Below are positions 1 through 64,000 of a stretch of DNA of 64,000 nt, in pieces (the first letter of the stretch is position 1; each line of letters starts with the position of its first letter). The stretch is from Patescibacteria group bacterium. Its GTDB lineage: Bacteria; Patescibacteriota; Patescibacteriia; Buchananbacterales; UBA6539. Under the pieces are notes generated by a model that saw only the letters and a list, made by a program, of their open reading frames with translations, was not told the DNA's origin and did not search any database. A program made the translations under genes and the position numbers. Location: contig JAVEXP010000001.1 in the NCBI GenBank assembly GCA_034003985.1, positions 236,190-300,189 on the forward strand, written 5' to 3'.

Positions 1-225
1 CGGTACCAAAGCTTTCTGGGCGTCTGATAGTCCAGAACAGTCTACTTGCGGTAGCGGCATGGTCGGTGGTTCAAGGCCGGTTTCGACATCCAATCCCCGG
101 CCGCAAGTACAGCGAAAGCGACCATGGTCGTCGGCGGCAAACATTTCTTTGCCACACTCAGGGCAACTTGGTCCGTGTCCGCCATGACCGCCCAGATAAC
201 GATCGGTAATATCCCAATAACTCAT
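1..225 (-). CDS. Partial small Cys-rich protein; the N-terminus is in the window and the C-terminus runs off the window start. Contains CPECG...CTCG zinc-ribbon-like spacing. Hypothetical.
   Basis: ATG is the reverse complement of 223-225, preceded by AGGAGG (complement of 231-236). Open frame to position 1. Local GC is clearly above window background. Not in the ORF track because it is truncated. Confidence 0.35.
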   Translation of the reverse strand, partial: MSYWDITDRYLGGHGGHGPSCPECGKEMFAADDHGRFRCTCGRGLDVETGLEPPTMPLPQVDCSGLSDAQKALVP

Positions 226-289
226 AGCCTGATTCCTCCTGGGGTTGAACACTAAAGTTTGACTTCCTAAAAATATTGGTTTTAATGGG

Positions 290-613
290 CTATTTTAAAT
301 TTATTAATACCAAACCGCCAATAATCACAAAAATTCCAAAAATTTGGATTGGACTGATATGCTCTTTGAAAAAGAAATATCCGACAATAGTTACCAGGAT
401 TACTGAAATGGCAATCCATAAAACATTAGTAATGGCAACTCCTTCATACCTTAGTGACCGGGCAAAGAAAAATCCGGCCAACCCAAAACAAATTACGGTT
501 GAAGCCAGCAGCCAGTTGTTTTTGGTTAGATTGTAGTATTTGGCAAACAATATTCCCACCAAATCAAAGAAATTAATGATCAGGATGTGCCAAATAAAAG
601 GGTTTAGGTTCAT
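290..613 (-). CDS. Small multidrug resistance (SMR/EmrE-like) four-TM transporter
   Basis: 107 aa with 4 hydrophobic segments. TM1 acidic residue (FFDLVGILF) and C-terminal GGLVLINL resemble the EmrE TM1 Glu and AGVLIINL motifs. Confidence 0.55.
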   Translation of the reverse strand: MNLNPFIWHILIINFFDLVGILFAKYYNLTKNNWLLASTVICFGLAGFFFARSLRYEGVAITNVLWIAISVILVTIVGYFFFKEHISPIQIFGIFVIIGGLVLINLK

Positions 614-703
614 ATTGGTTATTTATAGCCTATGATAATTTTGGTTTTTTGTAAACAAAATCTCCTCGGTAGGAGGAGATTTTGCAGTATTGAAAATTGA
701 AAT

Positions 704-1147
704 TTACCGTTTGGCCCATTGCGGCGCGCGTCGAGCGCGTTTTAAGCCGGGCTTCTTTCGTTCTTTACGTCTGGGGTCGCGCTTTAGGTAGCCGTTTGGC
801 TTCAAAGTTTGGCGCAGCTCTTTGTCAAAAACGACAATTGCGCGGGCTAAACCGTGGCGGACAGCTTCGGCCTGGCCTTTGATTCCCCCACCCTGGACTT
901 TGATGGTTAGATCAAATTCTTTGAGTTTGCCAATTGATTCTAAGGGAGCCAAGATGATATTTTGCAGTTCAAAAGTCGGGAAATACTGCTTAAAGTCTTT
1001 GTCATTAACAATAATTTTGCCTTCACCCTTTTTAAACAAGCGGACGCGGGCAATGGCTTTTTTCCGGCGACCAACAGCATATAAGTAGCTGTGTCTGATC
1101 CGTTTCTTTTTTTCTTCAGTTGTTTCTTCTTTTTTGGTTCTCGGCAT
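704..1147 (-). CDS. rpsI: 30S ribosomal protein S9
   Basis: GGGIKGQAEAVRHGLARAI, with a basic C-terminus ending in R. Confidence 0.92.
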   Translation of the reverse strand: MPRTKKEETTEEKKKRIRHSYLYAVGRRKKAIARVRLFKKGEGKIIVNDKDFKQYFPTFELQNIILAPLESIGKLKEFDLTIKVQGGGIKGQAEAVRHGLARAIVVFDKELRQTLKPNGYLKRDPRRKERKKPGLKRARRAPQWAKR

Positions 1148-1151
1148 AGCA

Positions 1152-1538
1152 CTATTTGGTTACCTTCAAGCGTTTAATTATTTGCGCTCGGGTTTTGTTT
1201 TTAGGCAGCATATTCCAGACCGCTTGAATCAAAACTTGATCCGGACTTAATTCCATTAAATCTCTCAGTTTGGTGGTTTTCAAGCCCCCGGGATAGCTGG
1301 AATGACGATAAAAAACTTTATTAGCCAGTTTGGTACCGGTATTCTTCATTTTGGCCGCATTGCTTACAATCACGATATCTCCGTTATCAATGTGTCGCTC
1401 GAAAATTGCTTTGTTTTTGCCTCGCAACAAAGTCGCGATTTGAGTAGCTAGACGACCGACCACTTTATCTGTAGCATCAAGATGGTGGGTTTGGCGGTTG
1501 ATGGCCGGGTTTTTAGTTGTTACTTTTTTGGTAGCCAT
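1152..1538 (-). CDS. rplM: 50S ribosomal protein L13
   Basis: VVGRLATQIATLLRGKNK motif; 128 aa; directly upstream of rpsI. Confidence 0.92.
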   Translation of the reverse strand: MATKKVTTKNPAINRQTHHLDATDKVVGRLATQIATLLRGKNKAIFERHIDNGDIVIVSNAAKMKNTGTKLANKVFYRHSSYPGGLKTTKLRDLMELSPDQVLIQAVWNMLPKNKTRAQIIKRLKVTK

Positions 1539-1540
1539 AA

Positions 1541-1891
1541 TTAAACAAATTCAATTTGAACCATTTCAGCACCATCGCCTTGGCGGGTACCGATTTTAAC
1601 AATTCGAGTGTAACCGCCTCGGCGTTCTTTATAGCGCGGTCCTAAAACCTCCAAAGCTTTTTTAACTGCTTTTTTGTGATACAAAACATCAAGCAATTTT
1701 CGGCGGGAAGTCAGATTATTTTCTTTGGAAACAGTAATCAATTTTTCGACCATTGGTTTGACCGCTTTGGCCTTAGCTTTGGTGGTCTTTACTTTTTCGT
1801 ATAAAATAATACTGGTGGCCAGACTGCGCAGTAACGCTTCACGGCTTTCTTTTTTGCGATCTAAAATTTTAGTTTTTTGGCGGTGGCGCAT
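1541..1891 (-). CDS. rplQ: 50S ribosomal protein L17
   Basis: GGYTRIVKIGTRQGDGAEMVQIEFV C-terminus typical of L17. Confidence 0.9.
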   Translation of the reverse strand: MRHRQKTKILDRKKESREALLRSLATSIILYEKVKTTKAKAKAVKPMVEKLITVSKENNLTSRRKLLDVLYHKKAVKKALEVLGPRYKERRGGYTRIVKIGTRQGDGAEMVQIEFV

Positions 1892-1893
1892 AA

Positions 1894-2700
1894 CTATTTA
1901 TCTTCCTTTTTTTCGGCTTTTTTAGATTTTTTTTCTTCCTTGGTTTCAACATCCTCGGCAGCTTCTTCAGTTTTGTCTTTTTTAGCCTTGACTTTCGGTT
2001 CGGCTTCACCCTGAACACTGCCGTCGATGAACTGGAAATGGTCAATCAAAATTTTATTCGCAGCCGACAAAGCTTGCTCCGGAGTGATTGATCCGTCGGT
2101 CTCAATTTCCAAAATCAGATTTTCGTAGTTGGTCATTTGGCCAACCCGAACATTTTCAATATAGAATCCAACATTTTTTACCGGCGTAAATACGGCATCA
2201 AGCAGGATAATGTCGGCCTCGGTGTTTTCTTTTTCCCGAGCTTCGGTCGGTAAATAGCCGCGGCCTTGCTCAACGATAATATCCATTTCCAACTCGGCCG
2301 ATTTGCTGGTTAGAGTGGCAATGACTTGATCGGTATTGATAACCTCAACATCACTGGTGGCTTGAATATCTTTGGCCGTAACTTTTTTTTCGCCACTGGC
2401 TTTCAGTTTTAAGCGAACCGGCTCTTCGTTGTGGACCTTGAACCGGACTTGTTTTAAATTTAAAGAAATTTCAACAACATCTTCCAAAACATTGTCGATG
2501 GTTGCAAATTCATGACTAACACCCTTAATTTTAAAAGCGGTGATAGCACCTCCGGGTAAAGAAGAAAGCAAAACTCGGCGGAGGGCGTTACCCAAAGTAG
2601 TTCCATAACCGGGATGGCAAGGCTGAATACTGACCTTGGATTGATTTTTTTCCTTGCTGGGCTTTATTTCGACTTTGTTTGGTAAAGGGATGTTTTGCAT
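1894..2700 (-). CDS. rpoA: DNA-directed RNA polymerase alpha subunit. The N-terminal assembly domain is present; the C-terminal DNA-binding domain is missing and replaced by a K/E-rich tail.
   Basis: Alpha-NTD motifs (GYGTTLGNALRRVLLSS, ILIDHFQ). The protein ends after ~225 aa of NTD with EAEPKVKAKKDKTEE...KKEDK. Sits in the canonical rpsD-rpoA-rplQ position. Confidence 0.88.
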   Translation of the reverse strand: MQNIPLPNKVEIKPSKEKNQSKVSIQPCHPGYGTTLGNALRRVLLSSLPGGAITAFKIKGVSHEFATIDNVLEDVVEISLNLKQVRFKVHNEEPVRLKLKASGEKKVTAKDIQATSDVEVINTDQVIATLTSKSAELEMDIIVEQGRGYLPTEAREKENTEADIILLDAVFTPVKNVGFYIENVRVGQMTNYENLILEIETDGSITPEQALSAANKILIDHFQFIDGSVQGEAEPKVKAKKDKTEEAAEDVETKEEKKSKKAEKKEDK

Positions 2701-2729
2701 AATTTTTACCCTCCTTAAAGTGGGATTAA

Positions 2730-3344
2730 TTATTTTGAATAAAATTCGACGATGAGTCGGGGGTTGAAAGTCTGTTCCATTTCTTGACTGGTTGGTTTAT
2801 TAACCACTTTGCCGCTGCGATTTTTGAGATCCAGGTGCAGCCAAATTGGCGTTTGGTATTTTTCCAGTCTTTTCTCCAAATCCTCGAATAATTTTGATTT
2901 AAATTTGTTGTCTTTAATGGTTATTTCGTCTTTGGGTTTGACTTGATAAGACGGGATGGTCACCCGTTTATTATTGACCAAGAAGAAACCGTGGTTGACC
3001 ATTTGGCGGGCCTGGCGTCTGGTTTTGGCAAAGCCAAGGCGGTAAATAACATTGTCGAGTCTCATCTCCAATAGTTGTTGGAGAATTTCGCCGGTATCGC
3101 CTTTTTTGGCAATCGCCTTTTTATAATAATTGGCAAACTGTTTTTCCATAATGCCGTAAGTCAGGCGGGCAATTTGTTTTTCGCGCAACTGGGTGCCGTA
3201 TTCGCTTGGCCGGCCTTGACGTTTGGGACCGTGGATTCCGGCCGGGTAGCTGCGACGGCCAATAATATTTTTTTCACCCTGACTCAAATTAACACCATAA
3301 CGGCGGGAAGCTTTAGTGATTTTCTTTTTAGGAATTTTAGCCAT
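2730..3344 (-). CDS. rpsD: 30S ribosomal protein S4
   Basis: N-terminal ...RRYGVNL... and an S4 RNA-binding domain; 204 aa. Confidence 0.92.
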   Translation of the reverse strand: MAKIPKKKITKASRRYGVNLSQGEKNIIGRRSYPAGIHGPKRQGRPSEYGTQLREKQIARLTYGIMEKQFANYYKKAIAKKGDTGEILQQLLEMRLDNVIYRLGFAKTRRQARQMVNHGFFLVNNKRVTIPSYQVKPKDEITIKDNKFKSKLFEDLEKRLEKYQTPIWLHLDLKNRSGKVVNKPTSQEMEQTFNPRLIVEFYSK

Positions 3345-3345
3345 A

Positions 3346-3798
3346 TTAAACTCGGCGTGGTTTCTTTGGACGGCAACCGTTGTGAGGAATCGGTGTAATG
3401 TCCTTAATACTTAAAACATTTATGCCATTGGCGTTGAGGGCGCGGATTGCCGCTTCGCGGCCGCCGCCAACACCTTTAACGAAAACATTAACCTCTTTGA
3501 GACCGTATGGTTTTGCCCGTTCAACAGCATTGGCAACAATAACACCGGCCGCGTAAGGAGTTGATTTTTTAGGACCTTTAAAACCGGCCTGGCCGGCGGA
3601 ACTTTGGGTTAAAGAATTGCCGGCATTATCAGTTAAAGTGATCATGGTATTGTTGTAGGTTGCTTTAACATAAGCCCGACCAGTACTAACTTGGCGTTTG
3701 GTCTTTTTTTTACCTTTAACCTTGGCGGTTGATACGGCCTCGGTTGATTTTTCAACAATTGGCTGCTCCTGATTATCTTGGGGTTTTTGTTCAGTCAT
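3346..3798 (-). CDS. rpsK: 30S ribosomal protein S11 (with N-terminal extension)
   Basis: GVGGGREAAIRALNANGINVLSIKDITPIPHNGCRPKKPRRV C-terminus. Confidence 0.92.
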   Translation of the reverse strand: MTEQKPQDNQEQPIVEKSTEAVSTAKVKGKKKTKRQVSTGRAYVKATYNNTMITLTDNAGNSLTQSSAGQAGFKGPKKSTPYAAGVIVANAVERAKPYGLKEVNVFVKGVGGGREAAIRALNANGINVLSIKDITPIPHNGCRPKKPRRV

Positions 3799-3813
3799 AT
3801 TTAAGAATGTAAG

Positions 3814-4203
3814 TTAGGTCTTTTGAGCCGGCGGTTTTTTGCCTGAACCCATGGTCCGGCGAACATTGCCGCGGACGGTTCGGTTATTGGTTTTGGTTCG
3901 CTGACCGCGCACCGGCAGATGTTTGGAGTGGCGTGAGCCGCGGTAACTGTCGATTTCTTTTAACCGCTTAACATTTAACAAAACTTCGCGTTTTAGTTCA
4001 CCTTCAACCCTGATATTTTTATCGATGAATTCGCGAAGTTGATTAATTTGGGTTTCAGTCAAGTCTTTTATTCTGACATTTGGATCAATTTTGGTTTGTG
4101 TCAAAATTTTATTGGCCGTGGTGCGACCAATACCGTAGATGTAAGTTAGAGCGATTTGCGCTCGTTTGTCTTTAGGCAGGGTAATACCCGCAATTCTAGC
4201 CAT
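3814..4203 (-). CDS. rpsM: 30S ribosomal protein S13
   Basis: [27 protein letters not shown]-terminus. Confidence 0.92.
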
Positions 4204-4205
4204 AA

Positions 4206-4319
4206 TTATCCTTGTCGTTGTCGATGTCTCGGATTTTTACAAACAATGTGAACCCGTTTCTTACGACGGACCACTTTGCAGTCTTTGCAGATTTTTTTTG
4301 CCGAGGCACTGACTTTCAT
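4206..4319 (-). CDS. rpmJ: 50S ribosomal protein L36
   Basis: Minus-strand [40 protein letters not shown] (37 aa), read manually. Absent from the ORF track because it is below the size cutoff. Lies between infA and rpsM as expected. Confidence 0.85.
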
Positions 4320-4323
4320 AATG

Positions 4324-4560
4324 TTAATAACGATAAGTGATTCTCCCCTTGCTTAGATCATAGGGAGTTAATTGGACTTTGACTTTATCCCCAGGCAGAA
4401 TCCTGATTTTATGCATTCTCATTTTGCCTGACAAATGGGTTAGAATTTCATGACCGTTTTCAAGTTGAACCTTGAAATTGGCGGCTGGTAAAAGTTCAAG
4501 GACTTCCCCATCAATCTCAATGAAATCCTTGCTGGGGGTGTTGTCTTGTTTTTTTGGCAT
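4324..4560 (-). CDS. infA: Translation initiation factor IF-1
   Basis: 78 aa S1-like OB fold; ...[55 protein letters not shown]. Confidence 0.92.
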
Positions 4561-4774
4561 AATTTAGAAAAAATAAAATTCTTGGCACGCTGAATTGAAG
4601 CATCTAGCCTAGAATTTTATCTAAAATACGGTAAGTTTTTGCTTTATTTACCAGTATAATTGTAGCAATTCATTATTATTTGTCAAACAATAGGATTATA
4701 TTACATTAAAAAAATGATAATGTCAAGGTTTCTCTGATAGTCATTTTTAATTTAAATTTAGCCAAAAAATTAGC

Positions 4775-4800
4775 CGCTGAACTACTTGAGTCAGCGGCAT
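4775..4800. terminator. Inverted repeat GCCGCTGA-N10-TCAGCGGC; bidirectional terminator candidate
   Basis: Perfect 8-bp stem directly downstream of the 4830..5141 minus-strand gene. A T-run follows on the minus strand (gcaatgccgctga...tcagcggctaatttttt in minus-strand reading). Confidence 0.5.
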
Positions 4801-4829
4801 TGCCGTCTTTTTGGATGATCCCTCCAGGT

Positions 4830-5141
4830 TTATTCGTCAGTGTCGCGGGGACTAAAGTCACCGCGCTCTTTGAAGTAGCCCATCATAGTATCGCACATGA
4901 TGGCCAAGCAGGTCTTTTCCAGACCGCCGTTGGGGTTGAGTTTGTCTTCAAAGACCAGCTCTTTTCCAGGTTCTTCCCATAGGTCGCGGGGAAGTTTGCT
5001 GGGATCGTCTTCAAGCACAAACATTCCGCAGTGGCAAGGGATGTTTTGGCCAAAGGTCAGGCCGTCTTTGTAACGGCAGACGCACCTTGGCTCAAATTTG
5101 CTGACTAAAAGAACCGTAAGGACCTGGACCTGGTGTGACAT
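4830..5141 (-). CDS. Hypothetical 103-aa Cys/His-rich cytoplasmic protein in a high-GC island
   Basis: ATG is preceded by AAGGAG (complement of 5151-5156). Own promoter and terminator. Six Cys plus several His (RCVCRY, PCHCGMF, CLAIMC). GC well above flanking genes. Confidence 0.55.
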   Translation of the reverse strand: MSHQVQVLTVLLVSKFEPRCVCRYKDGLTFGQNIPCHCGMFVLEDDPSKLPRDLWEEPGKELVFEDKLNPNGGLEKTCLAIMCDTMMGYFKERGDFSPRDTDE

Positions 5142-5185
5142 ATTCTGCTCCTTGTGAGTTGGGTCTGTCCATGTTTGTCGTATTT

Positions 5186-5211
5186 ATATAAGATTTTATG
5201 TAAAATGTCAA
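5186..5211 (-). promoter_or_regulatory. Sigma-70-like promoter for the 4830..5141 gene (TTGACA-17-TATAAA)
   Basis: Minus-strand reading is TTGACAttttacataaaatcttaTATAAA, about 40 nt upstream of the AAGGAG RBS. Confidence 0.5.
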
Positions 5212-5265
5212 TTGATTACCAAAAAAAATAGCTAAAATTAGGCTATTTCAATATTTATTTTAAAT

Positions 5266-7008
5266 TTATTCCAAAATCGCTTTGATTCGTCTGATGCCAG
5301 AGCTGCTGGATTCTTCTTTCTTGATTTTAAAATGACCCAACTCGCCGGTATTTTTAACATGGGGACCGCCACAGATTTCCTTACTAAAATCACCAATGCT
5401 ATAAACTTTAACGCGGTCGGCGTATTTATGTTCAAAAATTCCCATTGCTCCGTGTTGTTTGGCTTCTTCCACCGTCATCTCTTGGGTGGTAACTGGCAGT
5501 TTGTTGGTAATTTGTTCGTTAACCAGATCTTCAACCTGTTTGATTTGTTCGGAGGTCAGTTTATCGGGATGAGAAAAATCAAATCTTAGGCGTTGAGCCG
5601 TAATATTGGAACCCTTTTGATAGATATGGTCTCCCAAGATTTTTCTTAAAGATGCCAATAATAAATGAGTGGCAGTGTGAAATTTGGTGGCCTCGGTGGA
5701 ATGGTCGGCTAAACCGCCCTTGAATTTTTGTTCAGCACCAGCACGGGACAACGCTTGGTGTTTGCTGAATTCTTGGTTGAATCCGGTTTCGTCGACTGTT
5801 ATCCCCTTTTCCGCCGCCAGTTCCTTGGTCATCTCCAGGGGGAAACCATAGCTGGAAAAAAGAATAAAAGCATCATAGCCGGAGATATCGTGATTAGAAA
5901 TTTTGGAAAATTCTTTTAAGCCTTTTTCTAGAGTTTGAGTAAATTTTTCCTCCTCTTTGTTCAGTTGCTCCTCGATGAATTTTTGATTCTTGGATAGTTC
6001 GGGATAAATATCAGCATAATTATTGATAATAATTTTGGCAATCATAAAAGTAAAAGATTTATTGATGCCAATTATTTTACCGTGACGGATGGCCCGTCTA
6101 ATCAGCCGGCGCAAAACATAGCCCTGGTCCAAGTTGGACGGGGCAATCCCCTTGTGGTCACCCAGAATAAAAGTGGCGGTTCGCAAATGATCGGCAATTA
6201 TCCTAATTGATTTGATATTCTCGGCGGTTGCTAATTTGTTGATTTCGCCAATGATTGATTTAAATAGTTCCGTTTCATAAACTGATTTTTTTCCGTTTAA
6301 AATCGCCAAAGTGCGTTCCAGGCCCATGCCAGTATCAACATTTTTTTGAGTTAATTCAAGATATCGGCCTTCAGCGGTTTTATTATATTGCATAAAAACA
6401 TCGTTCCAGATTTCCACCCAGCGTTTATCGGCCGGGTCAAATCGGACCGGAGCCGGCTCAGTCGACGCCCAATAAAACATTTCGGTATCCGGACCGCATG
6501 GTCCGGTTTGTCCGGCCGGACCCCACCAGTTATCATTGCGAGGCAAAAAAGCAATCCGGTCTTGGGGAATTCCCAATGATTGCCAGATGGCTGACGCCTC
6601 TTCATCTTTGGGAATATTATTTTCAGCTTCACCGGCAAAACAAGTAACTGCCAATTTTTCAATTGGGATATTCAAAATTTTGGTCAAAAATTCAAAACTA
6701 AAATTGATCGCCTCGTTTTTAAAGTAATCCCCCAACGACCAGTTACCAAGCATCTCGAAAAAGGTAAGATGCCAGGGATCACCGACCTCGTCGATATCGC
6801 CGGTGCGAATACACTTTTGAAAATTGGTCAATCGGTTACCGCCGGGATGGGTTTCGCCCAGCAGGTAAGGCACTAACGGATGCATGCCGGCCGTAGTAAA
6901 TAAAACCGTTGGGTCATTTTCAGGAATTAAAGAAGCCGAAGGGATAATAGTGTGACCCTTTGATTGAAAGAAAGCTAAATATTTTTCTCTTAGTTCTTTT
7001 CCAGTCAT
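5266..7008 (-). CDS. alaS: Alanine--tRNA ligase, compact form: catalytic, tRNA-recognition and editing domains present, no C-terminal C-Ala domain
   Basis: N-terminal FQSKGH...FTTAGM class-II motifs. Editing-domain HxxxH (HTATHLLLASLRKILGDH) and CGGPHV motifs. The protein ends ~40 aa after the editing domain (580 aa versus ~870 typical). Confidence 0.88.
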   Translation of the reverse strand: MTGKELREKYLAFFQSKGHTIIPSASLIPENDPTVLFTTAGMHPLVPYLLGETHPGGNRLTNFQKCIRTGDIDEVGDPWHLTFFEMLGNWSLGDYFKNEAINFSFEFLTKILNIPIEKLAVTCFAGEAENNIPKDEEASAIWQSLGIPQDRIAFLPRNDNWWGPAGQTGPCGPDTEMFYWASTEPAPVRFDPADKRWVEIWNDVFMQYNKTAEGRYLELTQKNVDTGMGLERTLAILNGKKSVYETELFKSIIGEINKLATAENIKSIRIIADHLRTATFILGDHKGIAPSNLDQGYVLRRLIRRAIRHGKIIGINKSFTFMIAKIIINNYADIYPELSKNQKFIEEQLNKEEEKFTQTLEKGLKEFSKISNHDISGYDAFILFSSYGFPLEMTKELAAEKGITVDETGFNQEFSKHQALSRAGAEQKFKGGLADHSTEATKFHTATHLLLASLRKILGDHIYQKGSNITAQRLRFDFSHPDKLTSEQIKQVEDLVNEQITNKLPVTTQEMTVEEAKQHGAMGIFEHKYADRVKVYSIGDFSKEICGGPHVKNTGELGHFKIKKEESSSSGIRRIKAILE

Positions 7009-7039
7009 ATTCGGATTTTAGCAGATTAGTTTAAGTTTT

Positions 7040-7561
7040 TCAACTTAACTGAATTGCTAAAAAAAATGCGACTCGGGCGAGTCGCACCAGGGATTGCCTG
7101 GACGGGATGATTGTTCCCGGTGGTTCTTCGGACTCTGGTGAGTCGGGTTGAGCGTCAAGGGATTCCTTGATGTGGACGATATCGAATTTTTGGCACAGGA
7201 GCCGAAAGAACGATTCGTTGATTTGGTAGAAGTCGGTGGTTACCACCGTTATCGTCAGTGAATTGAGATTCAAGACGATGCCGCCGATAAACACGACTTG
7301 TTTGAGACCGTCATTGGTGCTGGCGGTTTCAAGTACGGTTAAGACATGGGTATCGGGATGAAATTCCTTGACGGCTTCATCTTTGTCGATGATGGTCAGG
7401 TACATCTCGCCTTCCGGATCGGTGACTATAACCCGGCAGTCCCGGCCTTCTTGCTTGATTACCCAATGCCGGCAGTCCCGGTCTCTTACTTCCATAGTCG
7501 AACATGAGTTGACAGTCAGCATGACGACCACGATTGCCAATGAACGAATTTGATTAAACAT
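7040..7561 (-). CDS. Hypothetical secreted protein (N-terminal signal peptide) in a high-GC island; internal RDCR repeat
   Basis: 173 aa. Hydrophobic N-terminus MFNQIRSLAIVVVMLTVNSC. Repeated ccgggactgccgg DNA segment (RDRDCRHWVIK / GRDCRVIVT). The 3' end reads through the 7066-7083 hairpin. Confidence 0.45.
   Translation of the reverse strand: MFNQIRSLAIVVVMLTVNSCSTMEVRDRDCRHWVIKQEGRDCRVIVTDPEGEMYLTIIDKDEAVKEFHPDTHVLTVLETASTNDGLKQVVFIGGIVLNLNSLTITVVTTDFYQINESFFRLLCQKFDIVHIKESLDAQPDSPESEEPPGTIIPSRQSLVRLARVAFFLAIQLS
7066..7083. terminator. Hairpin GCGACTCG-GGC-GAGTCGC flanked by A8 on the plus strand (T8 on the minus strand)
   Basis: Perfect 8-bp GC-rich stem with a T-tract on the minus strand, at the 3' end of the 7040..7561 gene and downstream of alaS. 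Confidence 0.5.
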
Positions 7562-7668
7562 TGCTTATATCCCTCCGTTTTGTTGACACCATTCCTGCCT
7601 TGATAGGATTATATTATTTATTTGTTGCCATAATGTCAAATCGGCCAAACCAAATTGGTCATGGTGTA

Positions 7669-7697
7669 TTGACATTGATCGGCATAACTGGTAAGAT
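7669..7697 (+). promoter_or_regulatory. Sigma-70-like promoter TTGACA-17-TAAGAT
   Basis: ttgacattgatcggcataactggtaagat; the only plus-strand promoter candidate upstream of the 7793 peptide gene. Confidence 0.4.
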
Positions 7698-7792
7698 TAA
7701 TTTTGTGATTGATAACTAATAATTAATGTTCTGGTTATCTTTTTTTTAAGCGGAATTACCGCTTTTTGCCAGAGCAAGAGGAGAAGATCTAC

Positions 7793-7921
7793 ATGATTTT
7801 CGATGAACCAATGATGGATGCTCCAGAAGAAGGTGGCGAAGAAGCCGCTACCCCAGAAGAAGGTACTTCAACTGAAGGTGGCGAAGAAGCCGCTGAAGGT
7901 ACGGAAGAAGGAGCCATGTAA
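7793..7921 (+). CDS. 42-aa highly acidic repeat peptide (MIFDEPMMDAPEEGGEEAATPEEGTSTEGGEEAAEGTEEGAM)
   Basis: ATG is preceded by GAGGAGAAG 8 nt upstream. Internal PEEGGEEAA-like repeat. Followed by a rho-independent terminator. Found by manual reading; the ORF-track 7818..8057 ORF is the same repeat in another frame. Confidence 0.45.
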   Translation: MIFDEPMMDAPEEGGEEAATPEEGTSTEGGEEAAEGTEEGAM

Positions 7922-7972
7922 GAAGTCTTTCTTGCTAGTTTCTAGGAAAGATTCAAAGACTCAAATACAAAA

Positions 7973-7997
7973 CACCCTTGAAAAAGGGTGTTTTGTT
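7973..7997. terminator. Bidirectional rho-independent terminator CACCCTT-gaaaa-AGGGTG + TTTTGTT
   Basis: Perfect 7-bp stem with T-run on the plus strand and A/T-run on the minus strand. Lies between the acidic-peptide gene and the clpB 3' end. Confidence 0.6.
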
Positions 7998-8003
7998 AAT
8001 ATC

Positions 8004-10604
8004 TTATTTGATGATAATTTTTTCTTTATTGATGTCAACTTTGATTTTTTTGTTTGAAATAATTTTGTTTTCAATTATCTTTATAGCCAGCTCATCCAAA
8101 ATTAAATTTTGAATCAATCTTTTCAGCGGTCTGGCGCCATAAATTGGATTAAATCCTTTTTGGGCCAAATAATTTTTGAGAGCTTCGGTAAAAGTTAGTT
8201 CAATTTGTTTTTTGGTTAAGCGACTGCCAACACTGGCCAGCTGAAGATCAACAATTTGTTTAATTTCTTTTTCGGTCAATGCGTGGAAAGTGATTATTTC
8301 GTCAATCCGGTTGAGGAATTCCGGCTTGAAAGTTTTATGAAGGATTTCGTTTATCTTTTTTTCCATTTCTTCTTGGCTGATGATGTCATTTTTCTTTTTA
8401 TCTGAAAATCCCAATGAATATTCTTTAATCACTTCACTGCCTAAATTGGAGGTCATTATAATGATTGTATTCTTGAAGTTTATTTTTCGGCCTTTGGCAT
8501 CGGTAAGTTGACCGTCATCAAGAACTTGCAGCAAGATATTAAAAACATCAAGATGAGCTTTTTCGATTTCATCAAATAGAATTATGGCGTATGGCCGGCG
8601 GCGGATTATTTCGGAAAGTTGGCCGCCTTCTTCGTAGCCAATATAGCCGGGTGGCGAACCAATCATTTTGGAGACGCTGTGTTTTTCCATATATTCGGAC
8701 ATATCCAGTCGAACTAACGATTTTTCGTCATTAAACATCGCACTCGCCAGCGCTTTAGCCGTTTCGGTTTTGCCGACGCCAGTTGGCCCCAAGAAAATGA
8801 ACGAACCGATTGGCCTATTTTCTTCGGCAATGCCCGCTCGTGATCGCCTGACGGCGTTGGCAATCGCTTTAATCGCTTGAGTCTGCCCCACTACCCTTTT
8901 GCTAAGCTCATTTTCAAGTTTGGCTAGCTTTTGACTTTCACTTTCTAGCATTTTAGAAACCGGAATACCGGTCCAGCGGGCGACCACCGCGGCAATATCT
9001 TCGGGCGTTACTTCTTCTTTGAGAATTTTTTGATCCTTTTGAATTTCCGCTAGTTTGGCGGAAGTGGCCTTGGTCTGTTTTTCAAGTTCAGGAATTTTGC
9101 CATATTTTATTTCGGCGACTTTATCCAATTCTCCTCGCCGCTCGGCAATGTCGGCCTCGACTTTCAATTGATCAATTTTATTTTTGGCTTCTTGAATTTC
9201 TTTGATTAGATTCTTTTCGTTTTGCCAGTGAATCTCGATTTGATTGCTTTTTTCTTTTATGTCGGCCAGCTCTTTTTCCAGATTTTTTAGCCGGGCTGCC
9301 GAAGATTCGATTTTTTCTTTTTTAAGAGCCTGTTTGGCGATTTCCAGCTGGGTAATTTTTCGTTTTAAAACATCAAGCTCATCAGGCATGGAATCAATTT
9401 CCATTCTGATGGCGGAAGTGGCTTCGTCAATCAAGTCAATGGCTTTGTCAGGTAAAAACCGGTCGGTAATGTAACGGCTGGACAATTCAACGGCCGAAAC
9501 AATGGCGTTGTCGGTAATTTTAACTCCATGATGAATTTCGTATTTTTCTTTAATCCCGCGCAGAATGGCGATGGCATCTTCGGTGGACGGTTCAGTGACA
9601 TAAACCGGTTGGAATCTTCTTTCTAAAGCGGCGTCTTTTTCAATGTATTTTTGATATTCTTTGAGCGTAGTCGCGCCAATGGCGTGTAAGGTGCCTCGGG
9701 CCAAAGCCGGTTTTAACATATTGGCGGCATCAACCGCGCCTTCGGCGCCGCCGGCACCGACAACCAAATGCAGTTCATCAATAAACAAAATGATTTGACC
9801 GGATGCTTCTTCAACCTCTTTCAGAACCGCTTTAAGCCGTTCTTCAAATTCTCCGCGAAATTTAGCACCCGCCACCAGACTGCCGATATCTAAAGAAATC
9901 AAATCCTTATTTTTTAAACTTTCAGGGACATCGCCATCGGCAATTCGTTGGGCTAAGCCCTCGGCAATAGCCGTTTTGCCGGTACCTGGTTCGCCAATTA
10001 ACACCGGATTATTTTTGGTTTTGCGAGACAAAACCTGCATTACCCTTCGAATTTCGGTATTGCGGCCGATAATCGGATCAAGTTTTCCAATTTTAGCCAG
10101 TCGAGTTAAATTAATGCCATAGCGCGATAAAGATTGATATTTACTTTCCGGTTCGGGGTCGATAATTCGATGATTGCCTCGAATGTCTTTTAAAACTTTT
10201 AAAACCTGATCATATTTGATATTTAAAATACCAGAGACTTCCGATTGAATCTCCAGCAGGGCAAGTAAAAAATGTTCGGTGCTGATGTATTGGTCATCCA
10301 TTTTTTTGGCTTCGGTTTCGGCTTGTGCCAGAATTTTTTGCAGAGTGGAGCTTAATTGTTGAGTCAGGTTATTTCCACTGCTTACGGGCGGAATTTTCAA
10401 AAGTTCGTTTTCCAATTGGCCTAGTAACTCATTAATGTTGACTTCTAATTTTTTGAGAACGGCGCCGACAATACCTTCAGGCTGTTGGATGAGGGCCAAT
10501 AATAAATGCGGGCTGGAAATCAGCTGTTGGTTTTTTTGGCCGGCAATGGCAATTGTTTTTTGCAAAGCTTCCTGAGCCTTGAGGGTTAATTGCTGAGGAT
10601 TCAT
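8004..10604 (-). CDS. clpB: Chaperone ClpB (two AAA+ modules with a coiled-coil middle domain)
   Basis: [15 protein letters not shown] and [16 protein letters not shown] Walker A motifs; long M-domain coiled coil. Probable ATG start at MNPQQLTL (10604). The ORF-track start at 10634 is a GTG inside the CIRCE element. Confidence 0.9.
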
Positions 10605-10627
10605 ATAATTTAAGGGTTTAATTTTAA

Positions 10628-10654
10628 TTAGCACTCTAATACATAGAGTGCTAA
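10628..10654 (-). promoter_or_regulatory. CIRCE element (HrcA operator) TTAGCACTC-N9-GAGTGCTAA upstream of clpB
   Basis: Exact match to the CIRCE consensus with a 9-nt spacer (TAATACATA), immediately downstream of a consensus promoter. Confidence 0.85.
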
Positions 10655-10657
10655 TTT

Positions 10658-10685
10658 ATTATAATATATATTTTTGGGTTGTCAA
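10658..10685 (-). promoter_or_regulatory. Consensus sigma-70 promoter TTGACA-16-TATAAT driving clpB
   Basis: Minus-strand reading is TTGACAacccaaaaatatatatTATAAT, directly followed by CIRCE. Confidence 0.7.
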
Positions 10686-10688
10686 GAC

Positions 10689-11837
10689 TCAGAATGGGAA
10701 AATATTGAGGATGACGCCAATTAAAAATATTGCCACCAAAAAATAGATTGCTAATTTGGGAATATTTAAATTGTATTCCGGTCGGCGATTGCCTTTGGTT
10801 TTGGCCTTGAGATAAATAAAGGCAATGGTAATAACATCAATTCCTAAAGTAACTGCCCCAGTAAAACCGACGATGGCGATAAAATTTTTAAGTCCGGCCA
10901 GATACAATAACAAGGGCGTAATCACTGCCAATGTCCAAGAGTGAAAATGGTTGAATTTCAGATCAAACCAGAGGATTTTTTTGATTGTAACGCCGATTGT
11001 CAGATAGGAGGTAAATGTGGTAATAATTCCAAAAATATAACCGATCGCAATTATTTTTTCCCCCAGGGCTAAACCTAGCCCATCAAGACCGTCGGGTGTA
11101 GTTTGACCGCCTGATATTCCCAAGACGATGAAGATAAATAATAGGTAGGTGCCAGTGGGGATAAGCAAACCAACCGTAATTAGATTTTTCAACCATTTGG
11201 TCTGGTTTTCCAGAATTTCTTTGGTTTCGGGAATAACTGACAAACCGGAAAGAGAAAACAATATGACGCCGTAAGGCAGAATCAGGTTTTTAAAATTTAG
11301 GTCAACCGTCAGTAAGTTAGCTAGCTGAATGTGCGGCCAACTTTCAACGGTCAGAAAAGTTAAGATGCCGAAGAATAACAGTAAACTAAAGAGTTCCGAT
11401 CGAGCGATTGATTTGCTGCCTAGAAATATAATGAACGCGCCACTGGCGAAAAATATCATGGTGTAAGCCAACTCATTGCCACCAAAGTAAGGAATCAACA
11501 GATCGGCTAAAAATCCCCCGCCGATGATGATGTAAGCCAAATTTGCGCCAATTAGTCCGATGGAGTTGGTAATAATCGGCAACCATTTGAATTTTTTTCC
11601 CAAGTAGAATTCAGTGTAGCCGGGTAAACGGTGTAAAGAAGAAGTGCGCAGACAAATTTCGCCATAAAGCAGTTGAATTGTAATCATGGCAAGGGTCATG
11701 ATTACAAAATAGAAGATCATTGGAATAAAACCGATTTTGGCGGTGACGAAAGGCAAACCAAAGAGGCCGACTCCGATAATAGTTCCGGAAAATGTTGATA
11801 AGGCAAGAAGATATTTTTTCATTTGGCAAAAAATCAA
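10689..11837 (-). CDS. Amino acid permease (aromatic/hydroxy amino acid permease-like, ~11 TM)
   Basis: 382 aa polytopic protein. GTIIGVGLFGLPFVTAKIGFIPMIFYFVIMT N-terminal motif typical of the Trp/Tyr permease/AAAP families. Confidence 0.6.
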   Translation of the reverse strand: MIFCQMKKYLLALSTFSGTIIGVGLFGLPFVTAKIGFIPMIFYFVIMTLAMITIQLLYGEICLRTSSLHRLPGYTEFYLGKKFKWLPIITNSIGLIGANLAYIIIGGGFLADLLIPYFGGNELAYTMIFFASGAFIIFLGSKSIARSELFSLLLFFGILTFLTVESWPHIQLANLLTVDLNFKNLILPYGVILFSLSGLSVIPETKEILENQTKWLKNLITVGLLIPTGTYLLFIFIVLGISGGQTTPDGLDGLGLALGEKIIAIGYIFGIITTFTSYLTIGVTIKKILWFDLKFNHFHSWTLAVITPLLLYLAGLKNFIAIVGFTGAVTLGIDVITIAFIYLKAKTKGNRRPEYNLNIPKLAIYFLVAIFLIGVILNIFPF

Positions 11838-11899
11838 TAGAAATTAAATCACATTGAAGTCCCGTAATTTTTGACGGGATATATGTTTAATTATAACAA

Positions 11900-11930
11900 A
11901 AAATCAGGAACCTGTCCCCTGATTTTTTGT
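11900..11930. terminator. Bidirectional terminator ATCAGG-N9-CCTGAT with flanking T/A runs
   Basis: aaaaaatcaggaacctgtcccctgattttttgtt; downstream of ugd (minus strand) and upstream of the permease promoter. Confidence 0.55.
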
Positions 11931-11942
11931 TGGGTGGGAAAG

Positions 11943-13247
11943 TTAACGACCGATGCCGAAGTATTTGAAACCACCGGTCCTGGCCGTTTGCGGATCAAAG
12001 ATATTGCGACCGTCAAAAATAATGGGAGTAAGCATTAATTCTTTAGCCTTGACTAAATCAATAGCTTTGAATTCGTCCCATTCGGTGCAGATAATCAAGG
12101 CTTCGGATCCTTCAAGCGCCTCATTGATGTTGGAACAATATTCGATATCGCTAACGATTTTTTTGGTATTATCCATAGCTTGGGGGTCGTAAGCCTTTAT
12201 TTTTGCCCCTTCTTTTTTTAGGACATTAATGATTTTCAAGGCGGGAGCATTCCTAATATCATCAGTATTTGGCTTAAAGGCCAATCCTAGAACGGTGATG
12301 GTTTTACCGTCTAAAACCCATAGTTCCCTTTCAATTTTTTTAACAAATCGATCGATGGCATTTTGGTTAATGTTTTCAACCGCTGAAACAAAGCTTGAAT
12401 CAATTCCCAGAATTTCCAGAGTTTTTTTGTAAGCGGCGATGTCTTTGGGAAAACAGCTGCCGCCAAAGCCAATTCCGGGGTTAAGGAATTGTTTGCCAAT
12501 TCTTTCATCTAAACCGATGGCAGCTAAAACTTCGGTGACATCGGCGCCGGCTTCTTCACAAGTATGAGCGATTAAATTGGCAAAGGAAATTTTGGTGGCT
12601 AAAAAAGTATTGGCTCCGTGTTTGATTAATTCGGCGCTGCGAACCGAGGTGATTTTTACTGGCGCTTTGGTCCGGTCAATAAGTGGTTTGTATAACTCCA
12701 GCATTTTGGCTTTGGCTTCTTCGGAGTCGACTCCGATAACAATGCGATCCGGCTCCAAGGTGTCTTTAATCGCCGTTCCTTCCCGGAGGAATTCTGGATT
12801 GGAGACAACATCAAATTTAGCTTCGGAAGTGCAGTAACGATTGATGGTTTCTTTTACTTTTTCGGCGGTTTTGACCGGAACAGTACTTTTGTCTACGATG
12901 ACTTTATAGTCACCATTCATGGTTTTAGCAATTTCTCTGGCAACTCCCTCAACATATTTTAAATCAGCATGGCCGTCAGCTTTCGGCGGAGTATTAACGC
13001 AAATAAAGATTATTTCCGATTCCCTAACGGCTAATGGCAAGTCATCAGTAAATGTTAATCTTTGGGCTTGTTGATTGCTGGTAATCAGCTCGTCCAATCC
13101 TGGTTCAAAAATCGGTGATTTTCCTTGTTTAAGTTTGGCTAGTTTTTCCGGGTCATTGTCGACGCAAATGGTCTGATGTCCTAAGTCGGCCAGACAGGTG
13201 CCGGTGGTTAATCCGACATAGCCAGTACCAATGATGGCAATCTTCAT
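11943..13247 (-). CDS. ugd: UDP-glucose 6-dehydrogenase-family nucleotide-sugar dehydrogenase
   Basis: MKIAIIGTGYVGLTTG Rossmann N-terminus; GGSCFPKDI catalytic Cys motif; 434 aa. Confidence 0.85.
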   Translation of the reverse strand: MKIAIIGTGYVGLTTGTCLADLGHQTICVDNDPEKLAKLKQGKSPIFEPGLDELITSNQQAQRLTFTDDLPLAVRESEIIFICVNTPPKADGHADLKYVEGVAREIAKTMNGDYKVIVDKSTVPVKTAEKVKETINRYCTSEAKFDVVSNPEFLREGTAIKDTLEPDRIVIGVDSEEAKAKMLELYKPLIDRTKAPVKITSVRSAELIKHGANTFLATKISFANLIAHTCEEAGADVTEVLAAIGLDERIGKQFLNPGIGFGGSCFPKDIAAYKKTLEILGIDSSFVSAVENINQNAIDRFVKKIERELWVLDGKTITVLGLAFKPNTDDIRNAPALKIINVLKKEGAKIKAYDPQAMDNTKKIVSDIEYCSNINEALEGSEALIICTEWDEFKAIDLVKAKELMLTPIIFDGRNIFDPQTARTGGFKYFGIGR

Positions 13248-13370
13248 AAAGTTACAATAAAATAAAAAAGATTAGTATTAAAACCTAATCATAAATCTAC
13301 AGTAATGATGACGATAATTAAAAATAACTGTTACAGTGTGAAAGTATTTTAGACTATTTTCGGTTAGCTG

Positions 13371-15269
13371 TCAAAATTTTACAACTTGACCTGGTTTGAT
13401 GTTTTTGACCTCAGGTGTCTCGTCTTCAGCCGATTGATTCTCTGGCGAAATCGGCGCCGATGAAGGTTTGGCTGAAGTGGCAAGTTTTTTTTCGACCAAT
13501 TCGTGAAGCGTTATTTTTTTAGCCGTCGGCGGTTTACCGGATTGTTGACTTTGTTCCGACTCGTTCGGCCGGTTGGTTTTTTCAAATAGCTGAGGCGGAG
13601 TGCTGATTGCTTCTTGGAGGGAAATTTCTGGCTGGGGGTTTTGGGATTTTACTTCCTCAATTTTTCCGGGAATTTCACCAGTAATTAACTCAGATTTGAT
13701 GTTTTGAAAACATTTTTGACAATAAATCGGCCGTAGGCCATCGGGTTTAAAAGTTACTTCGGTCGGCTGGCCACATTCGTAGCAATTGACCGTATAGGTC
13801 TTTTTTTCTTTTCTCTTTTTATTTCGGTTTGATTTATCGTTATCTTTGCCGGTTGATTGGCTTGGTCCTCTGTCGTTGTTGTGGCGTGGTGGGTTTGTTT
13901 TTAGAACGGTTGGCGGTTGGTTATCTTTTTTTTCTGGTTCTTTGGAGATTGAAACTTGTTTAGTATCGGCAATATTAATTTCGACACTATGCCAGCGGCT
14001 GATTTTATCTTCAACAACATCCCGAGGCCGAGCGTATCTCTCTCGCGAGACATTAATTACTTTGGATCTATTATTGGTTAAAAATGTTTCGCCTAGCGGC
14101 GGTAAAGTGGTGGCGGAAAATGGATTGGAGGCAATGCCATCAATCATCAATTTCAAATAGATGTCGTATTTTGCCAAGTTGACCAGATCTTCGGGGGTAA
14201 AATACGGAGCAAATTCTGTTTCCAAAGCTTCAGCGTCAGTTGCGCCCACCCGGAAACAGACAATGGTTCCGACATTGCCGAAGACGGCGGCGCTTACCGT
14301 TTCATCCAATTGTTCAATGTATTGATGACCAATGGTGAGGTTGAGGCGGTATTTTCTGGCTTCCGAAAGAATAGTGGCAAAAGATTCAGTGGCAAAATTT
14401 TGAAATTCGTCAACATACAAATAAAAATCTTTACGGTTTTCTTCTGGAGTGTCAATCCGACTCATGGCTGCCAGCTGAATTTTAGTAATCATCATCGCCC
14501 CCAATAAGGCGGAAGAGTCTTCGCCAATCCGGCCTTTGGATAAATTAAGAATTAGAATTTTTTGATTATCCATGACTTCGCGCAGGTCAAAACTTGATTT
14601 GACCTGGCCGACGACATTTCTGATTAAAGCCGTTGAAAGAAATTGGCCGACTTTGTTTTGAATTGGAGCGATTGCTTCAACTTGGAATTGTTGAGGGTAT
14701 TTGGAAAACTCTTCTACCCAAAAGGATTTGACAACCGGGTCTTGAATTTTTTCAATTACTTTTTTGCGGTAATTTTTGTCAACCAGTATTCTCATTACCC
14801 CAAGCAAAGTGCTGCCGGGATAATCTAATAGGGCGAGAATAGCGTTACGCAGCAGGTATTCAAGTCTGGGACCCCAGGAGTCGGCCCAGAGTTTTTTGAA
14901 CACTCCGACCAGTCCCGAAGCAATAAGATGTTTATGTTCCTGGGAAACCGATTCCATCACATTAAAGGCCACCGGATATTGAATGTCGGCCGGGTTGAGA
15001 TAAACTATGTCGTTAACGCGGTAACTCGGTATGAAATCAAGGATCTTTTCGGCAAAATCACCATGAGGATCTACTAAGGCAACGCCTTCGCCGTTAACAA
15101 TATCCTGGATGATCATGTTTTCCATCATCGTTGATTTGCCCATACCGGTTTTACCGATGATATAGGTATGGCGCCGACGGTCATCCTGCTTGATGCCAAA
15201 CTTGGTTCGAATATTACGAAAATTTGTTTCGGCAAAATAGACAATTTTATTTTTATTTTCTTCAGCCAT
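13371..15269 (-). CDS. VirD4/TraG/TraD-like type IV coupling-protein ATPase without transmembrane segments, with a C-terminal low-complexity tail and C4 zinc ribbon
   Basis: P-loop IIGKTGMGKST; DPHGD motif after Walker A; Walker B LYVDEFQNF followed by LTIGHQYIEQL (T4CP-type hQxxxQL). No hydrophobic N-terminus. C-terminal CYECGQPTEVTFKPDGLRPIYCQKC. Confidence 0.6.
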   Translation of the reverse strand: MAEENKNKIVYFAETNFRNIRTKFGIKQDDRRRHTYIIGKTGMGKSTMMENMIIQDIVNGEGVALVDPHGDFAEKILDFIPSYRVNDIVYLNPADIQYPVAFNVMESVSQEHKHLIASGLVGVFKKLWADSWGPRLEYLLRNAILALLDYPGSTLLGVMRILVDKNYRKKVIEKIQDPVVKSFWVEEFSKYPQQFQVEAIAPIQNKVGQFLSTALIRNVVGQVKSSFDLREVMDNQKILILNLSKGRIGEDSSALLGAMMITKIQLAAMSRIDTPEENRKDFYLYVDEFQNFATESFATILSEARKYRLNLTIGHQYIEQLDETVSAAVFGNVGTIVCFRVGATDAEALETEFAPYFTPEDLVNLAKYDIYLKLMIDGIASNPFSATTLPPLGETFLTNNRSKVINVSRERYARPRDVVEDKISRWHSVEINIADTKQVSISKEPEKKDNQPPTVLKTNPPRHNNDRGPSQSTGKDNDKSNRNKKRKEKKTYTVNCYECGQPTEVTFKPDGLRPIYCQKCFQNIKSELITGEIPGKIEEVKSQNPQPEISLQEAISTPPQLFEKTNRPNESEQSQQSGKPPTAKKITLHELVEKKLATSAKPSSAPISPENQSAEDETPEVKNIKPGQVVKF

Positions 15270-15284
15270 ATAGTGGAAATGATA

Positions 15285-16637
15285 TTAGGAAGTTGGTAAA
15301 TTGGTCGGCGGGGTGGTTTTGGGAGCGTCGCTAGTTGGGTGTTTATGAATTTCCCGTCTTTCAACCGGCAGGCCAATTGGGGCTTCGGCCCGTTTGGCTT
15401 CAGTTTTCTTAACTAGCGGTGCCTTGACTTTCAAAAGCGGGAAATGCCACAGACTAGCCAATTCCTCAGTATTGAGGATAAATCCATATTCACCGGGATT
15501 TAGAGAATGGGCCCGGTCTTTATAGCGGAATAAAATCCGATTTTTTCGCCATTTTAAACGAATTTTGGTAAACCAGACAAGACCACCGGTAAAAAATTTA
15601 GCGTCGGGTTTTAGAGAGTTTAAGCCAAGATCATTGAATTGTTTGAAAGAGCCATACAACCCTTGGGCGGCTTTAACTTTTTTGAAATATGGTTTTTCGG
15701 CGATGTAAATCAATCTCATTCTGACATGGAAACCAATTTTGCTAACCTTGTGTTCAATAGCCGCTACTTCGTCTTTTTTACCTTGAGTCAAGTATAACAT
15801 TTGATTGGGTGGTTCGTCTTTAGACCCTTGGGAACTTTCTTCCGTCGTGTTCATTGCGGCAATTAAGGAATTGGGAATATCATAAATCAAGTCAAAGATA
15901 TTTTTTTTCGGCTTAGTACTGGCACCAATGATTTTATTGATGACTGGTTGAGCCTTTTCGCCCCAGTCGTTATCAGCCGGGGTAATAACATATTGAAGCC
16001 ATAATTCTTCTCCCGGGCCAATGCGGCTCATGGCCTCCAAAATTGAAGCCATGGGATCTTTAATCTCTTGGGAGATTGAGTCTTCAAATTCTTTATAAGT
16101 GATTATAGGGTAAACATCATTTTTGGCTAATTTGATTTCTGCTCCAAGTAAATCATATTTGTCGTTGGGAAATTTCAAATTCCAGTCTTTGGTATAATCT
16201 TCGATTTCGGTAATCTCCGCGTCCGGATATTGGGCGTAGATTATGGCTTCAATTAAATCGCGGTAAGTATCAACCAAGTGAACGATAAATTGGATGTAAC
16301 CGCCAATGCTGACAATCTCAAAGCTGAAACTATTATTAATTTCGCCAAACCACCATTTTTCATAAAAGCCTAAAGGTTGATGGGCACCGGCCAGATGGGC
16401 AAAAATGTTTTCAACCGCTCGAGGTGTTTGTTCGTTGTCTTTGGGGATGTCGATAGCCAACAGAATATAGTTACGCTCTTGGCGGTATCTATTGCGGATG
16501 TAATTTTGCCATACCAAAAGCATTCCATAGACAAACAAAAAGACCGGATAAATCCAGCCGACGGTTTTAGTCAACCACCAGGCGAAAGCGAAGGGGTCGG
16601 ATATTGGAATATTACTTAAATCAATCGTAATTTCCAT
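15285..16637 (-). CDS. Single-pass membrane protein of unknown function (one N-terminal TM helix, ~400-aa soluble domain), co-operonic with the coupling-protein-like ATPase
   Basis: Hydrophobic segment WWLTKTVGWIYPVFLFVYGMLLVW near the N-terminus. No recognisable catalytic motifs. 15-nt gap to the downstream ATPase gene. Confidence 0.5.
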   Translation of the reverse strand: MEITIDLSNIPISDPFAFAWWLTKTVGWIYPVFLFVYGMLLVWQNYIRNRYRQERNYILLAIDIPKDNEQTPRAVENIFAHLAGAHQPLGFYEKWWFGEINNSFSFEIVSIGGYIQFIVHLVDTYRDLIEAIIYAQYPDAEITEIEDYTKDWNLKFPNDKYDLLGAEIKLAKNDVYPIITYKEFEDSISQEIKDPMASILEAMSRIGPGEELWLQYVITPADNDWGEKAQPVINKIIGASTKPKKNIFDLIYDIPNSLIAAMNTTEESSQGSKDEPPNQMLYLTQGKKDEVAAIEHKVSKIGFHVRMRLIYIAEKPYFKKVKAAQGLYGSFKQFNDLGLNSLKPDAKFFTGGLVWFTKIRLKWRKNRILFRYKDRAHSLNPGEYGFILNTEELASLWHFPLLKVKAPLVKKTEAKRAEAPIGLPVERREIHKHPTSDAPKTTPPTNLPTS

Positions 16638-16665
16638 AGCGAAAATTAATTTTTCTTTTTATTTT

Positions 16666-17856
16666 TTATTGGTTAAGAGTATACCGGCCATCCGGCAGCT
16701 TGGTGATTTTGTCTTTATTAGTCAAAGCCAAATAAATAGTGCTTTTGCGAACGATTCTTTGATCGGAAACGGCTTTAACGATTTCTTCTTTGGTCATGGG
16801 GTGATTGGCATTTTTAAGAATTTCAACAATTGTATCCATAACTGTTCCTGGTTTATAGCCCCATTCTTTAAGGGCATAAATACCGCGGCCGACCAGGACA
16901 TAGCGGTCGTCTAAAATGAGTTCATTGTGGATGGTAGCCGGGTAGGCGATTTTTTTATCAAAATTAGTTTGATTGATTAATTCGGTAATTTCAGTAAAAT
17001 GAAGAGGCCGGCCGGCTTTTTTTAAGACCAAATAAACTTTATCGCTCATTCTTTTTGGTCGAACCGTATTCCATTTATTCAATCCCCATTCTCCAAGGAT
17101 ATTTTGATCAATGTGGCGGCTGATTTTTAAGTAAGACTTAACAGCATTATTGATTTCTTCATCCAATCTATCGTGATCAGAGCCAATTTTTAGAGACGCC
17201 AGGTTATCCTGGTTGTTGACATAAAATTCGCTTTGACGAAAAGTACCAATCAGATCCTCGGTAGCCAGGAGTTTATTTTGAGAATTAATGATGCCAACTA
17301 ATTCATTAATAGATTTTTTGACCAAATCAATTGGTACTAATGGGAGTTTCCAGCCGGTAAGGATGTCTTGATCAGATTTGATGCGATGGATTTTGTCGTT
17401 TAGTAATTTGGACAAAATAAAATTAGAGGATTCATAATTCCCTTTTTCAGAATTAGTGTTGGTGATTTGATCCAGGAGGTGATATTCTTCCATTATGCCG
17501 CCATGTTTTTCCAGTAGGTGAATAATGTGTTGTTCGGCTGTTGAAAGTTCATTTTTTAAATCTTTTAAATCATGGAGTTTTTTAACTGTGGCGGTTTCAA
17601 TCTGTCTAATGCGTTCTCTGGTGATATCGTAATATTTTCCAATTTGTTCCAAGGTTTCCTTGTCTTTGCCCATTAAACCAAATCGACGACTTAAAATATC
17701 GCTTTCTTTGGTTGAAAGATTTTTCAGCAAATTGGCCACCAGGTCGTTTGGATTGAACTGAGCTGCTTGATATTTTTCCTGGCTTTCAATTATTTTGTCT
17801 AGAATTGAATTCTGTGGGTTCATATAAATATTGTAATTTTGACTAAAATAAGACAA
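16666..17856 (-). CDS. Putative transcription factor: sigma-70 region-4-like HTH followed by two winged-helix (HARE-HTH-like) segments
   Basis: LSTKESDILSRRFGLMGKDKETLEQIGKYYDITRERIRQIETATVKKL (sigma-70 r4 pattern). C-terminal ...RPLHFTEITELINQ... and ...HPMTKEEIVKAV... segments resemble RpoE-delta/HARE-HTH. Confidence 0.5.
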   Translation of the reverse strand: MSYFSQNYNIYMNPQNSILDKIIESQEKYQAAQFNPNDLVANLLKNLSTKESDILSRRFGLMGKDKETLEQIGKYYDITRERIRQIETATVKKLHDLKDLKNELSTAEQHIIHLLEKHGGIMEEYHLLDQITNTNSEKGNYESSNFILSKLLNDKIHRIKSDQDILTGWKLPLVPIDLVKKSINELVGIINSQNKLLATEDLIGTFRQSEFYVNNQDNLASLKIGSDHDRLDEEINNAVKSYLKISRHIDQNILGEWGLNKWNTVRPKRMSDKVYLVLKKAGRPLHFTEITELINQTNFDKKIAYPATIHNELILDDRYVLVGRGIYALKEWGYKPGTVMDTIVEILKNANHPMTKEEIVKAVSDQRIVRKSTIYLALTNKDKITKLPDGRYTLNQ

Positions 17857-17895
17857 AAATTTTAAGATCGGGAAAATCTTATTTTTATTTCCTTT

Positions 17896-17924
17896 AATAT
17901 ATCATAAAATTTATATATAGTCAA
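17896..17924 (-). promoter_or_regulatory. Sigma-70-like promoter TTGACT-17-TATATT for the 16666..17856 operon, overlapping a GTCAAG-T-CTTGAC palindrome
   Basis: Minus-strand reading is TTGACTatatataaattttatgaTATATT. The palindrome at 17921-17933 overlaps the -35. Confidence 0.5.
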
Positions 17925-18007
17925 GTCTTGACCAAAATATTTGAAATATTGTATTACAAAAACCATTCAAGGTATTGTTGCCAAAAATGGTTTTTAGTTA
18001 GCTAAAT

Positions 18008-18961
18008 TTATTTATTTGATCGCAATTTTTCCCAGGTTACCAACAGCGGACTGGCAAGAAAAATGGAAGAGTAAGTACCAACTGATATGCCGATGATCAA
18101 CGCCAGGACAAAATCGCGAATCGTTTGACCCCCAAACATCAGAATTGCAAACAAAACCAAAAGGGTGGTAAAGGAAGCATTGATTGAACGGGTGATAACT
18201 TCGTTGACGCTTTCTTCGACGATCTCTTCAAAATCCTGTCCCAAGCGCCGGACCAGATTTTCCCTGGTTCGGTCAAAAACGACAATTGTATCATTTACCG
18301 AATAACCAAGAATAGTCAGGAGGGCGGCGACAAATGGCGCATTGACTTCAATATTATAGAATTGACCTAATAGAATAAATACGCCAATGGTAATCATGAT
18401 ATCGTGGCCCAGGGCAATGACGGCGATAACCCCGTATTTCCAAGATGCCACCGGTTTTGATATTTTTCTGAAAGCCCAGGCGATGTAGACAATAATTGCC
18501 AAAATGACAATAATGGTGGCCCAGATGGTTTTTTCTCGCAATTCCTGGCCGATAACCGGACCGATTGAATCGAATTGTTTTTCTTCAAGAACCTTGGTTT
18601 GGAAATTGATGTTTATGCCCTCAAGATCAGATTCAATCTCGGGAGTATTAGGGCGCAATGACTGTTCAAGCGCGTCAATGATTTGCTGATGAGTTGTTTC
18701 ATCGATTTCTTTAAATCTTAAAATTAGCCCGGACTCACCTACTGGTTGAACGGTAATATTACCAATTCCCAATGGACTAAGAATCTCTTCAACTTTGGCG
18801 TTTGTTGGGCGGCTGACCAAAAAATCTAATTCCATCAAGGTTCCACCGGTAAAATCAATTCCCGGTTTAAGGCCGAAAATCAAAAAAGAAATGACAGACC
18901 CAAAGACTAATATACCCGATATGGAAAACCAAATTTTTCGTTTTTTAATCAAGGAAAACAT
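18008..18961 (-). CDS. secF: Protein translocase subunit SecF
   Basis: GIDFTGGT motif; 6-TM SecF topology; immediately downstream of secD. Confidence 0.88.
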   Translation of the reverse strand: MFSLIKKRKIWFSISGILVFGSVISFLIFGLKPGIDFTGGTLMELDFLVSRPTNAKVEEILSPLGIGNITVQPVGESGLILRFKEIDETTHQQIIDALEQSLRPNTPEIESDLEGININFQTKVLEEKQFDSIGPVIGQELREKTIWATIIVILAIIVYIAWAFRKISKPVASWKYGVIAVIALGHDIMITIGVFILLGQFYNIEVNAPFVAALLTILGYSVNDTIVVFDRTRENLVRRLGQDFEEIVEESVNEVITRSINASFTTLLVLFAILMFGGQTIRDFVLALIIGISVGTYSSIFLASPLLVTWEKLRSNK

Positions 18962-18963
18962 AT

Positions 18964-20676
18964 TTATTGTTTTTTCTTTGTCCCAAATAACCAGGGGCGG
19001 TTTAAGAATTTTATTCCCAAAATAATGTTTAGCAGGGATTTAGTCACAATCATGGCTGAAAACATGCTGATTAGAATACCAATAGATAAAGTGACGGCAA
19101 ATCCCTTGACTAAACTGGTGGTAAATCCCATCAGGATAAAACAAGTAATCAGAGTTGAGATATTGCCGTCAAAAATTGACGGCCAGGCTCTTTTGAATCC
19201 TTCATTTAGAGCAATGGTTAGGGGTTTGCCATTCTTTATTTCTTCTTTAAATCTTTCAAAAATCAGAATATTGGCGTCGACGGCCATACCGATGGATAAA
19301 ATAAAACCAGCAATTCCAGCCAAGGTCAGGGTTACCGGAATCATTTTAAAAACTGCCAGGATTATCAAGCCGTATATTAGCAGACTAGATACCGCCAACA
19401 GTCCGGGCAAGCGATAATAAAGAATCATGAAAATTGAAATAAGAATCAGGCCAATAATCCCGGCTCGCAGGCTTTTGGTAACTGACTCGTTGCCTAGTGA
19501 AGCACCAATAGTTTGCTGGGATATTAGATTAATCGGCACTGGCAAGGCGCCGGCGTTCAGGCGCTGAGCCAACAGTTTGGCTTCACTGATTGTAAAATTG
19601 CCGCTAATTACCGCCCGGCCGTCTGTAATTGCACTTTGGACAGTTGGCGTACTGATTGCGGTGCCGTCCAGAAAAATGGCAACCGGTCGGCCAATATTGT
19701 TTTTGGTGATTTCACCGAATAAATCTTTGCCCTCGTTATTGAATTCCAAAGCGACTTGCGGTGCCTGGGTATTGGGATCAAATTCAACCTGCGCTTTTTT
19801 GAGCTGAGTCCCGGTTAGTCCGGTGTATAGCCATTCATCATTCGGTGAACGGTAGTAGTCCGGGGTTCTTTTAAGAATTAGAATATGACGACAGCGGGTT
19901 TGAAAGTTTCCCGACTCATCTTCTTGTTCGGCTTCTTTTTTGATAATATGGTAACCAAAATCGGTTTCCACTAATTGAGGGGCAATTTGACCGACGGTTA
20001 GATCGTCAAAACAGCCTTTTTCGAACTCCGGAACAAACATTCCTCGGCTGACAAACCCCAGATCCCCTCCCTCGGTGGCGCTGCCGGCGTCTTCGCTTTG
20101 ATTTTTGGCAATTTCGGCAAATTGATCGGGGTTTTTAACAACCTCATTAAGAATATTTTGAGCCTTGGTAAGGGCTTGAGTATTATAATTATTTAGCTCT
20201 TGTTGCTGTTCGGGGGCAATATCAACGGTGGGATTCGGATTTAGCTCCTTGAATTCCAATAGCGGTGTTTCGCCAATCATACCGATGGCCTGATTAACAT
20301 CGGTGACCCCCGCTAATTCGACAATAATTCGCCAGCTATCCCCGGCTTTGGTAGTTTGAACCAAGGGTTCGGCCACGCCAAAAGAGTTTACTCGCCGTTC
20401 AATAACATCTCGGACTCCTTCAACGGCGCTATTGGCTTCTGAATTTGGTATCTGCGAAAGGTCGGCTTCATAAATCAAGTGGGTGCCACCTTGTAAGTCC
20501 AACCCCAAATGAAAAGGCAGGTCAAAGAAATCAGGAAGGGGTAGTCCAGTTTTTTTGATTTGACCGGAAAAATCTAAAAAGATTGCCAGTACGGTGATAA
20601 TGACAATCCCTAAGAAAGTCAAGCGATTTTTGTTTCTTTGTCCTATCATATTATAGAGATAAAAACATTTTAGCAA
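18964..20676 (-). CDS. secD: Protein translocase subunit SecD carrying an inserted parvulin-type PPIase-like segment in the periplasmic head
   Basis: SecD TM core (GLDLQGG..., C-terminal 6 TM). The insert DLGFVSRGMFVPEFEKGCFDDLTVGQIAPQLVETDFGYHIIKKE...RCRHILILK matches parvulin motifs. Confidence 0.85.
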   Translation of the reverse strand: MLKCFYLYNMIGQRNKNRLTFLGIVIITVLAIFLDFSGQIKKTGLPLPDFFDLPFHLGLDLQGGTHLIYEADLSQIPNSEANSAVEGVRDVIERRVNSFGVAEPLVQTTKAGDSWRIIVELAGVTDVNQAIGMIGETPLLEFKELNPNPTVDIAPEQQQELNNYNTQALTKAQNILNEVVKNPDQFAEIAKNQSEDAGSATEGGDLGFVSRGMFVPEFEKGCFDDLTVGQIAPQLVETDFGYHIIKKEAEQEDESGNFQTRCRHILILKRTPDYYRSPNDEWLYTGLTGTQLKKAQVEFDPNTQAPQVALEFNNEGKDLFGEITKNNIGRPVAIFLDGTAISTPTVQSAITDGRAVISGNFTISEAKLLAQRLNAGALPVPINLISQQTIGASLGNESVTKSLRAGIIGLILISIFMILYYRLPGLLAVSSLLIYGLIILAVFKMIPVTLTLAGIAGFILSIGMAVDANILIFERFKEEIKNGKPLTIALNEGFKRAWPSIFDGNISTLITCFILMGFTTSLVKGFAVTLSIGILISMFSAMIVTKSLLNIILGIKFLNRPWLFGTKKKQ

Positions 20677-20705
20677 ACAGTCTATTTTTTTTCAAGTCCG
20701 GGGTT

Positions 20706-22121
20706 TTAGTCGTTTTTTTGTTTTCTAAGGATATAATAACGGTTGTTGATTTCAATTAGTTCGTATTTTTTAGTTTGTTGATAAGCTTCCAGATATCGGT
20801 CAAAGCTTTCCTGGCTCGGAAAGCCAAATAAGTCCTGGCTGTCCATAATAACATAGTCAGCCAGTGTCTTTTCTTCCCCAGTCATTGCAATTGATTCCCG
20901 GTGAGTAAGATGAGCAACTAAATTGGTTTGAGCGGCCACGGAGGCGTCCGGTGGTATTAAACTAATGATTTTTTGATAGTCTTTGATTTTTGGATCAATA
21001 AATTTTTTCCAAGGGAAATTGATTGGGCTCAGCGGTGAGGTCCAAGCCATGGCAAAAATTGCCGTGGCAACCAAGCATTTGGTCGTGGTTTTTGACCATT
21101 GATTTCTGGCTTGAAATTTAGCAATAGCAATTACGGTTCCAATAAAAATGAACGGTATAAGAATGCTGTCATATTGATAGAAATTAACATATTGCAGTTG
21201 GAAGTTGGTCAGGAGGTTTTGCAATAGTCCGGGAGTCAAAAGAATTAGGCCGTCTAGGCTTAGTAAGGCAAGAAATCCGACAGGCAGGAATAATTTGATT
21301 AGGTAAGTAAATTTGCTCCAGGCAAATATTGTCTGCCAGGTCAGAGCCGGTTGAGTGATAACATTGATAATTATTTCACTGGCGTTGCCGCCAAATTGTG
21401 AATAGCGATCAAGTCGGACGATTCCTCCACCAAACCAGGGCATAATTATTTTGGCTACTAAGATAAAATAAATCAGGCTTAAAATTGAAACGGCCGCACC
21501 ATATTTTTGATTTTTAAAAAAAAGAATATATATCCCGACGAAGAAAACCGCTACAATCATATTTTCGGCAACGCTAGCAGTAAAAATTAAAAAAACCGAT
21601 GTCCAAAAATATTTTTTTTCTTCTAGGAAATAGAAGGCGGTAAATATTAACGGGATGGCGAACGGCACAGCGTGAAAATCAAACAAGTTGACCCATTGGA
21701 GTGATGGATGAATCAGATATAACCCGGCGATCAAAGTGCCAGCGGATTGGCCGATGATTTTTCGGGCGTAGAGGTAAAGTGGCCAAGCACCGAGGGCAAG
21801 AGCTAATGATTGAATAATTAAAAGCAGATAAGGACTTTGCCAAAAATAGTAGAACGGTACAATTAAAAATAGAAAAGGACTGAAATGAATGGCAAAGTGA
21901 CTTCCATTTTCAAAATTATTGAACATTATTTTACCGTGGACGGTATTGTAAAAAGATTGTTCAAATACCGCCAAATCCCAGGTTTGAGTTTGAAAAGTGT
22001 AGTGTCTGGCGCAACTAATCAGCGAGAATACTAAAAAATACAGCAGTGTAATAATAATAATTTTTTTGTATTTTTTGATAATCTTTCCCATACACAGGTT
22101 TTTCACAAAAAAACTTGACAA
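20706..22121 (-). CDS. DUF2079-family polytopic membrane protein (putative GT-C-like envelope glycosyltransferase)
   Basis: RHYTFQTQTWDLAVFEQSFYN...HFAIHFSPFLFL N-terminal signature. More than 10 TM segments and a C-terminal soluble domain. Confidence 0.55.
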   Translation of the reverse strand: MSSFFVKNLCMGKIIKKYKKIIIITLLYFLVFSLISCARHYTFQTQTWDLAVFEQSFYNTVHGKIMFNNFENGSHFAIHFSPFLFLIVPFYYFWQSPYLLLIIQSLALALGAWPLYLYARKIIGQSAGTLIAGLYLIHPSLQWVNLFDFHAVPFAIPLIFTAFYFLEEKKYFWTSVFLIFTASVAENMIVAVFFVGIYILFFKNQKYGAAVSILSLIYFILVAKIIMPWFGGGIVRLDRYSQFGGNASEIIINVITQPALTWQTIFAWSKFTYLIKLFLPVGFLALLSLDGLILLTPGLLQNLLTNFQLQYVNFYQYDSILIPFIFIGTVIAIAKFQARNQWSKTTTKCLVATAIFAMAWTSPLSPINFPWKKFIDPKIKDYQKIISLIPPDASVAAQTNLVAHLTHRESIAMTGEEKTLADYVIMDSQDLFGFPSQESFDRYLEAYQQTKKYELIEINNRYYILRKQKND

Positions 22122-22206
22122 GGGTTTTGGTTTTTTTCAAAAAAAAATGACTTAAAAAACACGGTGGATAACTTTAATGCGCCGAAATTTATTCTGAATA
22201 CAATTT

Positions 22207-22809
22207 TTATTCATTGGCTATTTGTTTAATAAAATCAGCCAGTTTTTTTAAGCCCAAAGATCGATGACTGATTTTATTTTTTTGAAACTTTGTCATTTGG
22301 GCAAAAGTTTTCTTTTGACCAATGGGCAAAAAGATGGAATCATAAGGTAAGTGCTTGGCAATTTTACCTCGCGGCGTCTTGGTTAAATTCCCTTTAATTT
22401 TTCCTTCAAAAGTATAAATTTTTCCGTTTGGAGAAGTTAAAGCCACAACGGTTTTAAAATAAGCTTGCCGGTTTTGTTGCGGCAGGTCTTTTAATTTTTT
22501 TAGAGTGAAATCAATCAGACCTTTGCCATTAACATTTTTTCCGGCCCAACGGGCGGTGTGAACGCCTGGGCGATTTTTTAAGGCCTTGATAAATAATCCG
22601 GTGTCGTCGGCCAAAGACCACTGCTTAGTTCTTGTGGAAACATATTTGGCTTTTTTGACGGCATTGGCTTTTAAAGTTTTACCGTCTTCATTGACTTGGC
22701 CAACTATCCCGGCTTGGGTACTACTGACTATATCAAGGTTCGTATTTTTAAGAATTTTTTTTATTTCCTTTAGCTTTCCTTGGTTGGCAGTCGCAATAAT
22801 TATTTTCAT
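22207..22809 (-). CDS. rdgB: Non-canonical purine NTP pyrophosphatase (RdgB/Ham1 family)
   Basis: MKIIIATANQGKLKE N-terminus; ...DDTGL...; 200 aa. Confidence 0.8.
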   Translation of the reverse strand: MKIIIATANQGKLKEIKKILKNTNLDIVSSTQAGIVGQVNEDGKTLKANAVKKAKYVSTRTKQWSLADDTGLFIKALKNRPGVHTARWAGKNVNGKGLIDFTLKKLKDLPQQNRQAYFKTVVALTSPNGKIYTFEGKIKGNLTKTPRGKIAKHLPYDSIFLPIGQKKTFAQMTKFQKNKISHRSLGLKKLADFIKQIANE

Positions 22810-23210
22810 ATTTTAAAATTGGCAATAATGCCGAAAGCTTCGGCCGTTTGAACTAGCTTGATTGGTTTGATCAAATTTCTAACTTCTATCGCGGCTTTGA
22901 CTCTTCGGCCATACCCAATGGCTTCAATTTCGGTGGTACTTGCTGTCTTGAAATAATAATAATTTAAACACAAATTTTGGTGACGCGATATTTCAATCAA
23001 TTCTTCTAACCAGTCAGTTAGTAAGCTTTTAAAGTCTTTGGTTTTGATCCTGATTTTCTTTTTAATTTCATATTCACTTATTTCAATTTGTCGGGGGTAG
23101 ACGAATGTCATTAACGCTAATGCCGAGTTGGATAATAATTCTTGACGGTTAAACCCAAAAGCCTGAATTTTTAAATTTTTTTGATCATCAATAAAAATAA
23201 AGTCAGTCAT
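22806..23210 (-). CDS. Archease-like protein
   Basis: 134 aa. N-terminal F.F.D...AFGFNRQELLSNSALALM pattern resembling the archease HTADIG...ELF.NAA..L region. 4-nt overlap with rdgB. Confidence 0.4.
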   Translation of the reverse strand: MTDFIFIDDQKNLKIQAFGFNRQELLSNSALALMTFVYPRQIEISEYEIKKKIRIKTKDFKSLLTDWLEELIEISRHQNLCLNYYYFKTASTTEIEAIGYGRRVKAAIEVRNLIKPIKLVQTAEAFGIIANFKI

Positions 23211-23243
23211 AGTTATTTCATTATAGCATATTAGCTATTAAAA

Positions 23244-23272
23244 AAATCCGGTCGACGAAACCGGATTTTTCA
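23244..23272. terminator. Hairpin TCCGGT-N8-ACCGGA with flanking A7/T5 runs
   Basis: aaaaaaatccggtcgacgaaaccggatttttc directly downstream of the SPFH gene (minus strand). Confidence 0.55.
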
Positions 23273-23278
23273 AAATGA

Positions 23279-23839
23279 TTAATACACTTCTTTGAGGAGG
23301 ACATTTTCAACAAATATGCCGCGAGGATACAAGATTCTTTCTAATTCTTGGCGAGAGTTAATTTCAACATCGGCTCGGTGAGTGGCGGTGATTTCTTTCA
23401 GATCGTACTTTGCGGCAATCATTCGAAGTCGGCTTTGGATGGTAGGACGGACTATCTTTTCGACAAACTTTTCGCCAATGCTTTGCCAAATTTCAGGAAT
23501 CTGTTCCTGATCTAGTCGTAGCAGAATTGTTCCTTCAATAGAAACTTTTTTTCCATCCTTGGTGGTGGCAATGATTGGTTGATCACCTAGCATCTCAGGC
23601 CGATCAGTATCAAATTTTTTGCTAATGTCATACTCCAGGGTTTGGGTGTTGAATAATTTCGCTTTTTGCCAGAACGGTATTTTTAGATGTAATCCCGGTT
23701 TATAAATTTTTTTCAATACTCCCCTGCCCAAATCATAAACGCAGCCAACATAGCCGGGAGGAACATGAATAAAAAATCCTTTTAGAACATCTTCGACTAC
23801 AAACGAATACATTAGTTTATCAATACCTTCATCGGACAT
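23279..23839 (-). CDS. SPFH/band-7 (prohibitin-like) domain protein
   Basis: 186 aa. PGYVGCVYDLGRGVLKKIYKPGLHLKIPFWQKAKLFNTQTLEYD matches the SPFH N-terminal fold motifs. No TM anchor. Confidence 0.6.
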   Translation of the reverse strand: MSDEGIDKLMYSFVVEDVLKGFFIHVPPGYVGCVYDLGRGVLKKIYKPGLHLKIPFWQKAKLFNTQTLEYDISKKFDTDRPEMLGDQPIIATTKDGKKVSIEGTILLRLDQEQIPEIWQSIGEKFVEKIVRPTIQSRLRMIAAKYDLKEITATHRADVEINSRQELERILYPRGIFVENVLLKEVY

Positions 23840-23848
23840 ATTTTTAAT

Positions 23849-24568
23849 TTAATTATTGGATTTTTTGGTCTGTTTGATTGAAAATTTAACCAAGGCGGTG
23901 ATTGAAGATATTATAGAAGAAAATACCAAGGATGTCAAAATAAAGATTGACTTTACGGAAGGCAAAATCGCCAACAAAACAAAGATTGAAGCGGGAAATA
24001 GGAGACTGTAAAGTTGCTCCTGTTTGGAAACTCTGCCGCGGCGTTCCCAAAAATTAATCAGGATTTCCGCAAAAAGATAGCCGGCGACAACCGCCGCCAT
24101 AAAGAGATTATGTTGGCCGATGTCTAAAAATAAAAATTTGGTATTAATAAAGTCCGGACGAGTGATGCTGGGATAAAGCAGATGAAGCTTGGCTTCACTG
24201 TTTATTCCTCCGACAAAAACTTGATAAAGCAAAACCAAGACCAAAAATTGCACTCCTAAAACAATGGCTTTGGCCCAAGGATGAAGCTTTCTTTTTTTTA
24301 AAGCCAGTCTGATCAGTTCTTTTTGCTTGACGGTATCACCGGTAAAATCTTTTCTAATCTTGGAAATTTCCTCCGATAATTGACTGCCGACAATTTTACT
24401 TTTCTCCGTCAGGATGGTGAATGGCAATAAAGCGATTCGCAGCATAATGGTGAGAATAATGACTGCCAATCCCAAATTAAAAAAGGCGTAGTTGATATAC
24501 AACCAAACCAAAAAATTAAACAGTGGTATATAGAGGTAGTATTCCCAAATGTAGGAAAATATTTCCAT
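23849..24568 (-). CDS. yidC: Membrane protein insertase YidC (short YidC/Oxa1 type)
   Basis: NLGLAVIILTIMLRIALLPFTI core. Start moved to MEIFSYIW (24568) because the ORF-track N-terminus overlaps tRNA-Gln. Confidence 0.8.
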   Translation of the reverse strand: MEIFSYIWEYYLYIPLFNFLVWLYINYAFFNLGLAVIILTIMLRIALLPFTILTEKSKIVGSQLSEEISKIRKDFTGDTVKQKELIRLALKKRKLHPWAKAIVLGVQFLVLVLLYQVFVGGINSEAKLHLLYPSITRPDFINTKFLFLDIGQHNLFMAAVVAGYLFAEILINFWERRGRVSKQEQLYSLLFPASIFVLLAILPSVKSIFILTSLVFSSIISSITALVKFSIKQTKKSNN

Positions 24569-24595
24569 GTAATTGTTTTTCTTTCCTCGCCACAG

Positions 24596-24666
24596 CTCGG
24601 AGGCCAGGGCTCGAACCTGGATTGACGGGACCAAAACCCGCTGTCCTACCATTAGACGACCTCCGA
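24596..24666 (-). tRNA. tRNA-Gln (anticodon TTG)
   Basis: Manual fold: acceptor TCGGAGG/CCTCCGA, D-arm GTCT/GGAC, anticodon stem GCGGG/CCCGT with loop TTTTGGT, T-arm CCAGG-TTCGAGC-CCTGG, discriminator G. CCA not encoded. Confidence 0.8.
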
Positions 24667-24742
24667 ACAGTGGCGCCGAAATTATTACAACCGTTAACTT
24701 TAATGTAAAACTGCCGTTTTGTCAATTCGCCGTCTTTTCGTT

Positions 24743-25660
24743 TTAAACTTTCAGGTATCTTCTAATGGCAATGCTGCTAGTGATGATATTTAACAAAATT
24801 ATTATTAACAGTTCAACACCGAATATCTGCCAAAAATTATGGTTGAAATAGGCAATAATATCAAGTTGGTCGGTTAAGAAAAAATTGTTGATATAAGGCT
24901 GAATGAGATTAAGGAATGGATAAATAATTGACAATGATATCGCTAGAGCGATTAGACCGTAGAAGGCACCTTCAATGATGAACGGCGCGCGGATAAAATG
25001 ATCGGTAGCACCGACCAATTTCATGATGGCGATTTCTTGCCGATGGGTATAGATTGCCACCCGAATAGTATTAAAAACAATCAATAATGAAATAACAATG
25101 AAGATTCCAGAAGTGAACAAGGCGATGGTTTTAATATTATCCGAAAAGCTTTTAATTTTTTCAATGTAGGTTTGATTGTCGTCAAAATTTTTATCCAGAA
25201 TGAGATCGTTGTATTTTGAATCATTAACAATGTCGATTATCTCCGGGTAATCCTCAATATTTTTAGCTTTAATTTGGAGAGTGGCGCCGATAGGATTCTC
25301 AGACAGCTCGTTTAGAGATTCAATTATAGTCGGATCATCTTTATGGGCTTGTTTGAAATTTTCCAAAGCTTGCTGTTGCGAGATATAAGTCAGATCTTTA
25401 ACCTGGGTTAAAGATGACAGATAAGTTTCAACTTCCGAAACTTGTATTTCTGTGACATCAGGTCGAAAATATAAACTGACATCAATTTTATTTTTAATGA
25501 TTTCAATCGCGGAGTCGGTTACCACATTGATTATCAGCAAAAAATTGATGGAGACTGCCGCTAGAACAATAATGCTCAAAGTAACCAATGATAGCCAAAA
25601 GTTACGCCAAAAACTTTGCCAGGCAAAAGCTAAGATTCGGTAGATGGAATAGAATGTCAT
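24743..25660 (-). CDS. ftsX: Cell division permease FtsX
   Basis: 4-TM FtsX topology with a large periplasmic loop; immediately downstream of ftsE. Confidence 0.85.
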   Translation of the reverse strand: MTFYSIYRILAFAWQSFWRNFWLSLVTLSIIVLAAVSINFLLIINVVTDSAIEIIKNKIDVSLYFRPDVTEIQVSEVETYLSSLTQVKDLTYISQQQALENFKQAHKDDPTIIESLNELSENPIGATLQIKAKNIEDYPEIIDIVNDSKYNDLILDKNFDDNQTYIEKIKSFSDNIKTIALFTSGIFIVISLLIVFNTIRVAIYTHRQEIAIMKLVGATDHFIRAPFIIEGAFYGLIALAISLSIIYPFLNLIQPYINNFFLTDQLDIIAYFNHNFWQIFGVELLIIILLNIITSSIAIRRYLKV

Positions 25661-25663
25661 ATT

Positions 25664-26344
25664 TTAGAGGAGGTACTTGCCGACTTTTTGGTCCGAGATT
25701 ATTTTCCCATTGTCGAGAGTGACGACTCGTCTGCTGATTGAATTTACAACTTCTCGATTATGAGTGACCAAAACGACGGTGGTGCCAAATTCATTAATTT
25801 TTAAAAGCAAGTCAATTATTTCCTTGGTGTTAAAAGAATCCAGGTTGCCAGTTGGTTCATCGGCGATCAGAATTTTTGGCCGGTGGACCAAAGCCCGGGC
25901 AATGGCCACTCGCTGCTGTTCTCCGCCGGAAAGCTGAATGGGATAGCGATTTTCTTTGTTGGTTAAGCTGACTATTTTAATGACCTGGGGGACAATTTCT
26001 TTGATTTTATAGCGCTGAGCACCTGAGACTTGTAGGGCGAAGGCGACATTTTCAAAAACGGTTTTTTTAGGAAGGAGCTTGAAATCTTGAAAAACTACTC
26101 CGATTTGCCGGCGTAAAATTGGTATCTCGGATTCTCGGATAGTGGTAATATCCCAGCCGCCGATAATGATATTGCCTTTGGTTGCTTTTTCTTCGGCGGT
26201 TAGCATTTTCATCAAGGTAGTTTTGCCGGTACCACTGCGGCCAACAATAGAGACAAATTCTTTGGGTTTAATGTGCAAATTGACATTATCAACGGCCACA
26301 ATATCCGGATTGTATATTTTGCTTACATTCTTGAAGATTATCAT
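25664..26344 (-). CDS. ftsE: Cell division ATP-binding protein FtsE
   Basis: ABC ATPase motifs [36 protein letters not shown]; 226 aa. Confidence 0.88.
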
Positions 26345-26351
26345 TTAAGCT

Positions 26352-26380
26352 TTTGCTATTTTTTAGATTTTTGTTTATAA
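26352..26380 (+). promoter_or_regulatory. Promoter TTGCTA-17-TATAAT for the tRNA-Gly/tRNA-Thr pair
   Basis: tttgctattttttagatttttgtttataat, about 14 nt upstream of the tRNA-Gly 5' end. Confidence 0.5.
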
Positions 26381-26394
26381 TGCTAGATGAATTT

Positions 26395-26467
26395 TGCGGA
26401 TGTAGTTCAGCTGGTAGAACGTCTGCTTCCCAAGCAGAAGATCGCGGGTTCGAATCCCGTCATCCGC
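26395..26467 (+). tRNA. tRNA-Gly (anticodon CCC)
   Basis: Acceptor GCGGATG/CATCCGC, D-arm GTTC-AGCTGGTA-GAAC, anticodon stem TCTGC/GCAGA with loop TTCCCAA, T-arm GCGGG-TTCGAAT-CCCGT. Confidence 0.85.
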
Positions 26468-26476
26468 TTTGACCCG

Positions 26477-26550
26477 CGCCAACGTAGCTCAGCTGGTAGA
26501 GCAGTCCCTTCGTAAGGGAAAGGTCGTGAGTTCGAATCTCACCGTTGGCT
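26477..26550 (+). tRNA. tRNA-Thr (anticodon CGT)
   Basis: Acceptor GCCAACG/CGTTGGC, D-arm GCTC-AGCTGGTA-GAGC, anticodon loop TTCGTAA, T-arm GTGAG-TTCGAAT-CTCAC. Closely parallels E. coli tRNA-Thr(CGT). Confidence 0.85.
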
Positions 26551-26558
26551 CTGATTGA

Positions 26559-27620
26559 TCAAAGTCTGGCCAGCCGCCAGATTTTTTTGGTATTTTTAAG
26601 TTCATTAATGTAACCGTCAAGATCTTTTCCTCGGATTAAAATATGTCGAGCCCGGATTTGAGAAACATCGCCGGAGTCATCCATTAATTTTTCTTCAACT
26701 TTTATTACATGATACCCGAATTTTGTTTTGATAATCGGACTAATTTCTCCCGGTTCAAGATTAAAGGCCGCCTGTTCGAATTCTTCGGTCATCTGGCCGA
26801 TACTGAAATAACCAAGGTCTCCGCCTTGAACTCCCGTAATATCTTCACTGTACTGTTGAGCTACAGTTTCAAAATTGACGCCAGCTTGAAGTTTAGTGAT
26901 AACCGCTTCAATGGTTTTTTTGGCCTGCTGATTGAGATTATCGTCAGTCGCTACCACCCGCGATAATTTGTCTTTCAGGAGCAATGGTTTAATGATTTCA
27001 TTTTGAAATTCGGTGATATTCCAACCGTAAAGTTCATTGATCTGTTGTTCCAGTCCTTGGGAGCTGCCAACTTCATCAATCAATTTTTGCGTTTGTTGAT
27101 CAATGTCTTGGGAGGTGACTTCAATTTGGTAACTGTTAGATATTTGATCCATGATTTTGCGATCAATCATCCTTTCCATGATATGGCGCTGGATTTCCAA
27201 AATGGTCGGTACTGCCATGTCGGGATTTTTAATTTTTTCCCGCTGATAGAAATTTGTTAAGGTGGCTATTTGGTTTTGCCATTCATAATAAGGCAGTGGC
27301 TGATAGTCCACAATAGCCACTGGGTATGGGATTATTTTGGTAATTTTTGAGATTATTGGATTGGACCATTTAAAATAGCACAAGCTAAAACCAAATGCTA
27401 TAAAGACCAACGGAATGCCAACGGCTAAAGCAATAACGATGTATTTTATTTTGGCATTGTGGCGGAAAGGTGAAGACATTGGAGGTCTCGGAGTTGGTGA
27501 CAGCTTGGTAGTTTGAATTTTAGTATTGGTTTTTTTGGCATCAACCCATTTTAAAACAGCAGCGCGGAGATGGTCAATCTCGGCATCTTGGATATTTTCT
27601 TTTTGGTTTGGTAGTAACAT
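26559..27620 (-). CDS. Membrane-anchored parvulin-type peptidyl-prolyl isomerase (PrsA/PpiD-like foldase)
   Basis: N-terminal TM (IVIALAVGIPLVFIAFGF). C-terminal GGDLGYFSIGQMTEEFEQAAFNLEPGEISPIIKTKFGYHVIKVEE followed by ARHILIRGKD. Confidence 0.8.
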   Translation of the reverse strand: MLLPNQKENIQDAEIDHLRAAVLKWVDAKKTNTKIQTTKLSPTPRPPMSSPFRHNAKIKYIVIALAVGIPLVFIAFGFSLCYFKWSNPIISKITKIIPYPVAIVDYQPLPYYEWQNQIATLTNFYQREKIKNPDMAVPTILEIQRHIMERMIDRKIMDQISNSYQIEVTSQDIDQQTQKLIDEVGSSQGLEQQINELYGWNITEFQNEIIKPLLLKDKLSRVVATDDNLNQQAKKTIEAVITKLQAGVNFETVAQQYSEDITGVQGGDLGYFSIGQMTEEFEQAAFNLEPGEISPIIKTKFGYHVIKVEEKLMDDSGDVSQIRARHILIRGKDLDGYINELKNTKKIWRLARL

Positions 27621-27626
27621 ATTGGT

Positions 27627-28031
27627 TTAGTTAAAAAAGTAGAGCCACCATTTTTCGAGGTTGGATAAATCTTTTGTGCCAGTAGTAACTGGATTGGTGG
27701 AATCATTGGCGATTTGACCGGATTGGGAGCTGTTACTGGAAACAATGACCACTTTTTCCCCTTCTTTTTTCAATCCCAGATCCGTTCTGGCTTTTTCTTC
27801 AATGTAGGCATCAGAATTGAAATATTCAATTAACTCCCGAAATTCTTGGTTTTTTTGTTCTAAATTTTGGATTTCTGATTGTAAATCGGCAATTTCTCCA
27901 TCAACCTCATTGTTTCTTTGCCAGCTTTCTTGAAGACTCCAGCCAGTTAAACCCAAAATCATAAACAAAACCACCAAAATGGTTATTGTTTTGAAATGGC
28001 TTTTTGATTTTGGCTTAGGATTACTGATCAT
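27627..28031 (-). CDS. Septum formation initiator (FtsB/DivIC-like) protein
   Basis: 134 aa. Single N-terminal TM then the coiled coil EIADLQSEIQNLEQKNQEFRELIEYFNSDAYIEEKARTDLGL (DivIC/FtsB pattern). Confidence 0.65.
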   Translation of the reverse strand: MISNPKPKSKSHFKTITILVVLFMILGLTGWSLQESWQRNNEVDGEIADLQSEIQNLEQKNQEFRELIEYFNSDAYIEEKARTDLGLKKEGEKVVIVSSNSSQSGQIANDSTNPVTTGTKDLSNLEKWWLYFFN

Positions 28032-28177
28032 TGATAACTTAGCCGTCTAAATTATAACATTTTTCGGTGGTTGGTATCAAATTATTTTACCTCCCTTGGT
28101 GGTAGAATATATTATACCAAAAAAATAAAATCCTCGCCACTTGCCAGAATTTGCCGGTTGATGTTTTTTAATTTATC

Positions 28178-28588
28178 TTAGTTATAATCTCCCGCCGCTT
28201 CCGGTTGGTAGATTATTTCTTCAATTTTAATCTTTTTTAATCCCGAGGGGGTAGGCCATTCAATGATGTCATTGGTACCATAACCAATCAAGGCCGTAGC
28301 GATTGGCGACAAAATTGAAATTTTGCCATTAGCAATATCGGCCTGCTCAGGAAAAACAATAGAATATTCAAGAGTTTGGTCGGAATCCAAAAATTTGAAC
28401 CGGACCTTTGAATTCATGGTAGCCACTTGTTTGGGAATTTTAGTCGGTTCAACAATCTCGGATTTTTTAAGTTCCAATGATAGCGCTTTGATATAATCAG
28501 CGTTTTTCAGGTGGTTTTTAATTTCCTCGCGAAGCATATGGGATAGCTTCTGATAGTCGGTTTTGGTTATATAAATTTTTTTGGTCAT
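28178..28588 (-). CDS. GreA/GreB-family protein (Rnk-like, short N-terminus)
   Basis: 136 aa. The C-terminal FKBP-like GreA domain motif SILSPIATALIGYGTNDIIEWPTPSG is found. Confidence 0.7.
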   Translation of the reverse strand: MTKKIYITKTDYQKLSHMLREEIKNHLKNADYIKALSLELKKSEIVEPTKIPKQVATMNSKVRFKFLDSDQTLEYSIVFPEQADIANGKISILSPIATALIGYGTNDIIEWPTPSGLKKIKIEEIIYQPEAAGDYN

Positions 28589-28746
28589 AGCATTAATTAA
28601 AAAACGGCCGGAAATTTTTGGCCGATTTGGTTATTTATAAAGTAAATTTGATAAAACCAACCAGCCTAAACAGCCAGCTGCTCTAAGATAATTGTTAAAT
28701 TAATAATAAATTGACTGAGGTTCATTAAATTGGGGGTGATAGTAAT

Positions 28747-28822
28747 TGGTGGGACGTGAGGGATTCGAACCCCCGACCATTGGCTTAAAAGGCCACTGCT
28801 CTACCAACTGAGCTAACGTCCC
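28747..28822 (-). tRNA. tRNA-Lys (anticodon TTT), CCA encoded
   Basis: Acceptor GGGACGT/ACGTCCC, D-arm GCTC-AGTTGGTA-GAGC, anticodon loop CTTTTAA, T-arm GGGGG-TTCGAAT-CCCTC, 3' ACCA. A terminator-like hairpin CGGCCAAAAATTTCCGGCCG+T6 lies downstream on the minus strand (~28604-28630). Confidence 0.85.
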
Positions 28823-28870
28823 ATAAGATACGATATAGTTTAGCAGATTTATTATAAAGAATCAAGATTT

Positions 28871-29323
28871 TCAAGGGTTGACGGTTTCACAGTTCTCGTC
28901 GGCGGTACACAATTGCTTATAAAAAGTGAGATATAAAATTAAGTTTGCCAAACTGAAAAAGCCAAACAATAAGTTTACCTCCAAGGATTGGTTAGCAGTG
29001 GCAAAAATGATTTCAACCGCCGGGGCAATAATTGATATCTCCATAATGTATTTGATGCTGACATGGTGGCTCTCCAGATAGAAAATCATCAATCGGTAAG
29101 CCTTGACAAAAACCACCAAAAAAGCCATTTCATGCAGGATCGCCTGAACATTGAAATTTAAAACATTGACATAAACGCCAATCAGCCTAAAAACCATGTA
29201 AATTATCAAAACAGCGATGGTGGCAAAGATTAATAGTGATACGATGGTATCACTAAAGGTAACGCCTAGTTTAAAATATCGATTATTATTGGTGGTTTTC
29301 ATGATGATTTGGACGATATCCAT
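28871..29323 (-). CDS. Small 4-TM membrane protein, possibly PsiE-like
   Basis: 150 aa, four hydrophobic segments; KAYRLMIFYLESHH segment weakly PsiE-like. Low-confidence family call. Confidence 0.3.
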   Translation of the reverse strand: MDIVQIIMKTTNNNRYFKLGVTFSDTIVSLLIFATIAVLIIYMVFRLIGVYVNVLNFNVQAILHEMAFLVVFVKAYRLMIFYLESHHVSIKYIMEISIIAPAVEIIFATANQSLEVNLLFGFFSLANLILYLTFYKQLCTADENCETVNP

Positions 29324-29442
29324 TATAACATTTTTTTTCTTTTAGGCAAGATTGGTGGATAATTTGTGATAAATCGGCGACTTGAATAAGTATTGATAAA
29401 CGGTTAAGATTATATAGCAATTATTACTTAGATTTTAGATTT

Positions 29443-30825
29443 ATGGCTCAAAATAGCGAAACCATTGGCAAGATACCGCCGCAGAATATCGAAATGGAAC
29501 AGTCTCTTCTCGGTTGTTTGTTAATTGACAATGATGCCATTATTAAAGTGGCCGATATCCTTAATTTTGATGATTTTTACAAAGAGGCTCATGCTCAGGT
29601 TTTTGTGACCATTAAAGAACTTTATGAGAAACGGGAACCAATTGATTTGTTAAGCGTTGGTTCAAGACTGGAAGAAAAAAAGTTAGTTGACCGAATCGGC
29701 GGCCGGAGTTATTTGGCAACTTTGGCCAATGCGGTGCCAAGTTCCAGTCATGTTTTGCATTATGCCAAGGTGGTTCAAGGTAAAGCGACATTGCGCCGTT
29801 TGATCAGGGCGGCCTCTGAGATTACCGAGTTAGGTTTTAACGAAGCGGAAAATATTGATCATTTATTGGATACGGCTGAACAAAAATTGTTTAGCGTTTC
29901 CCAAAAATATCTGAAACGAAGCTTTGTTTCAATTACCGATGTTTTGACTGAGGCTTTTGATCGGATTGACGAGTTACATCGAGAATCAGGGAAATTACGC
30001 GGCATTCCGACCTTTTATCCCGACTTGGACAATATTTTGGCTGGATTGCAAAAATCAGATTTAATCATTTTAGCCGCCCGACCGTCAGTGGGTAAAACCA
30101 CCCTGGCTTTGGATATCGCGCGGAATGTGGCGATTAAAGCCAAGGAACCGGTGGGCATTTTCAGCCTGGAAATGTCTAAAGAACAATTAGTTGACCGTTT
30201 GCTTTGTTCGGAGGCCGGAGTTGATTTGTGGAAAATGCGAACCGGTAAATTGTCCGATCAGGGTGAGGATGATGATTTTACCAGAATTAATCGGGCAATG
30301 GGTCATTTATCGGAAGCTAAAATTTTCATTGATGATACCGCCAATTCAACAATCATGGAAATTCGAACCAAAGCCAGACGGCTTCAAACTGAGCATGGTT
30401 TAAGTTTGGTTGTAATCGACTATCTCCAGTTGATGGAGGGAACTTCCGGGCGAGGCGATAACCGCGTCCAAGAAGTTTCCGAGATATCGCGCGGTCTGAA
30501 AGCCATTGCTCGTGAATTGAATGTGCCGGTGATTGCCTTGTCTCAGCTATCACGGGGAGTTGAAGCCAGAGACAGTCATATTCCCCGCCTGGCTGATTTG
30601 CGCGAATCGGGCTCTATTGAACAAGATGCCGATGTGGTATTATTTATTTATCGGGAAAAAATGTATCAGCAAGATTTGCCACCAGACCGGGCCAACTTGG
30701 CTGAGGTAATTATCGCCAAGCATCGTAACGGTCCCACTGGCAAAGTCAAATTATTTTTTGACGAAAAGAATGTTACCTTTAAAAGTACGGAACAAAAAAT
30801 TAAAGATACTGATTTAACTTTTTAA
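29443..30825 (+). CDS. dnaB: Replicative DNA helicase DnaB
   Basis: N-terminal IPPQNIEMEQSLLGCLL; Walker A ARPSVGKTTLALDIA; RecA-fold motifs (H-box IIAKHRNGPTG); 460 aa. Confidence 0.92.
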   Translation: MAQNSETIGKIPPQNIEMEQSLLGCLLIDNDAIIKVADILNFDDFYKEAHAQVFVTIKELYEKREPIDLLSVGSRLEEKKLVDRIGGRSYLATLANAVPSSSHVLHYAKVVQGKATLRRLIRAASEITELGFNEAENIDHLLDTAEQKLFSVSQKYLKRSFVSITDVLTEAFDRIDELHRESGKLRGIPTFYPDLDNILAGLQKSDLIILAARPSVGKTTLALDIARNVAIKAKEPVGIFSLEMSKEQLVDRLLCSEAGVDLWKMRTGKLSDQGEDDDFTRINRAMGHLSEAKIFIDDTANSTIMEIRTKARRLQTEHGLSLVVIDYLQLMEGTSGRGDNRVQEVSEISRGLKAIARELNVPVIALSQLSRGVEARDSHIPRLADLRESGSIEQDADVVLFIYREKMYQQDLPPDRANLAEVIIAKHRNGPTGKVKLFFDEKNVTFKSTEQKIKDTDLTF

Positions 30826-30830
30826 AAATT

Positions 30831-31109
30831 ATGCCTCAACCTCCTCAACCTCCTCGTCCGCCTCATCCCCCGATGCCCGACCATAAACCTTTGGCCCCGG
30901 CGCTTAATTCAATCCCCCACAACGCCCCGCCCCAAGAAAGTAAAACCCGTTCTTTATTGTTCGCCGTTGTCAGCGGCAGCATTCTTTCTTTGATCGTTGG
31001 TATTCTTCTAGCTTATTTTAAGATTTCAATTAATGTTATTTTGCCGGTTTTGGCCCCGGTTTGGGTTGGCAGCATAACTTTAATTTATTCGGTTAATACT
31101 AAGAATTAG
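30831..31109 (+). CDS. Hypothetical small membrane protein with a proline-rich N-terminus (PQPPQPPRPPHPPMP) and two TM helices
   Basis: 92 aa. Stop overlaps the recR GTG start (TAGTG). The Pro-rich segment is locally GC-rich. Confidence 0.45.
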   Translation: MPQPPQPPRPPHPPMPDHKPLAPALNSIPHNAPPQESKTRSLLFAVVSGSILSLIVGILLAYFKISINVILPVLAPVWVGSITLIYSVNTKN

Positions 31110-31711
31110 TGGCTAAATATCCTTCTTCAATCCAGAAATTAATGGACCAGTTTGCCAAGCTACCGGGCATTGGCCAAAAAACCGCCGAGCGGTTGGTTTT
31201 TTATTTATTAAAGAGATCACCCGAAGAATTAATGGAATTTGCTTCAGCTTTAGCCCATTTAAAGGATAAAATAAGTGTTTGTCGTGAGTGTTATAATTAT
31301 TCCGAGAGTAATCCTTGTCCAATTTGTGTTGATCAGAAGAGAGATAAGCGGCTGCTTTGCATTGTTAGCAAACCCCAAGATTTGTTGGTTTTGGAAAAAA
31401 CCAGTGAATATCAGGGAGTTTATCATGTCTTGGGCGGATTAATTGATCCGTTGAATGGCGTAACCCCTCAGCAGTTACGAATCAGAGAACTCATTGAGCG
31501 GATAAAACGCTATCGGGCCCAAGAAGTTATTTTGGCTTTTAATTCCGATATGCCCGGTGAAACAACGGTATTGTATTTGACTAAATTATTAAAACAGTTC
31601 CCCAATTTGAAAATTACCCGGCTGGCTCAAGGTCTGCCTTTGGGTAGTGATTTGGAATATACTGATGAAGTTACTTTAACCAATGCCTTGCGAGGACGAC
31701 GGGAACTTTAA
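31109..31711 (+). CDS. recR: Recombination protein RecR
   Basis: HhH (LPGIGQKTAERL), C4 zinc finger (CRECYNYSESNPCPIC), Toprim domain; GTG start. Confidence 0.9.
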   Translation: MAKYPSSIQKLMDQFAKLPGIGQKTAERLVFYLLKRSPEELMEFASALAHLKDKISVCRECYNYSESNPCPICVDQKRDKRLLCIVSKPQDLLVLEKTSEYQGVYHVLGGLIDPLNGVTPQQLRIRELIERIKRYRAQEVILAFNSDMPGETTVLYLTKLLKQFPNLKITRLAQGLPLGSDLEYTDEVTLTNALRGRREL

Positions 31712-31724
31712 TTTTTCTAGATTA

Positions 31725-31750
31725 AAAAATAGCCCCCAAATTGGGGGCTA
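31725..31750. terminator. Bidirectional terminator AGCCCCCAA-ATT-GGGGGCT with flanking A/T runs
   Basis: aaaaaatagcccccaaattgggggctattttattt between recR (plus strand) and rplU (minus strand). Confidence 0.65.
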
Positions 31751-31756
31751 TTTTAT

Positions 31757-32065
31757 TTAAATTTTGGTAATTTCGATTTGAGTATATTCTTGCCGGTGAC
31801 TGCTAGTTCGATGATAGCGGGTTTTTGATTTGTATTTGATGACTGATATCCTTTTACCCCGGTCATGTTTAATAATTTTGGCTTCCGTCTGAATTTTCAA
31901 TAATGGTTTACCAACTTGAATATTTTCCCCTTTTTCGTCGGTAATCAACAAAGTATCAAGTTTTACTAAATCTCCAACCTTGCCAGGCAGTTTTTCCACT
32001 TTGATTTTATCCCCGACTTTAACCAGATATTGCTTGCCGCCGGTTTTAATTGCCGCTAAAGACAT
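31757..32065 (-). CDS. rplU: 50S ribosomal protein L21
   Basis: MSLAAIKTGGKQYLVKVGDKIKVEKL N-terminus; 102 aa. A TTGACA-17-TAGACT promoter lies upstream; no rpmA follows. Confidence 0.88.
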   Translation of the reverse strand: MSLAAIKTGGKQYLVKVGDKIKVEKLPGKVGDLVKLDTLLITDEKGENIQVGKPLLKIQTEAKIIKHDRGKRISVIKYKSKTRYHRTSSHRQEYTQIEITKI

Positions 32066-32203
32066 AGTAATTTAAGAAATTTAAGAGTAACTTTTATAGT
32101 CTAGCCAGATTAGCCAAAATTGTCAAGGGAGTAAAAAAAGAGGGCCCAAGTTACGAGCTTAAGCCCCTATAGTCTGACAGCACCATTTCGGCGCAACAAG
32201 GCA

Positions 32204-33637
32204 TTAACGCTCCAAAGCCTTGCTCATGCACCCCATACAATACCCTGAGCCGATTACCTCGCGGTATTTCCTCAGAGAAAGGTAGTGCAGGGAGTCCACA
32301 CCAATTATCTGGCGGATCTCTTCCGGCGAATGATTGACCGCAACCAAAAGATTTTCATCTTTGGTTTCGGTTCCACCACAGGTACAGGATTTGACAATTG
32401 GCGGGGCAAAACTGACCAAATGAACGGCCAACGCTCCTTCCTGCCGCAGTTTTTTGACAATCGCAATGGCAGTCGTCGCCCGGACGATTGAGTCGTCTCC
32501 CAACAGGATGCGTTTGCCAGCCACCACTGCCGGATCAATGCCGTGTTTCAAGATAATGGCCAGTTCTCTTTCGTCCTGGGTAGCCAGTTGGAAATTGCGG
32601 CGGGCCGCTTCAAAATCGTGCGAGCGATTAACCGCAAAGTTGAAGGGAAAGAGATTCCCCAAATCCATTTGGCTAAAGGCATCGATGCCATCTTGACGCA
32701 ACATCTCCAACATGCGATTTCGGGCATAAGCATTGGCGAAAGCCAGCGTGGCGCTCCGGCCGGAATCCGGGATCGGCGAGATCACATCAACTGTCGGCAA
32801 GACCTCCTGCTCCAGCATCTCCTGGAAGACGGCTAAACCCAAGGCGATTCTAACCTTGGTGACGCTTCGTCCCCAAAGACAGGAAGCAGGATTGGCCGTG
32901 TAGTCGAGGTTGAAGTCGCAATGTCTAGTGCTGCTTGGGATGTTTTCCAGGCGGAAAGTCTGGACATCGCCAGTCGGAGTAATTACTACCACTTGACCGG
33001 CATCAATGGTTTTGATTGGTTTGGCGCCAACCGAACGGATGGCCACATCTTCAGAAGCCAGAATGTAACCCCCACCATCGTTTTCAAAATAACCCAGGGA
33101 AAGCGGATGCATTCCCAAAGGGTCACAGGCACCAATCAAGTGGCCGTTCCAGATGATACCAAAGGCATAGGCCCGATCAAGTTGATTGAGCACTTTCAAT
33201 AAACGGTCAATAATGCCTTCGCCGTCGGTTCGTTCAAGCATCTTTAGTACAACCTCTGAGTCGGAGGTTGCTTCAAAGTCATCTTTCTCGGCCTTCAGAA
33301 TTTCCCGGCGGGCTTCGGCGCCGTAAATTTGGCCATTGTGAGCCAGCGCCAGTTGCTCATATTTACTGGCGAATGGGTGAGCGTTGGCCAAAAGACTTCC
33401 GCCAGAAGTGCCATACCGAACATGGCCCAAGGCCAAGGTGGCTGTTTCGAGTCCGGTGTCGGCGATCCTTTTACGAATTCGTCCGGCGGGACCCTCAACC
33501 TTGACTACCTTCACTTCGCTTTCAACAATACCAGCCAGACCGGCGGCTTGCGAACCGCGACCTTGAATGGTCGACAATCCATCCAGTACGGTTTTGGCCG
33601 CGCCTGGACGGCCAATCACGCCAACAATTCCACACAT
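32204..33637 (-). CDS. purF: Amidophosphoribosyltransferase-like protein (class-II glutamine amidotransferase + PRTase domain) in a markedly high-GC segment
   Basis: N-terminal MCGIVGV nucleophile; PRTase motif ILLGDDSIVRATT; C-terminal ...GYCMGCM. RBS GGAAAGGAG. GC content far above window background. Confidence 0.75.
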   Translation of the reverse strand: MCGIVGVIGRPGAAKTVLDGLSTIQGRGSQAAGLAGIVESEVKVVKVEGPAGRIRKRIADTGLETATLALGHVRYGTSGGSLLANAHPFASKYEQLALAHNGQIYGAEARREILKAEKDDFEATSDSEVVLKMLERTDGEGIIDRLLKVLNQLDRAYAFGIIWNGHLIGACDPLGMHPLSLGYFENDGGGYILASEDVAIRSVGAKPIKTIDAGQVVVITPTGDVQTFRLENIPSSTRHCDFNLDYTANPASCLWGRSVTKVRIALGLAVFQEMLEQEVLPTVDVISPIPDSGRSATLAFANAYARNRMLEMLRQDGIDAFSQMDLGNLFPFNFAVNRSHDFEAARRNFQLATQDERELAIILKHGIDPAVVAGKRILLGDDSIVRATTAIAIVKKLRQEGALAVHLVSFAPPIVKSCTCGGTETKDENLLVAVNHSPEEIRQIIGVDSLHYLSLRKYREVIGSGYCMGCMSKALER

Positions 33638-33735
33638 AAAGCGCTCCTTTCCCTCGATGCCGCGTTGTTAGCCCAAAAATAAAAAGAACCCGTTCCCTCC
33701 GCTTGTATCTTACTACAATCAGGTCCTAAGTCAAA

Positions 33736-35217
33736 TTAAAGAAACTTTGAAATATAATAGTCAACTGGCGCAAAATCATCAGTCAAAATCGGTATATCTT
33801 GGTTGATAAGAATATCTTGATTAAACCAATATTTTAATAATTCTTTTTGATTGTCATTAGCCCTTTCGATCAGTTTTTCCCTGGTGATTAGTTCATTGTT
33901 TTTAGAAGCGATGAGAATAATATTTTGGATTTCAGCTGGTTTTGCTTGATTTGGATTTTGGGTGGTAAAAATGTAGACTTGAGGAAAATACCGTTTTAAA
34001 GTCTTATATTCAGCTTGTAAAAATAGTGACTTTTGACCGCTTAGTGAAGAAGCTAAATTTAGAATAAAAACGCCGTTATCGTTTAAAGAATCGGATATTT
34101 TCGAGATTGCTTCCAAACTGGTCAGTTGAAAAGGAATTGAAACATAAGAGTTAAAAACATCACCATAAATTACATCAAATTTTTTTTGATTTTTATTTAA
34201 GAAAATTCTGGCGTCTTGATGAATAATATTTAAGCGATGGTTGGGTTTGAGGTCAAAATAAGAAGAAGCGATTTTGGTTAATTCCGGATCAATTTCAACC
34301 ACTGTCATTTGTGCTTCGGAGTAACGGTTAAGGAAGTCCAAAGGTGCGACATAAGCCCCGCCACCCAAAGTCAGGGCGCTGTTGATTTGGGGAACAAATA
34401 AATTATCAAGTCGATAAAGTTTATGATAACTGGCAAAAATTTCGTCAGCATCTAAATATTTAATGCTGTGGGATTCGGTTGCCAAATACAACGCGCGAAT
34501 CGGCCGGTTGGTTTTTGGATCGACAACATCAATTATTTTGATATGATTATAAGCACTGTCACCTTCAAAGACGATCTGGGCAGCAGTTGACTTGGGAATT
34601 AACCAAAGAACTAAAACCAAAATTAAGGTGATAATTTTGATAATTTTGTGACCGGCGATTAAAGAAATGAGAATAAGTGTAAAACTCAAACCATATAAAA
34701 TTTGACTACTACCGAAAGTCGGGATTAAATAAAAGCCTGCTAAAAAGGTGCCGGCAATACTGCCAATCGTGGAAAGAGCATATAAATTTCCGGCAACGCC
34801 CCCAGAATCTTTGACATTTTCCACTTTTAATCTAACGGCGTAAGGCGAAACCATTCCCAAAATAACGCTTGGCGGACCAAACAGAATCAGGGCGGCTGTC
34901 ACGGAACCAAATTTTACCCCTAGATTCGCAGTAAAATTTAGGATAGGAGTTTTAATGATGGTAATTAACAAAATCGTCAAGCCGGCGATTAGTAAAATTC
35001 TAGCCAAAAAATTCAAGTTGGGTGATTTTTTAGAAAATTGACCACCTAAATAATAGCCCAGGCTTAAAGCTCCCATGACAATACCAATAAGTGATGACCA
35101 AACAAAGATGGAGGTTCCTAGGATTGGCGCTAAAATTCGAGAGCCAATTAATTCTAAAACCATAACAATCGCGCCGCTACTAAAAATAATTATTTCTAAT
35201 TTGTTAGGAATTTTCAT
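33736..35217 (-). CDS. Membrane-anchored spermidine-synthase-fold protein (N-terminal polytopic domain fused to an aminopropyl/methyltransferase-like domain)
   Basis: ~7 TM N-terminal half. The C-terminal half has a spermidine-synthase-like LTLGGGAYVAPLDFLNRY...VVEIDPEL...IIHQDARIFL...FDVIYGDVFN pattern. Confidence 0.55.
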   Translation of the reverse strand: MKIPNKLEIIIFSSGAIVMVLELIGSRILAPILGTSIFVWSSLIGIVMGALSLGYYLGGQFSKKSPNLNFLARILLIAGLTILLITIIKTPILNFTANLGVKFGSVTAALILFGPPSVILGMVSPYAVRLKVENVKDSGGVAGNLYALSTIGSIAGTFLAGFYLIPTFGSSQILYGLSFTLILISLIAGHKIIKIITLILVLVLWLIPKSTAAQIVFEGDSAYNHIKIIDVVDPKTNRPIRALYLATESHSIKYLDADEIFASYHKLYRLDNLFVPQINSALTLGGGAYVAPLDFLNRYSEAQMTVVEIDPELTKIASSYFDLKPNHRLNIIHQDARIFLNKNQKKFDVIYGDVFNSYVSIPFQLTSLEAISKISDSLNDNGVFILNLASSLSGQKSLFLQAEYKTLKRYFPQVYIFTTQNPNQAKPAEIQNIILIASKNNELITREKLIERANDNQKELLKYWFNQDILINQDIPILTDDFAPVDYYISKFL

Positions 35218-35223
35218 TTTTGT

Positions 35224-35697
35224 TTAATCTAAAAAATAAGAAACTTGATCGTTAATTTTTATTTGATGTTTTTTAACAAAACCAGCATTAACTTCTAAAA
35301 CATGGTCAATTGGTTCGGGCGGATTAACGACAGCCGGTCTTTCGTTATTGGTTGGCGGTTGGATATTTTCAGTAGTGGCAATTACCTTGTTATTACTGAT
35401 CCAAATAAAATCCAAGGGAAATCTCATTCCTTTCATCCAAAATGTAACATCGGTTTTGGGTGGATAAGCAAATAGCATGCCGTTATTTTCTTTCAGGAAT
35501 ACTCGATTGGCAAGACCCATGGTTTGATCTTGGGAAATTTCAACTGTTACTTTAAGGTTGTTGATGATCAAATATGGTTTTGTTTGAAAACCTTTGTCAG
35601 TAAAAATAATAAAGGAAATAATAATAATTATTCCTCCAACGGCCGGCACCAGAAATTTAAATTTCATGATGTTTGCGGTGATGTATTGATAAAACAA
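35224..35697 (-). CDS. DUF192-family protein
   Basis: N-terminal TM/signal. GMLFAYPPKTDVTFWMKGMRFPLDFIWISNNKV...HVLEVNAGF matches the DUF192 (COG1430) conserved core. Confidence 0.6.
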   Translation of the reverse strand: MFYQYITANIMKFKFLVPAVGGIIIIISFIIFTDKGFQTKPYLIINNLKVTVEISQDQTMGLANRVFLKENNGMLFAYPPKTDVTFWMKGMRFPLDFIWISNNKVIATTENIQPPTNNERPAVVNPPEPIDHVLEVNAGFVKKHQIKINDQVSYFLD

Positions 35698-36688
35698 GGC
35701 TGGCTAAAACAATCATAAAGACTGCCAAAACCACTAAAGCCAGAACTTTACCCTTGGAATGGAGAAATAGCGATATGGTGCCGGAAACGGCGGTAATAAA
35801 ATAAAGGAAAATGACAGTTTGGCGGTGGGATAGGCCGAGATCTAAAAGCCGGTAGTGAAGATGACGACGGTCACCAATGGCTGGCGATTTTTTAAACCAT
35901 AGGCGTTGAACGATTACCCAGGCGACATCTAGAATTGGGATACCCATAATTAGTAAGGCCGTGGCAATTTTTGACCCTGAAATTATTGAAAGGGTACCTA
36001 ATAAAAAACCACATAAAACACTGCCACCTTCGCCCAAAAAAATTTTAGCCGGATGCCAATTAAAAATTAAAAAACCAAGAGTTGATCCGGCTAAAATTAA
36101 GGCCAAAATGGAGGTGCCTGATAGCGAAACATCCCAGTAAAGACTGACTATAAAAATAATAATTGAACCAATGGCTGTTATTCCAGAAGTAAGAGCGTCA
36201 AGGCCATCAAGGAATTTAGTGGTATAAATCATTCCCATTATCCAAAAAAATGTCGTGACCGTTCCCAAAAATACCGGAAATTCAATGATGCCGCCAAGCG
36301 GATTGGTAACAAAAAGAATTTTAGCCCCCGACAATAGTAAGGTGAGGGTCGCCAAGACGGGAAAAATTAACTGCTGGTGGGGTTTGATGTTGTATTTATC
36401 GTCCAATAATCCGCCGATAATCAAAATTAGTCCGCCGATTAAAATCGCGGTGATGTGATAATTGTTTATTTTACTGTCGTTAAGGTAACCGTTAAACCAA
36501 AATAGACCAGCGGTTAGACTAAAAGCGAGATAAATGGCCACACCGCCTAATAAAGGAGTTGGTCGCTTGTGGATTTTGCGCGGGGCAGGTAGATCAAAAA
36601 TCCCAAGCTTAGTGGCCAATATTTTAACAAGCAAGGTAAGACCAGTCGATAAAATAAAAGCAATACTTAGGGCGAATAAATAGATCAT
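35657..36688 (-). CDS. MraY/WecA-family polyprenyl-phosphate sugar-1-phosphate transferase
   Basis: 343 aa, ~10 TM. IFDLPAPRKIHKRPTPLLGGVAIY and DGLDALTSG motifs of the GT4 MraY/WecA family. Confidence 0.7.
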   Translation of the reverse strand: MIYLFALSIAFILSTGLTLLVKILATKLGIFDLPAPRKIHKRPTPLLGGVAIYLAFSLTAGLFWFNGYLNDSKINNYHITAILIGGLILIIGGLLDDKYNIKPHQQLIFPVLATLTLLLSGAKILFVTNPLGGIIEFPVFLGTVTTFFWIMGMIYTTKFLDGLDALTSGITAIGSIIIFIVSLYWDVSLSGTSILALILAGSTLGFLIFNWHPAKIFLGEGGSVLCGFLLGTLSIISGSKIATALLIMGIPILDVAWVIVQRLWFKKSPAIGDRRHLHYRLLDLGLSHRQTVIFLYFITAVSGTISLFLHSKGKVLALVVLAVFMIVLASLVLSIHHRKHHEI

Positions 36689-36689
36689 T

Positions 36690-39458
36690 TTAGATTTCCT
36701 TAGCTTTAATTACTTTTAGGCTGCCGACGGTTTCAACCAGGACGGTATCTCGCCTTTCAATTTTATTGGCTAGTAAATAGTTGGCCAAAGGATCTTGAAT
36801 TTTTTCTTGAATCAGCCTTCTTAATGGTCTGGCACCAAATTGCGGATCAAATCCTTGGCTGGCCAAGTCCGCCAGCGCTGTGGGCGTAATTTCAAGTTTG
36901 ATGCCTTTAGCCTCAAGATTACGCGCTACTTTATTGATCATTAATTGAGCAATTTTTTGAACATCTTCCAGTGACAATGGTTTAAATACAATTACCCCAT
37001 CAAATCGATTAAGAAATTCCGGCCGGAAATATTGGTTTAACTCACGATCCATTAATTGTTGCTTGGTCTGTTCAACACTAGTACCGTTTCTAATTTGTTC
37101 TTGAATGAAGGTTGATGCAGCGTTGGAAGTGGCGATAATAATGGCATTGGTGAAATCGACAGTCCGGCCGTTGTTGTCGGTTAAACGCCCATCTTCCATG
37201 ATTTGGAGAAATATATTAAGGATATCGGGATGAGCTTTTTCGATTTCATCCAACAAAATCAAAGAAAATGGATTTTTTCTTACCGCTTCAGATAAAAAAC
37301 CACCTTCCTCGCCATAGCCAGGAGGTGCGCCAATTAATCGATTGAGACTAGTTTTATCCTGGTATTCGGACATATCTAGTCTGATCATATTTTCCTGATC
37401 ACCAAAATAAACTTCCGCAACGGTTTTAGCCAACTCGGTCTTACCGACACCAGTTGGTCCAAGAAACAACAGATTAACAATCGGCCGGGAGAGGTCGCGC
37501 ATCTCCGCTCTGGCGCGACGCAAAGAAGAGGCAACCATCTCAACTGCTTCCACTTGGTCGACTACTCGCTGGTGGATCTTTTCTTCCAGATTGAGGAGTT
37601 TCTCCGACTCTTCCTTGGTTATTTCAGTCAACGGTATGTTAGTTTTTTGAGAAATTATCGCGGCAACATCATTTTCGTTAACGACACTATTTTTTCCTTT
37701 CTGATTGCGTACCGTCGTGGCGACCTCTTGAAGAACCTCGATCGCCTTTTCCGGAAGAAATCGGTCGTGTAAATAACGATCGGAAAGTAGAACCGTTTGA
37801 GCCACTGCGTCATAAGAAAAATATACTTGGTTTTGGTATTCAAAAGCCCCAACTTTAGATTCAACAATTTGAATCGCTTCGTTTCCGGAAACTTCCTGAA
37901 TTTCAATTTTTTCTAAAACATCATCAAGAGAACTCCGGCCTTCAACATAACGACGATAGTCACCGGGGGTAGAGGTCGCAATTACCAAAATTGTATTGGC
38001 CGCCAAGGTTTTGGCCAGTACATCCGCCAGATCAATACTACCTGGACGGCCGGAAGTAATGCCAACCATATTGTGAATGTCACCAATGTAAAGAACAATA
38101 TTGCCCGATCTTCTAATTTCGTTTAAAGCAAACATTAGTCGTTCCTGGGCTTCAGCCGGCGTAGCGCCGCTTACCAGTTTGGCGACGCTTAGACTGACTA
38201 GCCGTTTATCCTGAAGAAACTCCGGGACATCTTCTTCAACCATTCTTTGGACAATACCTTCAACAATGGTGTTTTTACCAACGCCAGGATTACCTACCAA
38301 AATGACACTGCGGCGAGTACCACCATGCATAATACTAAGAATATCATCAATCTCCTTTTCCCGACCGATACAAGGCATTAGATAACCGGCCTGAGCCAGT
38401 AAGGTCATATCTTGACTGAAAGCGTCCAAAACCGGCGTGGCAATGGCGGTCATGGAACGATTCATGGTACTACTTGGTTTCAAACTGGCCCGTTGGCGAA
38501 ATTTTTGCCAATTGGCTCGGAGTTGTTTTTTGATTCTTAACCAAGCGATGACATTGCTTATTTTATCTGAATCAATATCTAAATCGTACAGCAGCTCTTT
38601 AACATCATTTTCTTGACTCGCCAAAGCTTCTAGGATTTCAGTGACCTCAACTTTTTTCTGTCGCAATTGATATGACAAAAAATAAGATTCAAAAATGATT
38701 TTTTCGGCCAACTCGCCAAAAATTACCGGCATAGTGCCGCCGGCTGGCTGGCGACCAAGAATACTACGAATTTTATTTTTTAAAGTTGTAAACGGTACTC
38801 CCAAGCGGCTAAATATTATTTGAATTTGCTGATCAATCAGTAGTGATATTAACAGATGAATCGGAAAAACCGCCTGGTCTTTATATTTAGCCGCTAATTC
38901 CCAGGAACGATTGACTATTTGTCTGGCTTCGAAAGTAAAATACTTGGCAATGTCAATTTGTTTGCCGCGTGGCAACCGTTTGGCCTGCTCCCAGCTTAGC
39001 TGATCAAAAGCGGTTGGTTTTAATTCGTACGATTTTTTTGGAATATGTCTGATTTTTTCGATATCTCTTTGAAAACGGTAATAAAGGTAGGTATCGGTTA
39101 ATAATGAAAACCAAAAAATAACCAATTGCCAGCTGTGATATCGGTAGAATACCGATATGGGTAAATGGTTAGTGGTATAGATAACCAATTGCCAAACCAA
39201 CATTACCAACCCCAGCGCGCCGAATAAAAACAAAGTTATATTTATTAAGTTTTTTATAAAAAGCACTAATTTATGACGAGCAATGGTTGTAGCGCTGATT
39301 GGCTCACCCCAATAGAGCAATTCTTGTCCGGTCCAGGCCCTTAGAAAAAATCCGTCGCATTGTTCACATTTTTTATCATTAATAATCCCCTGCCCCTGAC
39401 AATCGGGACAAGTTAAAAATTGAAGCCGGGGATGATGATTTTTCGATTCTTGATTCAT
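36690..39458 (-). CDS. Membrane-anchored ClpC/ClpB-like AAA+ protein with an N-terminal DnaJ-type zinc finger, TM helices, Clp-N repeats, a degenerate first ATPase domain and a canonical second ATPase domain
   Basis: N-terminal CPDCQGQGI...CEQCDG. Two hydrophobic segments (aa ~65-120). D1 Walker A GNPGVGKNT and Walker B LYIGDIH (non-canonical). D2 [13 protein letters not shown] and LILLDEIEKAH (canonical). Confidence 0.75.
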   Translation of the reverse strand: MNQESKNHHPRLQFLTCPDCQGQGIINDKKCEQCDGFFLRAWTGQELLYWGEPISATTIARHKLVLFIKNLINITLFLFGALGLVMLVWQLVIYTTNHLPISVFYRYHSWQLVIFWFSLLTDTYLYYRFQRDIEKIRHIPKKSYELKPTAFDQLSWEQAKRLPRGKQIDIAKYFTFEARQIVNRSWELAAKYKDQAVFPIHLLISLLIDQQIQIIFSRLGVPFTTLKNKIRSILGRQPAGGTMPVIFGELAEKIIFESYFLSYQLRQKKVEVTEILEALASQENDVKELLYDLDIDSDKISNVIAWLRIKKQLRANWQKFRQRASLKPSSTMNRSMTAIATPVLDAFSQDMTLLAQAGYLMPCIGREKEIDDILSIMHGGTRRSVILVGNPGVGKNTIVEGIVQRMVEEDVPEFLQDKRLVSLSVAKLVSGATPAEAQERLMFALNEIRRSGNIVLYIGDIHNMVGITSGRPGSIDLADVLAKTLAANTILVIATSTPGDYRRYVEGRSSLDDVLEKIEIQEVSGNEAIQIVESKVGAFEYQNQVYFSYDAVAQTVLLSDRYLHDRFLPEKAIEVLQEVATTVRNQKGKNSVVNENDVAAIISQKTNIPLTEITKEESEKLLNLEEKIHQRVVDQVEAVEMVASSLRRARAEMRDLSRPIVNLLFLGPTGVGKTELAKTVAEVYFGDQENMIRLDMSEYQDKTSLNRLIGAPPGYGEEGGFLSEAVRKNPFSLILLDEIEKAHPDILNIFLQIMEDGRLTDNNGRTVDFTNAIIIATSNAASTFIQEQIRNGTSVEQTKQQLMDRELNQYFRPEFLNRFDGVIVFKPLSLEDVQKIAQLMINKVARNLEAKGIKLEITPTALADLASQGFDPQFGARPLRRLIQEKIQDPLANYLLANKIERRDTVLVETVGSLKVIKAKEI

Positions 39459-39460
39459 AG

Positions 39461-39838
39461 TCAGCTAATTACCCAACTAAAATTAGCCCAAATTTGATTG
39501 ACGATTAAAATCGGCAGCCCAAGGTAAAATAATAATCCCAGAAAAACAACAATAACCCAAATCGCCAAAATAATTGATCTGACAATTATTTGAACCAATC
39601 GAGCAAAAAAACTTATCAATCTTCCTTCAATATCGTATTGACCAAACATGGGGGTAAAAATATTTTTTATCCAAACGGCAATCCCAAGTCTTTGGCTTTG
39701 ATTTTTGATGGAAAACAAGCAGCCTCTTAAAGTTTTTAATAGCCCTTTAGAATACCACCAAACAGGCCAATATAAAAAATCACCAATCAAGTCCACAATA
39801 ACGAATTTAGCCGGAGAATAAACAATATTTTTTTTCAT
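39461..39838 (-). CDS. Small hypothetical membrane protein, first gene of the ClpC-like operon
   Basis: 125 aa, two hydrophobic helices; stop is 2 nt before the ClpC-like start. Confidence 0.45.
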   Translation of the reverse strand: MKKNIVYSPAKFVIVDLIGDFLYWPVWWYSKGLLKTLRGCLFSIKNQSQRLGIAVWIKNIFTPMFGQYDIEGRLISFFARLVQIIVRSIILAIWVIVVFLGLLFYLGLPILIVNQIWANFSWVIS

Positions 39839-39905
39839 ATTTTATATATTATACCACAAAAGCTCCAAATAAAAAAAGCCGATCCCTCCCGAAGAAAGAT
39901 CGGAC

Positions 39906-40031
39906 CTAGCCGCGCTCAAGTTTGCGCAAGATCTTGCGCAGGAGTCGCAGGATAGGATTTTTGGTGTGCCGGCTGATGCGACGGTACAGATACCGCCGGT
40001 GATTATGATGATGGTGCTGCTGTTGACTCAT
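39906..40031 (-). CDS. Possible 41-aa His/Arg-rich peptide (MSQQQHHHHNHRRYLYRRISRHTKNPILRLLRKILRKLERG)
   Basis: ATG preceded by AAAGGGGGA RBS (minus strand). High-GC island; divergent from the 40308 peptide gene. Manual read; below the ORF-track cutoff. Confidence 0.3.
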   Translation of the reverse strand: MSQQQHHHHNHRRYLYRRISRHTKNPILRLLRKILRKLERG

Positions 40032-40190
40032 TTGTCCCCCTTTCTGCCGAATCGGCTTCAAGGTTTTGGTTGTGGGTAATGGGGGTCAAATTTTTATCTG
40101 GTTTAAGGATCTCTCTAATTTAAAAAAATGTCAAGTCCGATATCGTAGTTTTAGAAGTGATAAAAAAATATTTATTATATCATTTTGATC

Positions 40191-40224
40191 AAACCTGTCA
40201 AGTATCCATACTCTTGACAGGTTT
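40191..40224. promoter_or_regulatory. Perfect 12-bp inverted repeat AAACCTGTCAAG-N10-CTTGACAGGTTT overlapping the -35 of the 40308 gene promoter; candidate operator
   Basis: The right half-site contains TTGACA (40214-40219); TAAAAT -10 at 40236-40241 (16-nt spacer); ~65 nt upstream of a strong-RBS small ORF. Confidence 0.5.
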
Positions 40225-40307
40225 GCGACGATTATTAAAATGCCCTCATTATTTGGTTACTGAGACCAAATAAAAACAGGGAATAAGAACGAGGAGGAAA
40301 ATCCAAG

Positions 40308-40490
40308 ATGAAGATTAGTGAGAGAGTAATTTGGTTGCTGATCCTGGGGTTGTTTTGTCTGGCGGGTCCAGCGCTGGCAAATCAAGCAGCTGGAGAGGCC
40401 GGTTTCAGTCTGGCTTACTGCGTCATTGTGGCATCTACCTTATTTACTCCGATTGGCCTAAATTATTTGCTTAGTAAGTATAATAACTAA
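40308..40490 (+). CDS. 60-aa signal-peptide-bearing hydrophobic peptide (bacteriocin-like or small secreted/membrane peptide)
   Basis: Strong RBS GAGGAGG 8 nt before ATG; own promoter with palindromic operator. N-terminal MKISERVIWLLILGLFCLAGPALA then 36 aa NQAAGEAGFSLAYCVIVASTLFTPIGLNYLLSKYNN. Rho-independent terminator follows. Confidence 0.6.
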   Translation: MKISERVIWLLILGLFCLAGPALANQAAGEAGFSLAYCVIVASTLFTPIGLNYLLSKYNN

Positions 40491-40520
40491 GCAAAATAGA
40501 GGCCGATGAATGTGGATCAG

Positions 40521-40550
40521 CAACCCGGTGTGCCGTCGGGTTGTTTTTTA
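40521..40550 (+). terminator. Rho-independent terminator CAACCCGG-tgtgcc-GTCGGGTTG + T6
   Basis: Perfect GC-rich stem followed by TTTTTT, 30 nt after the 40308..40490 stop. Confidence 0.7.
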
Positions 40551-40620
40551 ATTGAGATAAATTATATTTACTAGTTGTTACAAATTTATAATATTTTTAG
40601 CATTGATTGATATTTTTTTA

Positions 40621-41523
40621 TTACCAACAAATTCTGACTTCTTCTTTAATTATTTCTTTTAAATATTCTTTTGTTTCGGCAAGATCGCCAATTTTATCAA
40701 TTAGACCTTTTTCCAATGCCATTTGCCCAAGCATACTGGAACCGTCCGCCAACTTTTTGACCTTTTCAATATCCAATTTTCTGTTTTCAGAAACAGTCTT
40801 AATAAAGTTGTTATATATTATTTCGGTATCTCTAGCCAGAAGCTCTTTTTCTTCGTTGGACAAAGACTTGTTGGGGTTGCCAGTATCTTTAAATTTTCCA
40901 AAGCTAATTTGGTTGTAAGTTAACCCTTCGCTTTGATTTTGGCGGACATTATCTACATACGACATCGTCACTCCAATGCCACCAATGTCAGAATTTTCAG
41001 AGGCAAAAATAATGTCAGCACCGGTAGCCGCCCAGTAGGCGGCGGATACCCCACTTTCTCTGATTAAAACAACGGTTGGCTTTTTAGCTTTTTTTAAAGC
41101 TTCAGCTACTTCCTCAGCGGCTACCGGGTAGCCGCCGTAAGAATCGATTTCAATCAAAATGGCCTTGATATTGTCGTCTTTATCCGCATCGGTAATCCAG
41201 TAGACGATATTTTCCGATGCGGTTTGGTCTTCGAGCGGGCTTCCGTCTTCGTCAAAGTTGTAAGGGGGTATATAAGTTATCAGCTCACCGCGAAGTTCGA
41301 TGCCATAGACATTGCAACTTTCTTCTTCGATATACTCATTAGCCTGATATTCGTTAATTTTTTCCTCATTAAATGAATGGTTTCCAAACTGCCAGGCAAA
41401 TTCATTTTTGATTGTTATAAAAGATGCTGTGATAATCAAAAAAATTGTGATTATTTTTAAAATTTTTAAATCATGATTGCCGTCCCATAGCTTGAAACTA
41501 ATATTTTTTTTGTTTTCAATCAT
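40621..41523 (-). CDS. sppA: Signal peptide peptidase SppA (S49 family, 36K type)
   Basis: N-terminal TM; IDSYGGYPVAAEEV and GVSAAYWAATGADIIFA S49 motifs; 300 aa. Confidence 0.8.
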   Translation of the reverse strand: MIENKKNISFKLWDGNHDLKILKIITIFLIITASFITIKNEFAWQFGNHSFNEEKINEYQANEYIEEESCNVYGIELRGELITYIPPYNFDEDGSPLEDQTASENIVYWITDADKDDNIKAILIEIDSYGGYPVAAEEVAEALKKAKKPTVVLIRESGVSAAYWAATGADIIFASENSDIGGIGVTMSYVDNVRQNQSEGLTYNQISFGKFKDTGNPNKSLSNEEKELLARDTEIIYNNFIKTVSENRKLDIEKVKKLADGSSMLGQMALEKGLIDKIGDLAETKEYLKEIIKEEVRICW

Positions 41524-41601
41524 ATATTTTTTATTTATTTTTAAAAAAATTTTAGCTGACTGCTCGGAAATTATACCAAGTCATATTATGTTAGTTTGTC
41601 G

Positions 41602-42750
41602 CTATAATTTACCTGTTTTGATTTGCTGGCGGATTTCTTTCATTAATCTCAAATAAAAATCAAGGTTATTCAGGGTTGCCAGCCGCATTGCCAATGGTTC
41701 ATTGGTAGCAAATAAATGGTGCAAATAGGCCTTTGAATATTGTTTTAGATTGGTATTATTGATTGGCAAAAAGTCAGCGCGGTATTTGGCGTTAGTAATG
41801 TTGATGGTTTTATACCAATTATTATTACGACCCCGAACAAAGTGAGGGAAAAGCAATTTAGATTGCTTCGTCGGTCGCCTACGGCTCCCTCCGCGCAATG
41901 ACAATTCAGAAGACCAAAGGTAAAGTCTGCCATGTCTTGCTTCGCGGGTGGGAATAACGCAGTCAAACATATCAATTCCTAACCTAACAGCTTGGATGAT
42001 TTCTTCCGGCCGGCCTAAACCCATTAGGTAGTGAGGTTTATTTAATGGTAAAATTGGTACTACCCAGTTTAAAATATCTTTCATTTTTTCCCGCGGTTCT
42101 CCGACAGCTACGCCGCCGACAGCATAACCGTCAAAATCAAGATCCGTCAAATCCTTAGCTGATCTGAGTCGCAGATCTTTATAAGTGCCACCTTGGACTA
42201 TACCAAAAAGCATCTGCTTTTTTAAAATGTGAGATTTTTTACAACGACTCGCCCAACGCGTAGTTCGTTCCATTGATTCCTTAATCTGACTTTTTTTAGC
42301 CGGATAGCCGATAACATCATCAAAGGCCATGGCAATATCTACTCCCAAGTCCTGCTGTATGGACATAGAATTTTCCGGGGTCAAAAGATATTTTTTACCG
42401 CTTGCTGGGTCGCTAAAGGTAACGCCTTCTTCGGTAATTTTTCTAAGCCTGGCCAAGGAAAAGACTTGAAAGCCACCGGAATCGGTTAGAATCGGCCCAG
42501 ACCAATTCATAAATTTAGCCAGTCCCCCATTTTCTTTGATTAGTTTTTCGCCAGGCGTCAACATCAGATGGTAGGTATTAGAAAGGATAATTTGGGCTCC
42601 CAAAACTTTTAACTCTTCGGGGTTTAAATTTTTAACTGCAGCTTTGGTGGCAATCGGCATAAAAAACGGACCCATGATTTCTCCATGAGCCGTTTTTAGC
42701 CTTGTTAATCTGGCCTTAGACTTAGATGACTGCTTTAAAATTTTAAACAT
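41602..42750 (-). CDS. tgt: Queuine tRNA-ribosyltransferase (Tgt) homolog lacking the CxCxxC zinc ligands and carrying a ~33-aa Arg-rich insertion
   Basis: Catalytic motifs DSGGFQV and GIDMFDCV present, plus YSKAYLHHL. The position of E. coli CDCYTC reads INNTNL. Insert LWSSELSLRGGSRRRPTKQSKLLFPHFVRGRNNNW sits between PTR and NAKY. Confidence 0.8.
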   Translation of the reverse strand: MFKILKQSSKSKARLTRLKTAHGEIMGPFFMPIATKAAVKNLNPEELKVLGAQIILSNTYHLMLTPGEKLIKENGGLAKFMNWSGPILTDSGGFQVFSLARLRKITEEGVTFSDPASGKKYLLTPENSMSIQQDLGVDIAMAFDDVIGYPAKKSQIKESMERTTRWASRCKKSHILKKQMLFGIVQGGTYKDLRLRSAKDLTDLDFDGYAVGGVAVGEPREKMKDILNWVVPILPLNKPHYLMGLGRPEEIIQAVRLGIDMFDCVIPTREARHGRLYLWSSELSLRGGSRRRPTKQSKLLFPHFVRGRNNNWYKTINITNAKYRADFLPINNTNLKQYSKAYLHHLFATNEPLAMRLATLNNLDFYLRLMKEIRQQIKTGKL

Positions 42751-42752
42751 TT

Positions 42753-44675
42753 CTATTCAGTAATATCAATAACTAACCCCTTACCACCGGCAATCGGATC
42801 ATCTTCAAGATTGGAAGTCACGGCCTTGCCATTACGGTTAACCGATGATTCAGTGGTCTGGTCAGTGGCAGTTAAGGTGGTCTGGTCAGTTAAAATAATT
42901 AGTTTTCTGACCTGTTGAGCGGTTGGAGTCACCGAAATATCAAACCAGACATTGTGATCGTCAAAAGTCTGGTTGGTATTAATATTATCAATTGACCAGA
43001 CAACCGAGCGGTCAGCTGAACTGTAGCTAATGCTACCACCTTGAACCAAATATTTGTTTTCCCACTCAACACCATCGGGCAAAATAGTTTTTACCTTAAT
43101 ATTCGATACCGGGTGAAGACTGTTAGCAATTGACCAGTAGATTCGGAAAGAAGTTTTTTGACCGACGACCGGCGGTAGCGGGCCGGTACCAACCGCAATA
43201 TTGTCATCGTTGAAATATCGACCCTCTACCGCCAATTCCAAATCAGTGTTGATATTATTTTCAATTTCACCGCTTTCAATATTTAAATCATCAACCGCCA
43301 GCTCGCCGATTTTTTCCAAAGTTACCCGCGCCTGACTTTTGACGGTTAATTGAGTATTTTGAATATCAATTGATCCAGCATTTTTGATTTGGATAGCAAT
43401 ATCAATAGTGCCTTCATCGAGCGGGCGAAGTAATGCCAATCCGGAGATTTCATCTTTACTCCAAGTCAAACGCTGATTATCGCGCTGACCCTTATTTTTA
43501 TCTTCCAGAGTATCAAAGTCCAAAATTTCAGAATCCAAATCAAGACTAACAACAACATTATTCAAATCACTTTGACCGAGATTTTTGTAAACAATTGAAT
43601 AAGTCAAAGTCTGTCCAAAATTAATCGGCTGATCTTGAGTTGAACCATTAATAATAAGATTTAAGCTCAAGCCCGGATCGACAACTTCAGTAGTAAAGAT
43701 TTTTTCTTGTTGCAAGGAGAATTCTTCAGTTTCGGAATCCAAAAAGCCAAGCTCTACTTTTAAATCCGCCTTGATCATTTCTTGATTTTTTAAATAACCA
43801 CCGCTGATTTCGATTTCACCTTCCTGATTACTCTCTAGATTTTCAATTATCCATTGATTATGAAGATTACGGGCATCTTCTTCTCGGGAAAAAGCCGGCG
43901 GCGCAGACTCCTGGAAAACGAAATTGGCCGGATAAGTTACCTGGATTTTGATTTTTTTCAAAGCTTGCGCTGAATTATTGCGATAATTTATTTTATAGCT
44001 GACTTTTTTTTCCGGCAAGATTTTTTCCGGACCCTCAACCTTAAGCTCTAAAATCGATGAAGTAATCTGACTGCTAAAAGATTCAGTTTCTTTAAACACT
44101 GAACTGAAATTTTCCGGCCGGAAAGAAACCGTAGCATTTAAATTTTTTAATGATCCGACTTCGCCAATTAATTTTCCAGTGATTTCAATTTTTCCGGATT
44201 CTCCTTTGGCCAGTTCCCCGATGTCCCACGAGGTATTGAAGCCGTTGGTTGGCGCTGGATTGGCGGAGATAAACTCAAATCCATCAGGATAACGAAGTAT
44301 TATTTGGACATCATGAAGGACGACTTTTTCATTATTATGGTACTCCAAAGTATAAACCACTTCGTCGCCTGAAGCAATATTTTGTTGCCCTTTAATTTTT
44401 AAATCAATTGTTCTGTCGTTAAGATTTTGGTTGGGGTTTATCAAAATATACCCCAACCAACTTAAAGCCGCCAAAAAACCCAGCAAGAGCATCGTTCCGA
44501 CTAGAATAATTTTCCACCTGGCTCGCCTTTTTATTTCCAAATGCGAAATATCGGGCAAGCTTCCATCGCTATTGCTATAGATTTTCATTAATCCTTTTTG
44601 GACGGCAGAGTCATCGTTTTTCGCTTGGCGCCTATATTTATTCAATTGATCTTGTTGCATAAATTTAATTGGCAA
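42753..44675 (-). CDS. Single-pass membrane-anchored cell-surface protein with repeated DUF11/CARDB-like beta-sandwich domains
   Basis: TM at aa ~55-78. Then ~560 aa of repetitive Ig-like segments with recurring ...G.S..I.I...N.G... patterns. Confidence 0.5.
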   Translation of the reverse strand: MPIKFMQQDQLNKYRRQAKNDDSAVQKGLMKIYSNSDGSLPDISHLEIKRRARWKIILVGTMLLLGFLAALSWLGYILINPNQNLNDRTIDLKIKGQQNIASGDEVVYTLEYHNNEKVVLHDVQIILRYPDGFEFISANPAPTNGFNTSWDIGELAKGESGKIEITGKLIGEVGSLKNLNATVSFRPENFSSVFKETESFSSQITSSILELKVEGPEKILPEKKVSYKINYRNNSAQALKKIKIQVTYPANFVFQESAPPAFSREEDARNLHNQWIIENLESNQEGEIEISGGYLKNQEMIKADLKVELGFLDSETEEFSLQQEKIFTTEVVDPGLSLNLIINGSTQDQPINFGQTLTYSIVYKNLGQSDLNNVVVSLDLDSEILDFDTLEDKNKGQRDNQRLTWSKDEISGLALLRPLDEGTIDIAIQIKNAGSIDIQNTQLTVKSQARVTLEKIGELAVDDLNIESGEIENNINTDLELAVEGRYFNDDNIAVGTGPLPPVVGQKTSFRIYWSIANSLHPVSNIKVKTILPDGVEWENKYLVQGGSISYSSADRSVVWSIDNINTNQTFDDHNVWFDISVTPTAQQVRKLIILTDQTTLTATDQTTESSVNRNGKAVTSNLEDDPIAGGKGLVIDITE

Positions 44676-47127
44676 TTAGGGTTACACCGTAAAATTTATC
44701 GGTAATTAAATTAGATGTAAAATTAACTTCGTTGTCGCTGCTGCTTAAATCTGCGGGGAACTTGGCCAAAGGTTTGAAATGGTTGTCAAGAATAAGGTTG
44801 CTAATCAACTGATTATTCAAGCTGCCAGCCTGCTTTTGAACCAAAAGGCTGTAATAAAAAATATTTTCGCCTTCCAAAGCCAGCTTAAATGGTAATCGAT
44901 AACGAATGGTTGCCTGCTGGACTTCGCCGGGTTTAAGCTGAAGCCAATTGCCAAAAACCGTCTTGCCGTTTTCACGATAGATATCGGTTCCGGTTTGCTG
45001 ATCAAATTGTCGGTCGGTTTCAATACTTAAAAGATCGGTATCCGGTTTAAGTTCCGGATCGGGTTGGTCAAATAATTCAGCCGGGGGTTTTTGAAATCCT
45101 TCGGCGGCCAGAAGAACACTGCCGGGCGGAACATAAAATCTAACATAACTATTGTTTTGAACGCCGGTAAAAATATCTTGGCCCTTTGTGCCCTGGTGAC
45201 GCCTGATTAATTTGACGGTATCAATGATTGTCCCATCGGCTTTAATCTCAGCTTGATGTTGGATAGTTTGGTCAATAACACCGTCACTTTTGCCACCCGC
45301 CAAGTTAGTATGGACAACCGATAAGTAGTCGCCGTCAGTTTGACGCAATTCGCCGCTCCAACCAAACTGTCGCAGTAAAGTTTCAATTTGATAATCATTA
45401 AAATAAGCTTGGAGCTGCCGCTGATTTAAAGCATCTTTAAATAAACCAAACAGCTGTTCAAATTGTTGTTGGTTAGCGGAAAAAATTTTTTCCAACAGCA
45501 TCGGCGCCAGATCAGCAATAAACTGTTTGGGACGGTTTTCCTCTTTGTCATATTCCAGCTCGACGATTTTTTGGGTTTCTAACACAAAATTTTCGCTGGT
45601 AATAGTCCGACCATATTCTGGCATTTCAATTGGACCGAAAATACCAAGCAATCTTTCCATTAAAGTTGAGGTTAAGACAATAACACCGTCGACGCTGGGC
45701 TGCGATGAATTTTCGTGAAACCATTGGATTTTTTTGGCTGCGGTTGGGAAATCAGGCCACCAGTTTGAATCTTGAAATTCCCACCGAGCGTTTATCAGCC
45801 TTAATGGTTCGGGCGCTGCAACCTTGGGAATTAGCGAACCTTGAAGATCATAGGTGCCACCGCCTGGGATATTGATTTTTTTGATTTGTCCCCGATCAAC
45901 ATCAACCAAAGCGTAACTGCCCATGAAACCACCGGTTGCTCTTAGTTCGTTGTTGTTCAAGAATATTACTAAATAACGCTGCCACTGATTTTGGCCAAGC
46001 ATTTTAAGGGCCGATTTATCAATTGTTAAAACGGTTTTTAGACTGAGCTCGATTTTATCCAGGTCTTTTAAGACTTTTTCAAAATCTTGCCGGTTCTCAG
46101 CCGGTAAATCAGCCGGGTCGACTGACACAATTTTTTGTTTAGCTTCGTTGAATTTATCAATTACTATCCGAAGGTCAGACTCAAAAGCCACTAGCGACTC
46201 GTAGTAATTCTCAATCCCAGTGGCAGACATAAATCTTTGGCCGCTATTAATCAAAATTTGGCCCGTTTCCGCGGCGATTTGTCCGGCTGCCAATAAATTA
46301 ATGCCGGCATTTACAGATTGACCCTTGCCGGGAAAAATTTTGACGATTTCCGTAGCCAAAGAATTTAAATTTTCAACCTCTCTTTGAGCTAAATTAAAAT
46401 TGAGTTTAGCTTGATCAAATTCATAATCAGCTCCCGCCAAGTTAAGATTAATGGCAGCCTGCTCCCCCTTTTTGAGGTTTTCAATTGCCTCATTTGTGGC
46501 CAATAAAATTCGATCCTTGGTGTCCTGAAGATCTTGATAATAGCTCAGAGCCTGAAGCGGTAATACAAAAATTAATGACATCATCAAAAAAATCGATATC
46601 TTTTTTGGCCAATCTTTCGGGATTACCAAGGAAAGAAATTCAACATGGTTTGGCGGGGCAAAAATATCTTCCATGATTGATTCTTGGTTATCGTCGGTTG
46701 GTTGGAAGGTAATTAATGGGCTTGGTGACGGTTGATTTTTTTGATCTATTTTTTTTGGTCCTAAAAAAGATTTGAACCAAGACTGGTTAAAAAACTTTGA
46801 TCCGGCGGATAAAAAATTAACCGCCAATTTATTTTTATTGGGGCTATAGTTTAGCCTGGTAGGTCGCGGTGGAATTGAGGTTTTTACAGGTTGCGGCTTG
46901 ATCGTTGAAGAGTTAAAAAAATCATGCCGGTTATTGTCAAATTTTTCCTCAAAGGGATTTTTAAGATTAACGACATGGGAGGAAGAAAGCTTTATCCCAG
47001 TTTTTACCTCTACTTTTTTGGCTTGAATGGTATTTTGACCGATACTAACCTTGCCAGTTCCGCTCTGGGATGATTTTTTAGAGCTAGCTTTGGATGATTT
47101 TTTTGTTTTTCTTTTTGCAAGAGGCAT
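44665..47127 (-). CDS. DUF4012-domain envelope protein (N-terminal basic/low-complexity region, single TM, large extracytoplasmic domain)
   Basis: RYLVIFLNNNELRATGGFMGSYALVDVDRGQI matches the DUF4012 signature. 11-nt overlap with the downstream DUF11 gene. 820 aa. Confidence 0.55.
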   Translation of the reverse strand: MPLAKRKTKKSSKASSKKSSQSGTGKVSIGQNTIQAKKVEVKTGIKLSSSHVVNLKNPFEEKFDNNRHDFFNSSTIKPQPVKTSIPPRPTRLNYSPNKNKLAVNFLSAGSKFFNQSWFKSFLGPKKIDQKNQPSPSPLITFQPTDDNQESIMEDIFAPPNHVEFLSLVIPKDWPKKISIFLMMSLIFVLPLQALSYYQDLQDTKDRILLATNEAIENLKKGEQAAINLNLAGADYEFDQAKLNFNLAQREVENLNSLATEIVKIFPGKGQSVNAGINLLAAGQIAAETGQILINSGQRFMSATGIENYYESLVAFESDLRIVIDKFNEAKQKIVSVDPADLPAENRQDFEKVLKDLDKIELSLKTVLTIDKSALKMLGQNQWQRYLVIFLNNNELRATGGFMGSYALVDVDRGQIKKINIPGGGTYDLQGSLIPKVAAPEPLRLINARWEFQDSNWWPDFPTAAKKIQWFHENSSQPSVDGVIVLTSTLMERLLGIFGPIEMPEYGRTITSENFVLETQKIVELEYDKEENRPKQFIADLAPMLLEKIFSANQQQFEQLFGLFKDALNQRQLQAYFNDYQIETLLRQFGWSGELRQTDGDYLSVVHTNLAGGKSDGVIDQTIQHQAEIKADGTIIDTVKLIRRHQGTKGQDIFTGVQNNSYVRFYVPPGSVLLAAEGFQKPPAELFDQPDPELKPDTDLLSIETDRQFDQQTGTDIYRENGKTVFGNWLQLKPGEVQQATIRYRLPFKLALEGENIFYYSLLVQKQAGSLNNQLISNLILDNHFKPLAKFPADLSSSDNEVNFTSNLITDKFYGVTLIAN

Positions 47128-47174
47128 TTATTCGCTTTGATTTATTCACAGTTGATAATTTATTATACCATAAA

Positions 47175-48293
47175 TCAAGCAGCTAGGTAAATATCAAGGG
47201 TGACTTGCGCACATTGACGCCAATCATATTTTAGAAGCTGTTTTTGTCCTCGGTCAACCATGGTATTAATCAGATTTTTATTTCCAATAACCTCTAATAC
47301 CTTTTGAGCGATATCTTCGGGATTAGTAGGATCAAAATAAACGGCGCTATCCCCTAAAACTTCGGGCAAACTGGTGCTTTGTGAGGAAACGACTGGCGTC
47401 TGACAATAAATCGCTTCTAGGGCTACTAGACCAAAACCTTCGCAGAAAGACGGTAAAACAAATAATTTTGCCCCTTGATAAATAAGTCCTAGTTCTTCTT
47501 CTGGTATAAACCCGGGAGCAATAATCTGATTTTTGACGGGTGATTCGCTAATTGCTTGAGATATCTCCGGATAATTCGGATCGGCTTTACCACCCAGAAC
47601 CAACTGACAATCAAGTTGATTTTTAATTTTAAGAATTTCAAAAGCCTTTATCAAACCAACAAGATTTTTATGATCGCGCCAGACACCAAGATACAGTAAA
47701 TATGGTTTAGTGATAGCATATTTAGAAAGTACCTGATCGATTTCCATTTGGGAGGAACGATTGACTAGTTTGCTGTCGAATCCTAAATAAACAACTTTAA
47801 TCTTCTTGGTTTTAACTTTAAGATATTTCACAATACCGTCTTTGGTATGATTTGAGGGAGTGATTACCACCTTGGCTTTAAGGATTGACAATCTAAGAAC
47901 TAACCAATAGGCCAATCGTCTGATTTTTGATTTTTTAACCATTGGTCCGGGATAAAAAATTGGCGTAATGTCATGAATTGTTATGACTGATTTTTTGAAA
48001 TAAAAAATAGGGGTATTAAAATTAGGAAAATGAATCAAATTCAAACAATGTTTATACAAGATTATCGGAAAAATTAGCTGTTCCACCCAGCTATACCACC
48101 TAATATTGACTTTGATTTTTTTAAACTTGGAAGTTGGCGGCCGGAATTCAGAAAAAGCCGGATCGTTCATAAATAAAATATATTCATTCTCCGAATCAAT
48201 CTCGGCCAACTGATCAATTAGATTTTGAATGTAACCGCCGATGCCAGTAGCGGCCTTAACGCCGTACATCCTGGCGTCAATTCCAATCCTCAT
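47175..48293 (-). CDS. Glycosyltransferase family 4 (GT-B fold)
   Basis: C-terminal E-X7-E-like GFGLVALEAIYCQTPVV motif; 372 aa. Confidence 0.75.
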   Translation of the reverse strand: MRIGIDARMYGVKAATGIGGYIQNLIDQLAEIDSENEYILFMNDPAFSEFRPPTSKFKKIKVNIRWYSWVEQLIFPIILYKHCLNLIHFPNFNTPIFYFKKSVITIHDITPIFYPGPMVKKSKIRRLAYWLVLRLSILKAKVVITPSNHTKDGIVKYLKVKTKKIKVVYLGFDSKLVNRSSQMEIDQVLSKYAITKPYLLYLGVWRDHKNLVGLIKAFEILKIKNQLDCQLVLGGKADPNYPEISQAISESPVKNQIIAPGFIPEEELGLIYQGAKLFVLPSFCEGFGLVALEAIYCQTPVVSSQSTSLPEVLGDSAVYFDPTNPEDIAQKVLEVIGNKNLINTMVDRGQKQLLKYDWRQCAQVTLDIYLAA

Positions 48294-49417
48294 AAATTTG
48301 AGCGGTTAATTATTTCCTGAATTGCCATCGCCGCTTTTTCCCAAGTGAAATTTTTACTGTAAGACAGCCCTTGAGTAGCCAAACGATTTCTAAAATCTTC
48401 ATCGGTCAGGATATTATTAATCGCCGAAACCAGATCATTAACATTGTGGGGATCAATCAATAAACCGGCATCACCCACCGACTCAATCAATGCCGAGTTA
48501 AAGCTGGTAATAACCGGAGTGCCACAGGCCATCGCTTCCAAAGGTGGCAAACCAAAACCTTCATAAATTGATGGGTAGACAAACAGTTTGGCCAAAGCGT
48601 AAAGCGCTGGTCGATCAGGGTCGTCGACATATCCCAGAAATTTAATCCTTTCCCGGACCGCTGATTGCTCCCAAATTTTATAAAGATTTTGATATTTCCA
48701 AGCCTGAGAGCCGGCAATCACCAAATCAATGCTTTGATTACTAATTTTTTCAAAAGCCTTTAATAAAGTGGCAACATTTTTTCGGGGTTCAAGATTACCC
48801 AAATAAAGAATGAAAGGATTGTGAAGTTTATATTTGGCTTTAACTTTGTCTAGCTGACTGGCCGCAATTGGCTGAAAAAAAATCTGATTAATACCGTTAT
48901 AGACAACTTTGACCTTAGTACTGGGCACTTGGTAAATTTGGACTAAATCCGCCTTGGTATTTTCGGAAATGGCAATAATTTCATCAGCTCGCCGGGTCAT
49001 TGCGCGAGGATTGATCAAGCGATGCCATAGTTTCTTTTTGGCGGTAAAAAAATTCGGATATAATTCAAAAGACAGATCATGAACAATCAAAATCTGACGA
49101 CAATTATCTGACAGATTGCTGAATAAAAAACTGGGAGTAATAAAAACATCAACCCCTCCGAGCAATTCATCAATCTTTGGTTTTTTTAAAAATCGCATAG
49201 CAAGATTAAACACCCGATTAGGGTAGCTGAAACCACGATAGCTGACATTAGGGTTGTTAAATTCCGGCATTTCAACCGGCTTGGACGAATTATAAAACAG
49301 CAAATATTGATTTTGCTGATCAATAGTCAGAAGGGATTTGAGTAAATTGTAAGTATATTCACTGATCCCCGAATAATGTTTTTCCATCAAACAGCGAACA
49401 TCAATACCAATTTTCAT
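48290..49417 (-). CDS. Glycosyltransferase family 4
   Basis: EGFGLPPLEAMACGTPVI motif; 375 aa; 4-nt overlap with the next GT. Confidence 0.75.
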   Translation of the reverse strand: MKIGIDVRCLMEKHYSGISEYTYNLLKSLLTIDQQNQYLLFYNSSKPVEMPEFNNPNVSYRGFSYPNRVFNLAMRFLKKPKIDELLGGVDVFITPSFLFSNLSDNCRQILIVHDLSFELYPNFFTAKKKLWHRLINPRAMTRRADEIIAISENTKADLVQIYQVPSTKVKVVYNGINQIFFQPIAASQLDKVKAKYKLHNPFILYLGNLEPRKNVATLLKAFEKISNQSIDLVIAGSQAWKYQNLYKIWEQSAVRERIKFLGYVDDPDRPALYALAKLFVYPSIYEGFGLPPLEAMACGTPVITSFNSALIESVGDAGLLIDPHNVNDLVSAINNILTDEDFRNRLATQGLSYSKNFTWEKAAMAIQEIINRSNL

Positions 49418-49423
49418 ACTAAT

Positions 49424-50542
49424 TTAGAAGCCACATTTAATTTGTAAGTCTTGGGCTTTTTGATACTCCGTAACAATTAAATCGTTAATTTCCCGGCGAA
49501 AACGATCAACCCCAAATTGTTGGGCATAATTTTTTATTTCAATTGAATTGTAATTTTCCGGCTTAAACCGAACAATGGTATCAGCCAGCGACTCCCAGGT
49601 TTGTTCTTCAAAAAATTTGCCGGTTTTATTCTCCACTACCGTTTCACAGGCCCCGCCGGCGGCAAAAGCGATAACTGGCCGGCCGGCTGCCATTGACTCA
49701 ACCGCCGTCAAACCAAAATCTTCGATTTGCGGATGAATAAAGGCAATCGCCTGACTATAAACTTGTTGTAATTCCGATTGATTAATTTTACCAAGAAATT
49801 CAATGTGTGACTTGGCCAAGGCTCGAAGATTTTTTTCTTCCGGTCCGGTGCCAAAAATTTTTAAAGGAATTCCCAAACGATTAAAAGCCTTAACCGTTAG
49901 GTCGAATCTTTTATAGGCTACCAGTCGTCCACCGGTTAAAAAATACTTACCGATTTGTTTGGCAATTTGGAATTGATTTGTCTCAACCGGCGGATGGATA
50001 ACAACACTTTCCCGCCGGTAGTACTTTCTTATTCGGTCGGCGACATTTTTAGAATTGGCAATGTAATAATCCACCCGTTGGGCCGCCAGCTGATCCCAGG
50101 CCCTGAGGCGATTTAAAACCATCGGAATTATCTTTTTAACCAGCCGATTATATTTCAGTTCATCAATATAGCGATGGGTATCGGACCAAAGATATCTGGT
50201 AGGAGTATGACAATAGCAAAAATGAATGGTATTTGAGCGAGTAATAATTCCTTTGGCCATTGCCGAAGAACTGGACAAAACCACATCATAGTCTATCAAA
50301 TCATAGCTTTCGGTAGCTGTTGGCATGAAAGGTAAAAACCATTGATAATGTTTAAGCGCTCCCGGCCATTTCTGTAAAAAAGAAGTATTGATTTGATGTC
50401 CTTCAAAAAGTTTGCCCAATTTTTTTTCGTCATAAAGCAAAGTGTAGGTCGGGGCCTGAGGATAGATATCTTGAAAAACCTTCAGCACCCGTTCCGCACC
50501 GCCTTCTTGAATAAGATGATCGTGGACTAAAGCAATTTTCAT
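49424..50542 (-). CDS. Glycosyltransferase family 4
   Basis: EDFGLTAVESMAAGRPVIA motif; 372 aa. Confidence 0.75.
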   Translation of the reverse strand: MKIALVHDHLIQEGGAERVLKVFQDIYPQAPTYTLLYDEKKLGKLFEGHQINTSFLQKWPGALKHYQWFLPFMPTATESYDLIDYDVVLSSSSAMAKGIITRSNTIHFCYCHTPTRYLWSDTHRYIDELKYNRLVKKIIPMVLNRLRAWDQLAAQRVDYYIANSKNVADRIRKYYRRESVVIHPPVETNQFQIAKQIGKYFLTGGRLVAYKRFDLTVKAFNRLGIPLKIFGTGPEEKNLRALAKSHIEFLGKINQSELQQVYSQAIAFIHPQIEDFGLTAVESMAAGRPVIAFAAGGACETVVENKTGKFFEEQTWESLADTIVRFKPENYNSIEIKNYAQQFGVDRFRREINDLIVTEYQKAQDLQIKCGF

Positions 50543-51942
50543 TCCGCCTTTCTCCTTTTGAAGATGGCCCAGGGGGTTTTTAGCATAATCAGCAAATCAA
50601 GGCCAATGGACCAATTTTCAATATAATAAGTATCAAGTTTTACTTCTTGTTCAAAGTCAAGGTCTGATCGGCCGGATACTTGAGCTAAACCGGTAATACC
50701 CGGCTTGATTGTCAATAATTTTTTGTGACGGGCTTGATATTTCTCGACTTCTTCCAATTCGTGAGGTCGAGGGCCGACTAAGCTCATGGTGCCAACAAAG
50801 GCCAAAAAAAGTTCTGGTAATTCATCAATGCTAAAACGCCTGATAAATTTTCCAACCTTGGTGATTCGCGGATCATTTTGGAATTTCATCATTGGCGATC
50901 CGTCCCGCATATTCGGATTATGCTTAAGAAATTCTTGATCAAACCTTAGCTGATGGGCGTCTTTAACCATTGACCGAAATTTAAAATAATAAAACGGTTT
51001 GCCATTTTGGCCGATTCGTCGATAGTTAAAAAGGATTGGTCCCGGGCTATTTAATTTAATCGCCAATACCGTTACTAGCATTACCGGAGAAAAAAAGATT
51101 ATCAACAGCGAAGAAAAAATTAAGTCAAAAACCCTTTTGTAGATTCTTCCCCAACCGTCGAGCCTGGTTTTTTTAACCTCAACAATTGGCGTTCCGGCCA
51201 GAGTCGTAACCTCCAAATTGGTCAACTGAGTTCCCAGTAAATCGGCGGTATAGCGAAAATCCAAATGGTATTCGGTAATCAAATTCAAAAGTTCATTAGT
51301 CTGATCAATTTGTCGATTGGGATTAATTTGAATTATCTCATCAATTTGATCATTAACTGCCATCGCTTTGAGCCGCTGGGCATTTTGATAATCGAAAGAA
51401 GCAAATCTTTCAACTACCCGATAACCAAGGCTCGGTTTAGTGGAGAATTCTTTAAGCAATTCATCAGCAATTTTGCCGTCACCAATGATCACAACCCGAT
51501 GAACGCCAAAGCCTATGCGATAAGTGAAACGCTGAATCAAATGGATAAAGCCTCTTTCCGCAGTAAGAAAGAAAAAGGCCAATAACCAACCGGCTAAAAT
51601 AATAAAACGAGAATCAAATAGATAACGGGAAAAAACCATAATGGCCAAGACCAGCGCCATGCCCGCGGCTGAAGCAACAAATAATCGAGCGACTTCTTCC
51701 CGAAATTTTTTCGGGCCGACGATGTTATACAGTCCGGCCATAGCTAAAATGCCGACCCAGACAACCGCTAAAATTAAAGTGATTTGAAAAAACCCTTTAA
51801 ACGGCAAATCAAAAATAATCGGCCTGATTTTTTGGACAAACGGCAGATAACGAATAAAATAAGCCACAATGGCGGCGAATATTAAAGCCAGGTAGTCTAA
51901 GGGCGGTTTGACCGCGGTAAAAACCAGCTCAGAATGTTTCAT
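50539..51942 (-). CDS. Polyprenyl-phosphate hexose-1-phosphate transferase (WbaP/bacterial sugar transferase family), initiating enzyme of the polysaccharide locus
   Basis: N-terminal 4-5 TM. C-terminal sugar-transferase domain KRVFDLIFSSLLII...KFRSM...DELPEL...GTMSLVGPRP. Confidence 0.8.
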   Translation of the reverse strand: MKHSELVFTAVKPPLDYLALIFAAIVAYFIRYLPFVQKIRPIIFDLPFKGFFQITLILAVVWVGILAMAGLYNIVGPKKFREEVARLFVASAAGMALVLAIMVFSRYLFDSRFIILAGWLLAFFFLTAERGFIHLIQRFTYRIGFGVHRVVIIGDGKIADELLKEFSTKPSLGYRVVERFASFDYQNAQRLKAMAVNDQIDEIIQINPNRQIDQTNELLNLITEYHLDFRYTADLLGTQLTNLEVTTLAGTPIVEVKKTRLDGWGRIYKRVFDLIFSSLLIIFFSPVMLVTVLAIKLNSPGPILFNYRRIGQNGKPFYYFKFRSMVKDAHQLRFDQEFLKHNPNMRDGSPMMKFQNDPRITKVGKFIRRFSIDELPELFLAFVGTMSLVGPRPHELEEVEKYQARHKKLLTIKPGITGLAQVSGRSDLDFEQEVKLDTYYIENWSIGLDLLIMLKTPWAIFKRRKAE

Positions 51943-52008
51943 AAATTTATCTAGGTTTCATCATAGCAGAAAAATCTTTGAAAATCAATCAAAATTTATC
52001 AAATCATA

Positions 52009-52037
52009 TTGACAAAAAGATAATCTTATGCTATGAT
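52009..52037 (+). promoter_or_regulatory. Consensus-like promoter TTGACA-17-TATGAT for RNase P RNA
   Basis: ttgacaaaaagataatcttatgctatgat, ending ~6 nt before the P1 5' strand. Confidence 0.6.
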
Positions 52038-52041
52038 CTTT

Positions 52042-52425
52042 CAGTCTGAGTAAACCAGATGGTCGCTCGTTTAGAAATAAGCGAGAGGAAAGTCCGAACA
52101 CCACAAAAAATGGCAGCTCCTAACGGGAGCCGAGTATAAATAAGAGAGTAAAAGTTCTTAAGCCTTTTATTCTGTTATCAAGCTTAGGGCAAGTGCAACA
52201 GAAAATACACCGCCTAAGTCCGCTTGACGGAACGGTAAGGTTGAAATCGTGAGGTAAGAGCTCACGGCCGACAGACTGGCAACAGTCGGGTTGGTAAACT
52301 CCTGCCTGGTGCAATGCCAAATTCGGTAGGCAGCTTGATCCCGATGGCAACATCGGGACTAGATAGATGACCATCATCCCAATCCAAAGGGATACAAAAT
52401 TCGGCTTATCGGTTTGCTCAGACAA
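52042..52425 (+). ncRNA. rnpB: RNase P RNA (bacterial type)
   Basis: P1 pairing GTCTGAGTAAACC (52044-56) with GGTTTGCTCAGAC (52411-23). Conserved AGGAAAGTCCGAAC, CAGAAAATACACCGCC, GGTTGAAATCGTGAGGTAAGAGCTCAC, ACAAAATTCGGCTTA and GGTAAACTCC blocks. Confidence 0.85.
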
Positions 52426-52429
52426 TAAA

Positions 52430-52457
52430 AAACACCTCCCTTAAGAGGTGTTTTTTA
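52430..52457. terminator. Bidirectional terminator: long palindrome GACAATAAAAAACACCTC-cctta-GAGGTGTTTTTTATTGTC
   Basis: Perfect extended inverted repeat with T6 on the plus strand and a T-rich tract on the minus strand. Sits between rnpB and the convergent minus-strand MFS-like gene. Confidence 0.7.
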
Positions 52458-52468
52458 TTGTCTGAAAA

Positions 52469-53083
52469 TTATTTTTGGTAAATTTTATCTTTAATCATCA
52501 ACAACATTGCAGCGCCAATTAAAGTCAAAACGCTAACAACGATAAACAATACATCAAACCCAAAAATCGTGGCAATAAAGCCGCCCAAAGCCGCGGAAGC
52601 CGCCATCCCAAATCCAGTAATGACATCATAAAGACTCCATTCCAAGGCTTCTTTATTTTTGTCCAAATGTCTGGTAAAAATCGACCGCCAACCTGGAAAC
52701 GCCAGAGCAGCGGCCAAACCTAATAATATCTGCAATAAATAAAGTTCCCAGATGCTGCCGACAAAAATATAAGCAAAATAGACCGCAGCGGTCAAAACCG
52801 TGCCAAAAATCGAGGTGTAGAGATCATCTTTTTCACCGCGATGTTTATCAATATAAATGCCGACGGGAATTTCAAAAACTGATTTGGCCAGCAGGCATAA
52901 AGCCGACGCAATTCCGACTACCTCAATTGAGCCGTTGGGAATTTTGTTGGTAACGAAAATGGCAAAAATCGGCATTAATAGTTGATACGAAGACCAGACA
53001 GCAAAATCGGAAATCGTCAAAATCTTAATTACCAAATTAATTTGGTAATTCTTGATTGACTTAAAAATAGTTTGATAATACAT
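52469..53083 (-). CDS. Half-size MFS-like transporter (6 TM)
   Basis: 204 aa, six hydrophobic helices; MFS motif-A-like GIYIDKHRGEK loop between TM2 and TM3. Confidence 0.45.
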   Translation of the reverse strand: MYYQTIFKSIKNYQINLVIKILTISDFAVWSSYQLLMPIFAIFVTNKIPNGSIEVVGIASALCLLAKSVFEIPVGIYIDKHRGEKDDLYTSIFGTVLTAAVYFAYIFVGSIWELYLLQILLGLAAALAFPGWRSIFTRHLDKNKEALEWSLYDVITGFGMAASAALGGFIATIFGFDVLFIVVSVLTLIGAAMLLMIKDKIYQK

Positions 53084-53094
53084 AACTTGTTGTT

Positions 53095-53502
53095 TTATTG
53101 GGATAGTTTTTGATCAAGGATTTTATTGACCAGACGATCAGCTTCCTTGTTATCATTGCGCCGGACATGAATGAATTTTATTTTTTTAAAACTCAGACTT
53201 AAATTCCAAACTTTAATAAAAAGCGGCGCCAAATCCTGATTTTTGACTTTGTATTGACGATTTAATTGCTGGCAGACCAATTCACTGTCAAGAAACAAAT
53301 CAACTTCTTCAACCGCCAATTCTCTGGCTTTTTCCAAAGCTAAAATAACGGCTTTATATTCAGCTTGATTATTGGTGGTTTCGCCAATATAATCGTTAAA
53401 TTCATGTTTCTTTCCTTCAATTTCAATAACCACTCCGATTCCCGCCGGACCGGGATTTCCCCGCGCGCCTCCATCGGTATGGATGATCGCTTTTTTAGTC
53501 AT
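53095..53502 (-). CDS. rnhA: Ribonuclease HI
   Basis: IHTDGGARGNPGPAGIGVVI...NQAEYKAVILAL...DSELV RNase H fold motifs; 135 aa. Confidence 0.85.
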   Translation of the reverse strand: MTKKAIIHTDGGARGNPGPAGIGVVIEIEGKKHEFNDYIGETTNNQAEYKAVILALEKARELAVEEVDLFLDSELVCQQLNRQYKVKNQDLAPLFIKVWNLSLSFKKIKFIHVRRNDNKEADRLVNKILDQKLSQ

Positions 53503-55231
53503 GCTTTTTTAAATCAATTATTTTAAGTTGAAGTTCACGGTTACCATTCCACTCATTGACATCAATTTCAAAAACCAAATCAATCAAATCGCCGGGTTTT
53601 AAAGTTTGACGCCATTCACCAAAACCAAAACCAATAGTTTTATGAATAGTCTTGTCGTGATGACAGACCATCAAGCGAAGGTGTTTACCGTCCTGACCAA
53701 CTCCTTGAATTTCGTGAATGGTTAATCCTTTGGCTAAAAACCGTGGTTTGGGGTTACCTTCTCCATAGGGTTTAAATTTTTCCAATTCGTCGAATAAATC
53801 CCAGTTGACCTGAGTTAGACTGATTTGCACATCAATTTCCAAACTTGGATTTAATGAAATTTCAGCTAATTCTTGCTTGGCCAAGGCCGTCATTTTGACG
53901 ATAAATTTCTTTAAATTAGTTTCGTCCTTAACCGTAAAACCGCAAGCTTGAGCATGGCCACCGTAACGGGCCAGCATCCTGTCGCATTTGGCGATTGCTT
54001 CAACAATATTAAATTCGGGAATACTTCGTCCCGAACCGATAATTTCACCGTTGTAATGACTAATTACCAGGCTGGGAAGATGAAACTTGTCAGTCAGCCG
54101 GCCGGCTACCAAGCCAACGATCCCAGTCGGCCAGTCATGACCGATCAGGATTAAAATTTTTTGATCAGTAACCTGACCAACAATATTGAGACATTCCTGA
54201 TGAATTTTTTCCGTTAATTGTTGGCGCTCTTGATTTTTTTTATTCAATTGCTCAGCTAAGCGCTCAGCCTCGTCGGGATTATCGGTAATCAGCAGTTCAT
54301 AAGAAGTACTGGCATGACCCAGCCGGCCGGCGGCGTTAAGTCTAGGAGCGATTCGCCAACCGACAATATCTTGATCCAAGATGGTAAGGTTACTGCTCAT
54401 TTTTTCAACCAGTTTAAGTAGCCCGAGCCTTTTAGTTTTTTGCAAAACCACCAAACCATATTTAACCAATACCCGATTTTCATCCAAAACCGGCTGTAAG
54501 TCCGCAATAGTGCCGATTGCCACCAGATCCAGAAGCCATTTTTCATAGCCATCTTCAAGGGGCTTATCCTGGTGTTGACTGACTCGCAAAGCCAAGGCCT
54601 GTACTAATTTATAAGCTACCCCGCAGCCGGCTAACTTTTTGAAAGGATATTTTTCACCGCTAACACTGGGATTAAGGATGGCAAAGGCTTGCGGCAACAC
54701 CAACGGTTCGTGATGGTGGTCAGTAATGATAACATCAATGCCATTTTCTTGAAGAAGTTTTACCTCTTCAACATTTGAAATACCACAATCAACGGTAATC
54801 ACTAGGCCAATTTTATCTTTTACTAATTTTTTGGCGGCGGCAATATTGAGCCCATAACCTTCAGTCTCGCGATAAGGAATATAAACATCAATATCCGCCC
54901 CTAATTCTTTAAGATATTCCGAAAGGACGGCAGTTGAGGTAACACCATCGGCATCATAATCACCATAGATTACTATTTTTTGACCTGATTCCAGCGCCAG
55001 AAATATCCGGTCAACCGCTTTGGCCATATCATTGAACAAAAACGGATCATAGGTATCCTGACCATAGTCTACGGTCAAGAAATGATCAATTTTGTCCTGA
55101 GTATCAATGCCCCGGTTATTGAGCAATTGAAGAATAATCGGATTAATTTCCGGAAATTGTTTAATAATTTCAGGGGACGGCGGTTGGTTTAGCTGCCAGG
55201 TTTTTACGGACATAGGAATATATTTTAGCAT
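53495..55231 (-). CDS. recJ: Single-stranded-DNA-specific exonuclease RecJ
   Basis: DHH motifs (IVIYGDYDADGVTS, ITDHHH), DHHA1 (GGHAQACGF), C-terminal OB fold; 578 aa. Confidence 0.88.
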   Translation of the reverse strand: MLKYIPMSVKTWQLNQPPSPEIIKQFPEINPIILQLLNNRGIDTQDKIDHFLTVDYGQDTYDPFLFNDMAKAVDRIFLALESGQKIVIYGDYDADGVTSTAVLSEYLKELGADIDVYIPYRETEGYGLNIAAAKKLVKDKIGLVITVDCGISNVEEVKLLQENGIDVIITDHHHEPLVLPQAFAILNPSVSGEKYPFKKLAGCGVAYKLVQALALRVSQHQDKPLEDGYEKWLLDLVAIGTIADLQPVLDENRVLVKYGLVVLQKTKRLGLLKLVEKMSSNLTILDQDIVGWRIAPRLNAAGRLGHASTSYELLITDNPDEAERLAEQLNKKNQERQQLTEKIHQECLNIVGQVTDQKILILIGHDWPTGIVGLVAGRLTDKFHLPSLVISHYNGEIIGSGRSIPEFNIVEAIAKCDRMLARYGGHAQACGFTVKDETNLKKFIVKMTALAKQELAEISLNPSLEIDVQISLTQVNWDLFDELEKFKPYGEGNPKPRFLAKGLTIHEIQGVGQDGKHLRLMVCHHDKTIHKTIGFGFGEWRQTLKPGDLIDLVFEIDVNEWNGNRELQLKIIDLKKHD

Positions 55232-55359
55232 TTTACGGTCAATAGATAAAGTGCTAAAATACGACCATGAAGAAAAAAGAAAAAATTCAAAAGATTATTT
55301 GGATTATCCTGGTGATTCTGATTACCGCTTCAATGATTTTGTGGACTTTGGGATCTTAC

Positions 55360-57135
55360 TTATTTTTTTAATACTGCCAAAAAAGCTTCGGTCGGAATAT
55401 CCACTCTGCCCATCTGCATCATTTTTTTCTTGCCCTTTTTTTGTTTTTCTAGTAGCTTTCTTTTGCGCGAGTAATCACCACCGTACAATTTGGCGGTGAC
55501 ATCTTTGCGATAAGCCGAAAGTCTTTCAGCGGCGATTACCTTGCCACTAACTGCCGCCTGGATTTTGACAACAAAATTTTGACGGGGTAAAGCTTCTTTT
55601 AACGAATTGACAATCTTTTTACCGACGGCGTAAGCTTCGTCTTTATAGACTAACGAAGCCAGAGCCTCGACTTTTTCTTCCGCCACCAGAATATCTAGTT
55701 TGGTAATTTCAGTAGAACGATATTCCAAGAAATCATAGCTTAACGAGGCATAGCCCGAAGAAACACTTTTTAATTTATCATAGAAATCAACCAATAACGC
55801 CGTTAGTGGCAAGTGATAATGTAAAACGGCAATATTTTCATCCAGGTACTCGGTATTAAGATAAATTCCTCTTTTTTGGGAAACTAATTGCATAATTTGA
55901 CCCAAATAATTTTTGGGCGAAAAAACATCCAAAGTCATAACTGGCTCAAAAATTTCTTCAATTTCTTCTTGTCGAGGCAATTCTTGGGGGCTATGAATTA
56001 CCAGCTCCTTTTTATTTTTTAATTTTATTTGATAGGCTACACTGGGAACAGTGACAATCAAGTCAAGGTCGTATTCTCGCTTAAGGCGTTCCTGAACAAC
56101 TTCTAGGTGCAATAAACCTAAAAATCCGCAACGGAATCCGAATCCTAAAGCGCTTGAATTTTCCGGTTCATAGCTCAAAGCCGCGTCATTAAGTTTTAAT
56201 TTTTCAATCGCTTCGCGAAGCTGAGGATATTCATTTCCCTCCTTACAAAATAATCCGGCAAAAACCATTGGTTTCACTTCTTTGTAACCCGGCAACATCG
56301 TAACCGGCTGATTGTCCAAGCCAATAGTGTCACCAACCCGACAACTGGAAATATGTTTTAAGCCCGTCACCAGGTAGCCAATTTCCCCCGATTTAAGACT
56401 GGTAGTTTTTTGGTATTTGGGATTAAAATATCCTACTTCCAAAACTTCATTTTTCTTGCCGGTCGAAAGAAACTCCACTTCATCCCCAGGTTTTACTTCG
56501 CCGTCAACTACTCTAATCTGAGCTATTACGCCGCGGTATTCGTCAAAGTTTGAATCAAAAATCAATGCCCTGAGACTTTGATTGCTGTCTAATCGTGGTG
56601 AATTGACTCGTTCAATAACGGCGGATAATACCGCTTCAACACCTTGGCCAGTTTTAGCCGAAACGGCCAAAATCTCTTTAGCCTCGCAACCAAGCAAGTG
56701 GCAAATTTCAGCTTTAACAATGTCGACTTGTGCATTAGGCAGATCAATTTTATTAATCACCGGAATGATTGTCAGGTTTTGTTCCAAGGCCAGATATAAA
56801 TTGGCGACGGTCTGAGCTTGGACACCTTGAGTGGCATCTACCAGCAAAATTGCCCCTTCCACCGCAGCCAGGCTGCGCGAAACTTCATAACTAAAATCAA
56901 CATGACCCGGAGTGTCAATAAGATTTAATTGATAATTTTGCCAACTCATTCTGACCGGCTGAAGTTTGATGGTAATCCCCCGTTCGCGTTCAATATCCAT
57001 TTGATCAAGAAGTTGTTCTTTCATCTCTCGTTTTGAAATCGTCCCAGTCAATTCTAAAAAACGGTCCGCTAAAGTGGACTTGCCGTGATCAATGTGAGCA
57101 ATAATGCAAAAATTTCTAATTTTTGTATCAATCAT
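55360..57135 (-). CDS. lepA: Elongation factor 4 (LepA)
   Basis: IRNFCIIAHIDHGKSTLADR G1 motif; DTPGHVDF; LepA-specific C-terminal domain; 591 aa. Confidence 0.92.
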   Translation of the reverse strand: MIDTKIRNFCIIAHIDHGKSTLADRFLELTGTISKREMKEQLLDQMDIERERGITIKLQPVRMSWQNYQLNLIDTPGHVDFSYEVSRSLAAVEGAILLVDATQGVQAQTVANLYLALEQNLTIIPVINKIDLPNAQVDIVKAEICHLLGCEAKEILAVSAKTGQGVEAVLSAVIERVNSPRLDSNQSLRALIFDSNFDEYRGVIAQIRVVDGEVKPGDEVEFLSTGKKNEVLEVGYFNPKYQKTTSLKSGEIGYLVTGLKHISSCRVGDTIGLDNQPVTMLPGYKEVKPMVFAGLFCKEGNEYPQLREAIEKLKLNDAALSYEPENSSALGFGFRCGFLGLLHLEVVQERLKREYDLDLIVTVPSVAYQIKLKNKKELVIHSPQELPRQEEIEEIFEPVMTLDVFSPKNYLGQIMQLVSQKRGIYLNTEYLDENIAVLHYHLPLTALLVDFYDKLKSVSSGYASLSYDFLEYRSTEITKLDILVAEEKVEALASLVYKDEAYAVGKKIVNSLKEALPRQNFVVKIQAAVSGKVIAAERLSAYRKDVTAKLYGGDYSRKRKLLEKQKKGKKKMMQMGRVDIPTEAFLAVLKK

Positions 57136-58739
57136 GTTAATTTTTCATTTTCAATGATTTCTTCGGGAACATTTGGACGCTTAAGAAACTTTTTCCTCAA
57201 CGATTCAAGGTAAGTATTAAGTTCTTCGGTTCTAAGCAAATAGGCAGTAGTCAAAAAAGCCAAACCGCCGCCAAGTGAAGCCAACAACAACTGGGCACCA
57301 ATTCCGATAAAAGTTTCGGTGCCAAACAGTTGACCAATGGGATATTTAATGGCTTGGGCGGTGATTGCCATCATAAAAGTCGCAATTACTATTTTAATGA
57401 CCGCCAAACTGATTTTATCGCCATCCAATTGGCCCAAACGATAGTGCAATATTAACAGAAGCAGGATAAAATTCAATACCGTTGACATAGAGAAAGCCAA
57501 GGCCAAACCGGCAACGCCGAACTTTTCACTTAGCATCAAAGCTAAAATAATGTTGGAAAAAACGCTAATTAGACCCGTATAAAAGGGGGTTTTACTGTCT
57601 TCAAGGGCAAAAAATGCCCTTGATAATACTAAAATCAAGGCTTGGGCGAATAGGCTGACCGCAAAAAGAGCCAGGGTTTCCAAAGTCAACACCGTATCCT
57701 CCCAGTCAAAGCGACCACTGCCAAGCACCACCCGAACGACTTGAGCGCGCAGGACAATCAACAAGACGGAAGACGGGATTATTAAAAATAAAATTTGGCG
57801 GATTGTTAGAGACAAGGTATTAATAAATTGTCTTTTTTTATTCGCCAATTCAGCCAATGTTGGGAAAGCGGCAATGGCAAAAGATATCGCAAATAAACCC
57901 AGGGGAAAACTTTGAATATTGTTGGCAAAGTTAAAAATAGTAATACTACCAACGGTTAAAGTCGAACCGATAATGGTAATGGCTAAAAAATTTATCTGGG
58001 AAACAATTAAAGTTAAAGTCCGGGGGACCATCATCTTTAATATTCTTCTGAGATTTTTATCGTTCAAGTTAAATTGCCATTGATAATGATAGCCCAAACT
58101 AACAACCGCCACCAACTGGATTAGCAGATGCATAAAAGCACCCAAGATCACCCCCCAAGCCAAACCGAAAATCCCCAAATGTTCAGTAAAAAAAAGAGCA
58201 CCAATTATTATCCCAAGATTATAAAGGATTGGCGCCAAAGAGTAAACAAAGAATCTTTTAAGTGATTGCAAAATACTGCCGAATATTCCCGAAATTCCCA
58301 GCAAAATCGGCGAAAGAAACATAATTCTAGTCATACCGGCGGTAGTCGCTAGTTGGGAGGGTGAAAATCCCGGGGCAATTATTTTTACCAACCAGGGGGC
58401 TAATATAAAAACCAGAATTGAAATTAGAATTAGACAAAAAGATAAAATATGAAGAATATTATTAACCAATTCCCAAGCTTTCTCTTTTTTATTGAGATAT
58501 GAAGCAAATACCGGGATAAAACCGGCCGACAAAGCGCCTAAGACTAAAATATTAAAAATAAAATCGGGGATCCGAAAAGCCGCGAAATAAATATCCAATT
58601 CATTGCCGGCACCGAATTCCCCGGCCAAAATGCGGTCACGCAATATTCCCAAGACCCTGGAGACCAAAGAAGCGCTCCCCAAAATAATAGCGGCAGCGGT
58701 AATACTTTTTGATTGTCCGGTCAATATTTTTTTAAGCAT
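57132..58739 (-). CDS. murJ: Lipid II flippase MurJ (MviN)
   Basis: N-terminal ...SRVLGILRDRILAGEFGAGNELDIYFAAFRIPDF; 14 TM; 535 aa. Confidence 0.85.
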   Translation of the reverse strand: MLKKILTGQSKSITAAAIILGSASLVSRVLGILRDRILAGEFGAGNELDIYFAAFRIPDFIFNILVLGALSAGFIPVFASYLNKKEKAWELVNNILHILSFCLILISILVFILAPWLVKIIAPGFSPSQLATTAGMTRIMFLSPILLGISGIFGSILQSLKRFFVYSLAPILYNLGIIIGALFFTEHLGIFGLAWGVILGAFMHLLIQLVAVVSLGYHYQWQFNLNDKNLRRILKMMVPRTLTLIVSQINFLAITIIGSTLTVGSITIFNFANNIQSFPLGLFAISFAIAAFPTLAELANKKRQFINTLSLTIRQILFLIIPSSVLLIVLRAQVVRVVLGSGRFDWEDTVLTLETLALFAVSLFAQALILVLSRAFFALEDSKTPFYTGLISVFSNIILALMLSEKFGVAGLALAFSMSTVLNFILLLLILHYRLGQLDGDKISLAVIKIVIATFMMAITAQAIKYPIGQLFGTETFIGIGAQLLLASLGGGLAFLTTAYLLRTEELNTYLESLRKKFLKRPNVPEEIIENEKLT

Positions 58740-59916
58740 CAGCTTGGTTTAACGGTTGAATTTTTTGGGCAATCATCAATTCCTCATTGGTCGGAATAGT
58801 TAAAACTTTAAATTTTTTCCAAGATTTTCTTAAATCCTTAGTAATCAATTTTCTAATATCGGCGTTGCGTTCGCCGATGCCGCCGGTAAATATCAAATAG
58901 TCCAATCCGCCCATAACCGTAGCATAGCTACCAATATATTTTACTACCCGATAAATAAACATTCTGATCGCCAATTGAGCCCGTTGCTTTTCTTTTAATT
59001 TGAACTTTTTCGGCGTTTTGTATCCTGGGATTTTGTAACCGGCCGCAATCATAATGTCGCGCAGATCCTTAGTGTAACCAAATATTCCTTTCAAACCTGA
59101 TTCATTGTTAAGAATGCGTTCAACCTCATTAATGTCTATTTTGAATTTACGAACCAGATAAAAAATGATTGAGGGGTCAATGTCACCACTGCGAGTACTC
59201 ATCATTAATCCTTGCAACGGAGTCAAGCCCATGGAATTTTCGATAGCTTGACCCTGATTAATGGCGGTAATCGAAGATCCTGAACCCAGATGGCAGCTAA
59301 TAATTTTTAACCGACGGGGGGATTTTTTAATTTTCATTAAAGCCTGCTTGAAAACATACTCATGAGATAGGCCATGGAATCCATACTGACGGATCTGGTA
59401 TTTATCCAAGAGCTCAAAAGGGATTGGATAAGTGTAAGCATAGTCAGGAATATTCTGATAAAAACCAGTATCAAATGCCGCGGCATTTTTGATACCGGGG
59501 AAGAAATCAAAACAAGCCTGGATACAAGCAATGTTAATGGGATTGTGCAGTGGCGCTAAATAGTTTATTTTTTTTAAATCAGCAAAGATTTTTTTACTAA
59601 TCAAAGTTGGCTGGTAATAGCGTGGTCCGCCGTGGACGACCCGATGGCCGATAATCCTGATTCGTTTTTTCCAATGCTTTAGGTATGGTGTAAGCAGCTT
59701 AAACGCCTGATAATGGTCATCAATTCCCTCGGGAAAATTTTTCATAATCATTCTTTTGGTTTTGTAACTTTCCTCGAGGTTAATAAAAGAACCCTTGAGA
59801 CCGATTTTTTCAACCAAACCTTGACAGACAACATTAAAATGCTGATCAAAAATTTTGAATTTTAAACTAGAAGACCCTGAGTTTATCACTAAAACGCAGG
59901 TTTTCAATTTGGCCAT
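58732..59916 (-). CDS. ackA: Acetate kinase
   Basis: VLVINSGSSSLKF N-terminus; ...GHRVVHGG...; ASKHA fold motifs; 394 aa. Confidence 0.88.
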   Translation of the reverse strand: MAKLKTCVLVINSGSSSLKFKIFDQHFNVVCQGLVEKIGLKGSFINLEESYKTKRMIMKNFPEGIDDHYQAFKLLTPYLKHWKKRIRIIGHRVVHGGPRYYQPTLISKKIFADLKKINYLAPLHNPINIACIQACFDFFPGIKNAAAFDTGFYQNIPDYAYTYPIPFELLDKYQIRQYGFHGLSHEYVFKQALMKIKKSPRRLKIISCHLGSGSSITAINQGQAIENSMGLTPLQGLMMSTRSGDIDPSIIFYLVRKFKIDINEVERILNNESGLKGIFGYTKDLRDIMIAAGYKIPGYKTPKKFKLKEKQRAQLAIRMFIYRVVKYIGSYATVMGGLDYLIFTGGIGERNADIRKLITKDLRKSWKKFKVLTIPTNEELMIAQKIQPLNQADA

Positions 59917-60022
59917 ATATTATATTGTGCTAGCTAAGTTTGGCTTTGACAATCAAGGCTGCCACCACCCCGACAAAAATCAAAAACAAACCTAACCATT
60001 GAACTTCACCCATATTTTAAAA

Positions 60023-60592
60023 TTAATTAATTATTATTTCCCCTTTGGTTTGGCCGTGGACAAAAGCGGCATTACCTTCGTCCGTATCAAGCTGAATGCG
60101 GGGTCGAAAATCTTTACGGATTCTGGTGACCACTTCGTTAAATATCAAGCTTCTTGGCCCGGTGATTTTAACTTTAATTTTTTGGCCGTCTCTTAACTTT
60201 AATTTTTTGGCCGTGGCCAAATCGCAATGAAAATGTCTTCTGGCAATTATCAAACCGTGGAATAACTTAACCTTACCTTTAGGCCCGGATAAAATCACCG
60301 GGGCAGCATCTGATAAATCGCCAGAGATTTTCAAAGGCGCTTTAATCCCCAGGTAATAGCTATCGGTAAATGAAATTTCCACTTGACTGACATCCCTGAT
60401 TGGACCAAGAATTCTTACATCAGTAATTTCATTTTTGGGGCCGATGATTGTCACAGTGGAATTGCTGGAATACTGTTTTTTTTGGGAAAGATTTTTAACC
60501 GGCTCAAGCTGATACCCCCTACCAAACAGCTTTTCCAAATGTTTTCCAGATAGATGACAATGACGAGCGGAAACTTCGACAATTACTTTCAT
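60023..60592 (-). CDS. pduL: Phosphate acyltransferase PduL-type (phosphotransacetylase substitute)
   Basis: Duplicated PduL motifs SARHCHLS...VRILGPIR...VEISFTDSYYLGIKAPLKISGDL and ARRHFHCD...; 189 aa; adjacent to ackA. Confidence 0.75.
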   Translation of the reverse strand: MKVIVEVSARHCHLSGKHLEKLFGRGYQLEPVKNLSQKKQYSSNSTVTIIGPKNEITDVRILGPIRDVSQVEISFTDSYYLGIKAPLKISGDLSDAAPVILSGPKGKVKLFHGLIIARRHFHCDLATAKKLKLRDGQKIKVKITGPRSLIFNEVVTRIRKDFRPRIQLDTDEGNAAFVHGQTKGEIIIN

Positions 60593-61602
60593 ATTTTTAT
60601 TTTTTTAAACATTTGACTTTTAGTAAGCAATCCATTTTGGGCGCCAATTTGCTTGATAACCGAGGAGCTGTTGGTTATCCCCCACCTTAAAGCTTTTTTT
60701 ATGTCTTTTTTTTCATAATGGAGACCGGCGATAAAAGCTGAACCAAAAGAATCACCTACCCCGGTAGTATCCAGCGGTTTAACGGCCTTTGGTTTTTGAC
60801 GATAAACTCGTTTTCCGTCATAAGCCCAACAATCTTTTTTGCCTTCAGTAATAATAACAATTTTTGGACCCCACTCGCTAAGGATATTAAGAAGATAAAT
60901 TGGTCGATTAAGATAATTGGGATTTTTACGCCCAAGCTTTACACCCGACAAAACCAATTCAATAGCTTCATCTTTATTTAAAATTAAAACTTCCGTTTGC
61001 ATCAAAAACGGCGCCAAGGTATGACGGCCGGCCCTTAACTGGACCCCTCCGAGATTCCAGGAAATTTTAACATTTTTTTCCTTAGCGGTTTGAAAAATTT
61101 GTTTTAAATTTGATAACCATTTTTGACCAGTCAGCGAGGTCAAATAATACCAACCGGCGCTAATTTTTGACAATTCTTTTTGATTAATCAATAAATATTC
61201 ATCAGCAGCCCGATGAGTAAAAATAACATGTTCCTTTTCTTTTTTCGCCGTCGCCAGAATAACAGAAAAACCAGTCATTCTTTTTTGGTCGATTTGGATA
61301 TTATCAATATTAACTCCCTCAGTCTTAAATTTAACAACAACCTCCTCGCCGATTTCGTCCTTACCGATTCTGGTAATAATACCGGTCTTAAGCCCTAATC
61401 GAGCGAAAGAAACACCAGCATTGGCCGCCCCGCCACCCAAATTGGAATAGGCATCCTGAACATTTATTTTTGCGCCGTATTCAAAAGCTAACATTTTTTG
61501 CGCCGTTAAATTTTGTGGGGTATTAAAAATTTTTCCCTCACTGGTATAAAGGGTATAATCTTTAACCGCCGCACCAATGGTAACAATGTCTAATTTACTC
61601 AT
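60589..61602 (-). CDS. PfkB-family carbohydrate kinase (ribokinase-like)
   Basis: N-terminal GG (LGGGAANAGV) and C-terminal DTTGVGDSFGSAFIAG PfkB signatures; 337 aa. Confidence 0.75.
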   Translation of the reverse strand: MSKLDIVTIGAAVKDYTLYTSEGKIFNTPQNLTAQKMLAFEYGAKINVQDAYSNLGGGAANAGVSFARLGLKTGIITRIGKDEIGEEVVVKFKTEGVNIDNIQIDQKRMTGFSVILATAKKEKEHVIFTHRAADEYLLINQKELSKISAGWYYLTSLTGQKWLSNLKQIFQTAKEKNVKISWNLGGVQLRAGRHTLAPFLMQTEVLILNKDEAIELVLSGVKLGRKNPNYLNRPIYLLNILSEWGPKIVIITEGKKDCWAYDGKRVYRQKPKAVKPLDTTGVGDSFGSAFIAGLHYEKKDIKKALRWGITNSSSVIKQIGAQNGLLTKSQMFKKIKI

Positions 61603-61605
61603 AGC

Positions 61606-62520
61606 TTAAATCCAATCGCTTTTTTTCAAATATATCAATATGCCGCCAATTACACCCAAGAGCAATAAAAACAAAGTCCAAATGATGGTCGGGTCATGGG
61701 CAAACGGCAAATCAATGTTCATTCCATATATACCAGATAATAATGTTAAAGGCAATAAAGCTACCGAAAAAATAGTCAAAATCTTCATGACACTGTTGGT
61801 CCTGAACGATATTAACGATTCGTTAATTTCCTGAAGACTTAAAACTCGATCTTTGTAGCCGTCCAAAATAAAAAGATTTTTTTCAATAAAATCGTCAAGA
61901 TCGTCAAAATACAACAACATCTCTTTGTTTAAAAATTTGATGTTAATTCGACTTAAATTGTTAGTTAATATTCGCTGAGGATCAATAATCGCTTTGAGTT
62001 GAAGTATAATCCGGCGCAGGAAAGCGATATCAAAAACAGATTTTTTATTTCGACCTTCGTCAATATCAAATTCAACCCGACGAACTTCTTGTTCTAAATA
62101 GTTATGAACAACCCAGCTGCCCCGTAGCACCGAATCCAAAATCTTATACAAGAGATAACCGCTGCCTTGAGAAAAATATTCTTCTCTCATTTTTTGGTTG
62201 TTAACAATTTTATAATATAAGGTGTTAAGGTCTTTTATTCGATCACGGGAAATTGTAATGACATAATCCTTGCTGACAAAAAAATAGATTTGGCTAACAT
62301 CAACTTTCTTTTGATTCTTATTCAAGTACGGCAGCTGCAAAACCAAAAAAAAGTAATTATGATACACATCAATCTTACTACGCTGAGTTTCCCCGGCACA
62401 ATCTTTAATATCCAAGGGATGAAATTTAAAATTTTTCTTCAAAAAATTAAGCTCTTCCTGGGAAAAATCAGTCAAATAATGCCACGACAATTCATTCAAT
62501 TTTAGGGTTTTGATAGCCAT
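61606..62520 (-). CDS. corA: CorA-family Mg2+/Co2+ transporter
   Basis: C-terminal two TM with YGMNIDLP (GMN motif); 304 aa. Confidence 0.8.
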   Translation of the reverse strand: MAIKTLKLNELSWHYLTDFSQEELNFLKKNFKFHPLDIKDCAGETQRSKIDVYHNYFFLVLQLPYLNKNQKKVDVSQIYFFVSKDYVITISRDRIKDLNTLYYKIVNNQKMREEYFSQGSGYLLYKILDSVLRGSWVVHNYLEQEVRRVEFDIDEGRNKKSVFDIAFLRRIILQLKAIIDPQRILTNNLSRINIKFLNKEMLLYFDDLDDFIEKNLFILDGYKDRVLSLQEINESLISFRTNSVMKILTIFSVALLPLTLLSGIYGMNIDLPFAHDPTIIWTLFLLLLGVIGGILIYLKKSDWI

Positions 62521-62525
62521 AATGT

Positions 62526-62909
62526 TTATTTTTTATTTTTGACAGCCAATTTTGTTATTTTATCAACTATTTCTCCAATACTGGAATCGGCTTTTACTAA
62601 ATAATCAGTTGCTCCGAATTTAATACCTAATCTGATTTCCTCATCTTGTCCAAGATTAGACAGAATAATAACCGGAATGTGGCTAGTGAGTTTGTTGCCC
62701 TTGAGTTTTTTTAGACACTCAAAACCACTCTTGCCCGGCAATAAAATATCCAATACAATCAGATCCGGAACAACCGCTTTGGCTTTCTGAATACCTTCTT
62801 CCGAGCTAAAGGCCAAAACGACATCATATCCAATTTCCTCCAGAGCCAAACGAATAATCTTTGCCAAAGACTGTTCATCTTCAATAATCAAAATTTTAGT
62901 TTTAACCAT
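62526..62909 (-). CDS. Single-domain response regulator (CheY-like receiver)
   Basis: ILIIEDEQS...DLIVLDILLPGKSG...PVIILSNLG...K receiver motifs (Asp pocket, phospho-Asp, Thr/Lys); 127 aa; no output domain. Confidence 0.8.
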   Translation of the reverse strand: MVKTKILIIEDEQSLAKIIRLALEEIGYDVVLAFSSEEGIQKAKAVVPDLIVLDILLPGKSGFECLKKLKGNKLTSHIPVIILSNLGQDEEIRLGIKFGATDYLVKADSSIGEIVDKITKLAVKNKK

Positions 62910-62927
62910 AAATTTCCGAATTATTAA

Positions 62928-64000
62928 TCAGGCAACTGGTAAACTAAAATAGAATGTCGAACCCTTTCCCAAGGTACTGGTGAACCAAATATCACCTTGG
63001 TGAAGATTAATAATCGATTTGGTAATGTATAAGCCCAAACCGGTTCCTTCTGCTTCGGAATGCAATACTTTTTTGCTGCGGAAAAATCTGGTGAACATTT
63101 TCTTTTGGTCGTCTTCGGAAATGCCAATGCCAGTATCCTTAACAGACACCACCAAGTAGCCCTTAGTCTTGTTAGTGTTGGTGATATTAATAACCGGCGA
63201 TTCATCGCTGATTTTCTTTAGTTCTTTTCCGGTCTTTGGCTCAATCAAGACGGTAACCTGACCGTTCTCCGGCGTATATTTAATGGCATTGGAAACAACA
63301 TTGGTGGCAACCTGAGCAATCCGATTATAATCGGCATTAACGCTTGGCAATTTAGTTTTGGAATTTTTCCAATTAAGAGAAATCTTCTTATTCTCGGCCT
63401 GAACCTTAAATCCTTTAATGACATCAGAAATAACATCAGAAATGTTAATAATTTTTGATTCAATTTCAAATTTACCCTCCTGTAATTTTGAAAGATTTAA
63501 AAGATCGCGAACCAAAACCAACAGCCGTTCATTGCCGCGGTAAATTTGGTCAATCAGCTCTTTTTGCTGCTTGGTTAATTTCCCGGATTTTGGATTTTGG
63601 AGCATTTCCAAGCTCCATTTGGTTATTCCCAGCGGCGCCTTAAGCTCATGAACGGTAATGGAAACGAATTCCCGCTCCTTTTTGATTAAATCTTCAGCCT
63701 GAATTTTAGAAATGGTCGCCACTTCATTTTCAACAACGGATTTTTTGTCGGTTGGAAAGTATACGCTAAATGTCGTGCCTTGATTTTCTTTACTGACAAA
63801 GTTAATTTTGCCGCCGCTGCCGTCAATTATCCTTTTAATAATATGAAGATCAAGACCAATCCCTTCGGTTTGGGTCTTCATGGCATTGCGTCCTCTAAAA
63901 AATCTGGTAAACACCAGATCTTGCTGATCACCGGGAATGCCAATGCCGTTATCTTTAATCTTAAGCAAAACAAAGCCATTGACCTGGCCCAGATCAATCT
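62928..64000 (-). CDS. Sensor histidine kinase (partial; the N-terminus lies beyond the window). Contains the tail of an upstream HATPase_c followed by a complete HisKA + HATPase_c core.
   Basis: The frame is open from 63968 to the window end (...IDLGQVNGFVLLKIKDNGIGIP... G1 box), so the true start is outside the window. Then H-box ITVHELKAPLGIT and a second ATPase (VKDTGIGI, GTGLGLYITK). Confidence 0.7.
   Translation of the reverse strand, partial: IDLGQVNGFVLLKIKDNGIGIPGDQQDLVFTRFFRGRNAMKTQTEGIGLDLHIIKRIIDGSGGKINFVSKENQGTTFSVYFPTDKKSVVENEVATISKIQAEDLIKKEREFVSITVHELKAPLGITKWSLEMLQNPKSGKLTKQQKELIDQIYRGNERLLVLVRDLLNLSKLQEGKFEIESKIINISDVISDVIKGFKVQAENKKISLNWKNSKTKLPSVNADYNRIAQVATNVVSNAIKYTPENGQVTVLIEPKTGKELKKISDESPVINITNTNKTKGYLVVSVKDTGIGISEDDQKKMFTRFFRSKKVLHSEAEGTGLGLYITKSIINLHQGDIWFTSTLGKGSTFYFSLPVA

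Follow-up and report, generated by a model that had tools for sequence, protein, structure and literature searches.

An intergenic island in an uncultured member of the Patescibacteria (Buchananbacteria-like), flanked on either side by a housekeeping operon, may constitute a lineage-specific cassette, in which two small divergent units, one a peptide mRNA and the other an sRNA, share a symmetric bidirectional promoter and are co-regulated via its palindrome. The locus itself is real; as to the cassette, which is read from the DNA sequence, we consider the chances for and against to be about equal. The layout is one of back-to-back, near-consensus promoters of the sigma-70 type, each with an intrinsic terminator ~300 nt downstream, giving two predicted transcripts of ~300 nt. 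In the proposed model, the plus unit would be the mRNA for a 60-residue peptide that a Sec-type N-terminal sequence would place into or through the membrane, the end product being either a cleaved, single-pass peptide of 36 residues or an uncleaved two-helix hairpin. The minus unit would work as a small RNA, with its 41-codon His/Arg ORF most likely just a consequence of sequence rich in GC and in palindromes, and a dimeric regulator on the palindrome would cover both −35 boxes, such that both units would be switched together.

The genes flanking the island encode an S49 SppA on one side, and a 125-aa membrane protein followed by a ClpC-like AAA+ protein on the other. The latter operon has the same orientation as the minus unit and starts 36 nt past its U-tract; it is leaderless, and its conserved extended −10 element (TGTGGTATAAT; 39848..39858, minus strand) marks the island boundary and is the sole island segment held in common with relatives. 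At the opposite end, the 3′ end of sppA is convergent with the peptide unit, meaning that the sppA 3′ UTR must overlap the 3′ end of the peptide mRNA; only one minus-strand terminator-like site, at 40521–40502, is available to sppA. With regard to base composition, the sequence-only reading described a high-GC segment of ~700 bp, a length that does not hold, as only 39880–40090 (~210 bp) has a GC content of ~0.52. Even this is not above parts of the clpC-like gene, where windows reach up to 0.515, and the peptide unit, at 0.44 versus a gene mean of 0.41, is ordinary for the genome.

The palindrome and the divergent promoters

The two units diverge from a perfect inverted repeat, CAAACCTGTCAAG-N10-CTTGACAGGTTTG (40190..40225), the arms of which (40190–40202 and 40213–40225; 100 % match) are each 13 nt in length, i.e. 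one base longer than was originally claimed. Each arm consists of a TTGACA −35 hexamer and 7 more symmetric bases, and the symmetry is sharply bounded, with 13/13 matching positions within the arms against 2/10 in the next 10 bases on either side. Across the window (the whole 64-kb stretch of DNA analysed), perfect repeats with arms of at least 11 nt and loops of at most 40 nt number 13, compared with ~0.7 in shuffles (~18-fold), the others being mostly terminators, plus one CIRCE element. The palindrome is unique, in that no second copy exists in the window at up to 1 mismatch, and it is absent at the loci of relatives.

The promoter of the peptide unit, TTGACA-16-TAAAAT (40214..40241, plus strand), was recognised from the outset and scores 11/12, with a predicted transcription start site near 40248. 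Not noticed at that stage was the better scoring promoter on the minus strand, TTGACA-16-TGaTATAAT (40174..40201), which has a TG extended −10 element, matches at 12/12 positions and has a predicted start site at ~40167–40169. Because the second arm of the repeat is the −35 box of this minus promoter, the palindrome forms the core of a bidirectional promoter, with the −35 hexamers of its two halves 12 bp apart. Promoters of at least 11/12 are few, with only 9 in the 64 kb (128 kb counting both strands), and the others precede real genes, namely infA, a clpB-like gene and the gene for RNase P RNA.

The symmetric extension (GGTTTG) is missing from the other six near-consensus promoters of the window. 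Since the symmetry overlaps the promoter and continues for 7 bp past each −35 hexamer, such that 7/13 symmetric bases lie outside the hexamers and the dyad exceeds promoter needs, its original interpretation as an operator is a fair one, and the palindrome is here considered a candidate shared operator. Counting against such an operator are the lack of a second palindrome copy and of an evident regulator gene in the window, and the placing of the half-sites, whose centres are 23 bp apart, an uncommon distance where a simple dimer binds. CtsR, LexA and dif-like readings of the palindrome were set aside on inspection against the consensus sequences.

In E. coli, bioA and bioBFCD are transcribed divergently under the control of a single symmetric operator, bound by BirA. 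As in that system, the recognition elements of both promoters are contained within one palindrome, and a single bound dimer could close both. The present locus differs in having 13-bp half-sites 10 bp apart and back-to-back promoters, in that no candidate regulator gene is evident within the gene list of the 64-kb window, and in its products, two small units of ~300 nt in place of biosynthetic operons. With its symmetry, the bidirectional promoter makes a compact, clean candidate for a single-operator, two-gene switch.

The minus-strand unit and its His/Arg-rich ORF

The minus unit, a predicted transcript of ~297 nt (39872..40168), is most likely a small RNA. Its 5′ third is AU-rich, whilst the 3′ two-thirds are GC-rich and structured, and it ends in an intrinsic terminator (39872..39903; stem 39903–39879). 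Within it, a helix of UUUGACCCCC (40090–40081) with GGGGGACAAA (40040–40031) occurs in both the MFE and centroid folds, and hides a G-rich, SD-like run as well as the first base of an AUG. An 18-bp perfect palindrome, TGCGCAAGATCTTGCGCA (39923..39940), is also present and is unique, with 0.01 expected. A further element, AUCCUAUCC (39959–39951), could on inspection pair as an antiterminator with the terminator 3′ arm, GGGAGGGAU, at 8/9 positions, although this pairing is absent from the MFE and centroid structures. Overall, the fold z-scores of −1.35 and −1.79 (opposite strand −0.23) do not indicate strong structure, which counts against the small RNA reading; the RNAs of relatives reach ~−4. 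Comparison with Rfam over 39000–41500 on both strands gave a best match of E = 0.35, well under the gathering score, and across the window as a whole only RNase P RNA and tRNAs pass the gathering threshold. An identity as tmRNA, SRP RNA, 6S RNA or a riboswitch was rejected, with no Rfam match for any of these even at E ≤ 10 and nothing reported there by ARAGORN.

Inside the GC-rich portion, and enclosing the 18-bp palindrome, is the 41-aa His/Arg-rich ORF (39906..40031, minus strand; 51 aa from a TTG at 40061), the coding status of which is doubtful. The sequence-only reading proposed a possible divergent peptide here; the ORF and its G-rich run are indeed present, but the former looks like a by-product of a GC-rich RNA. 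That the minus unit is instead translated appears unlikely, either into a real, highly basic His/Arg peptide, or as a leader peptide with ribosome-mediated attenuation of the pyrBI or his type. In the leader version, a ribosome at the stop codon would block the terminator hairpin, allowing the strong promoter to read into the 125-aa/ClpC-like operon. In keeping with translation, the ATG-initiated ORF has HHHHNH at codons 6–11 and 9 Arg in total, just 3 nt separate its stop codon and the stem of the intrinsic terminator, and the operon follows downstream in the same orientation; moreover, the helix over the SD-like run could gate translation. However, GC-rich sequence is expected to give an ORF this long by chance, the length being reached in 13–20 % of shuffles (P = 0.13–0.20), and where a GC-rich island lies in an AT-rich genome its ORFs will naturally run to a stop in the AT-rich tail of the terminator. 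Its codons are atypical, scoring at the 0.5th percentile of real genes with a GC3 of 0.65 (0.40 for the genome), and the 4 nt between the G-run and the ATG is short compared with 6–10 nt elsewhere. A trinucleotide repeat, (CAT)3, underlies the His run, the ORF has no homologue, is not on record and is called by no pipeline, and its PDB matches are to expression His-tags only. As for attenuation, the operon retains in every relative a conserved leaderless promoter of its own, and the genes downstream (membrane protein, ClpC-like ATPase) are unconnected to His or Arg. The small RNA reading also carries a caution, which is that GC-rich intergenic RNA in AT-rich genomes easily mimics an Arg/His-rich micro-ORF.

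Relatives bear on both the small RNA and the translated reading of the minus unit. Synteny via the 125-aa neighbour identifies 22 loci in which the upstream space is hypervariable, the island is present in none, and the only common feature is the operon's own −10 element; by the SppA route, the closest relatives reach 65 % identity, in contexts that are unrelated. Relatives do possess GC-rich, ORF-less RNAs with a promoter and a terminator at the same position and on the same strand as the minus unit, which favours the small RNA reading; a promoter, a structured RNA and a terminator are likewise found in relatives immediately 5′ of the 125-aa/ClpC-like operon. In one relative (L013), a 66-aa basic ORF ends within the 5′ arm of the terminator, and this, together with the recurrence of such units upstream of the same operon, favours translation. 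Homology of the minus unit to these upstream RNAs was rejected, as MAFFT, blastn and RNAalifold returned no credible alignment, even between relatives. A further locus considered as an independent strain (L001) is 100 % identical over 12.9 kb and is therefore uninformative; comparative support for the island is nil, with all searches giving back the same genome only.

The peptide unit

The product of the plus transcript is probably a peptide of 60 residues, either membrane-bound or secreted. All of the elements of such a unit are present, as had been suggested, with the promoter followed by a Shine–Dalgarno sequence (GAGGAGG; 40291..40297) 10 nt 5′ of the ATG, the 60-aa ORF (40308..40490) and a rho-independent terminator (40519..40551) comprising a 12-pair stem (40519–40545) with a 3-nt loop and then T6. 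The spacing of 10 nt fits that of the few SD-bearing genes in the window (6–10 nt). The SD is not the strongest in the window, as originally claimed, since GAGGAGG is found there 7 times, but it does belong to a very small number of true SDs, with ~38/45 long ORFs lacking any.

By a rule-based reading, and in agreement with the original proposal of a signal peptide, the N-terminus is canonically Sec-type. Residues 1–24 comprise an n-region (MKISER), an h-region of 14–15 hydrophobic residues and a c-region (GPALA|NQ) with Ala at −3 and −1 (A-L-A). These residues also form the first of two hydrophobic segments, the second being a helix at ~residues 31–58. If cleaved, the predicted product is NQAAGEAGFSLAYCVIVASTLFTPIGLNYLLSKYNN, a 36-mer with one K+R, one D+E, a net charge of 0, a GRAVY of +0.5 and a 23-residue hydrophobic helix; the uncleaved 60-aa form has a GRAVY of 0.92 and is modelled by AlphaFold as two helices (pLDDT 71). 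The length of the ORF is reached in 2.5 % of shuffles (P = 0.025). Its codon score of 0.09 is similar to that of the real, adjacent 125-aa membrane protein (0.13), but is low overall, at the 5.6th percentile for chunks of real genes and matched by 12 % of spurious ORFs. Two pipelines, JGI and Logan, call it as a gene, and these (jgi and lgn) are the only sources listed for the peptide, which is apparently outside the NCBI annotation.

The peptide matches only itself in collections of 5.8 billion (clustered proteins) and 1.84 billion (representatives) sequences; there is no family match in Pfam, NCBIfam, PHROG or PADLOC, and none in the PDB or viral contigs. A word-indexed search gave back the peptide alone; an exhaustive HMMER search gave in addition a 5162-aa repeat protein, which was set aside as spurious, its score being the sum of ~15 identical weak matches of 26 residues. 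No homologous peptide was found, one part of the outcome that the sequence-only reading had named as telling against its own proposal.

As to its class, the candidate peptide is most likely a small membrane-protein modulator, rather than a toxin or bacteriocin. Bacterial small membrane proteins of <70 aa, such as AcrZ, KdpF, MgtS and CydX, modulate larger membrane complexes. The peptide resembles these in its size, its one or two hydrophobic helices and the positive residues at their cytoplasmic ends, as well as in its stand-alone short unit, its poor conservation and its omission from annotation, which is frequent for such proteins. It differs in having no sequence relation to them, in having neighbours that point to no partner complex, and in an N-terminus resembling a cleavable Sec signal, a feature absent from the majority of those proteins. 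The surface and secreted molecules of Patescibacteria are thought to mediate host-cell dependence, and homology-based function prediction fails for them. If made, the peptide would give a genome of this group a further small protein, membrane-bound or secreted, that is unannotated and restricted to its lineage. As it stands the locus opens no larger question, its main practical value being one of caution.

The peptide mRNA is unusually structured (fold z −4.2). A 10-bp hairpin occupies the extreme 5′ end of the predicted transcript (40248..40273) in all folds, and codons 9–13 (40333..40344) form a perfect 12-nt long-distance pairing with the 3′ end (40514..40525) at a pair probability of 0.95–1.0. 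Such features recall hok, aapA1 and tisB, in which a small hydrophobic ORF likewise sits on a highly structured mRNA with a perfect long-distance helix to the 3′ end. A type-I toxin–antitoxin-like system, in which the peptide would be a membrane toxin, its mRNA would be kept inert by 5′–3′ pairing, and an adjacent RNA (the minus unit or the sppA 3′ UTR) would act as antitoxin, is nevertheless improbable. The peptide is small and hydrophobic enough for this role, a strongly promoted ~300-nt RNA adjoins its unit, and the sppA 3′ UTR overlaps the 3′ end of its mRNA, an overlap that is not specific. Conversely, the two units have no meaningful complementarity, the best direct repeats being a perfect one of 9 nt and one of 20 nt with 75 % identity, and their full duplex energy is weaker than that of 96 % of shuffles; neither a complementary antitoxin RNA nor an antisense promoter within or past the ORF was found. 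The helix engages codons 9–13 rather than the SD, which is left largely unpaired despite a helix probability of >0.95, and with perfect 12-nt long-range repeats occurring 8 times in the 64-kb window, the one here is only mildly unusual. The signal-peptide-like, cleavable-looking N-terminus is also atypical of type-I toxins, and there is no toxin family match.

Equally doubtful is that the island has no dedicated function, its ORFs being spurious and its signals either incidental or serving the neighbours (termination of sppA, insulation of the ClpC-like operon). Its conservation nowhere, the hypervariability of the space upstream of the 125-aa gene and the ambiguous codon scores are all consistent with this. 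Unlikely without selection, however, are two promoters of at least 11/12 set symmetrically in a perfect 13-bp repeat, and a terminator at a matching distance of ~300 nt on either side; the same goes for a full SD at the right distance, given how seldom this genome uses SDs, and for a textbook signal sequence.

The sequence-only reading itself, in which a Sec-dependent toxin resembling class II bacteriocins, or else a pheromone, was acquired horizontally and is controlled by a repressor of its own, is very improbable. The short precursor with its Sec-type signal (A-L-A at −3 to −1) is shared with enterocin P, and the strong expression signals, the palindrome over the promoter and the orphan distribution accord with it, but the mature part is neutral, membrane-spanning and hydrophobic enough to remain in the membrane, whereas that class is cationic and amphiphilic; a conserved motif or family match (Pfam, NCBIfam, PHROG) is absent, and the neighbours, sppA and the ClpC-like operon, include no gene for immunity, ABC export, modification or a two-component system, nor does the gene list of the window show immunity, export or regulatory genes. 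A textbook signal peptide is insufficient to call a bacteriocin. Horizontal acquisition is likewise unsupported, as searches of phages, plasmids, viral contigs, genomes and metagenomes turned up neither DNA nor protein resembling the island (blastn against phages and plasmids gave no match) and the GC content of the peptide unit is ordinary.

The long-distance pairing and the terminator compete for sequence, since the 3′ partner of the former takes in 7 nt of the latter's 5′ arm, and in the predicted naked plus transcript the long-distance helix (P 0.97) prevails over the terminator hairpin (P 0.03). It is conceivable, if highly unlikely, that the terminator is conditional, terminating only while ribosomes translate the signal-peptide ORF, with untranslated RNA extending as an antisense to sppA. 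If true, translation or export of the signal-peptide nascent chain would be coupled to SppA expression in an antisense circuit akin to a secretion monitor.

The palindromic bidirectional promoter

The segment at 39880–40560 is best described as an orphan divergent pair under a palindromic bidirectional promoter, comprising a small membrane-peptide gene and a small RNA. At its centre is a perfect inverted repeat of 13 nt per arm (CAAACCTGTCAAG-N10-CTTGACAGGTTTG, 40190–40225, both strands), with a TTGACA hexamer in each arm. On the plus strand this hexamer is combined, at a spacing of 16 nt, with TAAAAT (an 11/12 match to TTGACA/TATAAT), and on the minus strand, at the same spacing, with the extended −10 element TGaTATAAT (12/12). 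With TTGACA in both arms and promoters in both directions, the palindrome thus forms the core of a back-to-back promoter, the inferred start sites of which lie ~81 bp apart. The sequence-only reading had proposed the palindrome and the plus-strand promoter, both of which are borne out, but it overlooked the minus-strand promoter. Only nine promoters of such quality exist in the 64 kb, with the remainder preceding infA, a clpB-like gene, the RNase P RNA and further real genes.

The dyad symmetry runs 7 bp past the −35 hexamers and ends abruptly (13/13 within the arms versus 2/10 over the next ten bases), an extension missing from the other six strong promoters of the window. Of perfect repeats in which the arms measure ≥11 nt and the loop ≤40 nt, the window contains 13, as against ~0.7 in shuffles. 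For these reasons the symmetry is unlikely to be chance; it is also not required by the promoters themselves.

Among those 13 repeats the sole other non-terminator is a CIRCE operator. This textbook CIRCE-type repeat (TTAGCACTC-N9-GAGTGCTAA, 10626–10656), flanked by a consensus promoter (12/12; 10685→10658, minus strand) on one side and the ClpB-like gene on the other, suggests that this Patescibacteria genome employs heat-shock control of the HrcA type. A 14-bp perfect inverted repeat with a 30-nt loop is found at 36041–36098, and a 12–14-nt long-range inverted repeat around 15992–16254. After the RNase P RNA (52047–52424, 230 bits; 11/12 promoter at 52009–52037) comes a perfect inverted repeat of 21 bp (52418–52465), probably its terminator.

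The plus-strand unit and its probable peptide

The predicted plus transcript (~304 nt) harbours, in order, a 5′ hairpin, a Shine–Dalgarno (SD) sequence, a 60-codon ORF (40308–40490) and a terminator. The hairpin, of 10 bp, occupies the extreme 5′ end, whilst GAGGAGG sits 10 nt ahead of the ATG, a spacing equal to that of the genome's few SD-bearing genes; within the window, only ~7 of 45 long ORFs possess an SD-like motif ≤22 nt from the start. The intrinsic terminator noted earlier is confirmed at 40519–40545 (plus strand, T6), ~300 nt downstream of the promoter. As the minus strand carries 43 of the 45 long ORFs, the 60-aa ORF is among very few plus-strand genes. Dinucleotide shuffling of the transcript produces an ATG ORF as long as this one in 2.5 % of cases. 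The codon-usage score of the ORF (0.09 per codon) is low but not far from the 0.13 of the neighbouring 125-aa membrane-protein gene, which is genuine; among 60-codon chunks of real genes the score ranks at the 5.6th percentile, and 12 % of spurious ORFs equal it. The ORF is called as a gene by the JGI and Logan pipelines, with NCBI absent from the listed sources. Its product displays K2/R6, a hydrophobic core of 14–15 residues, G-P-A-L-A followed by N-Q, which places Ala at −3 and −1, and further on another hydrophobic stretch, of 23 residues; a single-sequence AlphaFold model (pLDDT 71) consists of two helices joined at residues 25–30. The ORF is probably a real gene for a small membrane or exported peptide, and the proposal of a regulated peptide of this kind is a reasonable one.

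A word-indexed search of 5.8 billion clusters recovered only the peptide itself. Scanned exhaustively with HMMER, 1.84 billion representatives yielded the peptide and one 5162-aa repeat protein, which was rejected as an artefact because its score sums ~15 identical weak 26-residue matches. No match exists in Pfam, NCBIfam, PHROGs, PADLOC or PDB. Viral contigs, as well as phage and plasmid records, were likewise empty, leaving the suggested horizontal acquisition unsupported. The sole other contig carrying the peptide is 100 % identical across 12.9 kb, and is thus the same genome. With regard to the bacteriocin-like identity, a Sec-like leader fits, but the mature peptide has a net charge of 0, with hydrophobicity sufficient to span a membrane, there is no motif or family match, and the ORF has no gene for immunity, export or modification in its vicinity; this identity is thus not supported. 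The original observation is largely real, and more symmetric than had been appreciated.

The plus transcript can also form a perfect 12-nt long-distance helix between codons 9–13 (40333–40344) and 40514–40525, the latter overlapping 7 nt of the terminator 5′ arm. When the naked RNA is folded at equilibrium, this helix has a probability of 0.95–1.0, and the terminator hairpin 0.03. It could serve as a translation-dependent terminator, with read-through antisense to sppA, as a type-I-toxin-like lock, or as a stabilising closure. Eight such 12-nt repeats occur in the window versus 1.5 in shuffles, so one in the peptide unit is just mildly surprising. A toxin–antitoxin reading of the divergent pair is weakened, as there is no complementarity between the two RNAs and no antisense promoter at the plus unit.

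The minus-strand unit

The first third of the predicted minus transcript (~297 nt) is rich in AU and the remainder, towards the 3′ end, in GC; an intrinsic terminator (39903–39879, minus strand, T7) lies ~300 nt downstream of the promoter. Within the GC-rich part is a 41-codon His/Arg ORF (MSQQQHHHHNHRRYLYRRISRHTKNPILRLLRKILRKLERG, 40031→39906, minus strand), previously put forward as a possible peptide gene. This it probably is not, given that such an ATG ORF arises in 13–20 % of shuffles, its GC3 is 0.65 versus 0.40 for the genome, and, relative to real genes, its codon score sits at the 0.5th percentile. Just 4 nt separate the G-run from the ATG, a (CAT)3 repeat accounts for the His run, and the LRKILRK repeat derives from a perfect 18-bp palindrome in the DNA (TGCGCAAGATCTTGCGCA) that is found nowhere else in the window. 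No pipeline calls the ORF and searches gave no homologue; PDB matches were discarded as His-tags. It is probably a by-product of composition.

A small RNA is more likely than the 41-aa peptide as the product of this unit. Fold z-scores are −1.35 and −1.79 on the transcribed strand versus −0.23 on the opposite strand, a mild excess over shuffles, and a stable helix (UUUGACCCCC/GGGGGACAAA) sequesters the SD-like run and start codon. Since the folding is mild, and it is this helix that covers both elements, the ORF could still be translated. It could in principle then act as a leader peptide (attenuator) for the 125-aa/ClpC-like operon, its stop codon being 3 nt from the terminator and just upstream of the operon; however, the operon has its own conserved promoter and is without any His or Arg link, both of which speak against this reading.

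Genomic setting and relatives

The pair sits in a 782-bp gap between the start of the 125-aa membrane-protein gene (39838→39461, minus strand) and the 3′ end of sppA (S49 signal-peptide peptidase; 41523→40621, minus strand). The 125-aa gene and that of a 922-aa ClpC-like AAA+ protein (36690–39458, minus strand) are translationally coupled, the start of the latter overlapping the stop of the former, an arrangement kept in the relatives L002, L005 and L013 (loci retrieved via the 125-aa neighbour, as are those below). The ClpC-like protein bears a CxxCxGxG zinc-ribbon motif at its N-terminus, with predicted transmembrane helices after it, and so looks like a membrane-anchored Clp ATPase. Description of the gap as a high-GC island was overstated: window GC is 0.40, ~0.52 is reached in 39880–40090 only, the peptide unit stands at 0.44, and some windows of the clpC-like gene attain 0.515.

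The closest catalogued relatives are Candidatus Buchananbacteria MAGs (54–63 % identity for the 125-aa protein), amongst which the space upstream of the operon is hypervariable. Several of the closest possess, at the same position and strand, a module of near-consensus promoter, 225–275-nt GC-rich ORF-less RNA and terminator, with a fold z of ~−4 (L005 5683–5968, equivalent to L014; L013 3457–3692; L002 5712–5935, equivalent to L010; and L011 1–100, which is truncated); in other relatives the preceding gene abuts the operon directly. These RNAs have no Rfam match and cannot be aligned with each other past the promoter, nor with the window; L005 and L013 have a 34-nt promoter/start block in common (79 % identity) and little else. 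They may represent an unannotated family of sRNAs or leaders that evolves rapidly. The sole conserved intergenic element is the operon's extended −10 (TGTGGTATAAT or TATGGTATAAT; window 39838–39858), kept in L003, L004, L005, L009, L011, L013, L015 and L016, and its position merely 7–12 nt before the ATG implies a leaderless mRNA for the 125-aa gene. As the upstream space is hypervariable, its RNAs unalignable and only this −10 held in common, the divergent pair is, on these comparisons, private to its lineage. SppA relatives reach ≤65 % identity, in unrelated contexts.

Between its upstream RNA and the 125-aa gene, L013 also harbours a 66-aa basic ORF (3744–3944) without a Pfam match, which has a strong SD (AAGGAGG) and final codons lying inside the 5′ arm of its own terminator.
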